From: a virus
Lineage: Duplodnaviria > Caudoviricetes
Length of the DNA: 64,000 nt
Strand: one strand, 5' to 3'
IMG/VR virus record: IMGVR_UViG_3300032305_001697
Span: 1,724 to 65,723 of that record
The position numbers and the translations under genes were made by a program. Below, piece by piece: positions 1 through 64,000 of the stretch. Every line of letters starts with the position of its first letter. The first letter of the stretch is position 1. The notes under the pieces were generated by a model. It was not told where the DNA came from. It made no database searches and worked only from the letters and a program-made list of their open reading frames with translations.

Positions 1-40
1 ATGATTACATTTGGTACAATTATAAGAATATGTCGGCATG

Positions 41-619
41 TTAAAAATAGGACTCTGGTAAGTAAATTTTCCACTCTACTGGTATGTCCTTTATCTTAAC
101 TAAGTGGGATGCTATAGGCAAGTACTTCATATTTTTTTGAGGCATTATTGGCAAATTTCTAAGTGGCATATTTGCTTGTTTAGGAGTTTTATTCCCTTTT
201 TTTCTATTACAATAAATACAAGCAGTAACTATATTAGTCCAACTAGTCGGAGATAACTTATCATTATTCCATAAAGATTTAGGTATAACATGATCATATG
301 TAAGTTGATTTATTTCTACCTGATTTCCACAATATTGACAACTATAATTATCTCTAATGAATAAATTTTTTCTAGAAAATTTTACTTTGGAATTATTTAT
401 ACGAAAATATCTTGCTGTTTTAACAACAGCGGGAATTGGATATTTTTTATCATTAGAACAAAGAATATAATCGTCTTTATAAAAATCAATTATTTCAACA
501 CCAATCTTACGATTGGCCTCGTGTTTAAAAGACCAAACAATAGCTTTTTGCCAATGAATTATAGTAATAGGAGTATAGTCAGCATTTAATACTAGACATT
601 TAGTATTTTGTATTTTCAT
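41..619 (-). CDS. HNH endonuclease (McrA-like)
   Basis: LVLNADY N-terminus, RDNYSCQYCG...TYDHVIP...WTNIVTACIYCNRKKG HNH/Zn motif. Confidence 0.85.
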   Translation of the reverse strand: MKIQNTKCLVLNADYTPITIIHWQKAIVWSFKHEANRKIGVEIIDFYKDDYILCSNDKKYPIPAVVKTARYFRINNSKVKFSRKNLFIRDNYSCQYCGNQVEINQLTYDHVIPKSLWNNDKLSPTSWTNIVTACIYCNRKKGNKTPKQANMPLRNLPIMPQKNMKYLPIASHLVKIKDIPVEWKIYLPESYF

Positions 620-1334
620 TTTCTATTTGACTTAATCTTCCTAATATTTTAACAATTATAGGATTTCTAACTATATCAGAACCCAATAACTGCACAATAC
701 CAATACTATCAATATCATTTAAACCATTTATCATGTCGGCAAATCCGCCTCTTTGACTTTTGTGAAGATCGCTTTGTCCAACATCTCCAGTAAGTACCAT
801 TTTACTATTATTCCCAGTTCTTGTCAATAACATTTTTAATTGATCATACGACGCATTTTGACATTCATCGGCGACAATAAAAGCATTATGAAAATTACGA
901 CCTCTCATTAATCCTAATGGAACAACTTCAATTTTATTATTTAATCTTAATGATACATAATGGGCTGAGCTTATAAAGTGATTAATTTCATCTAATATTG
1001 GTAGTAAATATGGATGAAGTTTCTCTTCTGCTGTTCCAGGTAAATAACCAATTTTTTCACCAGCCTCTATTACTGGTCTTGTTATTATGATTTTTTTTAC
1101 TTTATCATCAAGTAAATACTCAAGAGCCATACCAATAGCAATATGTGTTTTACCACTACCAGCTAATCCCTGGCAAAATGTTATCGTATTTTCAGCTATC
1201 ATACGAATATATTCTGCCTGATTATCTGTTCGTGGCTTCAATCTATTTCGATATGCATGACCAGCATTTTCATTCACCAATGGTTTTGTTGCATCAATTA
1301 CTTTCTTTTTCTTGCTTCTTGTATTTTTTCTCAA
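600..1334 (-). CDS. phoH: PhoH-like ATPase
   Basis: GLAGSGKT, TRPVIE, GYLPG, MRGRNF, DECQN, LLTRTG, GDVGQSD, DIVRNP motifs. Confidence 0.95.
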   Translation of the reverse strand: MRKNTRSKKKKVIDATKPLVNENAGHAYRNRLKPRTDNQAEYIRMIAENTITFCQGLAGSGKTHIAIGMALEYLLDDKVKKIIITRPVIEAGEKIGYLPGTAEEKLHPYLLPILDEINHFISSAHYVSLRLNNKIEVVPLGLMRGRNFHNAFIVADECQNASYDQLKMLLTRTGNNSKMVLTGDVGQSDLHKSQRGGFADMINGLNDIDSIGIVQLLGSDIVRNPIIVKILGRLSQIENENTKY

Positions 1335-1355
1335 TGGTTACCCTTTGCTATAGAG

Positions 1356-3551
1356 TTAAATTAGACAAGCGCCACCAGCACAACTAATTTCCTCTATACC
1401 AGCAGTATTGTCCTCAGTCTCTGATAGTTGTGTATAATCAACTTTTTTGAAACTATTAAATAGATCACAATAGATTTTCCAATTATAAACATCTTTCATA
1501 CAGTAGGTTAGACGTCTAGTATCGCCACCAAAGTATTTTCCAGCAAAATTGTTCATTTTGGTTACAAATATTAATTTTGATTCATCATGATCTTTATTAA
1601 CTTGATTTAATGTGATATAATCACAAGCGGCCCATAGATTATTATCAAAAGCGTTTAATGCCAATTCTATAAGTCCAGAGCACCATAATGCTGCATCTCC
1701 ATATTCTTTAACAATTTCACGACTAGTATAAACAGTAGTGAATGGAGCTTGAGGATAATCTTTATCTCCACTCTGAGGAATAAGGCTAATGCCCGCAAAA
1801 TACTTCCTATTATCATAGATATATTTTGTTACATCATCCCATTCATCAGGCTTAACAGTAACGGTGTTGCTAACATTATGACTAAGATAGTCTTGAGTAC
1901 ATAATGACTTATTCTTACCAGAATTTACCCAATATCTTTGGGTATTTTTAACAACACTAAGCATGTCAACAGCGGGAAGTTGGTTTTTTAATTTTGCTCC
2001 ATCTGGAACTTCTATTGGAAACTTAACAACCTCATCCGTATCATTAGCAGACCATGATGATTTTTCACATGCTTGAGGATTAAATTTCTTAAAGTGTTGA
2101 TATGGTGCCTCTAATATATTTGCTTGAACATGGCGAATATATCTTTTAGCATGATGAGGGTGAATCCCGGAACTTGTACCAAGCATACTTGAACTTGTTC
2201 CTTCTGGCTTTAAACAGGTAACTCTGGCGGCCTGATTTATGCCTATCTTTTTTGCTATTTCTTTATTGGTTTCAACAGCTATTTTTGCTCCTGCTTTTAA
2301 AACGTTTTCAGATAAAACAAGATCGTGCTTTTCCATTGTACCAGTTAAGGACACTCCTAATAAAGCTTCTCTTTCAAATATCTTTTCACTAATTTCACCA
2401 AGATAATTTAGCTTAGTAAATCCAGCCTGTAATGTGCCTATTATGGCTGCGGCTCGACATCTTTCATAAAAATCTTTTTCATCTTCCACACTAGAGCAAT
2501 TGATCGTTGAAAGGTTGCATCCCTGCCAGCCACTCTTGCCACTATCTTCGTCAACGGGCCACATTCCGATTTCTACGCATGGATTAAAAATCATCTCAGT
2601 AGACTCACTCCAGATAAAACCGGGCTCTCCAAACTCTTTCACGCTTTCCATGAGAGTTTGAAATTGCTCTAATGTTGTTTCATCTTTTAGCAATAATGCA
2701 GAATTATTACTTCTTGCTCTTTGCGGATTTTCCATATACCAATTACCAGTTTTAGCCTTAGCCATTTCTTCATCATCGGAACTAAATAGTGCTAAACTAG
2801 CTGATCTACGAACACCGCCACTTAGCACAGCATCACTACTATGCATAACTATATCATAGGCATCTATCGGTCTCAATTTCTTTTGACCATTCTTTATACA
2901 TCTGTCAAGTAGTGTTCTTATCTTTTCTAAACCCTTTTGAAGTGGTTCAAATCCTGGTGCTTTTCCAACTCCTGAACTAAGGTCGGAACCTTTTGATCTA
3001 ATATTAGAATAGTCAAATACAACATAACTATCCTTATACATTTTAAATTCTTCAATAGGCTTACTGAAATAACTACTTAATAGTACTCCAAGAGCATCAG
3101 CCCATCCTTCAATACTATCTTCTATAGTATATTTGATACCCTCGTTATTTTCTGGGACATTATGCTCTAGCGTTGGGAGTTTTGAAACATGATGTTTTTG
3201 AATACTAAATCCTGTTCCACTACCACATAGCAATAACCAAAAACATTCTTGAAAGAATCGTGGTCTATCACAGTATGAACTTGTACAATTATAAACTTTA
3301 GCGTGTCTCTTTAAAATTGGCTCTCCACCAAATTGTAGTCCTCTTTGAGATCCAAGAACTTTTTTCTTATACATAATGTCGTATGCCCAATCAATATCGT
3401 TAGAAATATTTTTATCAGCATACATTGTATGCATCATATTTCGTACACGATCAACTGCTTCTTTCCAAGTTTCTCTGCGATTTTTATCTTCTAACCAGCG
3501 AGCATATTTACTAACGAATGTATAATTTTGAAGTTCTTGAAGAGCAGACAT
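1356..3551 (-). CDS. nrdJ: Class II (B12-dependent) ribonucleotide reductase; start probably MSALQ at 3551
   Basis: YNC, GGVRRSA, NPCVEI, CNL, TCLKPEGT and C-terminal CAGGAC redox pair; AGGAG RBS before the ATG at 3551. Confidence 0.92.
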   Translation of the reverse strand: MSALQELQNYTFVSKYARWLEDKNRRETWKEAVDRVRNMMHTMYADKNISNDIDWAYDIMYKKKVLGSQRGLQFGGEPILKRHAKVYNCTSSYCDRPRFFQECFWLLLCGSGTGFSIQKHHVSKLPTLEHNVPENNEGIKYTIEDSIEGWADALGVLLSSYFSKPIEEFKMYKDSYVVFDYSNIRSKGSDLSSGVGKAPGFEPLQKGLEKIRTLLDRCIKNGQKKLRPIDAYDIVMHSSDAVLSGGVRRSASLALFSSDDEEMAKAKTGNWYMENPQRARSNNSALLLKDETTLEQFQTLMESVKEFGEPGFIWSESTEMIFNPCVEIGMWPVDEDSGKSGWQGCNLSTINCSSVEDEKDFYERCRAAAIIGTLQAGFTKLNYLGEISEKIFEREALLGVSLTGTMEKHDLVLSENVLKAGAKIAVETNKEIAKKIGINQAARVTCLKPEGTSSSMLGTSSGIHPHHAKRYIRHVQANILEAPYQHFKKFNPQACEKSSWSANDTDEVVKFPIEVPDGAKLKNQLPAVDMLSVVKNTQRYWVNSGKNKSLCTQDYLSHNVSNTVTVKPDEWDDVTKYIYDNRKYFAGISLIPQSGDKDYPQAPFTTVYTSREIVKEYGDAALWCSGLIELALNAFDNNLWAACDYITLNQVNKDHDESKLIFVTKMNNFAGKYFGGDTRRLTYCMKDVYNWKIYCDLFNSFKKVDYTQLSETEDNTAGIEEISCAGGACLI

Positions 3552-3701
3552 ATTATCTCCTGGTTTGATTATTGCATAGTGAAAGAAGTCCGAGTAACAC
3601 ACTAGTATGGAAAGAAAAAGTAATCATTTCTGTGTTACCACTAATCCATCTATAATAGATATAAAAACATAAACTTATATAAAATGATAATTGCTGTATA
3701 T

Positions 3702-4169
3702 TCATATTACACCGCAAACATTAGTAAGCCAAGAAAGATCAGACTCAATTTTCATAATTTCAATACCACTTAATTTTACAAATTTATCAAAAATTTCTTG
3801 TTCTTTATCATCAAAAAGTTTTGTCCCATGATCATTTGACATAATTACTTTTGTTATTCCTTCTTGCCAAAGAGACATGATGCAATCATTGCAACATTGT
3901 CCAGTAACGTATGCTATACCATTATCTGGTCTAACAACACAATTAGATAAGGCATTTTGTTCTGCATGTATCATCCATGAGTATTTCTCTGGCCTATCTA
4001 ACGGCAATAGGGAATCATCGAGTCCTTTTGGAAAACCATTATATCCAACGCCAAGAATTCTATTATTCTGATCTGTAATTACGCAGCCGTGCTGCGTATG
4101 AATATCATGACTTCTTTGAGAAGCCACCTTGGCTAGTCCTAAAAAATAGTTTGTCCATGTTGGTCGCAT
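3702..4169 (-). CDS. dCMP deaminase
   Basis: RP.W..YF, GYNGFP, IHAEQNAL, CCNDC zinc motif. Confidence 0.9.
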   Translation of the reverse strand: MRPTWTNYFLGLAKVASQRSHDIHTQHGCVITDQNNRILGVGYNGFPKGLDDSLLPLDRPEKYSWMIHAEQNALSNCVVRPDNGIAYVTGQCCNDCIMSLWQEGITKVIMSNDHGTKLFDDKEQEIFDKFVKLSGIEIMKIESDLSWLTNVCGVI

Positions 4170-4175
4170 GGAGTT

Positions 4176-4204
4176 ATTATACTTGGTGTTCTGTCACAGG
4201 TCAA
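4176..4204 (-). promoter_or_regulatory. Sigma70-type promoter, possibly giving a leaderless dCMP deaminase mRNA
   Basis: TTGACC-N17-TATAAT, ending 6 nt before the ATG. Confidence 0.65.
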
Positions 4205-4206
4205 GA

Positions 4207-4455
4207 CTATTTTGTAACGAGCTTGTTATATAGAACAAGTGTTAGAATACCACCAGCAACACCCATCACAACACCCGCTGGAGATAAAGCGTCATAACTA
4301 CCAAGCAGATAGAGTATTGCTCCACCCATATAAGAGCCTGCTACTCCCAGTGCTACTGTTTTTACAAATCCAAAATTTTCTTCACCAGGAACAATACTCT
4401 TTGATATTGAACCAACAAATAAACCATAGACACACCATACTAAAATATTAAACAT
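4207..4455 (-). CDS. GlsB/YeaQ/YmgE (transglycosylase-associated) membrane protein
   Basis: W..YGL.VG.I.K.I.PG...G...T.ALGVAGS..GG pattern, three hydrophobic helices. Confidence 0.75.
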   Translation of the reverse strand: MFNILVWCVYGLFVGSISKSIVPGEENFGFVKTVALGVAGSYMGGAILYLLGSYDALSPAGVVMGVAGGILTLVLYNKLVTK

Positions 4456-4879
4456 TTGCTGCCTCCACTAAAGTTACTACTTGATCATCCGTGAGGTTTT
4501 CTCCTTCATCTAATATTGCATATAACAGTTTTTCTCCGTGTTCTTTATATTGATCACGGTCTAGTTCTCTACGTATTATTTTTCTGATTTTCATTTTGGT
4601 AAACCATCCGCGTTTTTTGCTGAAGTTTCTTATGTCTGTCCCATATAAAGAGAATCTATCATTGGCATTAGAAAGAGTTGATATTTTTTGTTTATTACAT
4701 TCTTGAATAACTCTAATTATTGTTAATATAATACTTATAACCATTAATATAGCTATAATACTACCATATTTTTCTTCTTGTGGAATTTGTGCTTTTTTAA
4801 GAATTTCAATAGCGATTGGTTTTAGTTTTTCATTATCTTGCATTATTAATACTCTTTTGTGGTATTGGACAATTACCAT
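4448..4879 (-). CDS. Hypothetical single-TM protein
   Basis: Hydrophobic stretch IIAILMVISIILTII; tightly packed with neighbours. Confidence 0.6.
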   Translation of the reverse strand: MVIVQYHKRVLIMQDNEKLKPIAIEILKKAQIPQEEKYGSIIAILMVISIILTIIRVIQECNKQKISTLSNANDRFSLYGTDIRNFSKKRGWFTKMKIRKIIRRELDRDQYKEHGEKLLYAILDEGENLTDDQVVTLVEAANV

Positions 4880-5174
4880 TTGTACAATTTTTTTGTTGTA
4901 TTATAACTGGAGAATGAGTTATAATTTTTTGTTGTGTTTTATCTGGTTCGCAATATCCACAGTCTACTTTCTTAATACCGTCTCCACTAATATAAAATCC
5001 AGTTCCTTTACAAATAGGACAATCTTTTCTTTTATATTTTTTAGAAGCATCAGTGTGTTGAGCTTTAATTATTCCTCCAGCAATCACTACTGCTGGTAAT
5101 GTTGATCCATTATATTTATATGTACTAAATAACAAAACTGATCCTATCAATAGAACATTAAGAATTTTGGTCAT
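4833..5174 (-). CDS. Secreted/membrane protein with CxxCxGxG zinc-finger motif
   Basis: Signal-like N-terminus from MTKIL; CPICKGTG...CGYC; C-terminal CTNGNCP. Confidence 0.6.
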   Translation of the reverse strand: MTKILNVLLIGSVLLFSTYKYNGSTLPAVVIAGGIIKAQHTDASKKYKRKDCPICKGTGFYISGDGIKKVDCGYCEPDKTQQKIITHSPVIIQQKNCTNGNCPIPQKSINNAR

Positions 5175-5324
5175 CTTTATTTCTCCATGGTAGAATCTTT
5201 TTACGTTTTGGTTTAGGCAAATCAATATTATCTATAGATTTAGGAGCAAAAATTTTAATTAATCCAAGTATAAAATTAGTAATAATACTAATTAAACGAT
5301 TCAATGCTATCTTATCTAATATTC

Positions 5325-6251
5325 TCATAAATAATCCTCAAACCCATACGATGGAAGTTTTTGAACAGGAAAACCATCAAAATTACTAAAAGCATAACTA
5401 CCATTTGCTGCTAACATTCCAGCAGCAACTTCAGCACGAATAAGAAATGACCCATCAGGAATTGGACCCCATTCTGGATGACCACCATCATTCCATTTAC
5501 CCCAACTATTTTGTACTAAAAATAATGGCTCACTACCAGTATCATCACAGGCTATCCAGGCCATAGCGTGGGCCCAATTACCACTAGTATTTGCTATTCC
5601 TTTTTTATCTCGTTTATTACTAAATCCATAATTAGAACATACCGATAATCCATAACCATTAGCTATTGCGTCTCGTGCTTCTTCTATTGTTCGTACTAAA
5701 CTAACAGTTTTAATTTGGTGATCATTAGCAAGATCAATCACAGGGTCTGGTAATCCTCTTCCTCCCCAACCAGCACCAAGATTACCATTGTATTTAGTAA
5801 AATCAGCAATACCGGGATAATTTTTTCTTAATACTATACCGCCATTTTTACTTACAAATTCAGCGGCTCTTGAACAACTCATGCCTTGTCCACTCCAACC
5901 TCTAGCACCGTAAATTGCTTCTGTCGCTCCTTTTGCTATCCATGCTTCTCTTTCTCCATTGACATCTATTTCTACTGCTCTACTAACATCACAAGCATTC
6001 CGTGTTGCATGACTAACACAATCTCCAGTAGTTTGTCTTTCATTATATGGATTTTTATCAAATTTTAATACGCTCTTGTATGGTGTTGATAATTTGCCCT
6101 TACCACTATTTTTAATTTTTTTGCTAGCGTCTCCAAATAATGGATATTTACTATTTTCCATTAGATTATCAAATATCTGCTGTTCCCAAATACAGCCAGA
6201 GAAACCTTTTTTATAATTTTTATATAATTCTTCTGGAGATAGTTTTGTCAT
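5325..6251 (-). CDS. Papain-like (C1) cysteine peptidase
   Basis: QTTGDCVSH (Gln/Cys), WAHAM (His), VQNSWG (Asn). Confidence 0.85.
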   Translation of the reverse strand: MTKLSPEELYKNYKKGFSGCIWEQQIFDNLMENSKYPLFGDASKKIKNSGKGKLSTPYKSVLKFDKNPYNERQTTGDCVSHATRNACDVSRAVEIDVNGEREAWIAKGATEAIYGARGWSGQGMSCSRAAEFVSKNGGIVLRKNYPGIADFTKYNGNLGAGWGGRGLPDPVIDLANDHQIKTVSLVRTIEEARDAIANGYGLSVCSNYGFSNKRDKKGIANTSGNWAHAMAWIACDDTGSEPLFLVQNSWGKWNDGGHPEWGPIPDGSFLIRAEVAAGMLAANGSYAFSNFDGFPVQKLPSYGFEDYL

Positions 6252-6751
6252 TATTTACTTCCTTCGTTACATGCCCAGGCTAGTGCCTTAAACCCATTAA
6301 CTGCATTTTCTCTTAATTCTTTATTTAGTAATACATTATCGTCACCAATCGATTGTACAATCAATGCTTTTGCCGCTTCTGGTAAATCGGGATACTTACC
6401 TTTAATATCAAGTCGAAGTAAAAGACCGGCTAGTCTATTAGCTTGTCTAATGTCTTCTGTATTTTTAATAACTTCATTCTCTCCATCTAAACTAATTAGA
6501 GTAGCCATATCGTTGTATAAAGATGCTAATCTTTTGCCGTCTATCTTACGATCAGAATTTGAAGATAGTGCTTTAATGATATCTTTACTTTTGGTTAATA
6601 GTTCATCTGAGGATGGAGAAATTAGATCAAGATTATCAACTACATTAACTGAAGGACGAGTACTATCTAAAAAGTTATTTAAATTTGGTTTAAAAATACC
6701 TATAGCAATTAGTAATAATGCAATTAAGAGCAATAAATTTTTTGAATTCAT
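6251..6751 (-). CDS. Hypothetical N-anchored membrane protein
   Basis: N-terminal TM LLLLIALLLIAIGIF. Confidence 0.6.
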   Translation of the reverse strand: MNSKNLLLLIALLLIAIGIFKPNLNNFLDSTRPSVNVVDNLDLISPSSDELLTKSKDIIKALSSNSDRKIDGKRLASLYNDMATLISLDGENEVIKNTEDIRQANRLAGLLLRLDIKGKYPDLPEAAKALIVQSIGDDNVLLNKELRENAVNGFKALAWACNEGSK

Positions 6752-7176
6752 AAATCACCTTCAGTCTTTTTGTTTTCTGTTTTTAGTATACTATTATTCA
6801 CTTGAGTAGTTGAATTACCACAAACATTTGGAGATAGATACGGAAACATTTGATCGGCAGCTTTTACTGCGTCATCGCAACCACTCTCAACCGCTAAATC
6901 TCTTGTTTGTTTCCATGAAGCGACGAGTTTAAAAAAGATATCTTCTTTTGTGATTATTACTGGTTTCACAGTAGGAACAACTATAGCGACCGGATTTACA
7001 GATTTTAATGAGGGTGAGCTTTTTATCTTTTCAATAGTGGTTGATAAGAAATTTTGGACTGGACTCATTTTATCTTTGAATAAAACCCATAGTATTAAGC
7101 CAGCGCCAGCATACAGGGCTAAGTCTGTAGTTGATAACTTACTTGCGAACTGATCGAATGTTTCTGTATAGTTCAT
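6748..7176 (-). CDS. Hypothetical membrane protein
   Basis: TM LALYAGAGLILWVLF; AAGGA RBS. Confidence 0.6.
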   Translation of the reverse strand: MNYTETFDQFASKLSTTDLALYAGAGLILWVLFKDKMSPVQNFLSTTIEKIKSSPSLKSVNPVAIVVPTVKPVIITKEDIFFKLVASWKQTRDLAVESGCDDAVKAADQMFPYLSPNVCGNSTTQVNNSILKTENKKTEGDL

Positions 7177-7201
7177 ATAATATTCCTTTTAAATTAAATC
7201 A

Positions 7202-7585
7202 TCATTTAGAATTAGATTGTAAAAATACTCCAGTTTCTCTAAAAGTAGTCACCATAGCGTCTACAGTAGATCCAACAAGAATCATTAGAAATGTTTTTAC
7301 ATATTTATGTATAAGAGGTTCTATGAGAGGTGGTATGAATGGTATGTCTATTATAATAAATACCTTATCATAAAAATTATTTAGTAGATCCATTGCGATA
7401 GTCTTTTTATCTTTTCCTGTTTCGTTTATAGATAATACTTCTATCTTTTGAATTATATTAGCTACTGCTAATTGTAAAATCTTCCACGCCTGACCTATAG
7501 CTACTCTTTTAACTTCATTTAAGGAAATTTTACTTTCGTTTATTAGATTTTCTAGCTCTGGTTTTAACAATTCTGCTAGTTTCAT
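7202..7585 (-). CDS. Hypothetical protein
   Basis: 127-aa ORF in the cassette with a hydrophobic C-terminal half. Confidence 0.55.
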   Translation of the reverse strand: MKLAELLKPELENLINESKISLNEVKRVAIGQAWKILQLAVANIIQKIEVLSINETGKDKKTIAMDLLNNFYDKVFIIIDIPFIPPLIEPLIHKYVKTFLMILVGSTVDAMVTTFRETGVFLQSNSK

Positions 7586-7871
7586 CTTTTTTACCTCTTT
7601 TACTATTTGTTTTATTAGCTATTACTCTTTCTTCTGGAGAAGCTGTGTTCCACCAAGTATTTTTTACTTCTGTACGACCTTTAATATATTTATATAAAAC
7701 AGTTAATTGACCACCAATAAGAATTATAGCTTCTACACCACGAGTAGTTTCGTGAATTAAATCTTCTTTTTGATTATTAGTATCTAATAATCCTAATAAA
7801 TATAATCCGCTAAACATAAAGCTTACTAAGGTAAACCAAAATTCGCTAGTTCTATAACCAGGTTTAATCAT
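7530..7871 (-). CDS. Holin-like membrane protein
   Basis: KPGYRTSEFW N-terminus, two hydrophobic segments, basic C-tail. Confidence 0.55.
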   Translation of the reverse strand: MIKPGYRTSEFWFTLVSFMFSGLYLLGLLDTNNQKEDLIHETTRGVEAIILIGGQLTVLYKYIKGRTEVKNTWWNTASPEERVIANKTNSKRGKKDETSRIVKTRARKSNKRK

Positions 7872-7917
7872 ATTATATTACCTCAATTATTAATACACCA
7901 AATGGATTAATTGCAAT

Positions 7918-8238
7918 TTATGTTCTTTCAATTCTTTCTTCTAAAGCTTCTAGAGTTTTACCGAGTGTTGCTATCTGAACTTTTAGTTCGTTCATAACCT
8001 CGGTATTTCTTTGTAACATACCAGTTAATGCTGCTTGTGTTTCTTTATTAATAGCTAGTCTTTCCATGATAAACTGACGATCTTGAAGATATGGAGATTC
8101 ATTTTTTATCATATCTGAAATATCTTCTCTATTTACTATTTTTCTTCCAACGCCAACCCAGAATCCTACTAGTGTAACAATTATACCAAAACAAGCAGTC
8201 GCTATTGATTGCCAGAAATGAAGAATGTGTTCATTCAT
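7918..8238 (-). CDS. TM plus coiled-coil protein
   Basis: N-terminal TM, C-terminal heptads. Confidence 0.55.
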   Translation of the reverse strand: MNEHILHFWQSIATACFGIIVTLVGFWVGVGRKIVNREDISDMIKNESPYLQDRQFIMERLAINKETQAALTGMLQRNTEVMNELKVQIATLGKTLEALEERIERT

Positions 8239-8255
8239 AGTAGAAGCCTTTCAAG

Positions 8256-8290
8256 AAAAAAAGTCATCGAACTTTATAGTAAGATGACTT
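8256..8290 (-). terminator. Probable intrinsic terminator
   Basis: AAGTCATC...GATGACTT inverted repeat followed by a T-run on the minus strand, downstream of 8330..8929. Confidence 0.5.
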
Positions 8291-8329
8291 GATTTCGGTA
8301 AAAAGAATATGATTTATTATAACTAAATA

Positions 8330-8929
8330 TTACCAAATTGATCTTGGTTTATATATTGAATTAGGACCAGTATAAAGAGGATTCTTTCCACCAGCCATAT
8401 AAACAATTTGACCAGGAATAGCTTGGGTTGGAACAGCAGCATTGTCTGTGCCAGGTGAATCCACAGCATTGGTTGGTTGTGTAGAAAATCTGCCACTATA
8501 GATATTCCAGTATCCAGCACGGATAGCGGTTGTTAATCTACGAGTTCTTAAAGTTTCTAGTTTTTGAATACTTCTGACTAATTCAGGTCTAGCAGCACCA
8601 GTCTGTAAGAAAGAGTTGCTTGTTCCTGCTATTAGTATGGAGTATCTTTTTGCTACTGGTTTTTGGTTATTATATGCAAAAGTACCAGCAGATAAAGCAC
8701 TGGTTGCGTAATCAACAACTGTTGAACCAGATGAGATAACTGTTGAAGCGAATACATTACTAATTGAACGAGCAGCACTAACATTATCTAATAATAAAGA
8801 TGTGCCACCCCTGATAACTGCACCACCTTTATTTTTTGTTGATGTATCAGTAGTTGCTGCTGTTCCGTTTACTTGCTGATTTGCCATTATTAGCTCCTTT
8901 TTGGTGTTATATAAAAATAATACACACAA
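8330..8929 (-). CDS. Hypothetical protein, possibly structural (true start probably MANQQ)
   Basis: A/T/S/G-rich composition typical of virion proteins; AAGGAG RBS before MANQQ. Confidence 0.5.
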   Translation of the reverse strand: MCVLFLYNTKKELIMANQQVNGTAATTDTSTKNKGGAVIRGGTSLLLDNVSAARSISNVFASTVISSGSTVVDYATSALSAGTFAYNNQKPVAKRYSILIAGTSNSFLQTGAARPELVRSIQKLETLRTRRLTTAIRAGYWNIYSGRFSTQPTNAVDSPGTDNAAVPTQAIPGQIVYMAGGKNPLYTGPNSIYKPRSIW

Positions 8930-8954
8930 TACGATTGATTTGAATTAAAATTAA

Positions 8955-9608
8955 TTAATTAGAAAACTCATTAAATAATCTTACACCATTTAGTGTATTT
9001 GTCCTAATTTGATCAATTTTATATTTATTTAATTTTTCTATATGGTTTTTATTCCAAATATTACCAGTAAAAATAGTACTTATTCCTGTTTTTTCTTTAA
9101 GCAAAATACTAGCAATAATATTATCATCAATATTATCTATCATATTACCAGTAGATGGGTAGACACTTTTAAGACCAAATTCCTGTATAATATCACAAGC
9201 CTTGATCAAAGAATGATGAGTAAAAATTCTATATTCTAGATAATATATTATTGGAATATTATTAATTGCACAAATATCTATATTGCTTTTTATATCGTTT
9301 CTAATTTTATCATATTTTCTATTACTTAATAAATTGTTTTGAATAACTATTTCTATCTTTTGAGCACCATTAACTATGGCATTTTTAACAGAAGAGTTTC
9401 TTGATTTAGTATCAGAGAGTCCTTGTGGATAGTCTATAGAATTAGAAACTATTATTGAGGTATCTTTAACTAGAGACTTAACTAGTTTAGTATAGAAGTA
9501 TGGTATAGATATACAATTTATATTTAATGATTGGGCATTTAAAATTTTAACTTTTATTTCTTCTTCATCCAAATCAAGATCATAGATGGCGTACTCTATA
9601 TTTTTCAT
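8955..9608 (-). CDS. DeoC-like aldolase-fold protein, probably catalytically altered
   Basis: IDYPQG, AIVNGAQKIEIV; VYPSTG replaces the canonical IKTSTG. Confidence 0.7.
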   Translation of the reverse strand: MKNIEYAIYDLDLDEEEIKVKILNAQSLNINCISIPYFYTKLVKSLVKDTSIIVSNSIDYPQGLSDTKSRNSSVKNAIVNGAQKIEIVIQNNLLSNRKYDKIRNDIKSNIDICAINNIPIIYYLEYRIFTHHSLIKACDIIQEFGLKSVYPSTGNMIDNIDDNIIASILLKEKTGISTIFTGNIWNKNHIEKLNKYKIDQIRTNTLNGVRLFNEFSN

Positions 9609-10285
9609 TGTTTTTTAATTATTGTTTTTAAGTAGTCTATATTTGGATACCTTTTACTACCCAGTATACCATCTGCAAAACCATAATGAACTGCTTCTTC
9701 AGCAGTTAAAATCCAATCTCTTTTTGTTGCCAATTGAGTAACGATATGTTTACGAACAATCATTCTCTTCCAATTTTTTTCTTTGGCTATTCTACTACTA
9801 ATACACTTTTCAGTAAATATTTCTATCATCTTTTCGCTTTCTTTTTCACTCCACTGAACCATGCTTAGGGCCGCTTTATGTTCATTATCAATACTTAATG
9901 ATCCATAATGGATTAAAAAATTAGTATTAGGAGTTAATATTCTCAAATCAGCAGCTTGTAATAAAACACTACTACTAGATTCTACTTTTGCATATGCTAT
10001 TATAGCAACTTTACTTTTGCTTGCTTTTATAGTATCATATATGCCTAAACAATCCTGCCAATCGCCACCAGGAAGATGCATATGAACAACTATTGGTTCT
10101 AGAGATATAAGATTTAAATATCTTAAATTTTTTTCAAATGTTATTGCTGATCTATAATCAACACCAACTTCTTCAGAGTCCGCAAAATGAGAATGTAAGT
10201 ATAGTTCTCTATTTTTAATATCTATATTATAGTTATGAAGAAGAGTGAGATCCACATCTGTTTCTTTGTTCTCTGTTTGGGTCAT
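9605..10285 (-). CDS. clpP: ClpP-like serine protease
   Basis: HLPGGD, VESSS (Ser), FLIHYG (His), RDWILTAEEAVHYGFAD (Asp). Confidence 0.85.
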   Translation of the reverse strand: MTQTENKETDVDLTLLHNYNIDIKNRELYLHSHFADSEEVGVDYRSAITFEKNLRYLNLISLEPIVVHMHLPGGDWQDCLGIYDTIKASKSKVAIIAYAKVESSSSVLLQAADLRILTPNTNFLIHYGSLSIDNEHKAALSMVQWSEKESEKMIEIFTEKCISSRIAKEKNWKRMIVRKHIVTQLATKRDWILTAEEAVHYGFADGILGSKRYPNIDYLKTIIKKQ

Positions 10286-10707
10286 TTGATATACTCATAT
10301 ATGTTTGAGTTTATTTTTCTCATTACTTCAGAGTCACTAAACGCTTTGCCAATAGCAATCCTAAATCTATATCTAGTGAATACATCTAATGTCTCAACAC
10401 CTTCAGTATCTTCTATAATATCAACAATATTATTTGTTATGGTAAAATTAGAATGACCGGTCCAGAAATTAAAAATTTTACCAGATGCGGTAAATTCATT
10501 ATATGGAATAGCTCCCATAGGAGTTATTAATATTTTACATTTGACTTCTTTACTATTTGTACTTATAGTACTATCGTCTTCTTCGTATGGATTATATATT
10601 TCTTCATCGTCTGGTTGTTCAGTAATTGAAGGGTGGTCCTGCTCATCTTCATCACTACCAAAAGGATCTCTCCATTTTTCCCATACGATAGTATATGATT
10701 TTTTCAT
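10282..10707 (-). CDS. Hypothetical protein
   Basis: WEKW.DP and FNFWTGHSNF...GVETLDVFTRYRFRIAIGK; overlapping start/stop with neighbours. Confidence 0.6.
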   Translation of the reverse strand: MKKSYTIVWEKWRDPFGSDEDEQDHPSITEQPDDEEIYNPYEEDDSTISTNSKEVKCKILITPMGAIPYNEFTASGKIFNFWTGHSNFTITNNIVDIIEDTEGVETLDVFTRYRFRIAIGKAFSDSEVMRKINSNIYEYIK

Positions 10708-11093
10708 TTTGATATGTGTTTAGTAAATACTTCTGTAGGATAGATGAAAGCTTTTTCAAATTTTGGTTTTCTTTTTTGTTTTTCTATAATAGACCAAAAA
10801 GTAACAATATTGTCAATTAATAAATTATTATTTTCTTTTTTTATCTGGTTTATCAAAATATCTAATATTTGTTTTTTTAATTTGCCACTATTGAGTATAT
10901 GAAAAAACTCCGCACATTTTTCAGAATACTCTACCATATCATGATCTATTGCTTTGTTGTCATCGTCGATAAAAACAGACACATCTATTCCTGAGTTTTT
11001 ATTAAGAGAAATAATAACATCTATAATAGATTCGTCTTTTTTAGATTCTGTTTTCTTTTTTGAATATAGAAAATTTTTAATATAATTAATCAT
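10704..11093 (-). CDS. Hypothetical protein
   Basis: Coupled ORF in an operon. Confidence 0.5.
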   Translation of the reverse strand: MINYIKNFLYSKKKTESKKDESIIDVIISLNKNSGIDVSVFIDDDNKAIDHDMVEYSEKCAEFFHILNSGKLKKQILDILINQIKKENNNLLIDNIVTFWSIIEKQKRKPKFEKAFIYPTEVFTKHISK

Positions 11094-11515
11094 AGTATGC
11101 TTTTTTGTACTGTTGTGTCAATGAGAGCAAAAATTGGATTATCTATTTTTTCGTCTAAAGTATAGTCAAACTTTGTCCAAAATAATTTAGATGTTGACTT
11201 TTTATTAGTTATAACCCCACAGAGTAAAAACAAATCATTATCAAGATCAAAAATATTATTGTCTATTTTCTTCACATATTCAAGGAGTATATCATTTTGA
11301 ATATCTATATATGATATAATAACTTCTTCAATAAATTTGACTATACCAGTATCAAACATATTTTTAACATTATATTTGATTTCATTAATCATCACTCTAG
11401 GAGTTGATATTTCTGAATAAGGTAATACGATATTATTTTTATCTGTTGATAATATATAGTTTTCGTTTTTATTTATATCACTACTTATTATATTAAAAAA
11501 TGCATATAGTTTCAT
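11090..11515 (-). CDS. Hypothetical protein
   Basis: Coupled ORF in an operon. Confidence 0.5.
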   Translation of the reverse strand: MKLYAFFNIISSDINKNENYILSTDKNNIVLPYSEISTPRVMINEIKYNVKNMFDTGIVKFIEEVIISYIDIQNDILLEYVKKIDNNIFDLDNDLFLLCGVITNKKSTSKLFWTKFDYTLDEKIDNPIFALIDTTVQKSIL

Positions 11516-12150
11516 ATTAATTCTCTTATCTTTTTAATTGAAGATTTAATGCTTTGTCTGATAGCCTCTCTTGTAACATCGTATTTTTCTCCAATTTTTT
11601 CTAGAGTATAGTTCTCTAAAAAGTATAACTTAATATGGTCTTTTTGTTTATCTGTGAGAATATCAGAATTAAGAAGCTCGTTAACAAGACCACATGTGGT
11701 ATTATTTTCTTCTTCTTTTATAAGAATATCAATAGGATCCTTTTGTTTTTGATCAGAAATAAGCTCTGTCAATAAAGCATCTTCGTCAGATAAACTAAAA
11801 GAGGACATAGAAAATGATCTCTTTTTACTTTTACTTAGTTTATATTTTTTAGTGATATATGTTTTAATAGCCCAAATAGCACATTGATTTCTATAAGAAT
11901 ACAATGTCTTATTTTGCTTTTTTTCATCACTCTTTTCCCATCTCCAATCACCCATCATTATAGCATTAGCAACGAACGATACAGCATCTTCATTCTTTAA
12001 CATTTCTTTGGATAGTCCAGAAAAAAATGTTGGTGCTAATTTTGCTATAATCTTTTGAGATAAATTCAAATAAAAATCTAGAGATTCAAATTGAATATCT
12101 GAATGATCTTTATATTTAATCTTTTGTTTACCAATTGATGGTATAATCAT
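11512..12150 (-). CDS. Phage sigma70-family RNA polymerase sigma factor
   Basis: Region 4 HTH LTDKQK...YTLEKIGEKYDVTREAIRQ; divergent region 2 (YRNQCAIWAI). Confidence 0.8.
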   Translation of the reverse strand: MIIPSIGKQKIKYKDHSDIQFESLDFYLNLSQKIIAKLAPTFFSGLSKEMLKNEDAVSFVANAIMMGDWRWEKSDEKKQNKTLYSYRNQCAIWAIKTYITKKYKLSKSKKRSFSMSSFSLSDEDALLTELISDQKQKDPIDILIKEEENNTTCGLVNELLNSDILTDKQKDHIKLYFLENYTLEKIGEKYDVTREAIRQSIKSSIKKIRELI

Positions 12151-12203
12151 ACTTTTTTGTCCTTTTTAAATGATGTCCTAAAAATCTTTTATTAACCGTT
12201 AAA

Positions 12204-12686
12204 TCAGTCTGTCAGTTTTTTCCACTGTTTTGGATCTGGTCTGTCTTTATCTCCAGGTTTTGCTGGACGATATTTCTTACCTTCTTTTTCTTTTTTCTTT
12301 CGAATATTTTCCCATAAACCAGGTAGATTCTTTGCTGCCTCCGCTCCTTCAGTATCGGTTTCAGTTTCTCCGAACATGAGGAAATTGTGGATAGTAAGCA
12401 TATAATCTTCTGTTACTGCGATTTTACCCTGTAGCCAACTTTCTGTCAAGCCTTCTTTGACTGATGGATTTTCTAACGCATCTACTATTGCTTGTGCATG
12501 TTTAGCAATTGACATTATTGAGCCTAAACTCATTTGATAAAAATCATATTTATATTCCATAAGTTCCATTTCTGGAGATTCTACTTCCATATCTTCAACT
12601 TTAGTAAAATCACCGTCTTCGGCTTTCAATATTTTCTTACTAACTGTTTCATTAACAGAATTTAAAATATCATTAATACGATCCAT
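12204..12686 (-). CDS. Hypothetical protein with an acidic body and a basic tail
   Basis: ESWLQGKI motif; GLWENIRKKK...RPAKPGDKDRP tail. Confidence 0.6.
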   Translation of the reverse strand: MDRINDILNSVNETVSKKILKAEDGDFTKVEDMEVESPEMELMEYKYDFYQMSLGSIMSIAKHAQAIVDALENPSVKEGLTESWLQGKIAVTEDYMLTIHNFLMFGETETDTEGAEAAKNLPGLWENIRKKKEKEGKKYRPAKPGDKDRPDPKQWKKLTD

Positions 12687-12716
12687 ATTGCACCTCTATA
12701 TGATGTTAATAAATAT

Positions 12717-13226
12717 TTACCATGATTTACATGCCCAATATCTTGCTTTCCATTTTGGGCCAGGAGTTTCACATCTCATTCTTGCTCTAAAACTTTTTCG
12801 TCTAGCAGGAATATCTTTTTTAATTTCCATATTAGGATCACCAAAGTTAACCTTAACTACATTTCCACTTTCATTTTTTACATAAACACTAAACTTTTTA
12901 GGACCATCTGGGGTTCTAAATGGTTTATTTAATGTTACTTTGCGACCATTTTTTTCTGCTGCTATGACTTTACCATCTTCATCATATATCTCCTGTGCTT
13001 CAATTTCCCAAATAAACTCATCCCATTCATCATCCCAAGAACAATTTTTAGCAAATAATTCATCATGAACTTCTTCAATTAAATTACCTTTTGTTCTTGT
13101 TTGACCTAAACATATGGCAACTCTTTGTTTAGAATCTGGATAATCCTTCTTCATTACTTCGCTACTCATGCAGCGACTAACAAATTTTTCTTTATTTTCA
13201 TTTGATTTTTTTGATGGTATTGGCAT
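12717..13226 (-). CDS. Conserved large-phage protein (DUF6321-like C-terminus)
   Basis: LNKPFRTPDGPKKFSVYVKN...VNFGDPNM...RRKSFRARMRC...ARYWAC. Confidence 0.65.
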   Translation of the reverse strand: MPIPSKKSNENKEKFVSRCMSSEVMKKDYPDSKQRVAICLGQTRTKGNLIEEVHDELFAKNCSWDDEWDEFIWEIEAQEIYDEDGKVIAAEKNGRKVTLNKPFRTPDGPKKFSVYVKNESGNVVKVNFGDPNMEIKKDIPARRKSFRARMRCETPGPKWKARYWACKSW

Positions 13227-13228
13227 AA

Positions 13229-14311
13229 TTAATTTCCATAGAGATCATTATAAATAATATTAGCTGTATTTGTCCAAGTATATTGTTTGGCCGTATTAAA
13301 TCCGTTTATGTTATCTTTGATATTATTATTATACACGAACCTCATATGTTCAACCAATTGTTCTATCTGTCTATCTCCAAGATCGGCCCATTTTCCATAA
13401 CCATCAAAAAACTTATCATCCTGTGCTTCTGTTAAGTTATCAATATCTACTAAATAAGAATTATCTTTAGTTGCATATTCTGTATGAGCAGAGTAATTAG
13501 TTAGAATAACAGGCTTGTTCATAGCCATAACTTCCATAACTTCATTATTCCATCCTTCTGCTCTTGCTGGAAAAACAGCACAATCCGATAACGAAATAAT
13601 ACCAGCTAAATCTGAATGATTAGGTAGTCTCGGTAGGATTCTAATCTTTTTACCAAGCTTACTATTTAGATACATCTTAGCCCATTTTTCATTGTCTTCT
13701 TGAGATAAGAAAGGATTATGATTAACCATCCACAACTCAACGTCATCAGCTTCTGTAAACGCATTATTAAATGCTTCTAATAAAATATCATGTCCTTTTC
13801 TAAGTTCCCATTTTCCAATATTAATAAATACGTAGCTATTATTCTCTTTTTTCATAGGTGGTTTGGCATGAATATTGAATATATTATGATTAACCCCTAA
13901 AGGAGAAATGATAATATTTGTTGTGACACCATTGTTTAATAGTATATCTTTTGCCCATTTTGAAGCAACAAAGACAGTATCTGTACAATTAATCATGTGT
14001 GTCTCTAATGGTTTCAACCTATCAATTTCAAAGAATGTAAGGGCTCCATATTTACCTTTACCAATCCTAGTAGCTAAATCATATTGATGCCATATTTTCA
14101 GATATGGTGAATTTGGATCATAATTAATTATTTTATTAGTATCTTCTACAATAGATTTTTTATCGTCTTCACTATCTAACGATACTGAACCACCTATTGG
14201 AAATAGTGTTATATCAAGTTTAGGTCTAAGTTCTTTATAAATATTTAGTGAGGTTATACCGTACCCTGTTAATCCAAGCGGACAATTTAAATTAAGTTTT
14301 TGCATTTTCAT
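13229..14311 (-). CDS. GT-B (family 4) glycosyltransferase
   Basis: GKWELRKGHDILLEAF; FPARAEGWNNEVMEVMAMNKPVI (ExF/W-x-E motif). Confidence 0.9.
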   Translation of the reverse strand: MKMQKLNLNCPLGLTGYGITSLNIYKELRPKLDITLFPIGGSVSLDSEDDKKSIVEDTNKIINYDPNSPYLKIWHQYDLATRIGKGKYGALTFFEIDRLKPLETHMINCTDTVFVASKWAKDILLNNGVTTNIIISPLGVNHNIFNIHAKPPMKKENNSYVFINIGKWELRKGHDILLEAFNNAFTEADDVELWMVNHNPFLSQEDNEKWAKMYLNSKLGKKIRILPRLPNHSDLAGIISLSDCAVFPARAEGWNNEVMEVMAMNKPVILTNYSAHTEYATKDNSYLVDIDNLTEAQDDKFFDGYGKWADLGDRQIEQLVEHMRFVYNNNIKDNINGFNTAKQYTWTNTANIIYNDLYGN

Positions 14312-15428
14312 AAATCCTATTGTGTGTGTCGTTTACTAAAATAAATGTTGTTTTTTTACCGAAGTCTTTAATTTTATCGGCCCCAATATATGTGCAAGCA
14401 CTACGAAGTCCTCCACAAATATCTGATATAATATATTCTGCTGGGCCTTTATATGCAACGGTAACTGATTTACCTTCTGCTGTTCTATATTTTGCTACTC
14501 CATTATGATGTTTATTCATAGCGTCTAATGAACTCATTCCATAATATTTTAAAGAAATTTTTCTTTTTATGTTATCGTTTTCTGGATCTACAGGTTGCCA
14601 AAAACCAGGAGAGCAAGATCCTGCTTCAACTAAATATTCATATTTCCATTCTCCTTCACACTCATCTGTACCAGCAAATATGCTGCCTAGCATAACAAAA
14701 TCAGCATTTCCACCAAATGCTTTGCAAATATCTCCCACTACTTTACAGCCTCCATCAGAGCAAACGTGTCCACCAAGACCATGAGCAGCGTCTGTACATT
14801 CCATCACAGCACTTAATTGAGGGTATCCCACGCCAGTTTTTAAACGGGTGGTACATACACTACCCGAACCTATACCAACCTTGACTATATCGACCTTGCC
14901 ATGAATTATTAATTCTTCTGTCATTTCTGGAGTGACCACGTTTCCAGCCATAATGATAATTTCTTCATATAGTTTACGAATATTACTTATTATTTTTACA
15001 AATTGTTCTGTATATCCATTTGCAACATCGATACAAATATTAGGCAATGGATAATTAAATTTTCTTATTTGATTAAATACTTCTGTTAATTTCTCTAAGT
15101 CCTTTTGTCCAGTCCCAACAGAATAGAAAACTAAATCTTTGTTAACAATACTAGGGTCGGTATAAAAAGCAACATATTCATTTATCTTATAGTGCTTATG
15201 TAAGCAGGTTATGGTCTGATGTTTACATAGAGACTCAGCCATATTAAATGTTCCAACAGTATCCATATTAGCAACCATAATAGGAACACATAATAGTTCT
15301 CTTGTAGAATACTTAAAAGAAAAATTCCTATTCAAACATACTTCTGATCGACTATTAAGTGTTGATCTTTTTGGGCGAATAAGAACATCATCAAAATCTA
15401 GTTTAATTTCATTAATTATTTTTTGCAT
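14292..15428 (-). CDS. guaC: GMP reductase
   Basis: LDFDDVLIRPKRSTL, ANMDTVG, IDVANGY, KVGIGSGSVCTTR, GGLRSACTYIGA. Confidence 0.95.
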   Translation of the reverse strand: MQKIINEIKLDFDDVLIRPKRSTLNSRSEVCLNRNFSFKYSTRELLCVPIMVANMDTVGTFNMAESLCKHQTITCLHKHYKINEYVAFYTDPSIVNKDLVFYSVGTGQKDLEKLTEVFNQIRKFNYPLPNICIDVANGYTEQFVKIISNIRKLYEEIIIMAGNVVTPEMTEELIIHGKVDIVKVGIGSGSVCTTRLKTGVGYPQLSAVMECTDAAHGLGGHVCSDGGCKVVGDICKAFGGNADFVMLGSIFAGTDECEGEWKYEYLVEAGSCSPGFWQPVDPENDNIKRKISLKYYGMSSLDAMNKHHNGVAKYRTAEGKSVTVAYKGPAEYIISDICGGLRSACTYIGADKIKDFGKKTTFILVNDTHNRIYENAKT

Positions 15429-15430
15429 AT

Positions 15431-16114
15431 TTAAATTTTATATCCATGTACTAATGTAGCTGATACGTTACCACCAACAAAATTATTTCCTACCATATGT
15501 GCTCTGATATCAGATATTTCTTCCCAGTGACCATAAGTTAAATTACTATATCTTGCTACTAACGTAAGAATCAAATCCATATAATAGTGTTCGGGAAATA
15601 AATCATATAATTTTTTAAACATATTAAATTTATCTATGTCGCTAGATATGGTATTAAAAAAATTAGTTGTAAATATTGTTCCTCCACATCCAGTATGATA
15701 TCTGTAATCAGAGATATTAAAATAGTCCCAAAGTATTTGTTCTTTTGGGCCACATTCAATAAATACTCCAGACAAATCATATTTTGGCTCAATGGTTATT
15801 TGTCTGTTTGTTAAGACATCTGTTTCTAAATATAAGGTGTGAGTAAAATTAGAATTTAATCCATATCTAAATAATACATCAATATATTTTAATCCAAACC
15901 CACCTCTGCCACAATGAGTTCTTCTATGCCATAGATCTTCTTCGTCAATAAACTCTATGATATTTTTATTATGATCTAAAAATTTTTTTGGTGATTCTCC
16001 ACCAGAATTTATAACAGATATTGGGATATCTGGATTATGTTTTGAAAAATTATCTAATGTGAATTTAGCTCGATCGAAATCGTTACACATGAACAACAAT
16101 GCTTGTATTTTCAT
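15431..16114 (-). CDS. Putative GT-A glycosyltransferase
   Basis: LETD metal motif, GCGGTIF, terminal VHGYK; paralog of 17769..18461. Confidence 0.6.
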   Translation of the reverse strand: MKIQALLFMCNDFDRAKFTLDNFSKHNPDIPISVINSGGESPKKFLDHNKNIIEFIDEEDLWHRRTHCGRGGFGLKYIDVLFRYGLNSNFTHTLYLETDVLTNRQITIEPKYDLSGVFIECGPKEQILWDYFNISDYRYHTGCGGTIFTTNFFNTISSDIDKFNMFKKLYDLFPEHYYMDLILTLVARYSNLTYGHWEEISDIRAHMVGNNFVGGNVSATLVHGYKI

Positions 16115-16719
16115 TTTTTTGTGCCAATAAAAAACCCATTACCATAAGGATATGTTGATGTCCATTTATCTTTAACTGACCCAAGACTATATGAAAAGTT
16201 GCTTATGTTTATACCGTTTTGATTAAATAGATTAATCCACCATTCTTCGTCCTTCTTTGTTACATGGGTGATATCTACTTCATATTCTCTTATCCTAAAC
16301 ATATTGTTATCGCCAAGAGGTATTACAAAAAAGAAATCCTTAGCTTTATTAGTAAAAGTTTTTAATAGATCTGGTAGAGTTTCTTCTGGTACATGTTCTA
16401 ATATATCTTTTGCTATTAATAGATCATAATTTTTATCATTAGGTAATGAGATATATGGCTTAACTGATGGATGACAATTATTTATAGCGTATTCACTAAT
16501 ATCTTCCCCATAAGCATCCGCCCCAAGTATTCTAAGAGCATGTACTAAAAATCCTTTTGCACACCCATAATCAACACACGTCTTGAATGTGAAATTATTT
16601 TTAATATCTATAGCTTCTGGGATTGATCTGGTTGGCATCCATTTATATTCTTGATATCCAGATAAATGTTGTCTAACGCCATCTTCATAGTAATCTTTAT
16701 TAAATTTATGCGAATTCAT
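16111..16719 (-). CDS. Class I SAM-dependent methyltransferase
   Basis: VDYGCAKGFLV, GEDISEYA, DILEHV. Confidence 0.85.
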   Translation of the reverse strand: MNSHKFNKDYYEDGVRQHLSGYQEYKWMPTRSIPEAIDIKNNFTFKTCVDYGCAKGFLVHALRILGADAYGEDISEYAINNCHPSVKPYISLPNDKNYDLLIAKDILEHVPEETLPDLLKTFTNKAKDFFFVIPLGDNNMFRIREYEVDITHVTKKDEEWWINLFNQNGINISNFSYSLGSVKDKWTSTYPYGNGFFIGTKK

Positions 16720-17794
16720 TATGTGCTGTCTCCGTTAATATATCGTCTATTAATTCGTTTTGCATAGCGTATTTACAATAATGGCAAGCATGATGCCTGA
16801 CCTGTCCTGGTTTACTATAAAATTCCTCTATATGATCAATATCGCAAACCATAAACTGTGATTCGGGAACATAGTTGTAATTATTTTCTAAAGAAAGTTC
16901 CGCAGATGGACAGGCATAGATATATCCGTCAGTAAACAAGAATGGTTTTACTAAATGCATATAACAGTGATCATTTCTTCTTTCGCCTTTAAAATTAAAA
17001 TCAGATAAAAAAGCATACTTAAGTTGTGTATTATTTGTTAATTCATAATCATTAATAGCTTTTCTAATAGAGACAATATCTTTTTTAGTTTCTTCAACAT
17101 TTTTGATAGCATTAAATGCTATTCTACAAGGTATTTTATTATTTTCTACCCAGTCAAGCATTTTATAAAATTTATCGGGTGTTTGAAAATTAGTTGCTAG
17201 TTTTTTCTTACTAAGATCAGTCCACAATCCTGTTATATTTGGATTGTCTGAAGTGGCAAGGTTTTCATCCCAAACATATGCTGCTGAAGGTTTGGTTTCT
17301 ATCCCATCAAAAACGCTCAGATCATATTCATATCCTTCATAAAATCCATACATACCAAGTCTAATCCAAGAAAATAATTTAACAAGATCTTGTTTGATGG
17401 GTCTGTCTTTACCAATCCTTGCTCCATTGGTACAAAGCCCTATCTTAAATCCGAGACTATGTGTATATCTTATTATTTCCTCAAAATCAGGATGTATGGT
17501 TGGTTCACCACCACCGGTGTATTCTACTCCAGTAACTCCTATTTTTTTAAAAGCATCAAGTGCTTTTTTGATTCTGTCTAGAGGAAGCCTATCTTTCATG
17601 TCTCTATTTGCAAAACAACAAAAACTACAAGTCAAATTGCAGGCATTAATAATAGAGATATGGGCCATCACAGGCGATGGCTTGCCTCCGTCTTGCAAGA
17701 CTTGAAGTTTATCCAGATGTTTAAGTAATTTGGTGGTATTGCTTGTGAAGCTTTTTCCTTCAATTTTTTCAGACATAGTGTTCTTTCCAGCCAT
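16706..17794 (-). CDS. Radical SAM protein with a SPASM/twitch-like C-terminus
   Basis: CNLTCSFC, GGGEPT, TNG; HCY...DGYIYAC...CHYC. Confidence 0.9.
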   Translation of the reverse strand: MAGKNTMSEKIEGKSFTSNTTKLLKHLDKLQVLQDGGKPSPVMAHISIINACNLTCSFCCFANRDMKDRLPLDRIKKALDAFKKIGVTGVEYTGGGEPTIHPDFEEIIRYTHSLGFKIGLCTNGARIGKDRPIKQDLVKLFSWIRLGMYGFYEGYEYDLSVFDGIETKPSAAYVWDENLATSDNPNITGLWTDLSKKKLATNFQTPDKFYKMLDWVENNKIPCRIAFNAIKNVEETKKDIVSIRKAINDYELTNNTQLKYAFLSDFNFKGERRNDHCYMHLVKPFLFTDGYIYACPSAELSLENNYNYVPESQFMVCDIDHIEEFYSKPGQVRHHACHYCKYAMQNELIDDILTETAHNEFA

Positions 17795-18461
17795 GAATCA
17801 TTGGCTTATTAGTATTGTTTTTATCTTCAGTTAACCACTCAGCATCTAGATATTTATAACTTCTTTTATTAAAATGATAAGTTATATTAGCATCAACAGC
17901 ACCAAGTTTATAATAACTATCAAAATTATTATTAATTAGATAATCATGATTATTTTTTATATCTACAATAACATCATTATAGATATCTTTAAATATTTGA
18001 CTATTATATACGCTTCCCCCACACATGCCATAATAATCATTATCTATTTGTCCATAATCAAATATATCTTTTGACATTTGTTTTGTAAATAAATTTGTTT
18101 GATGTCTTGATACGCCCTTTAGCGAAAAATCTTCATTAATTTCAAAAGAATTAATAGTGTACACATCGTCCTCAAGAATAATTGTATAGTCCGATTTAGA
18201 AATATCACAAACCATTTTTTGCCTATCCCACCACTCTATCATTCTTTCTGACGAATATACATTTATGGGTCCAGACTGAAATAAATTATTCATATAATAG
18301 TATTCAGTATTATATTTTTTAGCTAAATCGCTAAAATCATCTCCTCCATCAGATATAAGACAAACTAAAGAATCTGGAAAAAATTTTTTAAAATTGGATA
18401 ACACAAATTCTGTTGCTTTTTTATTTTTATAACAAGCATAGTAGGCTGATAATTTAGGCAT
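17769..18461 (-). CDS. Putative GT-A glycosyltransferase
   Basis: ISDGG, LEDD motif, GMCGGSVY, IHGWK. Confidence 0.65.
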   Translation of the reverse strand: MPKLSAYYACYKNKKATEFVLSNFKKFFPDSLVCLISDGGDDFSDLAKKYNTEYYYMNNLFQSGPINVYSSERMIEWWDRQKMVCDISKSDYTIILEDDVYTINSFEINEDFSLKGVSRHQTNLFTKQMSKDIFDYGQIDNDYYGMCGGSVYNSQIFKDIYNDVIVDIKNNHDYLINNNFDSYYKLGAVDANITYHFNKRSYKYLDAEWLTEDKNNTNKPMIHGWKEHYV

Positions 18462-19380
18462 TTATCAAATCCACATATTTTTTAATAATATTAGCCCAAT
18501 CAAATGAGTTTCCATATTTTATAATATCTTCTCTATATCTCTCTGATAGGCTAGAAATTCTATTTATTTCATTATTAATAAAATCTATATCATCTAATTT
18601 GTCTTCTGGAATAACACTGATCCAAGGTTTTGATGTATCAAGTGATTGGGCTGATGGTTTCGATATTACGAGTCCTAGACCACTACACAATGCTTCAAGA
18701 CATACTAATGGTTGTAGTTCTGAACTGCTCAATAATACTAATGCATTAAATTTGCATAAATTATCAGCAACTTGTTCGTGAGTCCATGATCCTAAATATT
18801 TAGAATTAGAATAGTTAAAAGTAGGATCTTCAGCATTACCAGCAAAATAACAATCTATACCAAGTTTTTGATAATATGATTGTTTTTTTCTAGTATTTAT
18901 TTGACCTAGATAGACAGCTCCATCTCTTATCTTAGAATTTTTAAATATTTGTGAATCAACACCATTAGGAACAATTATAATAGTTTTCCAAATATTATAT
19001 GATTCATAAAAAGTCTTTTCTTCATCTGTTAATAAGTATAATTCGCAGTCTCTAAAATAATTTGTAAATACATGATCATAAAATTCCTTATGAAAAATAA
19101 ACGCACCGCCATGATTTGTAACTATTTTTTTACATCCATACATAAGAGACATGGCTTCCCAATGTTTTCCTATATGATTATGTACTAAATCTGGTTTAAA
19201 TCTTCTCCAGTCCTCTAAAACTTTTGATGAATCTTGATGATTAGATATTAATACCTCGTATCCTAGTTTAATCAACTGCTGGCTATAATTCCAGACTACT
19301 CTTTCTAAAGCACCCCATCCATTGATCGGAGGAACAGGAATAGCACCGTCACTGATTAACATTATTTTCTTGATATTCAT
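18454..19380 (-). CDS. GT-B (family 4) glycosyltransferase
   Basis: PVPP.GWGALE, VPNGVD, RKKQ, ELQPLVCLEALCSG. Confidence 0.85.
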   Translation of the reverse strand: MNIKKIMLISDGAIPVPPINGWGALERVVWNYSQQLIKLGYEVLISNHQDSSKVLEDWRRFKPDLVHNHIGKHWEAMSLMYGCKKIVTNHGGAFIFHKEFYDHVFTNYFRDCELYLLTDEEKTFYESYNIWKTIIIVPNGVDSQIFKNSKIRDGAVYLGQINTRKKQSYYQKLGIDCYFAGNAEDPTFNYSNSKYLGSWTHEQVADNLCKFNALVLLSSSELQPLVCLEALCSGLGLVISKPSAQSLDTSKPWISVIPEDKLDDIDFINNEINRISSLSERYREDIIKYGNSFDWANIIKKYVDLINA

Positions 19381-20132
19381 TTGTGTATAAAGTAAACGTC
19401 CTCTCTATCGTTCTGATATTTCTTAAATTCACTAGTGAATGGATATCCTACTAATTGAGTTTTATTAGACAATAAACATCTAAACACATATTGCCCAATC
19501 CACATATCAGCATTGAACTGAGGATTATTCATTTGTAATCTAACTAGACAAAATTTATCTAAACAATCCATCATATCATCATATTTTGCACCAATAACAC
19601 CCATATTCAATAAATCCAGTGTCCCAGTATCATTATGATTTTTAAACCATTCTAAATTAGACCATTTAAAATATTCGTGTACTTTTAGATAACCAAAGTC
19701 TCTGGTTGAAATAGAATCTTTGCATATAAAATAATTAACTTCTGGATTATCTTCTATTATTTGTTTTGGGTGTTTAACAATTCTAACATCAGAACAATCG
19801 GTTAAAAAAATATTTGAATATTTATGGTCTATTAAATAGTTTCTATAGCAAAAAAATCTCCAATCGTTATTGGAAAAGTTTGAAGGTTCTACTCTAATAA
19901 AATGTATTCTGTCTGTAGAATATTTTGATATAAATTCATCAGATAAATTATCGTAAAAAATTCTTGCGTCTAAATCTAGATTTTGTAAAGACTCGTACCA
20001 GACTTTTATATAATCAAAACTATTTTGCCAGACTCTTCCATCTGTGTCTCTACCAATAACACAATTGTCGTTTGGATCATTAGGGTGCTTCTTCTGAGAA
20101 AAGTATGAAGTAAAAATAATTGTATTAGACAT
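19377..20132 (-). CDS. Putative GT-A-fold protein
   Basis: RFFCY, FLTDCSDV (DxxD), LNMGVIG, terminal FIHK. Confidence 0.55.
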   Translation of the reverse strand: MSNTIIFTSYFSQKKHPNDPNDNCVIGRDTDGRVWQNSFDYIKVWYESLQNLDLDARIFYDNLSDEFISKYSTDRIHFIRVEPSNFSNNDWRFFCYRNYLIDHKYSNIFLTDCSDVRIVKHPKQIIEDNPEVNYFICKDSISTRDFGYLKVHEYFKWSNLEWFKNHNDTGTLDLLNMGVIGAKYDDMMDCLDKFCLVRLQMNNPQFNADMWIGQYVFRCLLSNKTQLVGYPFTSEFKKYQNDREDVYFIHK

Positions 20133-20655
20133 TAAAAAAGTACCATCTCTTATGATCGTTTATAATTTCTGAAAAATTAATATGACTCAAATAATTTTTG
20201 ATCTCATTCCATGATGAAAAAATCATTTCGTGAGGAATTGTTCCAAATAACCAGTCTGGAGCATTTTGTTTTCCTTGAACCATATGAATTATGATAGGTT
20301 TTTTCTGTCTATTAGCAAGAAAAATTTCTTCTAGTGTTCCACAAGGATGAGTATCTAAATCAAGATTGACAACTAAAAAATCACTGATGTCTACTAATCG
20401 TAAATCTACTGATCTTATAACTTTCATTAGTTTAGATAATTCATCATAGTTCTGTTCGTTCTTCAGTTTTTGTTTTAGTTGATGAGTAGTAAAATCCTCC
20501 ATACCTATAACAGAAGGTTTTTTAATTGGATTAAAAACCACAACACCAAGATCTTGAAGAAATGGAGTTATATTATCTCTCCATCCAGTACCTCTGTCTG
20601 CTACTCTATCCATAGCACCAGCGAGATATACTCTTTGATTATTTAATCTATTCAT
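20125..20655 (-). CDS. Nucleoside 2-deoxyribosyltransferase-like protein
   Basis: VYLAGAM, WR, FNP, DL..VD.SD, GTLEE...A...KPII. Confidence 0.8.
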   Translation of the reverse strand: MNRLNNQRVYLAGAMDRVADRGTGWRDNITPFLQDLGVVVFNPIKKPSVIGMEDFTTHQLKQKLKNEQNYDELSKLMKVIRSVDLRLVDISDFLVVNLDLDTHPCGTLEEIFLANRQKKPIIIHMVQGKQNAPDWLFGTIPHEMIFSSWNEIKNYLSHINFSEIINDHKRWYFFNV

Positions 20656-20663
20656 AGTAAAAG

Positions 20664-21242
20664 TTATTTTAAATATATAACAATTGATTTATTAGTCCAA
20701 ATATCGTCTATTAAATCGCTAATAAAATTCCAATTTCCTCCCGCTAACCCACAACCAAATCTTGGGGCGTGAATTTCTAAGCGAGTATCATTATTAAAAT
20801 TTTTGGCTATAAACATATTAATTTGATTCATACATTTGACTAGTGCTAAATAATTTAATGGTCTATAATTCTTTTTACTAATTGTGCCATTTTGGGCTAT
20901 CATATTAGCAAAAATAAGTCTATGACCAAAAGTAGGATCCTTATATACTTCAACAAATTGTACATATCCTAGATTATTTTTTAAAAAACTAGATCCTAAA
21001 AGGTGATAGTTTTCTTTGACTATTGGGTAGTGCTTAGATAATTCTCCAGCAAATCCAGCACCAAAAGCATTAATATTGTTACAAACATGTGGAACTATAA
21101 TACTTGATCCATTATTTCCTGATCTGGTGATTTTTTCAACATAATCAAAAAGATCTCCACGAATAATTGGAAATGTTTCTTTATTAGATATTGTTTTCAT
21201 GATTATTTCTTTATAAGACTTCCCCATTTTCCTACTGGACAT
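20664..21242 (-). CDS. Macro domain (ADP-ribose processing) protein
   Basis: GDLF, HVCNN..AFGAGFA, PRFGCGLAGGNW. Confidence 0.85.
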   Translation of the reverse strand: MSSRKMGKSYKEIIMKTISNKETFPIIRGDLFDYVEKITRSGNNGSSIIVPHVCNNINAFGAGFAGELSKHYPIVKENYHLLGSSFLKNNLGYVQFVEVYKDPTFGHRLIFANMIAQNGTISKKNYRPLNYLALVKCMNQINMFIAKNFNNDTRLEIHAPRFGCGLAGGNWNFISDLIDDIWTNKSIVIYLK

Positions 21243-21460
21243 TCTTGATCAGCCCAAGCTAATTTATTCATGAATATTTGTTTTTTATTAAGATTGCACC
21301 CACAGAGTAAGCACTGAGAATTCTTATTGTCAAAATCATCACAATCAACACAAATAGAATATCTGTCTAATATTTGTGATTGCGTACTTTTAGGAAATCC
21401 CCAATACATATGCCATATCAAAGAATTTAAAAAGGTAAATATTTTATTTTTAAAGTTCAT
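21203..21460 (-). CDS. Small Cys-rich protein (DUF6171-like)
   Basis: R..IC..C...C..CGC...K......CP..KW. Confidence 0.6.
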   Translation of the reverse strand: MNFKNKIFTFLNSLIWHMYWGFPKSTQSQILDRYSICVDCDDFDNKNSQCLLCGCNLNKKQIFMNKLAWADQECPVGKWGSLIKK

Positions 21461-21680
21461 CTTTTTTAGTTTCTTTTATTGGTAGTATATTATTTGATTC
21501 GTCTAAGGTATAAATCTCTATTTTATTTACTATTATTTCTGGCAAAAACCATTTTGGAAAACCTGACTCTAAATCAAAGCATAATTTAGAATTATCTTTT
21601 TTGAAATCAGAAGTTATTATAAACAATCTATCCTCAGATTTAAAACAATCACCAGAGAATAATTCTTCTATGTATTTCAT
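21450..21680 (-). CDS. Hypothetical protein
   Basis: Coupled small ORF. Confidence 0.5.
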   Translation of the reverse strand: MKYIEELFSGDCFKSEDRLFIITSDFKKDNSKLCFDLESGFPKWFLPEIIVNKIEIYTLDESNNILPIKETKKDEL

Positions 21681-21896
21681 TTATATTCATCGTTCCAATC
21701 TTCCCATAGTTCTTCTTGTCTAATATCTTCTATCTTTGATTTAAACTGTTTTTTTGTTTTAGAAACAAATCTTTGCTCTTCAGAGACTTCATTAAATCTC
21801 TTTTGCTTATTACTAAAATTTTTCTTACCAGCTTCTTTTCTGTCTTTATTATCGAAATCGTTCATTTTTGAAAAAGTCTCTCGTTGAATACAACAT

Positions 21897-21924
21897 ATCA
21901 TACCTTTGTCTTTGGTTGTGTCAA
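21897..21924 (-). promoter_or_regulatory. Sigma70-type promoter
   Basis: TTGACA-N16-TATGAT. Confidence 0.55.
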
Positions 21925-21940
21925 GAAAAAATATTTCATA

Positions 21941-22000
21941 TTGACATGTGCCGCTTTGATAACTATATATGATACAGGTCGGTGAGTAATATATAACTAT
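21941..22000 (+). repeat. Plus-strand conserved non-coding element, copy 1
   Basis: TTGACA-N14-AACTATATATGATACAGGTCGGTGAGTA; homologous to 59148..59209. Confidence 0.6.
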
Positions 22001-22035
22001 CCATCTCTTCCATGTTCAAATTAATCCATTTTGTA

Positions 22036-22935
22036 TCATAAAAGGTCGTACTTATTTAGTAGTCTACCTTTTTGTGATCTTACAACATAGCCTTTTCTAA
22101 CCATGTATGGTTCAATACTATTTTCTATTGTTTCTATTGAAATTCCAGTTAAAGAAGAAATTGTCTTCAATCCAATTGGAGTTCCTTTAGATTTTGTTAA
22201 TGTTTCAATATATAGTTTATCATACACATCAAAACCATTATGATCAATGCCTTGTATATTAAATATCTCATTAATAGAAGCATCGTCTTTGTTACACAGT
22301 TTATAATTTTTATACCATTGTAGTCTAGCATTCAAGATTCTTGGTGTGCCTTTGCTTCTTTTTGCAATCTCTAGTAGATCATCATCTGATATATTAATAT
22401 CTAGTTTTTGTGTATTCAACTTTGCTAGTTTAGCTAAATCATTATCACTATAAAAAGACAGATGTTCTTTAATTGTGAAACGATCATAGAATGGCTGACT
22501 TAAACTTCCTCCAGTTGTTGTAGCACCAACCAGAGTAAACATTGGAATATCAATAGTTTCTATATTATTTTCTATTGACATACTAAGTTGAAAATCCTCC
22601 ATAATAGGATATAAGAATTCTTCAACTATTTTTGGCAGTCTATGAATTTCATCAATAAATAATATTGATCGTGGACTTATACCCATTAGATACGGCATAA
22701 GATTCTTAACGCTTCTCAGGTTTGCTGCGTTTGCTATGTATAGGTTTACGTTCATTTCGTGTGCTATAGCACCCGCTATGGTGGTCTTACCAAGGCCAGG
22801 AGGGCCGTCTATTAAAACGTGAGGCATCACAGCACCCTCGCTTTTACAACCGCTCACCATGATCTTTAGACGATCAAGAACATTTTGTTGACCAATTATA
22901 TCGTCAAATTTAGTTGGTCTAATAATATTAGCCAT
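22036..22935 (-). CDS. ruvB: Holliday junction branch migration ATPase RuvB
   Basis: IRP..F..IIGQ, GPPGLGKTT, FIDEIHRL, FTLVGATT, DRF, RSKGTPRI, IEPY...GR. Confidence 0.93.
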   Translation of the reverse strand: MANIIRPTKFDDIIGQQNVLDRLKIMVSGCKSEGAVMPHVLIDGPPGLGKTTIAGAIAHEMNVNLYIANAANLRSVKNLMPYLMGISPRSILFIDEIHRLPKIVEEFLYPIMEDFQLSMSIENNIETIDIPMFTLVGATTTGGSLSQPFYDRFTIKEHLSFYSDNDLAKLAKLNTQKLDINISDDDLLEIAKRSKGTPRILNARLQWYKNYKLCNKDDASINEIFNIQGIDHNGFDVYDKLYIETLTKSKGTPIGLKTISSLTGISIETIENSIEPYMVRKGYVVRSQKGRLLNKYDLL

Positions 22936-23341
22936 TCAAACCTCCAATAGACTTTAGTGCTTTTTTAATTAGTGTGGAACAATCTTCTGTTATATTCTTT
23001 ATATAACTAGAAATTAATAATTTGTGTGATTCTTCTTTGGTGAATCCATAATTGACCAGAGTTTCTGTGCTCTTTTCCAAAAGGTCATTTGGTATTGTGT
23101 CTTTCTCTGGTTGCTTAGTTTCTGTATGTTGTGATTCTTCTTTTTCTAAGTAAACAATTCTTATTTTTTTAATTTGTTTTGGTGAAAAAGTAGTTTCACA
23201 ATCACAAACAACTTTAAAGTTTTTTGTTTTAGTCTCTTTGATAGATAACCAGTGGTCACAATTACATTTATTATTAGGGCATCTATATTTTAGATGCAAA
23301 TCGTAATCAATCGGTTTCTGGTTTTTCTTTTTTGTATTCAT
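22928..23341 (-). CDS. Zn-ribbon plus RuvA domain III-like protein
   Basis: CPNNKC...CDC N-terminus; C-terminal ETLVNYGFTKEES...LIKKALK resembles RuvA_C; overlaps the ruvB start. Confidence 0.6.
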   Translation of the reverse strand: MNTKKKNQKPIDYDLHLKYRCPNNKCNCDHWLSIKETKTKNFKVVCDCETTFSPKQIKKIRIVYLEKEESQHTETKQPEKDTIPNDLLEKSTETLVNYGFTKEESHKLLISSYIKNITEDCSTLIKKALKSIGGLNG

Positions 23342-23732
23342 CTTTTACCCAAAAAATAAAATCGTCAATATCGTTGTCGTAACCTGTTTCAATAACGCCC
23401 TTATTAACTAGACCATTCAGTATATTGCTTGTCATTCTATCCCCTAGAGACTGTATAATTTTAGCATATATAGTATCGTTGATTAATTGTCTGCGTTCTT
23501 TAGTTTTTTTGTTTTTTTGATGTTTCATTAACGATTTGATAATTGTTGATGATTCATTAAGTGGTAGTATTTTATTTAATTCTTCTTTTTCTTCAGTTGT
23601 TAATACAATTATATCATCTGATTCTGCGTCTTGATCTTCTTCTTGCTTACCATAAGCATTATATATAATTTTTCTAGTGTGATCTATAAACATATCTAAA
23701 TCTTTTATAACAAACCACTCATCTTTATTCAT
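23307..23732 (-). CDS. Hypothetical protein
   Basis: C-terminal LVNKGVIETGYD...FIFW; similar ending to 35635..36060. Confidence 0.55.
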   Translation of the reverse strand: MNKDEWFVIKDLDMFIDHTRKIIYNAYGKQEEDQDAESDDIIVLTTEEKEELNKILPLNESSTIIKSLMKHQKNKKTKERRQLINDTIYAKIIQSLGDRMTSNILNGLVNKGVIETGYDNDIDDFIFWVKDEYKKEKPETD

Positions 23733-23741
23733 AAATATTTC

Positions 23742-24149
23742 CTAGTTGAGTATTTCAAACAATCCTTTATAATATCGTGGTTGCCTAATAATATGTCCAG
23801 CATGACTCTGTAAATGTAATTCGTATTCTTTTTGAAGTTTGTTATAAACAAAGTATTTGATTTTCCATATTCCTTCGTTCCAATAGTTGTTCCCCAAGTA
23901 CAGGGATTTTTTATCATCCGCTGTACTGGAGAACGAACTATTCACAGGTAACGCAATCGGAGAAAATCCATCTGGAAGTAATGGAGTATTATAGTTAGAT
24001 AGGTTCTTCAACGCATCTTCTATGGCCTCCTTACTTATCCATTTATATTCTATCTTATCAATCAGACTATCCATATATTTCTTGACCCATTCAGTATCTA
24101 TCTGAAAGTAGAATTTATAAGGATCGTCGTTGTCTTCTTTGTCTTTCAT
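23742..24149 (-). CDS. Hypothetical protein
   Basis: 135-aa ORF in the minus-strand gene array. Confidence 0.5.
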   Translation of the reverse strand: MKDKEDNDDPYKFYFQIDTEWVKKYMDSLIDKIEYKWISKEAIEDALKNLSNYNTPLLPDGFSPIALPVNSSFSSTADDKKSLYLGNNYWNEGIWKIKYFVYNKLQKEYELHLQSHAGHIIRQPRYYKGLFEILN

Positions 24150-24157
24150 AATTTAAA

Positions 24158-24221
24158 AAGGAATTAGGGGATCGAACCCTAAGAGTTAGCACTAACTAAT
24201 CCAGTCCCCAGACTATTCCTT
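24158..24221 (-). ncRNA. tRNA-like element without an anticodon loop
   Basis: 7-bp acceptor AAGGAAT/ATTCCTT, canonical T arm TAGGG-TTCGATC-CCCTA, short D-like arm, hairpin AGTTA-GTGC-TAACT. Confidence 0.65.
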
Positions 24222-24230
24222 TGCTTTTAA

Positions 24231-25097
24231 TCAGTTATAACCATCCATATGATTATCTTCATCATGATAATAGGTTTCATCAATATCTTCCTCATCATCA
24301 TTCCAGCCCCAATCATAATCATCATTAAGATCCTCTTCATCATCATCGTAGTCATCTTCAGTAAAGACAGATGAATAAAGAGGCTTGAGAAGTTCGCCTT
24401 GATACTCTCCGACAACTTCATATCGGCAAGTGCGAAGTTTCTCATAGTTGCAATCGCTAGGAACACTCACAACATCAGCAGGATTAATCTTAACGATAAC
24501 AATCTTATCGCCAGATTCAAGACTTCCATAACCGGCCACATAATTCAATGCACCAGCATGAAGTCCATTAGAACAACCTCGACCACGATCATCATCAACC
24601 TTTGATCTCGTCATTTCACAGATTTGACCAACACGATTGTCGAAAACTCCACGATACTTATCCTTATAATCACTCCTGACTGCCTTATAAGCAAGAAAAT
24701 AACCATCTTCAGTAATTGGCAGATGTTCATGCTCAAGGAAATCATAGAGTTCCTTCTGACTCTGCATACTGGGATTACCCATAAGATTATTCAGAAAATT
24801 GACAAGAGGCTGGAAAGGCAGACCCTTACTCATAAACTCCAGAATTCTCTTACTAATAGACCCATGAACAACCTCGCCCTCATAAGTTACCTGACCATTC
24901 TTGATCTCAACAAGACCGTCACTAAAAGTAGCAACTGCCTTCTCAATATCAATCATTTCAATCAACTCGTCAGATGTTGCAGTAGGCAGTGCCTCCAGAA
25001 TCATCTTATAATTAAGATGGTCGGGCAGAACTTGAAAACTCTTGTTGTTCAGCACAACCGTCAGATTACCATCGACAAACATAAACGGAACACTCAT
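24231..25097 (-). CDS. rIIB: rIIB-like protein
   Basis: LPITEDGYFLAYKAV, CSNGLH, VKINPADVVSVP.D...KLRTCRYEV; acidic tail; follows rIIA. Confidence 0.9.
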   Translation of the reverse strand: MSVPFMFVDGNLTVVLNNKSFQVLPDHLNYKMILEALPTATSDELIEMIDIEKAVATFSDGLVEIKNGQVTYEGEVVHGSISKRILEFMSKGLPFQPLVNFLNNLMGNPSMQSQKELYDFLEHEHLPITEDGYFLAYKAVRSDYKDKYRGVFDNRVGQICEMTRSKVDDDRGRGCSNGLHAGALNYVAGYGSLESGDKIVIVKINPADVVSVPSDCNYEKLRTCRYEVVGEYQGELLKPLYSSVFTEDDYDDDEEDLNDDYDWGWNDDEEDIDETYYHDEDNHMDGYN

Positions 25098-25133
25098 GAT
25101 ATAAACTCCTATTGTTTTTAGTTACCTTGTGAA

Positions 25134-27794
25134 TTACTTAATCAAACTACTTAATTGGATCTTAAACAAATCAACCTTATCACTATCCATAGTCTCAACC
25201 CATACAGCATTATTTCTCTTACCATAATAATTATCAGCAAATTGAGAGATAGGATTATTTTTGCTGTCCAAATCTCTAAGATTGCCGTTGTGCTGGTTGC
25301 TTCCCATAAGATACTTCAACATCGGGTTCTTGTCAACCTCGACTTTAAGAATTTTCTTCAAGTCTGCCGCTTTAGTCAACTTATACTTGATTGCTTTAGT
25401 CTCAGACTTAAACAATTTAGTATATGCCTCAATATCGTCAGAATGGTCAAACATCTGATGTTGAATATTTATAAGAGTGTTATACTGTACATTTTTCTTC
25501 TTGAGTTCCTTACTATCAAGATTATCAATACCTCGATCCTTGAGCAAAGAGTTAATATGGTCAAAATATTCAGTCTGAGAGAATAGTTTCAGATCAAAAG
25601 TTGCTCTGTGCATAGTATCAGCAAAGAATTCCATTACAAGAAAACTATCAATAACATTGGATAGTTCAGTATTCTTGACATATTTCTTATAGTCAAGACC
25701 AAAAATACTCAACATATGACAAGAGAACTGGCTAACCAGTGTTCCATAATTATAATAATGATTATCGTTATCTCCATCCTTACTGATAAATTCCTTTTTG
25801 TAGAATTCAATCATAGAGTTGTAATCATTGGTATTGTTAAAATAATTCTTAATCTTTGTTGAAAGAATCTTCTTAAACCAAGTGTTAAAGTCAACAAGAT
25901 TGTGTCCTTCACTGGTCATTTTTGCTACAAAATTGCTCTTGATAGCATAAACCTTCACATCTCCAAACAGTCCCTTGATATTCTCATTATCAAATAGCGA
26001 TACAATCTTATTAATCTTGGGAAACTCTGGTGTGCTTTGATAACGAAGAATAGGAACATAAATGATAGAATCACTATCACTCAATTCATCTAGTTCGTCA
26101 CTTGTAAGAGTCTTCAAACTAAGAGCATCGTTATATTCGACACTAAGTTTACCAGAATCCTTAGACTGACCATGAATAAAAAATATATCTTGATCGCTAA
26201 CACTTCCATTACTATTCCTAACTCCAGTTTTACGAGGGCCAGAACTTTGAGTAAGATGCTTATAGTCAGAAACCTTTAACAGATTGTCAGCACCAACATC
26301 GTTAATCAGATCATCAAAACCCTTGTCACTTTGAGTATGATCCTTACCATCCATCATCATATACGCAAAGCAATCATTTTGATTACAATATCGTGTAACG
26401 ATTTTCTTGGCAGTTTCTTCACCCTTAACATCACAAACGAAGAAAGTAATCTTACCATTCTTCTTCTGACTATTCCAGTAAGCATATCCCTTACCTGTCA
26501 GAGTATCGTGATGGATTCTATCTGTGAGAGAAATAAGGCGTCGTGAACGATACCCGCTACTCTTGTAATTAAAAACATACAGACTCTTTCCGGTCTTCAT
26601 CTTATATTCAAGGTCAGAACCACTATTAATATTGTGACTCTTACCATTAGGATCAGTCCACGAAGCACCAACACCCCATCCACCAGACAATTCATTCATC
26701 TGATAATATGTTGTGATAGCCTCAATCTTGGTCTTAGCAGAAGAAATCTTCTTACTAAATTCATCCTTCATCTCAAGATAAATCTCTTGAGTCTTTTGAC
26801 GCAGACTCTTAATTACGCTCTTAGTATACTGCAAACCTTCACGGGAAACGTCCATTTCCAGTTCGCCAATACCAAAATCAAGTTCCAGATAAAGACCAGA
26901 GTTAATGATCTCAGTAACAAAACTCTTCCACGAATCAATATCGGCCTTCTGAAAAGCCCTATTCCACTTCGCAATATGATCTGGTTGATCTTCCTTTTCC
27001 TGACCAATAATCTGAGCGGTCTGAACAGGATACGCAATATTACCCATGATAGCAACAACACCACTATCAATACGATGATAATTATTAGGATAATACTGGG
27101 TATCATTATTGAGTCTGCAAACTCTCCAGCCATTACCGCTAATTACGATATTGGTATTGCTATACTTATGATCTTGCAGATTATTTCCAAGTCCACCCTC
27201 AATAATGGGTTTCATTCGGAAATAATGGAAAATCCTAATAGCCTTACTAGTAAACTCAGTAAAATCATGATTCTTAACAGCAAAACTGATTTCAAGACCA
27301 TTAGCCTCGTCAGTTTCGCAAGTATTAAAAAGATTCAGAGTAGGAACACCACTATCATCAATAGCGGCAATATAGGTATACTTAGTACCATTAAAATAAG
27401 AACTGGTAGTAAAACTTTTGGTATAAGCAAATGGACTCTTACTTCCAAGACCAAGACAACCAACAAAATCATTGCTGTCGTTCTTATTAGAAGCACCGTA
27501 GGTTGTATACAGATTCTCCATATCTACCTGACTAAGACCAGTGCCATAATCACGCACAGTAAAAGAAGGATTAGCAGATGTTGGCAAGATCACCTTAAAG
27601 GGATTCTTATTGCCAGCACTAATATGACTATCATAAGCATTAGTAGATAGTTCACGAATAACTGCCATCACCTTATCAGAATAGAGTGAATCCGAAAGGA
27701 TTTTAAACATTTTGCTAGTCTGAGCGATGGTAAAACCAGATTCGCTACGAACACCAGCACTATGAGTCTCAATAACACGATCTGCCAACTTCAT
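25134..27794 (-). CDS. rIIA: rIIA-like protein (N-terminal GHKL/HATPase domain)
   Basis: KMFKILSDSLYSDK, IRELSTNAYD, RDYGTGL, GLGSKSPFAY, SREGLQY. Confidence 0.9.
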   Translation of the reverse strand: MKLADRVIETHSAGVRSESGFTIAQTSKMFKILSDSLYSDKVMAVIRELSTNAYDSHISAGNKNPFKVILPTSANPSFTVRDYGTGLSQVDMENLYTTYGASNKNDSNDFVGCLGLGSKSPFAYTKSFTTSSYFNGTKYTYIAAIDDSGVPTLNLFNTCETDEANGLEISFAVKNHDFTEFTSKAIRIFHYFRMKPIIEGGLGNNLQDHKYSNTNIVISGNGWRVCRLNNDTQYYPNNYHRIDSGVVAIMGNIAYPVQTAQIIGQEKEDQPDHIAKWNRAFQKADIDSWKSFVTEIINSGLYLELDFGIGELEMDVSREGLQYTKSVIKSLRQKTQEIYLEMKDEFSKKISSAKTKIEAITTYYQMNELSGGWGVGASWTDPNGKSHNINSGSDLEYKMKTGKSLYVFNYKSSGYRSRRLISLTDRIHHDTLTGKGYAYWNSQKKNGKITFFVCDVKGEETAKKIVTRYCNQNDCFAYMMMDGKDHTQSDKGFDDLINDVGADNLLKVSDYKHLTQSSGPRKTGVRNSNGSVSDQDIFFIHGQSKDSGKLSVEYNDALSLKTLTSDELDELSDSDSIIYVPILRYQSTPEFPKINKIVSLFDNENIKGLFGDVKVYAIKSNFVAKMTSEGHNLVDFNTWFKKILSTKIKNYFNNTNDYNSMIEFYKKEFISKDGDNDNHYYNYGTLVSQFSCHMLSIFGLDYKKYVKNTELSNVIDSFLVMEFFADTMHRATFDLKLFSQTEYFDHINSLLKDRGIDNLDSKELKKKNVQYNTLINIQHQMFDHSDDIEAYTKLFKSETKAIKYKLTKAADLKKILKVEVDKNPMLKYLMGSNQHNGNLRDLDSKNNPISQFADNYYGKRNNAVWVETMDSDKVDLFKIQLSSLIK

Positions 27795-27839
27795 CTTTAT
27801 GTCTCCAAATGTCCTGTGAATCGTTCCTGTGATAGCCCA

Positions 27840-27867
27840 ATCATACCACAGTGTTATCGGTTGTCAA
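27840..27867 (-). promoter_or_regulatory. Early sigma70-type promoter with a CCGATAA spacer, upstream of rIIA
   Basis: TTGACAACCGATAACACTGTGGTATGAT. Confidence 0.7.
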
Positions 27868-28108
27868 GTCCCTTATCTTTAGATTGTATCGCCATCCATC
27901 CTAAATATGCCGTAAGGATTCCAAAAAATCCTACGATATTAAATGGTAAGATAAAAAACCACCATATTCCTAATACTATACAAAATAACCCCATTATCCA
28001 AATAACTAATGATGGGATGAATCTCGATTTACTCAGAAGAAAAGTTGCTGGCCCTAATAAAATTACTAACAAAAATATTAATGATGCTAATAAGGCTAAA
28101 CTAGCCAT
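27854..28108 (-). CDS. Small membrane protein
   Basis: Three hydrophobic segments. Confidence 0.55.
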   Translation of the reverse strand: MASLALLASLIFLLVILLGPATFLLSKSRFIPSLVIWIMGLFCIVLGIWWFFILPFNIVGFFGILTAYLGWMAIQSKDKGLDNR

Positions 28109-28395
28109 TATAGATAGTTATCACTTTCATCGTCATCTTCTTCATCTTCTTCATAAGAATTATACGGACTCCATTCTGAGTCACCAAATTCATCAGATTC
28201 TTCTTCTTCGGAAATAAATATTGATAGATTATTTATAATATCAATTAATAAGCCTAATTTTTCATCTATGGATTCAATTTTGGCATCTAATGATTTTATA
28301 TAATTTTTTATTTCAAATATATTTTCGTCAAAATTATTCATTTGTTTACCATTCTTAATAATTTGTTTCATAGTATCGTCGAAATCTTTTGACAT
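28108..28395 (-). CDS. Coiled-coil protein with an acidic tail
   Basis: AAGGAG RBS; E/D-rich C-terminus. Confidence 0.55.
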   Translation of the reverse strand: MSKDFDDTMKQIIKNGKQMNNFDENIFEIKNYIKSLDAKIESIDEKLGLLIDIINNLSIFISEEEESDEFGDSEWSPYNSYEEDEEDDDESDNYL

Positions 28396-28429
28396 AAAAT
28401 ACTCCTTATATTCTTATCTATACACCTAT

Positions 28430-28957
28430 TTAATAGGTACTGCATTTACATTGATATCTATTACAATAGTTGCATTTTGGCCCAGGTTTTCCAAACCCCC
28501 AGGCATTAGCATTACGATCAAAACTTTCAGGGCCAGTATCAATACAGACCAGTTTAGCCTTATTATTTCGTTTCACATAACCAATATTCCAATAATGACA
28601 ATCCCAAAATCTAAGACGAGTTTTATTCTCAATAGTTTCCACAAGATTCTGAATATCTTTTAATCTCTTTCCCATCAACTTTTCGTCAAGTATTCTTGCC
28701 TTTTCGGTAATATATCCCCAATTAGTATTTAGTTTATACTCTGGATAAGATTCTATTCTGATTGGTAGTTTGCATAAGTTACCAATAACTTTGGGTGCTA
28801 AATTATATTTACTCAAAAGTTTTTGTTTTTCATAAGCCTTTTTGGCAAATTTTTTATTACGAAACTGCTTAAATCCTAGACTTTTATCTTCTACTATAAG
28901 ATAGAATTCGGCAGATCCTCCTTCTCCAGAATGATCTAATTCAATTGTATATTTCAT
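28430..28957 (-). CDS. Minimal protein-kinase-like fold protein
   Basis: Gly loop SGEGGSA, GFK, catalytic-loop DCHYWN, CIDTG. Confidence 0.65.
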   Translation of the reverse strand: MKYTIELDHSGEGGSAEFYLIVEDKSLGFKQFRNKKFAKKAYEKQKLLSKYNLAPKVIGNLCKLPIRIESYPEYKLNTNWGYITEKARILDEKLMGKRLKDIQNLVETIENKTRLRFWDCHYWNIGYVKRNNKAKLVCIDTGPESFDRNANAWGFGKPGPKCNYCNRYQCKCSTY

Positions 28958-29289
28958 TTAAATACTGGAACTTCTGTTTCGTTAATATTATTACCAGACA
29001 AATGCTCAACTAACTCTATAGCCTGTTTTAAATTATCAAAAGCGGCAATAAATTTTACATTTTGTTTAAAGTCCGGCTTTAATGTTCCATGAATTAAATA
29101 ATATGGCTCTCCTTGTCTTTCATCACAGAAATAATAGTCCTCCATCCTAATGACAGTTTCTATAATGGTTCCACCCTCATAATCAGTAATATCGTGGGCG
29201 GTTTCAATTATGAATTTTGAAAAATGAGATTTTGTATTTCCTATGTTTGAACAAAATCCGTGAAAAAATCTATTTGGACAACTTGCCAT
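28954..29289 (-). CDS. Hypothetical protein
   Basis: Coupled ORF. Confidence 0.5.
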   Translation of the reverse strand: MASCPNRFFHGFCSNIGNTKSHFSKFIIETAHDITDYEGGTIIETVIRMEDYYFCDERQGEPYYLIHGTLKPDFKQNVKFIAAFDNLKQAIELVEHLSGNNINETEVPVFK

Positions 29290-29686
29290 TTTGCCAATCC
29301 TTTTGTAAGAATTCTTCTCTATTTGAATATAATGGTATTAGTTTATCGTCCTTGTCATCAAATCTATTGTAATGCAAAGTTAGATTGTATAGATCGTGTC
29401 TATCGTTAATTAAACCATAAGCAACTGGTTGGCTAAAAATAGTTTTGATTTTTTCTTTCAGAGCAACCAATTCTTTTTCACAACTTAGCCAACGATTATT
29501 ATCGTCAACGCTATTTTTATTAGCATTGAAAACGTCTTGTGTCAAATCTCTTTTAGTCTCTCTCAACTTTTCCAGTTCGTTCTTGGCATTTAATACTGTG
29601 AATCTTGTTAAGTTCCAATGTCCAGTATTTATAGCAGTTTCACAGCATTGAATTAAATAGTCTAGTGGATTGGAATTTTCATTCAT
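29270..29686 (-). CDS. Hypothetical protein
   Basis: Coupled ORF. Confidence 0.5.
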   Translation of the reverse strand: MNENSNPLDYLIQCCETAINTGHWNLTRFTVLNAKNELEKLRETKRDLTQDVFNANKNSVDDNNRWLSCEKELVALKEKIKTIFSQPVAYGLINDRHDLYNLTLHYNRFDDKDDKLIPLYSNREEFLQKDWQNGKLSK

Positions 29687-29913
29687 GTGGAGAATCCTAT
29701 CTTAAACTTTTCTGCTAATACAACTTCGATCTGGTTTGGTGAAAAATCATGAACATCGTATGAGCGACCATTCCACCATCCACAAGAATATGTAACTGTA
29801 TTATGACCAGTTATATTAATACCAACAATACTTCCATAAATAGATTCAGTACCTTCTCCTGTCAACTTAACCTTACTACCAATCTTATATAGTTCTAAAA
29901 CATTTTTGCTCAT
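29683..29913 (-). CDS. Small SH3-like protein (YodC/DUF2158-like)
   Basis: YKIGSKVKL...YSCGWWNG...F....IE. Confidence 0.45.
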   Translation of the reverse strand: MSKNVLELYKIGSKVKLTGEGTESIYGSIVGINITGHNTVTYSCGWWNGRSYDVHDFSPNQIEVVLAEKFKIGFST

Positions 29914-29942
29914 TTAATTTCCTTTATTAAAGTAAGAATAAG

Positions 29943-30015
29943 TAGGAGTGGTGGGAGTCGAACCCACACTTGAAGGATTTTAAGTCCTTTGTCTCTGCCT
30001 TTGGACTACACTCCC
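29943..30015 (-). tRNA. tRNA-Leu(TAA) with a short variable arm
   Basis: GGGAGTG/CACTCCT acceptor; AAGGA-CT-TAA-AA-TCCTT; GTGGG-TTCGACT-CCCAC; CCA not encoded. Confidence 0.85.
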
Positions 30016-30022
30016 ATAAAAA

Positions 30023-30100
30023 ATAATCGACTACAACAATAAATGATTTGAGGTTAATAATCAGTGTGCCTCAACCATTTAAACTACTGTAGCCGATCAT
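30023..30100 (-). other. Long imperfect RNA hairpin
   Basis: ATGATCGGCTACAGTAG/TTGTTGTAGTCGATTAT plus TAAATGGTT/AATCATTTA plus GAGG/CCTC, with several G-U pairs. Confidence 0.6.
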
Positions 30101-30113
30101 CTTTGGTTTTTAA

Positions 30114-30395
30114 TCAAGTGTTAGCATGGGCCTTGAGGCGACGAACAACCTCTGCCATAGCCTCTACGTTATCAACGGTCTTAGTTGGCTTCGCACGTTC
30201 CATTGATGGTAGTTCAATACCCTTCTTAGAAAGAGCGGCCTTTGTACGAGCATAACGAGCCATCGTACTAGCAACCTTTTGACCAGTCTTGGTAGCAATC
30301 TCAGCATAGGTCTTGCTGGAAAAAACTGCTTCCAGAAACTGTTCATCAGAACAACGAACACGGGTCTGCTTATCGACCATAGTAACTTCAGCCAT
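30114..30395 (-). CDS. Putative HTH DNA-binding protein
   Basis: TYAEIATKTGQKVAST HTH-like segment; GGAGG RBS before MAEV. Confidence 0.55.
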   Translation of the reverse strand: MAEVTMVDKQTRVRCSDEQFLEAVFSSKTYAEIATKTGQKVASTMARYARTKAALSKKGIELPSMERAKPTKTVDNVEAMAEVVRRLKAHANT

Positions 30396-30470
30396 AATCA
30401 ACCTCCAAATCATTTCCAATTTTTATCTTGCGAGTCAGTCACTCGACTGATACTCTCGCTCGACTCCTTC

Positions 30471-30498
30471 ATTCTAACATCCATTATCGACTTGTCAA
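30471..30498 (-). promoter_or_regulatory. Early sigma70-type promoter
   Basis: TTGACAAGTCGATAATGGATGTTAGAAT. Confidence 0.7.
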
Positions 30499-30538
30499 CT
30501 GAGCAACCTTGAATTTTTCTTTCTGCTAGGACGGAATA

Positions 30539-30727
30539 CTATTGTTCATCAATAGGAAGCATTATTGCAAGTAGTAGATAAATCCATAGTAGAATACTAC
30601 CAGTAAAAATAGTTCCAAGAACAAATCCTAATCTAATTATAGATGATTCAACTCCTGTTGCTTTTGCTATTCCTCCACAAACCCCAAATATCATTTTATT
30701 TTTAGAATCTTTTTTTATTTTATCCAT
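30539..30727 (-). CDS. PspC domain protein
   Basis: KMIFGVCGGIA...IIRL.FV...IYLLLAIMLP. Confidence 0.85.
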   Translation of the reverse strand: MDKIKKDSKNKMIFGVCGGIAKATGVESSIIRLGFVLGTIFTGSILLWIYLLLAIMLPIDEQ

Positions 30728-31654
30728 CTTATACCTCTAGTAAAGATGTATTATTTTCATCTATATGATTATTTAATGACGCAAGGATTTCTTTTAAGTT
30801 ATCGTTTTCTTTCTCAAGAATTTTGATTATCGATTCAGAAGTCTTAAGTGCTTTTGTTAGGTGATAAACCTTGTTATAAAGTTCTTCTGCAACAAATTCT
30901 TTTATATTTATTTTCATGGTTTTTCTTTATCTAGATATAGATTGTTTCTATTTTTTAGATACACCCTTCAATAGATAATCCATATCAATATTCTCAAGAT
31001 CAACAATATTATTGTCTATTTTAATGTCTTTAAATTTAGAAGATAAAGATTTTATCTCTACTTTATTTTTTTCTTTTACTAAATCTAAATATTTAATAGT
31101 TTCTGTAATCGCTCTGGTCATGGATATGTTATTATTATCTAAGACATTTCTTATGATTTTGTTTTTTTCTATGATAAATTTAACTCTATCTATTATAGTA
31201 GAATTTTCTTTATATCTATAAACTAGTCTATTTGCTATCCATAGTAAAAAATCCTCATCATTATTAAATGAATTAATCATTTTAAAATAGAATCCAAATA
31301 GTTTTTAAGTGATAGTATCTGTTTATCATTGAGTATAATTTGATCAGAGTACGGTCGATGATGGAACAATACCTGATAAATGTATCGCAATTTCTGCCAA
31401 AATGACATTTTATGACTATAGGATGACATATTTTCATATATTGAAAGTTCAGTTAATCCATACTCAGAATCATGATCTAATACTAGAATCTCACTCCTAC
31501 AATCACATAATATGAAAGTAGTTTTATTTTTCTCGAACTTTATCACGTTTAGTGTTTTTGCTTTTTTTGAAGATTCTTTCATAGTTTTTGTCCCATGTTT
31601 CTTGATCCACTGATCGTGGTCTTTTTTTAGAACCTTTACCATTTTCACTCATAA

Positions 31655-32371
31655 TCAATCCTCCAGAACAAAACTCCAGTATCGGCTATCTTCCTTCTTT
31701 TGAAGATCATCCCAGTAAATAGATCGTGCAATATAGGACGGAACCTTGAGTTTGCCACAATTCACCATCCAATGACGCTCCATCTTTTTATAGGTTGTTG
31801 AACCGCTCTTGCTCTTATTATATTTGAGATGTTCCATATCGTAAAGTCGAAGTTGATGAACATCACCACACAATACTCGTGCCTCATTCGGATGGATCAT
31901 TTCAAGAGCAAAACTAATCTTAGCCAATCCGATTCCACTAATCTTATTCAGAATACTGTCACGCTTCTTAACATGACCCTTCTTAGATGTAAAGTAAAAA
32001 TCTTTAGGATTGGCCCAAAACTTCTCACTAAAGTCCCAAATATAATTGGTACGATTATTGTGAAGTCCAACACCGCTCTTATGAAGTTTATTTAGCAGAG
32101 TCTCTTTGTTGTCGATCCACTCATTAAAGTTCTTGATAGCATTATATCCTGAGCAATTACCCTTCCAAGTGGTATGAACAGAGCAATAGGCAAACAAATA
32201 GCGACGAAAAATATCCTCAACATTCTGAGGACGAACACTCTCCCAATATTCCTTGTATGAGACAACCTTATCTCGCGGAAAAGTTTCAAAGAAAATATCG
32301 GCCTTAGTCTTATCCAAGGTGGTATTTTGAACAGGAATAACAGAGTTCTCAACGATCATTGGTTTCTCCAA
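31655..32371 (-). CDS. HhH-superfamily DNA glycosylase-like protein (OGG-like)
   Basis: ISGIGLAKISFAL...LCGDVHQLR HhH plus Asp motif. Confidence 0.65.
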   Translation of the reverse strand: MEKPMIVENSVIPVQNTTLDKTKADIFFETFPRDKVVSYKEYWESVRPQNVEDIFRRYLFAYCSVHTTWKGNCSGYNAIKNFNEWIDNKETLLNKLHKSGVGLHNNRTNYIWDFSEKFWANPKDFYFTSKKGHVKKRDSILNKISGIGLAKISFALEMIHPNEARVLCGDVHQLRLYDMEHLKYNKSKSGSTTYKKMERHWMVNCGKLKVPSYIARSIYWDDLQKKEDSRYWSFVLED

Positions 32372-32395
32372 AAGTGTTTCAAGCGTTATGCTAAC

Positions 32396-32424
32396 ATTCT
32401 ACACTAGCGTTATCGTCTTGTCAA
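32396..32424 (-). promoter_or_regulatory. Early sigma70-type promoter
   Basis: TTGACAAGACGATAACGCTAGTGTAGAAT. Confidence 0.7.
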
Positions 32425-32746
32425 GACCGATTCTTGAATCATCGTTTGCTGGATCGACGCAACAAATATTTATGCTCTGGATATTTTTTGTTGAGTTTAT
32501 GTCTTTTAGATTGTGTGTCAATCTTATTTTTTTGATTAAAATTACGTCTATCTAATTCTTCTTTAGCAAAAGACGCAGTGAGTAAATCTACAGTATCAGG
32601 ATTTAGAACTATATGTTTTAAATCTCTAGTACTCATACTAATGATCTTAAAATGTAGAATTTCTGCTGGAGTTCTATCTTTTTTTGTATTTGAAAATAGT
32701 TGCTTTTCTCTATTAAAAGTTTTCTTTCCTTTTCCTTTCCTGATCA

Positions 32747-34054
32747 TTATACCGTCCTCTCCGATCCATGCAGGATTTTAAAAGTAGGAAATCTAAGAGA
32801 TATGCCCCCATCTTGGTTTTTAGTCTCTTCAAAATATTGAACAGTAATAATTTTTCCAAGAATCTTACTAGGGTCTTTATAAAACTCTTGACGCTGCTCA
32901 ATAGTGAAACCACTACCAACTCGTACAATATTATTCTTATGTTGAATCATAACACAACTCAGCATTGTTTCTTCCCATTCAGCACTATCTTTAACATATC
33001 TGAAATCGCCCATTTCAGTATCAATTACTTTATACTCATCATCAAAAAATTTCTTAACCTTTAGCAAATCTTTGCTACGCTTGCCTTTATATGGTTCATC
33101 AGCACGAAGCATTACTCCTTCCCATCCATAATCAGCGGCTTTTTTAACCCACTCTTGAAAATGGTCATCATTCCTAATAACTTCTTGCTCAAGAACAGTT
33201 AAACATGGACATTCATTTGGTTGCATAACAGCACACAGATTAGCATATCTAATAGAATATGGTCTATTCTTATCTCCCTTCTTACTATAGAACTCATCAT
33301 GAGTTATAATATCAAAAATCTTGTATGACGGATTAGGAATAGTATGATCCTTCTTTTTCAGTTGCTTCATAACTCCCTGAAAATCCTCATTACCATCCTC
33401 GTCAACCAAACAAAGTTCACCATCAAATACAACATTAGTAACTCCCAATGCCTTGATTCCACCAGCAACAACATCAAGAGTATCAAAAGTCTTTCCGGTT
33501 CTTGAAAAGAAAGTGGTATTACCAAACACATCAACAATAGCGATACATCTGGCCCCATCAATTTTCCTACTAACATACCAACCGTCCTTCCAATCTACAA
33601 TTTTAGGCTCATATTTATCAGCAAGAGCAACGCTAAACTCTGGAATATGGTCAGGAATAGCCTTATTAATAATCTTATCACCAGCACGAGTTTTCAAATC
33701 CTTATCGATAATGCAATGGATAAGTTCCTCATGCTCAGGATAACTATCAATAAAAGTATTTACCGAACCAATAGCATCGTGACCAGTAATTTTTCTACTT
33801 TTTAGATCGTCAAGCATAACGAATAAATGCTTGTATTCTTTTCCACGAAGATGGCTTTTCTTTTGCAGATTATCGCTGGTAACATTATATTGCCACAGTG
33901 GATGATAAGTATACTTTAAAATTTGTTTAGCAAAAGTTGCAGAAGCACTAGTCTGATTACAATAGTCCTCAATAATTCCCTGCTTCTCAATGGTGCTACT
34001 AGTAGTTCTAAGATCGCTTACCATATTCCAAACATAATCAAAATCGTGAGTCAT
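32747..34054 (-). CDS. ATP-dependent DNA ligase
   Basis: KIDGAR, FDGEL, IFD, EGVMLR, DLLKVKK, VGSGF, SLRFPTF. Confidence 0.93.
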   Translation of the reverse strand: MTHDFDYVWNMVSDLRTTSSTIEKQGIIEDYCNQTSASATFAKQILKYTYHPLWQYNVTSDNLQKKSHLRGKEYKHLFVMLDDLKSRKITGHDAIGSVNTFIDSYPEHEELIHCIIDKDLKTRAGDKIINKAIPDHIPEFSVALADKYEPKIVDWKDGWYVSRKIDGARCIAIVDVFGNTTFFSRTGKTFDTLDVVAGGIKALGVTNVVFDGELCLVDEDGNEDFQGVMKQLKKKDHTIPNPSYKIFDIITHDEFYSKKGDKNRPYSIRYANLCAVMQPNECPCLTVLEQEVIRNDDHFQEWVKKAADYGWEGVMLRADEPYKGKRSKDLLKVKKFFDDEYKVIDTEMGDFRYVKDSAEWEETMLSCVMIQHKNNIVRVGSGFTIEQRQEFYKDPSKILGKIITVQYFEETKNQDGGISLRFPTFKILHGSERTV

Positions 34055-34120
34055 TCCAATTTCTCCTTGTTGTGTCCTTCCAGTATATCATAAGAAATCG
34101 CTCTGTCAAGTATCGACTGT

Positions 34121-34327
34121 TTAGTGGTGATTCTTGAACCGTCTGCGTAATTTTGCAACTAAATCGCCGCCTGCTGTTTGGAAAAAACAAGGCAATACTG
34201 AATGTATGATGAGATAAAATCCTGCTAATAAACAACATATTCCATAGAAAAAAGCAAATATAAAATGTTGCAGATAAGACATATTATTTTCTTTTAGGTG
34301 TTGAATCCATTTAGAATAAAGATTCAT
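34121..34327 (-). CDS. Small membrane protein (DUF6356-like)
   Basis: HL.ENNMSY.QH..FA...IHS.LP.FF. Confidence 0.55.
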   Translation of the reverse strand: MNLYSKWIQHLKENNMSYLQHFIFAFFYGICCLLAGFYLIIHSVLPCFFQTAGGDLVAKLRRRFKNHH

Positions 34328-34387
34328 TTGTTGTTTCCTATTAAATAGAATAGTTCACAACTTTAATTACACCGTAAAATTATTGGG

Positions 34388-34783
34388 TTATTTAATTTGC
34401 TCAGTATATAAAACACTATCTAAGTGAGTCCTTTTTGCATTGAACATATACGATAACAAATTACAAATGCTTTGCATATTATCTCCAAGATTACCAGATG
34501 CCATATTGCATGACTGACATAGCCAACCCCTTAGATAGTCATACTCTGGATCATGATCCATATGCCATTTATATGGGGTCTTAAAATTCTCTGGTAATTT
34601 TTTACAAACTGGACAACATGATGGTTTTTCTGGTGCTGTTTTGTGTAATTTTCTCCTAATTTTATTTATTTTTTTAACACATTTTTTACATCTAGAATCT
34701 AAACCATCTTTAAATCTTTTATGTTTAGAAAAAGATTTTTTGTTTTTTCTTTCGTAACATTTAACGCAAATTTTTCTAGTCAT
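34388..34783 (-). CDS. Endonuclease VII-like (putative homing) endonuclease
   Basis: CVKC...CKKC, CPVC...DHD...RGWLCQSCN...G.LGDN; true start probably MTRKIC, 7 nt after the tmRNA 3' end. Confidence 0.75.
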   Translation of the reverse strand: MTRKICVKCYERKNKKSFSKHKRFKDGLDSRCKKCVKKINKIRRKLHKTAPEKPSCCPVCKKLPENFKTPYKWHMDHDPEYDYLRGWLCQSCNMASGNLGDNMQSICNLLSYMFNAKRTHLDSVLYTEQIK

Positions 34784-34790
34784 AATTAAG

Positions 34791-35139
34791 TGGAGGCGTT
34801 GGCATTGAAGCCAAGTCCAGAGTAATTTCAATATAAACTTCTACATCGTTAGTCTATTGTAATTTGGACACTAGACAAACCTAGAAGAAATTATCTTCAT
34901 CAGATCGGTTACGATCATTGTCTATGTTTTCGGGTTAGACTTCCTTATCAGATTTATCTGAGTCAACATGATTGGGTAATAAGGCCCATATAGCCCCACT
35001 CGTACCTAACTAATTAGGCAGCGAGGGCGAGATTTACTTCGCCAATTAACATTTTTTTGAATAACTTTTATACTGGCCTGTTATTCAACCAGTCGATGCC
35101 ATCCATATCTCTATTTACCTGTCGATACCTTTCGCCCCC
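34791..35139 (-). ncRNA. ssrA: tmRNA
   Basis: 5' GGGGGCGAAAGGTATCGAC; 3' GAC-TTGGC-TTCAAT-GCCAA-CGCCTCC-A with a G3:U70 pair; tag ORF 35014..35043 encodes GEVNLALAA*. Confidence 0.9.
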
Positions 35140-35389
35140 TTAGTTTTCTAATTCCATCAATCTATCATGTAAATCACTAACCATCCTTGTGTGTATTATC
35201 TCGTTAATCTGATTGGTTTCTTTAACAGCCTCCAAACATTCTGAATGAATAACATTCATGGTGAGAGAAGCAAATAAAACTGATAATAGACATATAAACA
35301 GAAGTCTGTATTTCATAATAATCTTTCTTTTAGGCGGGTTAGTTACTTAACTAATATAAAGGAAGGCTATTGATCTTATACACCATAAA

Positions 35390-35463
35390 TAGGGCGTGTT
35401 GGAGTCGAACCAACCTTTTGAATACCTTATAAGAGTATGTGCCACTACCGGCGGCAACGCCCC
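35390..35463 (-). tRNA. tRNA-Ile(TAT), atypical D arm
   Basis: GGGGCGT/ACGCCCT; ATACT-CT-TAT-AA-GGTAT; GTTGG-TTCGACT-CCAAC; own promoter at 35477..35504. Confidence 0.8.
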
Positions 35464-35476
35464 GTGTTGTTCTTGT

Positions 35477-35504
35477 ATTATACCATCGTCAATCGTCCTG
35501 TCAA
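35477..35504 (-). promoter_or_regulatory. Sigma70-type promoter for tRNA-Ile/tmRNA
   Basis: TTGACA-N16-TATAAT with extended TG. Confidence 0.7.
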
Positions 35505-35634
35505 CCCTTTAGCCTAAATTCTTTTTCTTAGTTCCGTAAGTTCTGCTTCATACTTTTTGATATTATTATACATCTCATTACAACTCACACAAAAATCCGA
35601 TGAGATATATGCCTTACAATCATGTATCTTATCT

Positions 35635-36060
35635 TCAAGATCCCTGATCTTTCTTTTTATTTCTTGGTTTTGATGATCTGTCATTTGATTTTCTCTTTTT
35701 CTTTGTTGTTTTTGTGATTTCTGGATTTGCCCAAAAAACCATTTCATTAATATTTTCATCCCAAGCACACTCTACCAATCCTTTGGCAGCGAGTTTTGCT
35801 AGTCCAACATTATGAATCCATATTACAGTATATTCATAGATTTTTTCATTAGAATCTTCATCCAATAATGGTCTGTCGTTATCGTCAAAACCAACACAGT
35901 TTTCTTTTACCAAAGAAATCATTTGATGAACACTAATAAATTCATCTAAATTTTCATCACAAGATGTAGATATGCTTCTAGCCGCAGCATCACGCATTTC
36001 CGTTACATATCCTTCAATATCAACAATAGCATAAACGTCGCTCATGTTCATACTCTCCAA
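35635..36060 (-). CDS. Hypothetical protein
   Basis: LAKLAAKGLVECAWD...MVFW. Confidence 0.55.
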   Translation of the reverse strand: MESMNMSDVYAIVDIEGYVTEMRDAAARSISTSCDENLDEFISVHQMISLVKENCVGFDDNDRPLLDEDSNEKIYEYTVIWIHNVGLAKLAAKGLVECAWDENINEMVFWANPEITKTTKKKRKSNDRSSKPRNKKKDQGS

Positions 36061-36336
36061 AAGTAATTCATTAGATATATTTAGTTACACCAGAGCCATT
36101 ATCATTATCAGAAATATGGTCAATAGTATTTTGAAGAGTATATTCTCCTCTGGGTAGCCATTTATTTGTTGAGTTTAGTGCCGTACTGATTTGAGGAATC
36201 CAGTGTTGATATGCAAGACTATGTTCTGATGGAAAATGACTTTTAAGAATACGCTCAATATGAAACATAGCACCTTCAATTTCATCACGATAATCAAGCA
36301 GTTTATTCAACTGGTGTTTTTGCTCGTTATTTAAAC

Positions 36337-36750
36337 TCATTCAGCAGAACCTCGTTGTTTAAGTTTCATCAACTTATGCTTGATTTTCCAAACACCAGTT
36401 TCTTTGTTTTGAGTATCTCCACCCATATAAATATGAGCAATACCAGCGTTCTTGTCAAGCCCCCAAGCAAGAATACCTTGGTCATCAACTCTCTCAACAA
36501 CAAACCTACCACGATACCCCATAGGAATAAACTCTTGTCCTACTTTGCTAACAAAGTAAGGCCCACCACCAACCTTGATTCTATCACCCTTAACCAGTTC
36601 ACGCCAATCAACCTTATGAATAATCTTAGTTTCTTTAGCCTCTCGACCCTTTACCTTGAAGATAAAAGGAGTATTACACTTCTTACACATATAAGCACGG
36701 GGGCCAGTAGTTTGACCACAATTCTCACAAGTCTTTTGTCCCTTACCCAT
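36337..36750 (-). CDS. Zn-ribbon protein
   Basis: KTCENCG..TGPRAYMCKKC; promoter at 36791..36818. Confidence 0.6.
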   Translation of the reverse strand: MGKGQKTCENCGQTTGPRAYMCKKCNTPFIFKVKGREAKETKIIHKVDWRELVKGDRIKVGGGPYFVSKVGQEFIPMGYRGRFVVERVDDQGILAWGLDKNAGIAHIYMGGDTQNKETGVWKIKHKLMKLKQRGSAE

Positions 36751-36790
36751 TTTATTCTTCTCCGGTGCGTTGTTTAAGCCTTATGCTCCA

Positions 36791-36818
36791 AGTATAACAG
36801 GATTATCGGCGTTGTCAA
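36791..36818 (-). promoter_or_regulatory. Early sigma70-type promoter
   Basis: TTGACAACGCCGATAATCCTGTTATACT. Confidence 0.7.
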
Positions 36819-37264
36819 GAAGGATTCTTTAAGAATTCTCTATGAGTGGGACAAAGAGTGGTAAACCAACCACTTTTATTGCACTCTCCTTTATTTCCAC
36901 AAACTTCACAAGTCTTATAACTTATTGCTTCTGCCATACTCACCAATCCCTCAATATATTCATCACCACCACTAAAATACATCCTAAGACCGCCGTATTT
37001 TTCCTTTACCTGATCAAATTTAACAGGAAAATAATTGGTCCTATATTCTGGATCAGTTTTCTGTTTAAACTTTGTTTGCCAGAGATCATTATCTTCATGT
37101 TGTTTAATCATCCAACAAACACTAGATATAATCTCATACCATCCATTTCCGCACTCTATACCAAAAGACATACAACTATTTCGTGGCCCAAGGTCTTTGT
37201 TAGAAAAGAATTCTGGATACTTTTCAAAGAGTTGGTTTTGTAATTCCTGATCCATTTGGCCCAT
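36815..37264 (-). CDS. Conserved phage hypothetical protein
   Basis: ECGNGW, QVKEKYGGLRMY, TCEVCG...GW..TLC. Confidence 0.65.
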   Translation of the reverse strand: MGQMDQELQNQLFEKYPEFFSNKDLGPRNSCMSFGIECGNGWYEIISSVCWMIKQHEDNDLWQTKFKQKTDPEYRTNYFPVKFDQVKEKYGGLRMYFSGGDEYIEGLVSMAEAISYKTCEVCGNKGECNKSGWFTTLCPTHREFLKNPS

Positions 37265-37678
37265 CCTTTATTTCTAGTTTACCGGGACTATAGTGACAAA
37301 AATAACTAGCATGAATTTTACGCTTAGTTAGTTGAATAGTTGTATCAAAAATTTCAATATACACATTAATACGATAACGATTTTCCCAAACATTAATAAT
37401 CTTAGTCATAAGATGACTCTTAGGCTTCTCAACTTGCTTAAACAAGAGGCTTTCGATTTCTAATTCCATTTAAACAGTCTCCATGTTTGTGTTAGAAGTA
37501 TCAATACTCAAAGAAATCTTCTTATCAGGCATTTCAATAAAATCAGTAGGATAATATCCTAGTGTTTCAAAATCAAATACCTGTACAGGTTCTTGCCAAG
37601 GGAAACTACCGGGATTATTAATATCGTTCGCTCTTTCATAAAGAAAGTTATACAGTTGTAACCAAGTCATATTATAAT

Positions 37679-37897
37679 TCATCGACTTCTCCTGTTGGCA
37701 CGATCAAGTTTACGAATAGTTTCTTTAGCATTAGCAGGAACCATAACTAGGGATGGTGCTGTTTTATGAGAAAAGTCCATATACCCCACAGCACGATTTT
37801 CTACACTACAATCTTTGCAAATAATTTTGCGACCAGTTTCAACAAGAAACTCGTAGCGATCAATTCCAACACAGTTTTTGCAATAAACGCAATTCAT
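37679..37897 (-). CDS. DksA/TraR-type C4 zinc-finger protein
   Basis: CVYC.....RY.......ICKDC spacing; promoter at 37917..37944. Confidence 0.5.
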   Translation of the reverse strand: MNCVYCKNCVGIDRYEFLVETGRKIICKDCSVENRAVGYMDFSHKTAPSLVMVPANAKETIRKLDRANRRSR

Positions 37898-37917
37898 GGT
37901 TTCCTCTGTTTAGCGGA

Positions 37918-38376
37918 TTATACCATAACCATCGGCATTGTCAACTGGCTGACTTCAATCAAATTTCCAAGATTGTCGATAAAATTCCCATCATCGTTAC
38001 TATAATAGATTTCATTCAATCCGACAGCATTAAGAAGTTTATTACAGTTTTCACAAGGCTTACTTCCTAAAATAAGTCCCTTTCTGTTGATACGCAATAC
38101 AACAACTGACCAATTAGGATCAATGGTATTATACTTATCCAAAAGTTTAGAAATAAGACGAGATTCAGAATGATAATATGGGAACTCCTTATATTTTTCC
38201 AGATTAAAATCTTCACCAATCCTATAAGCACCAGCATGAGTCTTAATCGGGTTATTTTGGGTGAAACAAATTAGTTTGGTTCCATCAAACGCAGCAGAAA
38301 AATGGTAGCATCGAATTGCCTTGCATGGATTCCAGTTATTATAAGCCTTACGAATTGTTTTATTGATAATCTTCAT
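37918..38376 (-). CDS. Zinc-dependent CDA-fold deaminase
   Basis: HSE and SKPCENC motifs, N..KTH, VLRINRKG. Confidence 0.75.
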   Translation of the reverse strand: MKIINKTIRKAYNNWNPCKAIRCYHFSAAFDGTKLICFTQNNPIKTHAGAYRIGEDFNLEKYKEFPYYHSESRLISKLLDKYNTIDPNWSVVVLRINRKGLILGSKPCENCNKLLNAVGLNEIYYSNDDGNFIDNLGNLIEVSQLTMPMVMV

Positions 38377-38518
38377 TTACTCGCCATCATATACAGACCA
38401 ATATTAGCAAATGCGTAACCAACATAGGTAATTAGCATACCATAGTTCTTATGAAAAATAAACTGCTCTAGTGCAACATACAAATAAATTAAACCTGTAA
38501 TTAAAATTAGATGATGAC

Positions 38519-39430
38519 TCACGCTGCAACTCCTTTAGTAATTTCTATATGATTTTCTATAGCATAATCTTTTGCTTTTAATTCCATATCAACATCAAAT
38601 TCTAGCCCATAAGTGTTGAAAGCGTTTTCTGAATAATCAGCGTGTTTACGAGGATTATTTCCAACAGCAGATTCACTATAATGAAACAAAGGTTTCGTCT
38701 GCCAAGTATCCCAGCACATATTAATCGCCTCGCATTCTGTCAAATTATTAGGATGACATTTATGATGCAAATAGTCGAAACAAATAGGAATACGAGTGAT
38801 AGGATGAAAAATATCAACCAGTTCTTTCACACTCCAGCAATTAAGTTTATCATCATTTTCAATAGTGAGCCGTGCCTGACAATTTTCATCAAGACGCTTA
38901 AAGTTTTCATAAAAACGACGAGAGATTTCTTCTCTGGTTCCGTTATTATTATGAACATGAAGATTCATGGGAGAATTAGTGTCTGCTGGCAAGCCAATTC
39001 TATCGAAAAAACTACTATAGAAATTTAGTTCTGTGATAGTCTTTTCAATAACTCTAGGAGTCAAACTAGATAAACTATTAAATTCACTAGGATGACAAGA
39101 TACTCTAACATTATGTCTACGAATGGTAGATGCTATATTATCAAATTCATCTTGAATAGCATCATGATTGGGCAAATCTTCCAAACTTACATTAGCCTCA
39201 TCATAAGTAATGAGAGGAAAAATATCGCTACTAACACGATAAACATAATTATTTTCACCACAAAACTCAATAGTTCTATCCGTAGTAATAAGATTATTAC
39301 GAATTCTGTCTCCAAGAATTTCTAATGCTTCTTCTCGCGGCAGAGAATTAAAGCGTTTAAAAGTCATGGTCTGATGACCAAAACCCTGCTCTTTAAGTTT
39401 GAGCGAAATGCAACACAACCCAAATCTCAT
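38519..39430 (-). CDS. uvsE: UV DNA damage endonuclease (start probably MRFGLCC)
   Basis: YRVSSDIFP, RVSCHP, IENDD, FDYLHH, HYSES, HADY, ELKAKD. Confidence 0.92.
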   Translation of the reverse strand: MRFGLCCISLKLKEQGFGHQTMTFKRFNSLPREEALEILGDRIRNNLITTDRTIEFCGENNYVYRVSSDIFPLITYDEANVSLEDLPNHDAIQDEFDNIASTIRRHNVRVSCHPSEFNSLSSLTPRVIEKTITELNFYSSFFDRIGLPADTNSPMNLHVHNNNGTREEISRRFYENFKRLDENCQARLTIENDDKLNCWSVKELVDIFHPITRIPICFDYLHHKCHPNNLTECEAINMCWDTWQTKPLFHYSESAVGNNPRKHADYSENAFNTYGLEFDVDMELKAKDYAIENHIEITKGVAA

Positions 39431-39681
39431 AGTTTCCTCGTTTTCGATCAGTATACCATAAGGTATCGTCGCGGTCAAGCAATAACTTGAATAATTTCCT
39501 CAACACTGTAGATTTTTAATATCTTGTGATCATGATGATATATTTCTTTAAACATAATAATGGCATGATCAGTTGAATCCGCGATAACTATTTCATTCAT
39601 AAAAATAGTTTGCTTATATTTATCAAACTTACTATAAACTTGAGCAGTAATGTTATAGTGTTTCATTATTCCAACCTATTG

Positions 39682-40287
39682 TTAATTTTTATTTAAATGC
39701 AAATTATAAATTCTTTGAACTAAAGCCAAAAAATCTTGTTTAGATAAAATTCCTTTAGCAGAATTACAGTTGAAACAACACGCTACTACGTTATTGGTGT
39801 TGTAACCAATATTGTTATTGATCCTATCTATACCATTATAGATATAGTCTCCACTGCTTTTCCCTTGTCCTTTAATTATTCTCGATGGTTCTATTCCACA
39901 ATAAAAACATGATTCTTTAGTCAATACTCTAAATTGTTTTTTTGATAAATTAAAAGCATATCCTCTTTTTGCGGCTGATGTTCGATATTGAAGATATAAA
40001 TTATTAAATGCTGATTCTCCTTGTGGTAGTTGCCAGGGCATATTTTTTGCACCTTTTGATTTCCATTTACTAGAATCTCTCTGAGAACATCCACAACTAA
40101 TAGTTCTATCTCTTTTTAGTAGATTATTTCTAATCCATTTGTTATCACTTCCACATAATTTACATTTAACTTTAGAATATCCTCTTTTTGTTTTAGATTT
40201 TCCTTCGACAATAGTTTTTTGTTCAATTATTTCTAAATTACCTTTAGCAATTTTATCTCCAATATTTAAACTTTTAGGTCTTGGCAT
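39682..40287 (-). CDS. HNH homing endonuclease-like protein
   Basis: SCGC; CFYCG...NGIDRINNNIGY...NVVACCFNCNSAK. Confidence 0.8.
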   Translation of the reverse strand: MPRPKSLNIGDKIAKGNLEIIEQKTIVEGKSKTKRGYSKVKCKLCGSDNKWIRNNLLKRDRTISCGCSQRDSSKWKSKGAKNMPWQLPQGESAFNNLYLQYRTSAAKRGYAFNLSKKQFRVLTKESCFYCGIEPSRIIKGQGKSSGDYIYNGIDRINNNIGYNTNNVVACCFNCNSAKGILSKQDFLALVQRIYNLHLNKN

Positions 40288-40328
40288 AGTAATGACTCCA
40301 TGAATGTAAAATTACTTTTTATACATTC

Positions 40329-40985
40329 TTAGATACACCATTCTTTATCTAAACCACCTAATGCTTCAGAAATAGATGGAAATTGCTCAGTAAATATCTG
40401 TTTACATTCTTTTGCTATATCCATATGCTCCTTTTGAGTACCGTTTTTTTCTCGTAATGCTATGTATGTAATCCATGATCTAACATTACCAGAAACATAA
40501 AGTCGAGTAGGAGTTGCTAATGGTAATATAAATCTTGCACATTCTTTAGCAATACCGTCTGCAATCATACTATCATATAACGCTTTGGCTTTACCGAAAT
40601 GCTCACGAATTTTTGTATTCCATTTTACTCGTATCTCATCGCCCATATCATCAATACTATTTTGTCTGTTTTTATTATCTTGGCGACGAAGTTCAAACAA
40701 GGGAATATCATCAGCCAATAACGTAGTATCAGCATATCTTTGAGAAAATTCCTGAAAAGTAAATGATCTATGTCTTAGAATCTGAGCAGCAAGACCTCTG
40801 GTTGTATTAATCTCTACAGTCATAAAACCATGCTCAAATATACTCCAATGTTGATGATCTATACAATATTTCAAAAGTTTAGCATAATTACCATTGTTCT
40901 GATTATTCGGGTTCGATACTCTCGCACAATAAGACATTAATTTTTCAGCATCTGGGGTGACACTAACTAATTTTACTTTACTCAT
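40329..40985 (-). CDS. thyX: Flavin-dependent thymidylate synthase
   Basis: [38 protein letters not shown]. Confidence 0.95.
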
Positions 40986-41204
40986 ACTTGCTCCTTTGTT
41001 TGAATAATATCAAATTCTTCTAATGGACAAAGTTCTTCATCCCAAAAGCCATTTCTTAATCCTCGTCCTAATATGTGGCCCGCTTTAATCCAAATTTGGT
41101 AGTCTTCTTCAGATATTCTTTTTAGTGTTTTTCCCCAATCACAAATAGTAGCATCAAAAACTTCTGTGCCAGCGTCAAACCACTCACCAGATTTTGATAT
41201 AAAT

Positions 41205-41714
41205 TTAAGATACATTTATTCTCTCTCTATCAAATCTATTTGTTTTAGTCTCCCACCAGAAGTGGATCATTGTACTATCTCCATTAAAGTATATTGGACA
41301 AAAATCTGGACGAAATATACTATTTAGATCACAAGCAACACAAGTAAAAAATAATTGTGATCTTGGATAACCATAATCTAAAAGTTTTTTCTCTATTTTC
41401 TTAAAATTATTCCCACTAAGACATCCACTATCTATCACAATTAATGTATAATATGGATCTAATTTATCTGGATGAATAAATGCCTCAAACTCATCTTTAT
41501 ATGGAATATTAACTGGTTCTATATCAATAGGCTCGTTTTTAGTTGATAATTTATGAGCCATTAGTTGGGCCATAAGCCCAGAATATTCATAACTTAATTG
41601 TAATATGGCAATTTTGCTAGATAAATTAATAAGACTATTCTGACGAATTTCTTCACAGATTTTATCTATACATTTAGTTTCCCAGTCTCTATCCACATAT
41701 AGACTATTTTTCAT
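41205..41714 (-). CDS. Divergent phosphoribosyltransferase-fold protein
   Basis: LIVIDSGCLSGNNF resembles the PRPP loop; C-terminal F.WE. Confidence 0.5.
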   Translation of the reverse strand: MKNSLYVDRDWETKCIDKICEEIRQNSLINLSSKIAILQLSYEYSGLMAQLMAHKLSTKNEPIDIEPVNIPYKDEFEAFIHPDKLDPYYTLIVIDSGCLSGNNFKKIEKKLLDYGYPRSQLFFTCVACDLNSIFRPDFCPIYFNGDSTMIHFWWETKTNRFDRERINVS

Positions 41715-42603
41715 TTTTATCCCAATCGAATACCTTAACTATTTTATCCCATACCGGCTTAAAAAAATAAACGGTAATCACACTAGATATACCACCAATC
41801 ATGCCATTAATCACTGGTGTTGTTATTAAAACCGGTACTACACACTGTTTTTCTACTGGTTCATTAGTCTGCTGTTGAGAATTTTGCATCGTCTTGTTTT
41901 TCTAAATATTGTTTTTGATGCTCCACATACTTATCATTTGTCATGTTATTAAAAATGGCGAGGGCTACTTTACTAACACTAAGAGCAACCCCTGTAATAT
42001 TAGGATCATCATTCTTGCACCAGTAATAACTAGCCCCATTAATACTATCATCTTTGTCTTTAATTATAGAGTAACCTTTATTTTTTGCCCAAGATCGAAT
42101 TTCTGTCCAAAGCATAAAACCTCCTAACAACTCATATTACCAGACTTGGATGGTTTGTCAATACATACTCTATTTCTACTATCAGTATAGTCCACATCTT
42201 TATCGTAATGCTTCCATGCTGTTTTGTGTTTAACTGCAATGATTTCTTTTCTTTGTTTCCAAATCTCTTGTTTTTGATAATCAATAAGTTTCCACAAATC
42301 CTTAATATAATCAAGAATAGGTTCTTTTTTGTATTGAGTTAAAATTCTATCTACATTGGAACTATTCATTGGCTCATATTTCAGAGTCATATCATAGTTA
42401 TCTGGATTCCAATCGGGATCATAAGTTTGACTCATTTTTGTAACCATTCTTTTGCTTGAGACTCTTTTTTATATTTCCATCCAGCAGCAAAACCTTCTAT
42501 ATATAATTTCTTCATAACATTGATACTTTGTTTATTTTGACTAATAAAAGATAAATTTTTTGATACCCATTCATCATAACTTTTTTCTTCATCACATAAA
42601 TCT

Positions 42604-43227
42604 TCATTCATTTTTAACTTTCTCGGTATTATATTTTTGATAGATTTTATTTATTCCAGCAATAACTGATGAACAGGTCATGTTAATTAATTTATTATCA
42701 TCATTATCTGTTATATAGGCTTGAATTTCATCGTTTAATACTTCTTTACAGTATCCTTTTTCTAAAATATATTCATTGGTATCTTTTAATTTTTTTTGAT
42801 TCTTTTTTAGGAAACTATCTATTTCATTTCTATATTTTAGGTTAGAAGCATATAAAGCATGAGATAGTTCATGTCTCAATGTGCTACTATTTTGAGCACC
42901 AATAATATAAAAGTTATCTTTACGATAACGAAATAATTCTAATAGTCTGTTTTCTTCTACTGTTAAAGGATCAAACAATCCATCTTTGAATGGTATTAAA
43001 ACTTTACTTGGAAAATTGAAACCAATCCATGTTGTATGATAATTATTTGCTCCATATGTTTCAGAATACCAATGTCTTAGTTGTCCAAATGTAAATATAT
43101 TATCTCTAAATTTTGGATTAGCACTTTCATAGTGTTCTTGAAAACGCATGAAAGTTAATCCTAGTTCTTCCTGAGAATCAGCAAAAACCCAAACACTATT
43201 ATAGGGTTGTTGTTTACAATTTATCAT
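42604..43227 (-). CDS. Hypothetical protein with an HExxH motif
   Basis: LRHELSHALY...DEIQAY. Confidence 0.55.
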   Translation of the reverse strand: MINCKQQPYNSVWVFADSQEELGLTFMRFQEHYESANPKFRDNIFTFGQLRHWYSETYGANNYHTTWIGFNFPSKVLIPFKDGLFDPLTVEENRLLELFRYRKDNFYIIGAQNSSTLRHELSHALYASNLKYRNEIDSFLKKNQKKLKDTNEYILEKGYCKEVLNDEIQAYITDNDDNKLINMTCSSVIAGINKIYQKYNTEKVKNE

Positions 43228-43399
43228 TGATATTCTAGAGTAGAATTATATCCTGGTGGTAAATCTGAGTTTAGAATAGTTCTTTGTTCTTCTCTAAGAA
43301 TTGCTATTTCTTTTCTTTGAGTTCTTATTTCTTTATGTAGACTATCATTAAGTTTTTCTAAATGATCTACCCTAGCAATTAAACTATTAATATAGTCGT

Positions 43400-43621
43400 C
43401 TATATCCATTCTTTTCCTAACTTAGATAATGTTGATTTAACCATACCATCGTCATAAAAACAATCTTCTTTGTTTGCTATTAATTCATTATATTTTTCAG
43501 GCCAGACATTATACAAGGTATTCATTATGGTTTGACCATATCTTAACTCAAAAGAGTAATAATTATAGGTATCATCCACAAGTTTTAGAAAATCATTAAA
43601 TGAAATTTTATTCGACATCAT
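43400..43621 (-). CDS. Hypothetical protein, paralog of 50173..50424
   Basis: LRYGQTIMNTLY.VWPEKY...DCFY shared. Confidence 0.6.
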   Translation of the reverse strand: MMSNKISFNDFLKLVDDTYNYYSFELRYGQTIMNTLYNVWPEKYNELIANKEDCFYDDGMVKSTLSKLGKEWI

Positions 43622-44428
43622 ACCACTCCGGAAAATCTAATAAATATAAATCAGCAAATGGAGCATTAAGCCCATCATTTATATTAGATCCTAAAATTGG
43701 GGAGTCAACTTCTATTTCATTTTTCATTCTGATCAACCTCGATTTCTGCACCGTCAAATACCCAGTGATTCATATAATCTCTGGGATTGGTTCCTATTGG
43801 TTTATTGACAATTTTGAATTTCACATCAAAAATACCACTCAGTCCCTGATTATGATAAAGATATTTTATAATAGCATCCTTAACATCTTCATCGCTCATG
43901 GTTATATGAGTCTTATTATTAATTTTCATTTACAAAATCCCTTAGTTTCTTGATAGCAGAGTCGATTGTTTTAACAACCGCCCCACTTAATGCGTAGTCC
44001 TTTTTATAGGATGCTAGAGCATCCAGTATCTTCCATGCTTCATTTTTGTTAATATCAATACTCATACGAATAATCTGTCCTTTAGTAAATCTCTGATAGT
44101 TTCTGTCACATTAATTCCATCAACGATAATATCATTATCGCCACCCTTTATGGGATTAGATGGCATCTTTTCTGATACTCTATTATAGAGCCAAAATATA
44201 ACAAACTTTTGTTCAGTTGTTAAACTCGTCATTAGTTATACTCTGGTGGATTCCAGTTGGGCCAATATTTTTTTGGTACGGCTTTTTCTGGATGATAATA
44301 TACTTGTTTATGTAAACTTTCTATTCTATCTATTAGTTCCTTGACTTTTCGTTCAAGATTAAGTAATGACTCTAATACCACATCAATCTTTTGTTTAGCG
44401 GGCGTTTTCTTTTTAGTAATTTTCTTTT

Positions 44429-44662
44429 TCATACTTCTTCTCCAGTATTATAGTCAAGTACGGACTTTTTACAAGCCTCTAGCATTTTCTTCAAGTTGTG
44501 CTTTAATCCTTCGACATTATCTGACACGGGAAGTGATATTTTACCAATGTTTACAATGTCTAGATTTTCATCATGATATACATCATGCACAGTATAAGTA
44601 ATATCAATTCCTCCCCCAGGAATCTTGGTTGCTTTTTTAATGACTCGATAGTTCCAACTCAT
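44429..44662 (-). CDS. Conserved phage hypothetical protein
   Basis: MSWNYRV...HDVY.DE...M.EA..K.VLD. Confidence 0.6.
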   Translation of the reverse strand: MSWNYRVIKKATKIPGGGIDITYTVHDVYHDENLDIVNIGKISLPVSDNVEGLKHNLKKMLEACKKSVLDYNTGEEV

Positions 44663-44664
44663 TA

Positions 44665-45051
44665 TTATAGTCCTAATTCTTCGTCGAGGTCACTTAATTT
44701 TTCTAATGTTTCTAATCTTTTTTGTTTGGCCTCATAAGGTTTAACAATCCATCCCATCATCATCAGATCAAGTTTAATTTCATCAGTAACAATACTTTCA
44801 TTACCAGAGCAATACCAATCCATATAGTTACCATCTTTTATTATATCGGCAACTATACCTCCAGACATTCTCCAAGAGCAAGTCCATTCTTTGTCGCCAT
44901 AAAAAAATCGGTTATTACATAAAGCCCCATATAAATCTCTACAATAGACTGGGCTATTAAGACATTTGGCTACTATACGTTCATTATTAATTAGATCTTG
45001 TTCTAAATCTGGCTTATCAAAAACTTCCTTTATTGTGTTATCTAAGTCCAT
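44665..45051 (-). CDS. Conserved phage hypothetical protein
   Basis: LYGALCN, WTCSWRMSGGIVAD, YMDWYCSG. Confidence 0.6.
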   Translation of the reverse strand: MDLDNTIKEVFDKPDLEQDLINNERIVAKCLNSPVYCRDLYGALCNNRFFYGDKEWTCSWRMSGGIVADIIKDGNYMDWYCSGNESIVTDEIKLDLMMMGWIVKPYEAKQKRLETLEKLSDLDEELGL

Positions 45052-45824
45052 AGCGAACTCCTAATTTTGATTAGTTCAATTAGTTTTTCAGTATCTTCTT
45101 CTTCATACTTATGTTCCATCTCATCAATCTTACGATAATAATATTTTCCATCTTTTTGTTTGGTGAACAGATCATATGGGTTTGCTCTATAATCTCTATC
45201 CAGCCACCAATTGTAAAGTTGTAAAATCTTCTGAGAGTCTATAGCCTGTGCTGTTGGTTTGTTATAATCTTCATCATCTGGATTGAAACCATAATCTTCA
45301 TTCAGTTTTAATTGACCTGCCCAGTTTAGATAATCCAAACCCGCTTGTTTACATCGTCCTTTAATAAACTTATATTTTCGTTCTGGATACGCTTTCATAG
45401 TATGAGCAAGTTCACTCTCAACAAAAATAACTAACTCATTAAAAATCCCATGAAGAATTCTATGATCTAAATCGTAATATTCTCCAGCAGGCAATCCTGT
45501 TTTCAGATAATGAAGTTTACCAAAGAATCTGTTACGAACATAAACTTCTATGGTATGATAAATATCCATTGGAAGATTCACAATGTCTTGCAAAAAGTCT
45601 AGAACTTTTTCTGCCACCCAATATCTATAAGGATGTTTCTTTGCTGATGTTTCTCTCCAATCATTCCATTTTTGCCACTCTAAAGCAAAAGGTTTTTTAA
45701 TACCTCTAATTTTATCGGCAAAACCAGAGCAACTCCAGTAGTTAACTCTTGATCTTTTAAGTATTCTAAACATTGATATTATTTCTTTTGGTGTATTATA
45801 ATTATAGAGATGTATTGCGGACAT
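45042..45824 (-). CDS. Hypothetical protein
   Basis: 260-aa ORF; promoter at 45845..45873. Confidence 0.6.
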   Translation of the reverse strand: MSAIHLYNYNTPKEIISMFRILKRSRVNYWSCSGFADKIRGIKKPFALEWQKWNDWRETSAKKHPYRYWVAEKVLDFLQDIVNLPMDIYHTIEVYVRNRFFGKLHYLKTGLPAGEYYDLDHRILHGIFNELVIFVESELAHTMKAYPERKYKFIKGRCKQAGLDYLNWAGQLKLNEDYGFNPDDEDYNKPTAQAIDSQKILQLYNWWLDRDYRANPYDLFTKQKDGKYYYRKIDEMEHKYEEEDTEKLIELIKIRSSLWT

Positions 45825-45862
45825 TTCTAATAACCGTACAATGTATTATACCAGAAGCCTGA

Positions 45863-46612
45863 ATGTTTGTCAACCGCAATTTGACAGCATTTGGGCTTTC
45901 TGTTTTTAGGTGCTACATGAAAAATAAAATATGTACAAAATGCAAACAAGAAAAAGAAATTTCTAACTTTAATAAACAAAAAGGAGGAAAAGATGGATTG
46001 AGATCACAATGTAAACAATGTATTAAAGACTATCGGAAGACATACGATGCAGAATATTATTTATTACATAAACAAAAATTATGCGAAAATAAAAGAAAAT
46101 ATAATAAACAAAACGCAGATATAATTAGCATAAAAAATAAACAACGAAGAATTAAATATAATGAATATTATAGAGAAAAAGACAAAAAAACTTATCTAAA
46201 ACATAAATATAAAATACTGTCTCGTAAAAAAGAATATAATAAAAATAATAAAAATCTAATAAATCAAAGAAACAACAAAAAAAGAAAAATAAACACACAA
46301 TTTAGATTAGCAGAAAATTTAAGACGTAGAATTAATCATGCTATTCGAGGAAAAATAAAATCAGATAGATCATTTAATTTAATAGGATGTTCTGTGGAAG
46401 AACTTAAAAAATATTTAGAAAATAAATTTACAAACGGTATGAGTTGGAAAAATTATGGATTATATGGTTGGCATATAGATCATATAATACCTTGTTCTAG
46501 TTTTGATTTAAACAATCCAGAAGAACAGAAAAAATGTTTCCATTATTCTAATCTACAACCTTTATGGGCAAAAGACAATCTAAGCAAAGGAGATAAATTA
46601 AATTGGCTATAG
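45863..46612 (+). CDS. HNH endonuclease (mobile, opposite strand)
   Basis: CTKC...CKQC, basic linker, GMSWKNYG..WHIDHIIPC...CFHYSNLQPLWAKDNLSKG. Confidence 0.85.
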   Translation: MFVNRNLTAFGLSVFRCYMKNKICTKCKQEKEISNFNKQKGGKDGLRSQCKQCIKDYRKTYDAEYYLLHKQKLCENKRKYNKQNADIISIKNKQRRIKYNEYYREKDKKTYLKHKYKILSRKKEYNKNNKNLINQRNNKKRKINTQFRLAENLRRRINHAIRGKIKSDRSFNLIGCSVEELKKYLENKFTNGMSWKNYGLYGWHIDHIIPCSSFDLNNPEEQKKCFHYSNLQPLWAKDNLSKGDKLNWL

Positions 46613-48146
46613 ATCAATATTCACTTCATACTTGTTGAGCATCTTATAGAATTCTTCTCTTATACTATATAAGGCATTATCAGCACTATTAAACTGATGA
46701 CCATATTTTTCCCACTCTCGTAATTGTTGACTAAATTGCCACAACATACGCTGACACTTTTGTGCTTGGTTCATTATATCATACTGAACCTTATCTTCTG
46801 GAATATCCAGATCAAAATTAAATGTGGCTTTCATAATGGAAAATAACACTTCCCTTCTAATGGGTCTTTTTCATATGGGTAATTAAATGGCCCCAAAACT
46901 TTTCGTCTTTTGTCTTTAATGTAATCTAATACTTCAGTGAAACAAGTTTCACAAATTTGAATATCATATTGAATACCATCTTGATTGGAACAATATCCCC
47001 AAGTCGAACTTAGTTCAGCATATTCATGGTCTATGTCTTTGGAGCAATTTTCTCCACAGCAATCACAATGAATCTTATCAAGAACTTTAACTGTTTTTTT
47101 CTTGTAGGTTTTCATTTGTATCTTTGCACATTAAGCCATGTGTTCTCTTCTTGTTTTTTTAATTGGAGAGATTTTGTCCATATATCATCATGGTTCATTT
47201 TTTAAATATCCTTCATTTATTCTAACTCTTATTCCATGACTATGAAATATGCTAAAGTCGGTTTGGTATAACGGAAGATTAATCCCAATAACCTTATTGG
47301 TTTTGCTGCACCTAACCAAACTAATATCAGCACCTTCTCCCTTTATCCATTCATGGTAAGTATTAGTATTAGTATCAAGCAACAATTCTACTCTATCAGA
47401 CCCTTTATCAATCCATAAAGAGGCACAGGGTTTATATCTTGTCGCTTCTTTTATCAAATAATCCCAATCAAAATTTTCCATAATCTTTCCTTCCTGTTTT
47501 GTTTCCTAATTTGCTTATTAATTTCATTTTACTTTCTCTGGTGTTTGATAAAATCTCAGATAAGTATTTGGCGGAAATTGATTCATGACCAAAACTTCTG
47601 GTGATGGGCCTGTTGTCATTTTAACCATATACATATAACCCTCTGGGCCTAACACTCTAAATTCTACGTTGTCAAATCTCTCAATAGTTTCTTCTGTGTC
47701 TTTGTCTATAAACTCTAAAGTGTCTTGAAATTTATATTCTATTTCATTAATTTTGTCATCTTTAATGAAAATAGATAATACTCCCATCATAAGAGGCACA
47801 CTAAGTACCCCGATTATAAAACCAAGAACTGCTGAGTGGTCATTTTTAAACATTATTGAGATTCTCTTGCTTTTGTTTATCGGCTTTCTTCTTTTCCTTA
47901 ATTTTCATTAAATCTTTAACTCTAGCATTATACTCTTTATCGTTTTCTAGTCTAGTAATAACCAGTTCAAATGATCCATGATCACTATCAGGAGTACTTT
48001 CCCAAGACCAATATAATTCAATAACATCATTTCGATCTTCCAAATAAGCATCTTGAGTTGTTCTCAATTCTTTACAAATATCTTCTGGACTTCCAGACAA
48101 ATCCCAAGGACTCACAGAAGTTATTGACTCTTTTGTTTGTTTTCTT

Positions 48147-49088
48147 TTAATTTTTTTCATCATATTCCTCCTGAGTCAGCCACTTTCCGGTAGTTGCATC
48201 TTGGCTACTAAAAGTTCCCATGCCCATACATTGTTCACACGCTGCCATATCTATTTTCGGCCCAGCATCACCATATTCTTTAAGTAAAGTCTGGTAACGC
48301 TCATTTACAACGTCGCAGTAGTTATAACCGTCGCCGTTAGGTAGTTTAACACACTTTTCACATTTGTCAACCATCAGATGATGATTAAAAAATATAGCCA
48401 GTGACGCATCCATCATTAATTTATTAACGTCGGTAAGTTTTTCTCCCTTGCCTTTACAAGATGAACAAACTATTACTGGATGTTCTGATTCTTTTTGAAT
48501 ATTTTCTGGAACAGGGTCAGGAACGTCTGGATTAACTATTGCTTTCCATGATGCTACTATATTCCAAGTATGATCTGATAGCAATCTATAGTGAGTATAT
48601 TGTATATCAATAATTTTACCCTTTTTGACTCTAATATCTGCTACTCTAAAATCTTCATAAGTTTCTGGGTTTTGTATTGGGCCACTTTCATATTTCTCAT
48701 GTAACACCCATGTTTGTGTAAGATCTTTAACATTAAAATTAAGGTTGCCTCTCATTACCGGCATAAAATAACCTTTACGACCAGTTGGTTGAACTACCTC
48801 TCCATACATAACCCATCCATCACAATATTTAAAGTATTCTAACTCTATGCTTTTCATGGGAACAACTTCTGTTCGTCCCCAAGGATGAATACTTTCAACA
48901 TTGCCAGTAATATTATCGGTACTTATAGTTTGTCTATCAGTTGGTTTGTTTTGGGGTAGTTTCTCCGTATTCTTTTTATGAATTGGATTCAGACCAAATA
49001 CAGCAAATAGTATCAGAATAATTGGTAAAATTATTAGTAAAAGGTTTGATCCTGTCATATAATTCTTATACTTTCTATTAGGATTCAT
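48147..49088 (-). CDS. Membrane-anchored protein with split CxxCxGxG zinc motifs
   Basis: N-terminal TM; CSSCKGKG...CEQCMGMG. Confidence 0.55.
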   Translation of the reverse strand: MNPNRKYKNYMTGSNLLLIILPIILILFAVFGLNPIHKKNTEKLPQNKPTDRQTISTDNITGNVESIHPWGRTEVVPMKSIELEYFKYCDGWVMYGEVVQPTGRKGYFMPVMRGNLNFNVKDLTQTWVLHEKYESGPIQNPETYEDFRVADIRVKKGKIIDIQYTHYRLLSDHTWNIVASWKAIVNPDVPDPVPENIQKESEHPVIVCSSCKGKGEKLTDVNKLMMDASLAIFFNHHLMVDKCEKCVKLPNGDGYNYCDVVNERYQTLLKEYGDAGPKIDMAACEQCMGMGTFSSQDATTGKWLTQEEYDEKN

Positions 49089-49531
49089 TCTTTTAATCCT
49101 TCAAATCCCTCAAATAACCATTTTTTAACTTCCATAGGATGCTTGTCAGTATGAGGCTGAGTCGCACTAATATATCCAACAGCAAAATCAATCAGTCTAT
49201 TAAGCATCATTATATGATTATCCGAATTCCTATTTTTAGATTTAAGATTGTGATTATCGGCTCTTAGTTCTTGGACTTCTTTATTTAATGGTTTTATTCT
49301 AGTCTCCAATAATTCATCAATATCTTTTTGTTTGTTAGTTTCAAAGTTCTTTAGTTTAAGTTCTAAGTCTTTGTATGATGATTGGTTGGGGGAATAAACT
49401 GTTGCTGTTCCTTCTTCGTAGTGCTTAATTTTATTTTCTAATTGGTTTATAACTTTACAAAGAGATGATATATAATCATTAATATTTGAGTATTCTTTTC
49501 GTAATTCGTCAATGCTTTTATAGTTGCTCAT
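49085..49531 (-). CDS. Coiled-coil protein
   Basis: Heptad-rich sequence. Confidence 0.5.
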   Translation of the reverse strand: MSNYKSIDELRKEYSNINDYISSLCKVINQLENKIKHYEEGTATVYSPNQSSYKDLELKLKNFETNKQKDIDELLETRIKPLNKEVQELRADNHNLKSKNRNSDNHIMMLNRLIDFAVGYISATQPHTDKHPMEVKKWLFEGFEGLKE

Positions 49532-50172
49532 TTAATAGTCTTTCTTAATTTTACTTAATCCGTAAAGTCCAATAATATGCCACAAAACAAAACTAGCAAA
49601 TGCGGCAACAATAAACCAACTTCGACTACTCATAATAATTCCTCTCTTTTAAATTTGAAACTCTTTTAATATCTCCAATATTCGTCGGGCTAACGAAGCA
49701 CCGCCGACAATTCTTCCATCAGTATAATCTTCTCCATATCCAGCAGAAGATTCATGATCCTTTTGTTTTTTGATTTTTTGATTACATAACTTGATAACTT
49801 CAAGTATTTTGTCTTTTTGAGTTTGGTTCATTGGTTAGTAGTAATCAATACCCTCAATAGGCCACTCGTCAATAAGGCTATCCATAGTCTCTTTCATAGC
49901 ATCTCTGCAATTTTGTTTTACTCTTTCGTGATGTTCATTATGAAGTTTCACAATATATTCAGCAGTTTTTTGGTCGATGGCAGCATCGGGGATAATCTCG
50001 TAATCCTCAGTTTCTGTGCTTACCAAAGTTTTACCATAATGGTCAACCTCATCATTGTATGAAATAGGGTCAACTGGCACAATTCTTCTGCACCAACATT
50101 GTGGCCCGCTAAAACATTCATCAACTTTCCACGGGACTAGGAAAGATAATTCTTTTGCTTGTTCAAAGTTCA

Positions 50173-50424
50173 TTAGTAAACCCATTCTTTCTCTAACTTA
50201 TTTAGAAGCATAGCAACATTACGATTAGTATAAAAACAGTCCATATCGGAGTCGCTAATTTCAAAATATTTTTCAGGCCACACATCATATAAGGTATTCA
50301 TAATAGTTTGACCATATCGTAATTGATTAGATATAGACACAGGATTATCTGTTGATTTAGATCTAGCCGCTTGGTGACTAATAAAAGTATCATCAACTTT
50401 TTTAAGGAATTCTGTGAATGTCAT
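50173..50424 (-). CDS. Hypothetical protein, paralog of 43400..43621
   Basis: Shared LRYGQTIMNTLY motif. Confidence 0.6.
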   Translation of the reverse strand: MTFTEFLKKVDDTFISHQAARSKSTDNPVSISNQLRYGQTIMNTLYDVWPEKYFEISDSDMDCFYTNRNVAMLLNKLEKEWVY

Positions 50425-50875
50425 TTCGTCACTTTCTTATTCTGTTTAAAACAAGACGAACACCATCAAGCATAAGCTCAATTTCTCCAACATATTCGTT
50501 TTGTAGTTGATCCTTGATTTCTTCCATAACATCAGTAACAGAATGTTTATTTTTTTCCCAAACTATACAATATCCAAAAATATCATCTCTTTCTACATCA
50601 TCGCCCCAACCATAAATACCAGTTAAAGAATCTGATACATCTATTTTAATATTCTCATCCCAAACTTCTATAGTGTCTAATCTATTTAGATCTACTTTTT
50701 TTCTAAAGCCTTCTATAAATTCTTTTGCTAAGACTGATACTGTTTTTGTCATAATTTTTCCCCTTGTATTATAAATCTCTTTTTCAGTCGATACAGAAAA
50801 TTAGGATCATAAAACTCTACGGAAGTTGATTGTGGGAATACCCGCGATCCCAACCTTTCGGCATCAACATTGTTA

Positions 50876-51496
50876 TTATACCAGCAGTTCATCTTTAGTC
50901 AACTGGTAAGTTTCCAACTCGTCTAAACACATAAACTTAGTCTTTCCATGTTGAATAGTCTTAGACCGATGCCAATGACCAAAAAACCACAACTTTGGTT
51001 GATGAATATTGTATAACTCCTGCAAAGCCCAACTGGTTATATTCTCATATGTTCTTTGACCCATATGTAACATTTGAGCAGCAATATCTGTTGGACAATC
51101 ATGAGTTATTACAAGGTCTGGTTTTTTTAAACGATATAGTTCTCTCGCGTTCATAAAATCTTCGATTCTTACTTGCTCATTTTCCCACCAATCAATACCG
51201 ATAGTACGATATTGTCGGTCAATACTATAAGCACCACGATAATAAAAGAACTCTATTCTGTTCAGACTTGTATATCCATAGTCTCCCAAAAAATGAGGAT
51301 AATTATAACAAGTATTATAATTGTCATGATTACCTGGCAATATAAGATGTCTTGTAGAATCTACATTTTTCAATGTATCATACTTAAACCCAAAGTCACC
51401 AATTTGGAGAGTATATGGATGACGCTCAGTTTGTCGAACAATTTTGTGGTAACGATCATACTTGCCATGAACGTCACCAATTAATGTAATACTCAT
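50876..51496 (-). CDS. Calcineurin-like metallophosphoesterase
   Basis: GDVHG, GDFG, GNHD, THDCP, FGHWH. Confidence 0.9.
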   Translation of the reverse strand: MSITLIGDVHGKYDRYHKIVRQTERHPYTLQIGDFGFKYDTLKNVDSTRHLILPGNHDNYNTCYNYPHFLGDYGYTSLNRIEFFYYRGAYSIDRQYRTIGIDWWENEQVRIEDFMNARELYRLKKPDLVITHDCPTDIAAQMLHMGQRTYENITSWALQELYNIHQPKLWFFGHWHRSKTIQHGKTKFMCLDELETYQLTKDELLV

Positions 51497-52161
51497 ATGA
51501 AAGTTTCTAGTTTTATTTCGCCTTCTTTAACACTTAAATAGGTGCAACTCTTTTCTGTCCAACACCCACTATTAGCATACCACACAGCATGGTCTTTGTC
51601 AATGATTGGATAATGAGTATGTCCTAAACAAACACAATCAATAGTTTTGTTTATAGCATATTCCCTTGACTTTTGCATCATATGCTCATTACATCTAAGA
51701 TATATTTTAGATCGCTGCTTGATAAATTGTGGCAGAAATCTTTTATCAAATCTTTGAATAGTTCTATAGAAAAAATCTGCTATCTTTGTAGTATTAGGAT
51801 ATTTGTAAATAAAATCATCAAACTGATCGCCATGCAAACACAAAAAGTTTTTGTTTCCACTAGAAAAAACGTATTCGTTCTTAAAATCTATACCAATTAA
51901 ATGAGAGATAGTTTCAGCATCACCATCATGGTTGCCTCTGATCCAAATAATCTCTACATATTTACTCATTCGTCGCAATAAAGACAATATCTTCCAATGA
52001 TTCTTCTTTAGTCTGCGAAAATCTAGATTATCAAAAAAGTCTCCGTTAATAATAAGTCTATTTGTTTTAAAAAATACTAATTCTAGAAAAGCATACAATT
52101 GTTTGCTTTCACAAACATCGCTTCCTAAATGAGTGTCGCTTATTATTATTGCATCCAGCAT
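51493..52161 (-). CDS. LpxH-like metallophosphoesterase
   Basis: ISDTHLGS, NGDFFD, GNHD, LHGDQFD, GHTH, NSGCW. Confidence 0.85.
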   Translation of the reverse strand: MLDAIIISDTHLGSDVCESKQLYAFLELVFFKTNRLIINGDFFDNLDFRRLKKNHWKILSLLRRMSKYVEIIWIRGNHDGDAETISHLIGIDFKNEYVFSSGNKNFLCLHGDQFDDFIYKYPNTTKIADFFYRTIQRFDKRFLPQFIKQRSKIYLRCNEHMMQKSREYAINKTIDCVCLGHTHYPIIDKDHAVWYANSGCWTEKSCTYLSVKEGEIKLETFI

Positions 52162-53273
52162 TTATCTATACTCATCAAGTTTCAGTGCTTGAGTAAAAAC
52201 CTCAAACAACTTATCGGAATGACACTTCAATAAAATAGCAAGACCATTAAGAGCATTGGCTATTTCATCTTCACTAAGACTACGATTAGATACAGATTCA
52301 CTCAAATCATTAATATGAGTAACAAAGTTATAAGTATCAGTAATTTTGCTTTCTAAATCAAATCTGTCGGCCATTGTTTTGTCCTTTCAAGTAGTCAACC
52401 ATATATCGTGCAGTATCTTCAGCATTATTACCTCCAAGGTAATAGCCATACATCATATCCCATAGTTTATCAAAGTGTTTTCTATTGTTAACGTAAGACC
52501 CTTCAAAAAACTTAAAATAATCCGTATACTCTCTCTCTATATACCATGTAATACAATTCCAGAAATGAACAACTTCACTAGATACTTTGTGATTCATAGA
52601 TATTTATACTCTTTCAGAATATTATACAAATTCTTCAAATCATCTTCATTTAGCCTTAATTCGTGAGGATCACTATTATTATAACTGAAAACTCTCACAA
52701 GATAAGGTTTGTTTTTTAATTTTTTATTGTGATGAATTTCAATTAGATCAAACTCTAAAATTATGGTTCGTAGTTTTGTCACAAACTTTAGGGAGTTGCC
52801 CCACCAAAATAAAAGTTTAATATGCTAACTTTAGGATTATATTTAGATGAATGAAGTAGCGAACCATCTTCTCTAACTTCTATTGAACCAGTATGAATAA
52901 TATGTCCAATAGAAAAGTCATCTTTTAGCAAACGCAACTCGCTAATTTCATGCAACCAATTCCAATGATTATACTGAAACGATTCATTACCGTCAATAGA
53001 TAGCGAAATCATAACAGTAGAACTTAAATGTTCATTCAGATAAAAATGTAAAATATTACTCATCAATCTACCCTAAAAGTTTGTGTTCTGGATACAATCC
53101 TACTGTAAGATCATCATTAGTATAATATTCGCCACGATTATAGGCCGGCATAGACGCTGGTGATGGTTCCATTCTTTTAATAAAATTATCGGCAAAGTTT
53201 GCACCTTCCCAAAAATCTTTAAATACTTTAACCTGTTCTACGCTATTATTTCTAACAACAGCAAAAACCCAGT

Positions 53274-53549
53274 TCATACAATTACTCCACTTCGCCCAAG
53301 AGCAATTTTAACGCCCATCTTCTTATTATAATTCTCCTTCTTGCTACACATAGCAAGACCACGAAAATGCTTTCCATCTGGACTGTCAATAATTACCTGA
53401 GTAGAACCACCCTTACTATCTGGATCAACAGGAGCATTTCGTTGAATATATTCATGACTACCATTTTGCCAAGCATGATAGCCGTTATAAAGACGATTAT
53501 GAAGAACCCTTACCTTATAGCCATTATTACGCAGTTGTTGAACGGTCAT
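53274..53549 (-). CDS. Gp49/gp66-like small protein (possible nucleotide-signal sponge)
   Basis: T.V.....G..F.G.A.C...ENY....G.KIA pattern. Confidence 0.45.
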   Translation of the reverse strand: MTVQQLRNNGYKVRVLHNRLYNGYHAWQNGSHEYIQRNAPVDPDSKGGSTQVIIDSPDGKHFRGLAMCSKKENYNKKMGVKIALGRSGVIV

Positions 53550-55035
53550 TTTTTTTCTCCATACTTTTTAAAGTAGTGTCAAATCTATCTTGTAGTTGTT
53601 TAGTAGTAACACTAATGTTGTTGTGAATAGCAACTACATTTGATACTTTCGGCCATTGACGCTTAGTTACTTTCCACTTGAGTTTACTTTCAATATAATG
53701 TATACTCATATTTCCTACTACATCCCATACAACATCGCTATGATCTGCATCAATAACAAATGATGCCTCTTCCTCTGTGAAACGAGTCATGGTTACAACA
53801 AACTTACCCATTTGATTCTCCCTCAGTAAGATCGTTCATAAACTGTCTACTTTCCACAAGATAACTCATGATATAATTAGCAGTATTATTCACACTATCT
53901 TCACATTCGTGATGAACATGAATCATATTACGAATAGTATATTTTTCATCATCAGTTAGTCTACCAAGATCAGACTGACCATTATGATATTCATCATCAA
54001 TATAATCAGCAATAGCCCTAGTATACTGTTCAAGTGACCATTTCATAATTATGATTCCTTATGTATTAGGCGTATTGCTTTTGATTTTTAAGTCTGGACA
54101 GAATACTAATATACTTTTCAGCATCCTCTCGACTATCAAATTCTGTAACAATAGTAGCCCCGTCAGTCTTGGGAAGATTAATGGGTTGACCATTTTGAGT
54201 AACAACGAACTTACCATTCTTTTCAATAACTGACAAAGTATCACTAACTTTCATCTTAGTCTCCATAAGGTTTCAAACGCTAAACAGCAGTAACAGTAAT
54301 CATTATATCACGCCAAACGGTCTAGTCAATAGGTTTTTATCCGAATTGTGTCCACTTTCTTTCACTAACAATATCCTTAAACTTTTCACCAGCAGGAGTT
54401 AGTTGTACCATTCCACCTACACAGAAAATACAACCATCCTTATCGCCAGGATTATCATATCTATCACCACCTTCTTCGTCATAGTGGTCAAAATACAGAG
54501 TCAATCCTGTGTTTTTATAAAAGGTATTTTTCAGATCAACAATAAGATTTTCATAGTCTTGAAAAATATCTTCTACAATCTTATCCTCACTCAATTCAAG
54601 TCTAATAACGGGTTTAGACTTATCTTCCTCTACAGAAGTATATAGTTCGTCTTTAAGATTGTCAGGATCGTCCCAACTCAACCACTGACCAATAGTTCCC
54701 CAGCCAATATCATTAAAATACTTTGCTTTTTCAATAGACTTGATTTCTTCAGGACAAATCTTTTTCAGATCATTATATTCGATAACAAAACTTCCAACAG
54801 CAAAACTACCCATTCCCATGATTATTTCTCCAAGTTAATTTATTAAGTGGTAAGTTCTTTAAGATATTCGTCAATATCGGTCTGAAATTCACTATCAACA
54901 CCCAAAACCATAGCAGCATGATAAAGAATATGATCGCGTGGATCATTACCGTCCACAATATATTCTTCGTATGAAGTATGTTCGCAATCGCTGTCCATAA
55001 TATATCTGGCACATTCTTCAGCGGCAGACTTATAA

Positions 55036-55437
55036 TCAACTGGTGACATAAACATTCTCCAAAAGGGTGAGGTTGTTAGTAAAGATTATACCACGTTTGC
55101 CACTAATGTCAAGAGGCTGGTCAAATTTCTTGACAGAGCAAACTACCCATCCGTATTTCGGCTTATCATTCCAACTATAAAACGGATCATTTTGTGATAC
55201 CAGATGCCTATTATGGTCATTAATCCAATCAGTCTTAGTTGGATATTTAAAACTATGACTAAAGGTAATAGTACCAATAACTCTGGCCTTAAATTTTCCA
55301 AGTTTGCCAGGAGTTTCCACCAGATATAATTCAACGCCTTCATACTTTAATGGTAAGTGATATGAACGTGTCTCTACGCTTTTCAGCCCATTAATTAAAA
55401 GACTTGACCACGGGGCTTGAATGTTTAAACCAGTCAT
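55036..55437 (-). CDS. ASCH domain protein
   Basis: LNIQAPWSSLLINGLKSVETR...IG...YGW...G.RG. Confidence 0.8.
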   Translation of the reverse strand: MTGLNIQAPWSSLLINGLKSVETRSYHLPLKYEGVELYLVETPGKLGKFKARVIGTITFSHSFKYPTKTDWINDHNRHLVSQNDPFYSWNDKPKYGWVVCSVKKFDQPLDISGKRGIIFTNNLTLLENVYVTS

Positions 55438-55949
55438 TTAATCCTCTGTAGTATCATCAATATACCAATCATATTCACCATCCCTAGCAAATCCTTCCAA
55501 ATCCTCACTAAGACTATCAATAGCAAAAGTAGCATCCTCACTATTAGAATCTTTAATTTCTGGAAAATCAAATACTACATGAATTTTCATTGTGTTACCT
55601 CAATATGCCACTTATTACCATGAAGTTCAGCAACAACACCCATTTTTAGTTTAACAAGTTCGGCCACAATAGCCGCCAACTTTTCAGTCTCATTAAGATA
55701 AAGATAGATCATTTACAATCCTCCTTATATCCATTATTAAAACTCTGAAAAAGACCATCGACATCTTCGATAGAATATGGTCTATGATTAGGCAACCCAA
55801 ATGCGTCAGTATTTTTCATGCTCAAAACAAGATTTTCCAAAGCATCAAGGATAATTTCCATATCATGCTTTTCAATGTAATAATTCATATTAACTCTCAT
55901 TAGCCCTTTATACGAGTATACCATAGTTCGTTTCCTCTGTTGTGCTACC

Positions 55950-55978
55950 AGTATACACTACTTATCGGCAGTTGTCAA
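55950..55978 (-). promoter_or_regulatory. Early sigma70-type promoter
   Basis: TTGACAACTGCCGATAAGTAGTGTATACT. Confidence 0.7.
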
Positions 55979-58413
55979 CTGCTACTTGACCCATTCATCG
56001 AATCCATAACTCATAGCGTCCTCAATATTGCTCTCAGGATGTTGTTTCATATATTTTAGAGCAAAAAGAACAACTTCTGGTACAAGACCATATTTATGAG
56101 CATCTCTAATAAAAACACTAACAATATCAAGTTCAGTATTAATATCTCTCATTTTTAGCCTTTTCTTCAAAATCTAAAAACTTAGGACTCATTAATTATT
56201 CTCCATCTTGAGGAACTATCTTATAATCATCAACCACACACTTCTGCAAAAGATTAACAGCAGTTTCCAATAAGGAATTGGTTGTTTTCAAATCATCAGC
56301 AAGAGTATGTTCTATTTTATTAGCATTAAATGCTAACATAAAAAGTCTTTCTTCATAATCAAGCAAGAATTCTTGGACATTTTTTCTGAGATTGTCGTTC
56401 ATTATTTATCTCTCTAGTTGATTAACAACTTATCACTAATATTTCGATATTCTTCCATCATCTTTTCTCTTGTTTCATAAGATGCAAGAAGTTGGTTTCC
56501 TCTTTTGAGATCAAATCTAATATGATATAATTTGTTTCCAGAAAAACTGTGGCAAGTTATACCATCAATATTTTTAGTTTTAAGGATGAAACATCCGCCC
56601 ATAGCACTAATTTCAATATACTTCATTGTTCATTCTCTCTATACAATGGATAGTCTTGTTCATTCTTTAGTAGTTTTTCGGCCAATCCTAGAATCTCTCT
56701 TTCGCTCCACCCACTAAAATAGCCCCTCATATAAATTTGGGTCAATTCATTACGAGGAGTATTCTCATAATATTTCTGCACAGATTCTATCCAAGTTTTT
56801 GTGGCTTGTTGTAGGAGATTCATTTGTTATACTCAACTATCCTATCTATAAATTTTAGACATTGCATAAATGCAATAAAATAAAGAAGATAATATTCCCA
56901 ACGAGGTATAGTTATCATTAGTTATTCTCCAAAGTATTATTCACTTCAAGTACCTCGTTACTATATTGATAGTGAATATTTGTCCAAAACTCGCCCTGTT
57001 CAATAATTAGTTCATAATTATAAAACTTACCTTCGTGAAACATAGGAACAACAGAGGGTATTCTACCATCCTTAGCAGTTAAACTATTTCCACACAACGG
57101 GCCACCGACTAAGGAGATTATTGTGTTGTACTCTTTATCCATTAATATTCCTCCAACCATTCATAGAAAACCTTATTAGCCTCAAGATAACTATCGAAGT
57201 AAGCCACTTTCTTAAACTTGAAAGGCCCAATCATTCTTAGAATAAGTCGCCCATCAATCATCTCATTACCTTGAGTTTTACCATATTTGCGGGTATGAGG
57301 CCCAATAACATCTGATTCTTTTGATTTCTTGCCCATTACATCCCTATTTACCATAATTAAAGAATTGATTATTAGAAACTAGGGGCTTAATTTGTCTAAG
57401 ACGATTGAAAATAATGGTCAAATTCTTTGCTTCTGGCACAATTTTCTCATGCAGAGTATCACCAACAACCCTTTTAAGGAGGGCGATTTCTTTATCGGTC
57501 AACAATACATTCCTATACATTTTTCACTATACCTATTAAGAAAAATACCATTACCACACTGAGCCAGTATACCATAGAACCATACGGTTGTCAATAGGGT
57601 TTATCGGCCATTTCCCTAAGTGACCTTTAATCTTAATTTTACCACGGCCAAAAGCAATAAGTAAAAATTGTTCACTTTTTTGACAATTTAGATAGATATC
57701 CTGTTAATAACCTATGGTGCAGGATGAAAGTTAAAATTTTGAGTGGTGAAAATGGGGGTTTTATATGTGCTATGATAGTATTTCTCAACTAAAAATCTAG
57801 CAGAAGCCATAGAAACTAGGGTCACAGCACCTACTATCACCATTCCATGAATAAAAGGGATGTGAAAATCGTATTTGTTCATTTTTCATTTCTAACTATA
57901 AAAATTGTGCTTATTGTGCAGAAAATAAATATTCCAACTAATACTGTCCAACATATAATTTCAGACTTAGCCACAAAACCACCTATAGATTCTTTGCCAT
58001 AGTGTTTCTGGTGGTCTAATGTATTTTGGAATTAAGAATGAATTTCCTTTTACTAATCCAGTCTTCTTAGGAGTTCTTTTTGTTACTCTCTTTTTCTGCT
58101 TAACTTTTTTCTTGGCCATAATTTTTCACTGACTATGAGCAACTGGGGCAAACTTGATATATTAAGTGAGACAGAATTATTCCTTGTATTCTAACTTTGG
58201 AATTAAACTATCTCCACTATGATTAGTAATTTGTTTAATAGATATTACAAGTACTATTTCCTTATTATCTACATTACTATTTTTACTTATTAGTTTCTGA
58301 ATATCTTGTAGTATCTTGTTGCCATCAATATTTTTATCTAATTTATAACAGATCATAATATCTCGCTGACTGTTTCCATACATTCCGAATATGGTGGTTT
58401 AGAAAAAACAAAT

Positions 58414-58500
58414 CGGAAGAAGTAGGATTCGAACCCACGGAGGTTATTAAGCCTCTTCTGATTAGTAATCAGATGCAATAGACCACTCTGCCATTCTTCC
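58414..58500 (-). tRNA. tRNA-Ser(ACT)
   Basis: GGAAGAA/TTCTTCC, G73, TCTGA-TT-ACT-AA-TCAGA, long variable arm GAGG...CCTC. Confidence 0.85.
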
Positions 58501-58525
58501 TATCCTAAAAATTAGGAATTAAATA

Positions 58526-58753
58526 TCACTGAGAATGACGAGCATTATAACGTGCCACTCGCCTGGCTTTAGAATTATGAGCAACCTTGTTGACAACTCT
58601 AAAAGGAGCCGTTACAATCGCACCAGTGGTTCGTACAACACTAGTTCCAAGGGATCGAACTGGAGTGGTCGAACAAGTACCAGTCAAACAATCACCAAAA
58701 CTAACAGACGATACAGTAACAACGAGCATTAGAGCCATAATAAAATTCTTCAT
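58526..58753 (-). CDS. Small secreted protein
   Basis: Signal peptide followed by GDCLTGTC and a basic tail; AGGAG RBS. Confidence 0.6.
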   Translation of the reverse strand: MKNFIMALMLVVTVSSVSFGDCLTGTCSTTPVRSLGTSVVRTTGAIVTAPFRVVNKVAHNSKARRVARYNARHSQ

Positions 58754-58803
58754 AAATAATCTCCTAGGTTAAAAAATAAAATCATCCTTGACAAATCATC
58801 CAA

Positions 58804-58875
58804 CTGCCAAAATAGGACTCGAACCTATAACCGGTCGGTTAACAGCCGACTGCTCTACCATTGAGCTATTTGGCA
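58804..58875 (-). tRNA. tRNA-Asn(GTT)
   Basis: GTCGG-CT-GTT-AA-CCGAC; canonical D and T arms. Confidence 0.92.
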
Positions 58876-59147
58876 ACTTCATCCAAGTACATTGAATAAT
58901 AAACTATTCCAAATAGGATGACAATAAGTATCATTCTTTACTATTCATCAATCCACTAAGAATACCATAACCAATAGCATACCAAACAACATACGGCAAA
59001 AAGATTTCAACTTGAATAAATCACCTTTTGTTCCAGAGTAAATGGACGGAGTGCCACAGTATTATACTTTATCGACGGAGTTGACGCAACTCCTTGAAAC
59101 TAAACAACTTACAAACAAAACCAGCATCGGCCACTTTTTATTATCAC

Positions 59148-59209
59148 TTGACAGGTATAGTAATCTGAACTATGTATTATGCAGGTGGGTGGGTATAATA
59201 TATATACTA
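59148..59209 (+). repeat. Plus-strand conserved non-coding element, copy 2
   Basis: TTGACA-N14-AACTATGTATTATGCAGGTGGGTGGGTA. Confidence 0.6.
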
Positions 59210-59328
59210 CTACATCATATCTTTTCTAACCATGACCCATAAGAATTTTACTGCCACACACCTTGACCTCTATTGTCCAGTTACTATGATAGTATGTATG
59301 GCAAACTTCCACAGAGTAAAGGTGAATT

Positions 59329-59469
59329 ATGGATAAAGATTTATTAGCAGTTATCGGAAAATTATATTTAGAGAATGTTAACCTGTATAATACAGTAGAC
59401 TATTTACAAAAACAGCTTAAACAATTAACAGAGACAGAAAAGTCTATAGGACCAGTAGAAACTGAGTGA
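59329..59469 (+). CDS. Small 46-aa coiled-coil protein (not in the ORF track)
   Basis: MDKDLLAVIGKLYLENVNLYNTVDYLQKQLKQLTETEKSIGPVETE; AAAGGTGA RBS; upstream TTGACC-N17-TATGAT. Confidence 0.55.
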   Translation: MDKDLLAVIGKLYLENVNLYNTVDYLQKQLKQLTETEKSIGPVETE

Positions 59470-59740
59470 CTATAAATAATACATTATGATTATATGACCT
59501 TTCACTCTGTATAATAGACTCCTATTTTTCGCTGACTATCGCCACGACTGCAAACCTGCAGGATAAGGTGGTACAAAATTAATGTAATAAATATTATAAA
59601 TGTGCAAGATATACAATCATTCAAATATTATAACAAATCATTTTTGTCATAAGTCCTTGCAGGATCAGCACTTACATCCATTGTATCGTCAAAGCAGGGT
59701 TGGGTCCATCAGCACATACAAGATTCTTTGACAGAGTTTC

Positions 59741-59822
59741 CGCAAACCCTTGTGGATATTATACTTACGACAAATTGGCGGGCCGGGATCACCGTAAATC
59801 ATTGCTGGAGCAACAACTTACG
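59741..59822. repeat. Composite palindrome element (palindrome-GGCGGGCCG-palindrome)
   Basis: Two ~29-bp imperfect palindromes ending ACTTACG flank GGCGGGCCGG. Confidence 0.6.
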
Positions 59823-59849
59823 GCGACCACCGGTTTCCACCACGAAGAA

Positions 59850-60797
59850 TCAGACGGCGTTCGCAAACTCCATAGCCTTTTCCAAGGCTTTAATATTATC
59901 ATTACCATTTTGACCAAACCACAAAGAGTCGAGGCGATTATCCTCTGTGCGACCCTTATTATAGTTCAGGTATTCGTTATACCCATTATAAGCAGCCCAC
60001 CAAGTACCACGAACATTTGTGGCCGATTGCTTCGGGCCTTCAACGAGAGCCAGAATCTCGTCCATGATATTACGAGTACGAGTCTTGATATCAGCATCAA
60101 TAGTACCCTCAATACCAAGCATAACCTTAACATACCGATTAATATCAGCCTGCTTAAAGTTCTTACTAGCAAGGAATCGAAACTGCTCCGCAGTAGCCTC
60201 AAACTGAACATTAATATTATCCATAATATCTCTAACCTGTTCCAGATTATTCTTGCTGGAACGAGTATGACGAATACGAATCAGTTTGCTATTGGTGTTA
60301 TTGTGAGCCATAGCAAGCGTATTCACACAGACCACCCGAATGGGGGTGTAGCCCACTCTGATAGCAGTAGTACCGTCGTGCGAGTTACTAAGCAAAATAA
60401 ACTTGCAAACCTCGTCGCCACGAACAATCTCGCTATTGTCGCGGTTGAGTTGAGCAAGAACCCAAACCTTTTGACCACTGTGGAGCGAACCAGCAGTATG
60501 GATACCACACTCACCAGCATCAAGAAAAGGCTGGAACCAATCGAAAGCATCCTTGTTCTGGAGCGGCGTATAACGCGGCCCAACAACGCCAAGAATACTA
60601 CCATCGGTCTTACGATATGTGGCACGATGAGAAACGGGAACACCGTCAACCGTCTGAAGATCCTTCAGTCCAACTTCCCAATCCAGACCAGCAGACACAA
60701 TAGCGTCTTCGACGCCAATATCGGCATCGACCTTATTTCCAAGACCGTGCCAAGGGGTAGCACCAACAAACATCATTTGCTCAACAACAGCAGGCAT
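59850..60797 (-). CDS. DUF932 (phage/plasmid-like) protein
   Basis: PWHGLG, AGLDWEV, Y.PLQN.DAF, AGSL..G..VW, NSHDG, PIRVVC.NTL, RHT, GTWWAAYN. Confidence 0.9.
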   Translation of the reverse strand: MPAVVEQMMFVGATPWHGLGNKVDADIGVEDAIVSAGLDWEVGLKDLQTVDGVPVSHRATYRKTDGSILGVVGPRYTPLQNKDAFDWFQPFLDAGECGIHTAGSLHSGQKVWVLAQLNRDNSEIVRGDEVCKFILLSNSHDGTTAIRVGYTPIRVVCVNTLAMAHNNTNSKLIRIRHTRSSKNNLEQVRDIMDNINVQFEATAEQFRFLASKNFKQADINRYVKVMLGIEGTIDADIKTRTRNIMDEILALVEGPKQSATNVRGTWWAAYNGYNEYLNYNKGRTEDNRLDSLWFGQNGNDNIKALEKAMEFANAV

Positions 60798-60839
60798 ATC
60801 TAACTCCTTCGTGTGGGTTTATCGTTCTCTGATGCACTG

Positions 60840-60867
60840 ATTATACAGTATGTTATCGGCGTGTCAA
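60840..60867 (-). promoter_or_regulatory. Early sigma70-type promoter for DUF932
   Basis: TTGACACGCCGATAACATACTGTATAAT. Confidence 0.75.
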
Positions 60868-60896
60868 CAGGCAAACTTGTGAAAAAATTTACTTTC

Positions 60897-60976
60897 CGCA
60901 AGTGCTTGGTAGATAAGGGGTTACGCTAACCCGGCCCGCCAGCCCATCCTAAGTCTTTTATGGACAAGGATTTAGG
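60897..60976. repeat. Composite palindrome element, inverted relative to 59741..59822
   Basis: CGCAAGTGCTT-N7-AAGGGGTTACG, then CCGGCCCGCC, then CCTAAGTCTTT-N7-AAGGATTTAGG. Confidence 0.65.
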
Positions 60977-61452
60977 AGAGGCATACCAAAATCACGCTCA
61001 AACAGTTTAGAGGTTTTTGAAGTATATGCACATTCTTCTGGCATATAACAGTAAAGTCCAATACATTTTGACTTTGGACATTCTTCATGAACAGTATTTT
61101 TAATATACTTAACTGTTTCTCCAGAGCAAATAAGATCATCAATAATAACATATCTAAAAGGAGTTACTCCTTCCATAGAAAATGTACTATATGATTGTCC
61201 TTGTTTACGAATAATAACAATATGCTTGTTAAGAATCTCAGCGATTTGTGGGACAACCATTAGACCGCTTACTCCACAGCAAGCGATAGAATCAAACTCT
61301 TTAGTAATCTTCCTCAAATCACAAACCGCTTTTATAATAGCCTTATTACGAACTTTATGATTTAATACTTTGCAAGTATGACTAGCCCCTTGAATAACTT
61401 TGCCATCAGGCATTCTTCTAAAGTCGTCCAGTTCTTGATGTAGAGTATTCAT
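60958..61452 (-). CDS. Type I phosphoribosyltransferase-like protein
   Basis: IACCGVSG, IIRK, VIIDDLICSGETV. Confidence 0.8.
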   Translation of the reverse strand: MNTLHQELDDFRRMPDGKVIQGASHTCKVLNHKVRNKAIIKAVCDLRKITKEFDSIACCGVSGLMVVPQIAEILNKHIVIIRKQGQSYSTFSMEGVTPFRYVIIDDLICSGETVKYIKNTVHEECPKSKCIGLYCYMPEECAYTSKTSKLFERDFGMPLLNPCP

Positions 61453-61478
61453 AAAATATACTATATATTTAGAGTAAC

Positions 61479-61643
61479 TTATTCGTCAATCAACTCATCT
61501 GTGATATTATGATAATAGTTTTCCCACTCATTATGTTCTACTGCTTCAGAATCATCATAATCCCATTGATCATCATATGTATACAGATCTTCACTATCAT
61601 CTGCGATTGAACGATAATCATCATAATCATAATAACTAGACAT
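61479..61643 (-). CDS. 54-aa highly acidic, Tyr-rich protein (not in the ORF track)
   Basis: MSSYYDYDDYRSIADDSEDLYTYDDQWDYDDSEAVEHNEWENYYHNITDELIDE; AAAGGAG RBS. Confidence 0.65.
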   Translation of the reverse strand: MSSYYDYDDYRSIADDSEDLYTYDDQWDYDDSEAVEHNEWENYYHNITDELIDE

Positions 61644-61690
61644 AACGCTCTCCTTTGGGACTATTATACACTAAACCAAACAACAAACAA

Positions 61691-61763
61691 TGGGCCCTGT
61701 GGGACTCGAACCCACAACCTAAGAGTTAAAAGCTCCTTGCTCTGCCAGTTGAGCTAAAGGCCC
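61691..61763 (-). tRNA. tRNA-Lys(TTT)
   Basis: GGGCCTT/AGGGCCC; CT-TTT-AA anticodon loop; TTCGAGT T loop. Confidence 0.92.
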
Positions 61764-61817
61764 GCTGTGGTGGATTATACAGGATACCACACCTGTTGTC
61801 AAGCGTCAGCCTCCGAG

Positions 61818-61888
61818 TTCCGGGGCTAGGATTCGAACCCAGACAAAGAGAACCAAAATCTCTAGTGCTACCGTTACACTACCCCGGA
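61818..61888 (-). tRNA. tRNA-Gln(TTG)
   Basis: TCCGGGG/CCCCGGA; AGAGA-TT-TTG-GT-TCTCT. Confidence 0.9.
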
Positions 61889-61922
61889 ATGTTATATATC
61901 ATACTCGTCACGCCACCGCTTG

Positions 61923-62279
61923 TCAACGGACTTGCGAGTACGCTGGCGTTTGGGCCTGTTGTCGAACGCCGTAAACTTGTGTTCCTGGTGACCTTGACGC
62001 ATTTCCCAAGGCATAACTTTCTTGATTTTGATCACGTTGCGGCGTGGACGCATATCGTCGTTGTTGTGGAGGGTAATCATACCATATACCATTTTCGTGT
62101 TGATAGTAAACTTTATCAGAGTTAGGATCGTAAGCCATTAAACAGTATTGAACTGGATAGTTAGTTTTTACACTATCTTCCTGCTTTGTCAAGGGTTGTA
62201 GACTACCACTAGCATAATCTTTATAACCATTATAAGCAAAACCCAAAAGAGCCAAAACAACCGTCACCCACTGTACCAT
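61923..62279 (-). CDS. Membrane-anchored hypothetical protein
   Basis: AAGGAG RBS; N-terminal TM. Confidence 0.5.
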   Translation of the reverse strand: MVQWVTVVLALLGFAYNGYKDYASGSLQPLTKQEDSVKTNYPVQYCLMAYDPNSDKVYYQHENGIWYDYPPQQRRYASTPQRDQNQESYALGNASRSPGTQVYGVRQQAQTPAYSQVR

Positions 62280-62329
62280 AATGTGATCTCCTTACCACAA
62301 GTATCGGCACCTCACCCCAAAAACTTTAG

Positions 62330-62401
62330 TAGCCCCAAGAGGAATCGAACCTCTATCAGATGCTTAGAAGGCATCTGTTCTATCCATTGAACTATGGGGC
62401 C
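62330..62401 (-). tRNA. tRNA-Arg(TCT)
   Basis: GATGC-CT-TCT-AA-GCATC; canonical arms. Confidence 0.92.
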
Positions 62402-62450
62402 AAACAACCGCCAGACTCGCAGATTATTCTACGAGCCTGACGGCTATTGG

Positions 62451-62706
62451 TCAAGCCTCAACGAGTTCCTTCTTGGCCTTCTTGGGATTGGCAGCATCCC
62501 CTGCCTGTTCGGCAGTCACACCCGTAACACGAGCACGCCACACCTTATAGCCCTGCTCACTGAAAGCCTTGACCTCACCGGGCTTGACACTGGCGTGAAC
62601 ATCTTCCGGCAGCGTCTCAGACAGACACGCACGAATAGACTCAGCAACACCCTCACGGTCAAGTTCACCGGCAACAACATCAACAATAAAAGCAAACTTC
62701 TGCATG
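62451..62706 (-). CDS. Hypothetical early protein
   Basis: GGAGG RBS before MQKFAF; promoters at 62747..62774 and 62833..62860. Confidence 0.6.
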
Positions 62707-62832
62707 ATAGAAACCTCCAAAAAATGTAATCGAACCAAGTAAAGTAATCATACCAAACGATTATCACTTGTCAAGGGCTAGGTCGAACTTTTACTGTTGC
62801 GATCAACCAGCGTCTTGTCGTGTGATGCTATC

Positions 62833-62860
62833 ATTATACCTTAGTTATCGGCACTGTCAA
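62833..62860 (-). promoter_or_regulatory. Early sigma70-type promoter
   Basis: TTGACAGTGCCGATAACTAAGGTATAAT. Confidence 0.75.
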
Positions 62861-62944
62861 CCACGTTCATGAATATTTTTTTTGAGTTGCTCTAACTCCT
62901 TATGCTATCAGGGTTTACGTTAACGCGGCCCGCCAACCTTGCGG

Positions 62945-63328
62945 TCATGAGAGAAAACCCTCACAACCCTTATCCACAAGGTCACGCAGCAGATTCTCAG
63001 CCGCTTCGGGAGTGCCGAGAGTTACGCTGTTCTTCGTGCCTGGAGTTGCAGGAACGAACGTGTCGTACTTCCAGCCACCAACCAGAACGTCGCTCCAATC
63101 CTTGGCTTCCTTCAAGCCCCATCCGGTGTGATTTCGGATAGCCTTGATGCAGTAGATACGATTATCCAGAGTCATACCACCAGTGATAGTAACGGTCTTG
63201 TTCCTATTCACCTTAAGAGCATCCTCAAAGGCGATGCAAACCTTGTCATAGATCGTGTCATAGGACTCAATCTTAGAAAGAATCCACATAGCCTCACGAA
63301 CAGTCAGAGAAATATTAATCATAATCAA
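62945..63328 (-). CDS. Ribosomal protein bL12 (L7/L12) C-terminal domain-like protein
   Basis: RIYCIKAIRNHTGWGLKEAKDW...EAAENLLRDLVDKG matches the L12 CTD pattern KI.VIK.VR..TGLGLKEAK. Confidence 0.75.
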   Translation of the reverse strand: MIMINISLTVREAMWILSKIESYDTIYDKVCIAFEDALKVNRNKTVTITGGMTLDNRIYCIKAIRNHTGWGLKEAKDWSDVLVGGWKYDTFVPATPGTKNSVTLGTPEAAENLLRDLVDKGCEGFLS

Positions 63329-63774
63329 ATCCTTTCTTCCAAAATGTAGACTTGTTTACCACTAGTAATCAGTGTAGAATATTCGCTTTCGTCCCATATG
63401 AACTCATTGCTATCACTCTCACGACGCCAATGTGGATCACGAAGTGGATTATAAAACACACGCTCAAGATTGTCAATAGGTAGACTAGGATAAAAATCCT
63501 TGCGAAGCATAACTTCCTCACACCTTACCCATCCACTCACATCATGCACACCAGCCTCAAATACTTGCTTAGCCTTATTTGGTCGATTGCGAAGTTTACA
63601 ACCCCTCATTTCCAACTGATATTCTTTGGGATCATAATAATATACATCAACAGTCTTACTACCCTGTTTAACTTTCACTTGCCAGTGCATATAATGAGCC
63701 CCATTGCTCAAATGAAATCGAACTTCGCCGTATGTTGGTTTCTGTTTCATGTTCATACTATACCTTATCGTCAT
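63325..63774 (-). CDS. Hypothetical protein
   Basis: VRFHL..G.HYMHWQVK; promoter at 63757..63785 suggests a later, leaderless start. Confidence 0.6.
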   Translation of the reverse strand: MTIRYSMNMKQKPTYGEVRFHLSNGAHYMHWQVKVKQGSKTVDVYYYDPKEYQLEMRGCKLRNRPNKAKQVFEAGVHDVSGWVRCEEVMLRKDFYPSLPIDNLERVFYNPLRDPHWRRESDSNEFIWDESEYSTLITSGKQVYILEERI

Positions 63775-64000
63775 CCTGTTGTCAATACTTTAAAATACCC
63801 ATACTGGTCTAACGTCCAGTAGCGTTTTAGACTTCCACCGCTTATAGGGTATTCTCGCTGACTATCGCCACCCACGTCAAATCCGTAGGATTAGGAAAAA
63901 CAAGGTCGGCTTCCGCCATACTCGACCAACATTTCAGATAGCCTCTTTTGATATCATTGTGGCTATCCCCGTCCCTTGTCTCCCTAGTATATCTCTATTA

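Follow-up and report, generated by a model that had tools for sequence, protein, structure and literature searches.

In bacteria, the textbook machine for branch migration is RuvAB, in which the four-fold junction platform of RuvA is regarded as giving the RuvB motor its substrate. The locus described here raises the question of how a RuvB encoded by a phage is brought to DNA when the gene immediately 5' of it encodes a short, cysteine-containing protein in the place where bacterial operons carry ruvA. The window, i.e., the whole 64,000-nt stretch that was analysed (positions 1,724 to 65,723 of IMG/VR record IMGVR_UViG_3300032305_001697), comes from an uncultured T4-like phage of lytic type. 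Based on the letters and open reading frames of the window, a sequence-only reading had proposed that an intact RuvB overlaps an upstream 137-aa gene, that the protein joins an N-terminal Cys cluster to a C-terminus resembling RuvA domain III, and that this new adaptor has re-targeted the motor to another substrate or partner.

The ruvB gene (22036..22935, minus strand) encodes a protein of 299 aa that Pfam and the family alignment identify as an intact AAA+ RuvB motor. The N-terminal P-loop domain, the lid and the C-terminal winged helix were all present and all scored over their cut-offs (RuvB_N, E 1.6e-46, 158.4 bits, cut-off 27; AAA_lid_4, 6.5e-9, 35.9 bits, cut-off 27; RuvB_C, 3.1e-16, 59.5 bits, cut-off 24.7). 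Mean column identity reached 76% in an alignment of 58 family RuvBs, with Walker A and B, sensor 1, the arginine finger and sensor 2 invariant in all 58 and common to three bacterial RuvBs. R286, K289 and R291 of the C-domain hairpin of the phage protein align with R314, R317 and R319 of PaRuvB, which an excerpt of PMC10071043 describes as basic DNA-contacting residues of that hairpin. The presensor-1 β-hairpin, which in E. coli RuvB (L135-L152) protrudes and contacts RuvA according to an excerpt of PMC2628435, is also kept; its tip is 4 residues shorter than in the three bacterial RuvBs, and two phage RuvB sub-clades carry a 5-residue insertion at the tip instead. Compared with bacterial RuvB, the phage protein is about 15 residues shorter at the N-terminus and has no C-terminal tail. 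Judged by these features it looks functional, since it retains all three domains, the invariant catalytic motifs and the basic hairpin residues. It differs from the bacterial RuvBs in being only 36-37% identical to the three aligned, and in being encoded by a T4-like phage without RuvA or RuvC; the bacterial partnership with a RuvA tetramer and RuvC was not found in the four phage records described below. When RuvB was searched for in a 'phages' collection of 50,697 records, there were 98 matches, all below 60% identity (35-39% to the window RuvB). The records that were inspected turned out to be fragments of bacterial chromosomes carrying ordinary ruvA-ruvB operons, and the 98 were discarded as phage RuvBs; the eight genuine RuvAs used below for comparison were drawn from these fragments.

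The upstream gene (22928..23341, minus strand), referred to here as the partner gene, overlaps ruvB, as the sequence-only reading had described, and does so by 8 nt. A ruvB Shine-Dalgarno sequence, GGAGG (22941..22945, minus strand), was read within the 3' end of the partner gene, 5 nt ahead of the ruvB ATG (22935-22933), and the partner TAA occupies 22930-22928. To judge from this layout the partner gene is translationally coupled to ruvB, which would imply roughly matched synthesis of the two proteins. Further upstream, the conserved gene o141 (23307..23732, minus strand) matches nothing in Pfam or PHROG and shares 35 nt with the partner gene, and o135 (23742..24149, minus strand; no Pfam match) is the first gene of an o135-o141-partner-ruvB block that was recognized by synteny across 80 loci. 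The rIIA and rIIB genes lie upstream of o135, and the entire rIIA-rIIB-o135-o141-partner-ruvB block is syntenic. We considered o141 as a candidate for the missing RuvA platform and rejected it (0.2% in hhalign against RuvA, best PDB E 0.14, Atlas scores of at most 0.80).

Within the 80 loci found through RuvB, the partner gene is directly 5' of ruvB in 67, with an overlap or a gap of no more than 1 nt in every case. The linkage is near-obligate from the other direction: ruvB is directly 3' of the partner in 79 of the 80 loci found through the partner, the contig of the other ending within 300 nt, and a partner without ruvB occurred in none of the 79 informative loci. The partner family comprises 480 representative clusters at E<=1e-3 and 260 at E<=1e-10. 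A tblastn search with the partner gave no match in the 50,697 phage records, and no cultured phage in that collection carries it; cellular genomes yielded two matches only, both from short MAG contigs whose phylum assignments differ. Neither the single partner sequence nor the 147-sequence family alignment retrieved a partner-RuvB fusion or any longer form at E<=1e-3, which is weak evidence.

Alignment and AF2 modelling divide the partner into an N-terminal domain (~aa 10-65; 23147..23314, minus strand), a variable and disordered linker (~aa 66-84; 23090..23146, minus strand) and a C-terminal three-helix module (~aa 85-136; 22934..23089, minus strand). The N-terminal domain is a zinc ribbon: two Cys knuckles, C21/C26 and C46/C48, are placed on a small β structure in both the alignment and the model, and H30-W31 is conserved. 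Among 147 diverse family members C21, C26 and C46 never vary and C48 is kept in at least 90%, and in the 48 closer members all four are invariant; the Cys cluster is thus under selection. The domain was modelled confidently (pLDDT 86.7 to about 95), and the linker, whose length and sequence vary within the family, falls below 50 at residues 70-80. Pfam detected neither RuvA_N (E<=0.1) nor HHH_5 in the partner, and the model has the zinc ribbon at the place of the OB domain; the Cys cluster does stand in place of the OB and helix-hairpin-helix domains, as had been proposed.

Residues 1-68 are strongly basic, with a mean net charge of +7.3 (range +3 to +11, 48 members), and this charge suggests that the zinc ribbon may hold DNA. 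The fold of the isolated N-domain offered no functional lead, as its matches were generic zinc ribbons with Z<=3.4: VIA listed 13 chains at Z>=2 with a top Z of 3.4, the ribbons of ZitP, LysW, eS27 and IBR being among the best, and the best Foldseek match had E 1.9. In a concrete form of the re-targeting idea of the sequence-only reading, which would suit the presence of protein-binding (ZitP, LysW, IBR) beside ribosomal RNA-binding ribbons among these low-scoring matches, domain III would sit on RuvB while the zinc ribbon recognizes a protein, for instance the UvsX filament, a single-strand-binding protein, a clamp, Endo VII or the products of o141 and o135, or else a non-junction substrate. 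The conserved presence of o135 and o141 in the same block is in keeping with this, as is the lack of a junction-binding platform both in the partner and in complete relatives. However, the strong positive charge of the ribbon favours nucleic acid.

The C-terminal module could be RuvA domain III or, alternatively, a UBA-like three-helix bundle without any functional link to RuvB, adjacent to it only through a conserved early-gene block. By single-sequence Pfam search the resemblance to domain III was weak, with RuvA_C matching the window partner at E 0.01 and 16.7 bits, under the gathering cut-off of 24. RuvA_C was the most frequent Pfam family among the 147 members: at E<=0.1 it matched 20 (lowest E 3.2e-5) and missed 127, and in one Atlas neighbour cluster it was found on 50% of 52 members. 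Profiles were more sensitive to the relationship. The best PDB match of the partner profile was 1ixs_A, whose E-value went from 1.3e-3 to 1.9e-4 as the profile grew from 48 to 147 sequences, and RuvA accounted for seven of the nine top matches of the 147-sequence profile. Direct comparison of the partner family with the eight genuine RuvAs by hhalign gave 78.7% (E 1.7e-5), the aligned part being the linker plus domain III, in contrast to 0.2% for the neighbouring o141 family used as a control against the same RuvA profile. UBA domains were absent from the PDB-profile and Pfam searches with the partner family.

Structural comparison pointed in the same direction. For the C-terminal module, Foldseek ranks 1-18 were all RuvA (probability 0.84-1.00; best rmsd 1.2-1.7 Å over 47-49 residues), and UBA domains first appeared at rank 28 with probability 0.12-0.21. 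VIA, which is independent of Foldseek, placed RuvA domain III in the top four positions (Z 7.4, 7.3, 6.4 and 6.2) with UBA at 5.1 at most, although a Z below 8 may reflect merely a common arrangement. The module shares its overall topology with UBA-like bundles, which both fold searches found, and in both they ranked under RuvA domain III. E-values and Z-scores for such a small helical module are modest, and a BFVD fold search with the whole partner model gave no match at E<=1e-3. The PDB profile, hhalign, the fold searches and the conserved positions described next make four modest but concordant lines of evidence, by which the module is probably RuvA domain III and not a UBA bundle of generic type.

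Conservation within the family adds to this assignment. In E. coli RuvA, the L167A and L170A substitutions abolish RuvB activity with junction binding unaffected (excerpt of PMC2628435). The partner position equivalent to L167 is L, M, F or I in 147/147 members and that equivalent to L170 is Y, F or L in 143/147; G171 corresponds to an invariant Gly (147/147) and Y172 to F or Y (146/147). The positions matching the E. coli RuvB-activation residues are the best-conserved ones. Like bacterial RuvA, the partner has a flexible linker followed by a module of the same fold, keeps the helix α-7 signature (hydrophobic-x-x-hydrophobic-Gly-aromatic ... Glu), and is encoded immediately 5' of ruvB, as in bacterial ruvA-ruvB operons. 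Unlike bacterial RuvA, it is 137 rather than ~200 aa long and has a basic four-Cys zinc ribbon replacing OB domain I and HhH domain II, and without those domains it lacks any known means of tetramerisation and four-fold junction recognition.

A complex of RuvB with partner residues 82-137 was also predicted. It scored 0.58 (runs 0.50, 0.60 and 0.58), with the best of three controls at 0.00; contact agreement between the runs was 91% or higher, with a partner pLDDT of 82 or more. Of 80 solved complexes 58 pass the mark that this score passes, as do 2 of 110 mismatched pairs; only seven of the 80 but both of those mismatches do so at <=0.60. These counts hold only roughly here because our own alignments were used as input. 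As complexes of RuvA domain III with RuvB have already been solved, the pass may stem from resemblance to them instead of from binding. Isolated RuvA domain III engages RuvB by itself, according to the titles of PDB entries 1ixs and 7x7p. The prediction lends weak support to a docking of partner domain III on the ATPase domain of RuvB.

A chance neighbourhood with no functional link would fit the sub-threshold Pfam score, the middling fold scores, which arise by chance in small helical bundles, the weak support from the predicted complex and the synteny of the whole block. It is hard to reconcile with the lead of RuvA domain III, not UBA, in two independent fold and two sequence-profile searches, with the conservation of the RuvB-activation positions and with the o141 control. 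Furthermore, gene content downstream varies among the loci while the partner-ruvB pair remains overlapped. We therefore regard the absence of any link as very improbable. Two outcomes named as refuting the sequence-only reading, a generic UBA-like bundle or an unconserved gene pair, were checked for and did not emerge: UBA domains ranked behind RuvA domain III in both fold searches, and the gene pair proved to be conserved.

In the other 13 of the 80 loci found through RuvB, an intact and conserved RuvB occurs without the partner, and o141 is directly 5' of ruvB. On a quick RuvB tree these loci are scattered, requiring 6 changes, at least 3 of which are forced by well-supported branches. HMMs of the zinc ribbon and of domain III had no match in six frames of the 13 loci, nor in five whole partner-less contigs (16-31% complete). 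This lack of any partner domain match at the 13 loci indicates that the partner is dispensable or relocatable. The RuvB hairpin is undecayed in them. Two clades pair the RuvB hairpin insertion with L or F at partner position 98; this co-variation was set aside as evidence, given the few events and a counter-example (locus L070).

Dispensability is what a modulator predicts, and instead of loading RuvB the partner might accordingly slow or time it, or serve host takeover, with domain III restraining the phage or host RuvB or competing with host RuvA. That isolated domain III can engage RuvB, as noted above, would suit such a regulator or decoy. Nevertheless, translational coupling implies synthesis roughly matched to that of the phage RuvB, and the gene occurs without phage ruvB in 0/79 informative loci, which would not be expected of a factor aimed at a host protein. 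A conserved, basic and structured zinc ribbon would be needless for a pure decoy. We consider a regulatory or decoy role improbable.

To define the genetic setting in which this RuvB works, recombination genes were inventoried in four records: two 100% complete relatives (G001 and G002), one 88% complete relative (G003) and the window's own record, which is a half-complete genome. The relatives carry a RuvB about 70% identical to that of the window, and it is in them, rather than in the half-complete genome, that the absence of UvsW, RuvA and RuvC is established. RuvA_N and RuvC were each found in 0/4 records, and HHH_5 over its cut-off in 0/4; the sequence-only reading had seen no RuvC in the window, and none was found in the window's record either. 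RecA/UvsX was present in all four records and Endo VII in three. UvsY (PF11056) was found in 0/4, in a search that had no T4 positive control.

UvsW is the usual helicase of T4 for branch migration and fork regression, where the record annotates it as a recombination/repair DNA helicase, and uvsW is counted among the T4 core genes. Neither Helicase_C nor the T4 UvsW protein had a match in any of the four records, and the identical Helicase_C search recovered uvsW in T4. ResIII gave sub-cut-off P-loop matches only, RuvB itself and PhoH among them. RuvB and its partner probably fill the same role as UvsW, in T4-type recombination-dependent replication with UvsX and Endo VII, by different means: the phage RuvB is an AAA+ hexamer with an accessory factor, whereas UvsW is a monomeric SF2 helicase of unrelated fold, and it is missing from the complete relatives together with any Helicase_C domain. 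In the window, an Endonuclease VII-type junction resolvase is encoded at 34388..34831 on the minus strand (Pfam Endonuclease_7, 38.7 bits, cut-off 23.6), not adjacent to ruvB, and is the likely downstream partner in junction processing. The sequence-only reading did not mention this gene.

This inventory bears directly on re-targeting. With UvsW gone and recombinase and resolvase kept, the ordinary job is vacant for RuvB, and in a clade with UvsX and mostly Endo VII and without UvsW, the same job done with a simplified loader is a more economical account than a new target. Of the earlier proposal, the zinc-ribbon and domain III build, the near-exclusive linkage to ruvB and the absence of canonical RuvA and RuvC from complete relatives are supported. 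The weakly supported interface and the 13 partner-less loci weaken the adaptor idea. Re-targeting to another substrate or partner is a further conjecture, and we think it unlikely.

We lean instead towards the partner being a minimal surrogate of RuvA, one that tethers the phage RuvB and activates it to migrate branches. In this scheme, it would be a cut-down RuvA that has kept the linker and the RuvB-docking domain III, with a zinc ribbon replacing the tetrameric OB/HhH platform. Co-made with the phage RuvB via translational coupling, it would dock through domain III on the RuvB ATPase domain while the zinc ribbon, to go by its charge, grips DNA. It would thereby load or anchor the RuvB ring and stimulate it on branched DNA, and the pair may serve recombination-dependent replication and repair by migrating branches or remodelling forks. 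The four-fold junction platform of RuvA has no counterpart in the partner, and the surrogate leaves junction specificity unaccounted for.

A search of the literature outside the supplementary tables of metagenome-mining studies on aquatic T4-like phages found no description of the partner-RuvB pair. The pair suggests a stripped-down way to load the RuvB motor onto DNA. In a large natural family (the 260 representative clusters at E<=1e-10), the docking domain has been kept and the platform swapped for a 60-residue zinc ribbon, and selection has in effect performed the RuvA platform-removal experiment. The family makes testable how far domain III by itself accounts for RuvB activation, whether a tether that is not junction-specific suffices for branch migration, and how modular the adaptors of AAA+ motors are. 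We propose, tentatively, that a RuvB ring might be loaded and driven without a tetrameric platform, via a monomeric zinc-ribbon-linker-domain III adaptor, and that this arrangement might have displaced UvsW in a widespread uncultured T4-like lineage. If true, domain III would be a portable 'RuvB handle', available for evolution to join to different targeting modules. The lineage appears to have exchanged UvsW, a point of interest for the ways in which recombination-dependent replication of phages can be reassembled from other components.

The window covers 64 kb of a viral record that is 65.7 kb long and, as estimated by CheckV, ~48% complete; its GC content is ~31% and the minus strand carries nearly all genes. 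Because rIIA (25134-27794) and rIIB (24231-25097) are both present, the phage is T4-like, and since its rIIA is only ~31% identical, over half of that gene only, to the nearest cultured phages, it belongs to a deep uncultured lineage. The ruvB gene (22036-22935, minus strand) encodes 299 aa with three RuvB Pfam domains, each over its cut-off. As the sequence-only reading had stated, it is overlapped from upstream by a gene encoding a 137-aa protein (22928-23341, minus strand), here called the partner; the overlap measures 8 nt. A GGAGG lies within the 3' end of the partner gene, 5 nt ahead of the ruvB ATG, and an overlap with an internal GGAGG is a standard arrangement for translational coupling.

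RuvB was confirmed to be intact, with the Walker A/B, sensor, and arginine-finger positions invariant across the family, and mean column identity was 76%, versus 41% for the partner family. In the C-domain hairpin, the basic residues occupy the same alignment columns as residues that Pseudomonas RuvB cannot do without (PMC10071043). Compared with bacterial RuvB, the phage protein lacks ~15 N-terminal residues and the C-terminal tail, and the tip of its presensor-1 hairpin is 4 residues shorter, while two phage sub-clades carry a 5-residue insertion at that tip instead.

The AlphaFold2 model of the partner comprises two confident domains separated by a disordered linker: a small beta zinc ribbon (~residues 10-65, pLDDT ~95) and a three-helix bundle (residues 85-136). 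When 48 unique relatives encoded on viral contigs were aligned, P10, C21, C26, W31, C46, C48, K55, G99, and E104 showed no variation; the central part of the protein was variable. Among 147 diverse representatives C21, C26, C46, and G99 remained invariant, which bears out the N-terminal cysteine cluster noticed in the sequence-only reading, and P10, Y19, H30, W31, C48, and E104 were at least 90% conserved. Net charge averages +7.3 in the N-domain (range +3 to +11), making it strongly basic, and the C-domain is approximately neutral.

The resemblance of the C-terminus to RuvA domain III, the RuvB-docking module, was upheld by several analyses that agree with one another. As a single sequence, the partner matched Pfam RuvA_C only weakly (E 0.01, 16.7 bits; cut-off 24). 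The best PDB match of the family profile was 1ixs_A, the chain that represents RuvA domain III in the Thermus complex with RuvB, with E 1.3e-3 for 48 sequences and 1.9e-4 for 147, and RuvA accounted for seven of the nine top matches of the larger profile. RuvA_C was also the commonest Pfam family among members (20/147 at E<=0.1, best 3.2e-5), and one neighbouring ESM-Atlas cluster has it on 50% of its 52 members. Aligned by hhalign to eight genuine RuvAs, taken from bacterial fragments mislabelled as phage, the partner family reached a probability of 78.7% (E 1.7e-5), its linker and domain III falling on the linker and domain III of RuvA; the control, the family of the upstream gene o141, gave 0.2%. 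A generic UBA-like bundle was outranked in both fold searches. Foldseek returned RuvA at ranks 1-18 (best rmsd 1.2-1.7 A over 47-49 residues) and UBA domains from rank 28 with low probability, none of the matches reaching E<=1e-3. In the VIA search, which is independent of Foldseek and covered 48,161 chains, the four highest places went to RuvA domain III (Z 7.4, 7.3, 6.4, and 6.2, against <=5.1 for UBA domains). Because Z below 8 may mean a common arrangement, we take the fold searches as agreeing with the other evidence without deciding the matter.

According to PMC2628435, L167A and L170A in domain III helix alpha-7 of RuvA abolish RuvB activity and leave junction binding unaffected, and the RuvB beta-hairpin L135-L152 contacts RuvA. 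We aligned E. coli RuvA to the partner family HMM and counted residues in the 147 members. L167 corresponds to partner position 95 (L 129, M 13, F 3, I 2), L170 to position 98 (Y 98, F 27, L 18), G171 to position 99 (G 147), Y172 to position 100 (F 113, Y 33), E176 to position 104 (E 139), and L199 to position 129 (L 108, I 32); on this alignment, the positions that RuvA needs for activating RuvB are therefore the best conserved in the phage module.

Synteny also connects the pair. Among the best 80 of 151 RuvB relatives from an IMG/VR scan, the partner lies directly upstream of ruvB in 67 loci, always overlapping or within 1 nt, and domain-only HMMs detected it in the same number. In the remaining 13 an o141 homologue abuts ruvB and the HMMs found no partner (0/13), nor was one found in five whole contigs of these (16-31% complete). 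In a quick tree of RuvB the partner-less loci are scattered; the tree implies 6 changes, and well-supported branches force at least 3 of them. Reciprocally, ruvB directly follows the partner in 79 of the best 80 of 181 partner relatives; in the last locus the contig ends within 300 nt. In the loci examined, then, ruvB can occur without the partner but the partner is never seen without ruvB, the one-way dependence that an accessory factor acting on RuvB should show.

The conserved block reads rIIA-rIIB-(variable)-o135-o141-partner-ruvB, and the genes downstream of ruvB vary. Two of its members, o141 (23307-23732) and o135 (23742-24149), are conserved with function unassigned and have no Pfam or PHROG match; for o141, searches of its profile against PDB and RuvA and of the Atlas gave nothing usable, and a faint MarR-type match of its conserved C-terminal half (AdcR, E 0.56) is not evidence. 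Downstream of ruvB lie genes for a 192-aa protein whose PHROG is annotated as phosphatase (20664-21242; phrog_335, E 3e-23) and an 85-aa Cys-rich protein (21203-21460; phrog_13558, unknown function), the former overlapping the 3' end of the latter; both recur there in several relatives. In two relatives that share 99% identity with the window (L001, L002), ruvB and the o74 gene are separated by a ~2.2-kb cassette, which the window cleanly lacks, with flanks aligning across the deletion (window 21902-22035 versus L001:3872-6011). The cassette holds a 102-aa ORF and genes for a 333-aa actin-like protein (L001 copy: Pfam Volactin E 1.7e-64 and a weak MreB match) and a 258-aa trypsin-like protease; many other loci have ORFs of 332-334 aa downstream of ruvB, which may be the same actin-like gene.

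Searched against 1.84 billion representatives, the partner profile matched 480 clusters at E<=1e-3, of which 260 remained at a threshold of E<=1e-10 and 117 at E<=1e-30. All of the best 150 were full-length matches of 105-184 aa. Sources name it 'hypothetical protein', with a precomputed Pfam domain on none. A search of 185,579 species genomes showed it to be essentially absent there (two matches only, on short MAG contigs), and no longer fused forms were found, an absence of little weight. The full-text literature searched describes no pairing of a phage RuvB with a zinc-ribbon/domain-III protein; supplementary gene tables of metagenome-mining studies, outside this search, could list this RuvB. 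Apparent RuvB matches in the 'phages' collection are mostly contamination or mislabelling, because many of the records (H1-H33, e.g., L085 and L086) are bacterial chromosome fragments, one with purL-dgt-ruvA-ruvB-tolQ and another with rnhB-ruvA-ruvB.

Complex prediction of RuvB with partner residues 82-137, both as alignments, lent weak support to binding: the score was 0.58 (runs 0.50/0.60/0.58) against 0.00 for the best of three controls, with at least 91% of contacts shared between runs and partner pLDDT at least 82. In calibration, the mark was reached by 58/80 solved complexes and 2/110 mismatched pairs, and scores <=0.60 covered only 7 of the 80 and both passing mismatches; these counts apply only roughly here, because the alignments submitted for RuvB and the partner were our own. 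Since RuvA-domain-III:RuvB complexes are already solved, the pass may reflect likeness rather than binding. Published work describes one RuvA domain III bound per RuvB subunit and RuvB stimulation that needs RuvA and junction DNA (PMC10071043), and a RuvB:RuvA stoichiometry of 6:4 (bioRxiv 10.1101/2022.09.22.509074).

On balance, we lean towards the partner being a cut-down RuvA that loads RuvB and stimulates it in branch migration or fork remodelling. Domain III would dock on RuvB, the flexible linker would give reach, and the basic zinc ribbon would hold DNA. Unlike in RuvA, nothing in the partner replaces the four-fold platform, and the cut-down-RuvA reading therefore leaves junction specificity unexplained. 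The sequence-only reading had proposed that a new adaptor re-targets RuvB; this is supported in part, in that its domain III architecture and RuvB linkage stand. Among the rival readings, a protein-targeting adaptor is in our judgement unlikely, a regulator or decoy quite improbable, and the lack of any functional link very improbable.

The recombination gene inventory covered four records: that of the window itself, those of two relatives at 100% completeness (178 and 152 kb), and that of a third relative at 88%. RuvA_N, RuvC, HHH_5 over its cut-off, Helicase_C, and matches to a T4 UvsW query were found in 0/4, in line with the earlier remark that the window holds no RuvC and extending it to ruvA and to the three relatives. 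ResIII gave only sub-cut-off P-loop matches, and UvsY (PF11056) was not detected in the clade in a search run without a control. RecA/UvsX was present in 4/4 records and Endonuclease VII in 3/4 (34388-34831 in the window). The record without it, the 178-kb G001, is classed by IMG/VR as a provirus and may have another resolvase or include non-phage flanks. The clade therefore has a recombinase and a resolvase, the latter role probably being filled by Endonuclease VII. UvsW is one of the T4 core genes, and the Helicase_C search recovers it in T4; this T4-like clade (G001 and G002, with G003 88% complete) appears to lack UvsW or any Helicase_C SF2 helicase. RuvB with its partner is the clade's only recognisable branch-migration motor.
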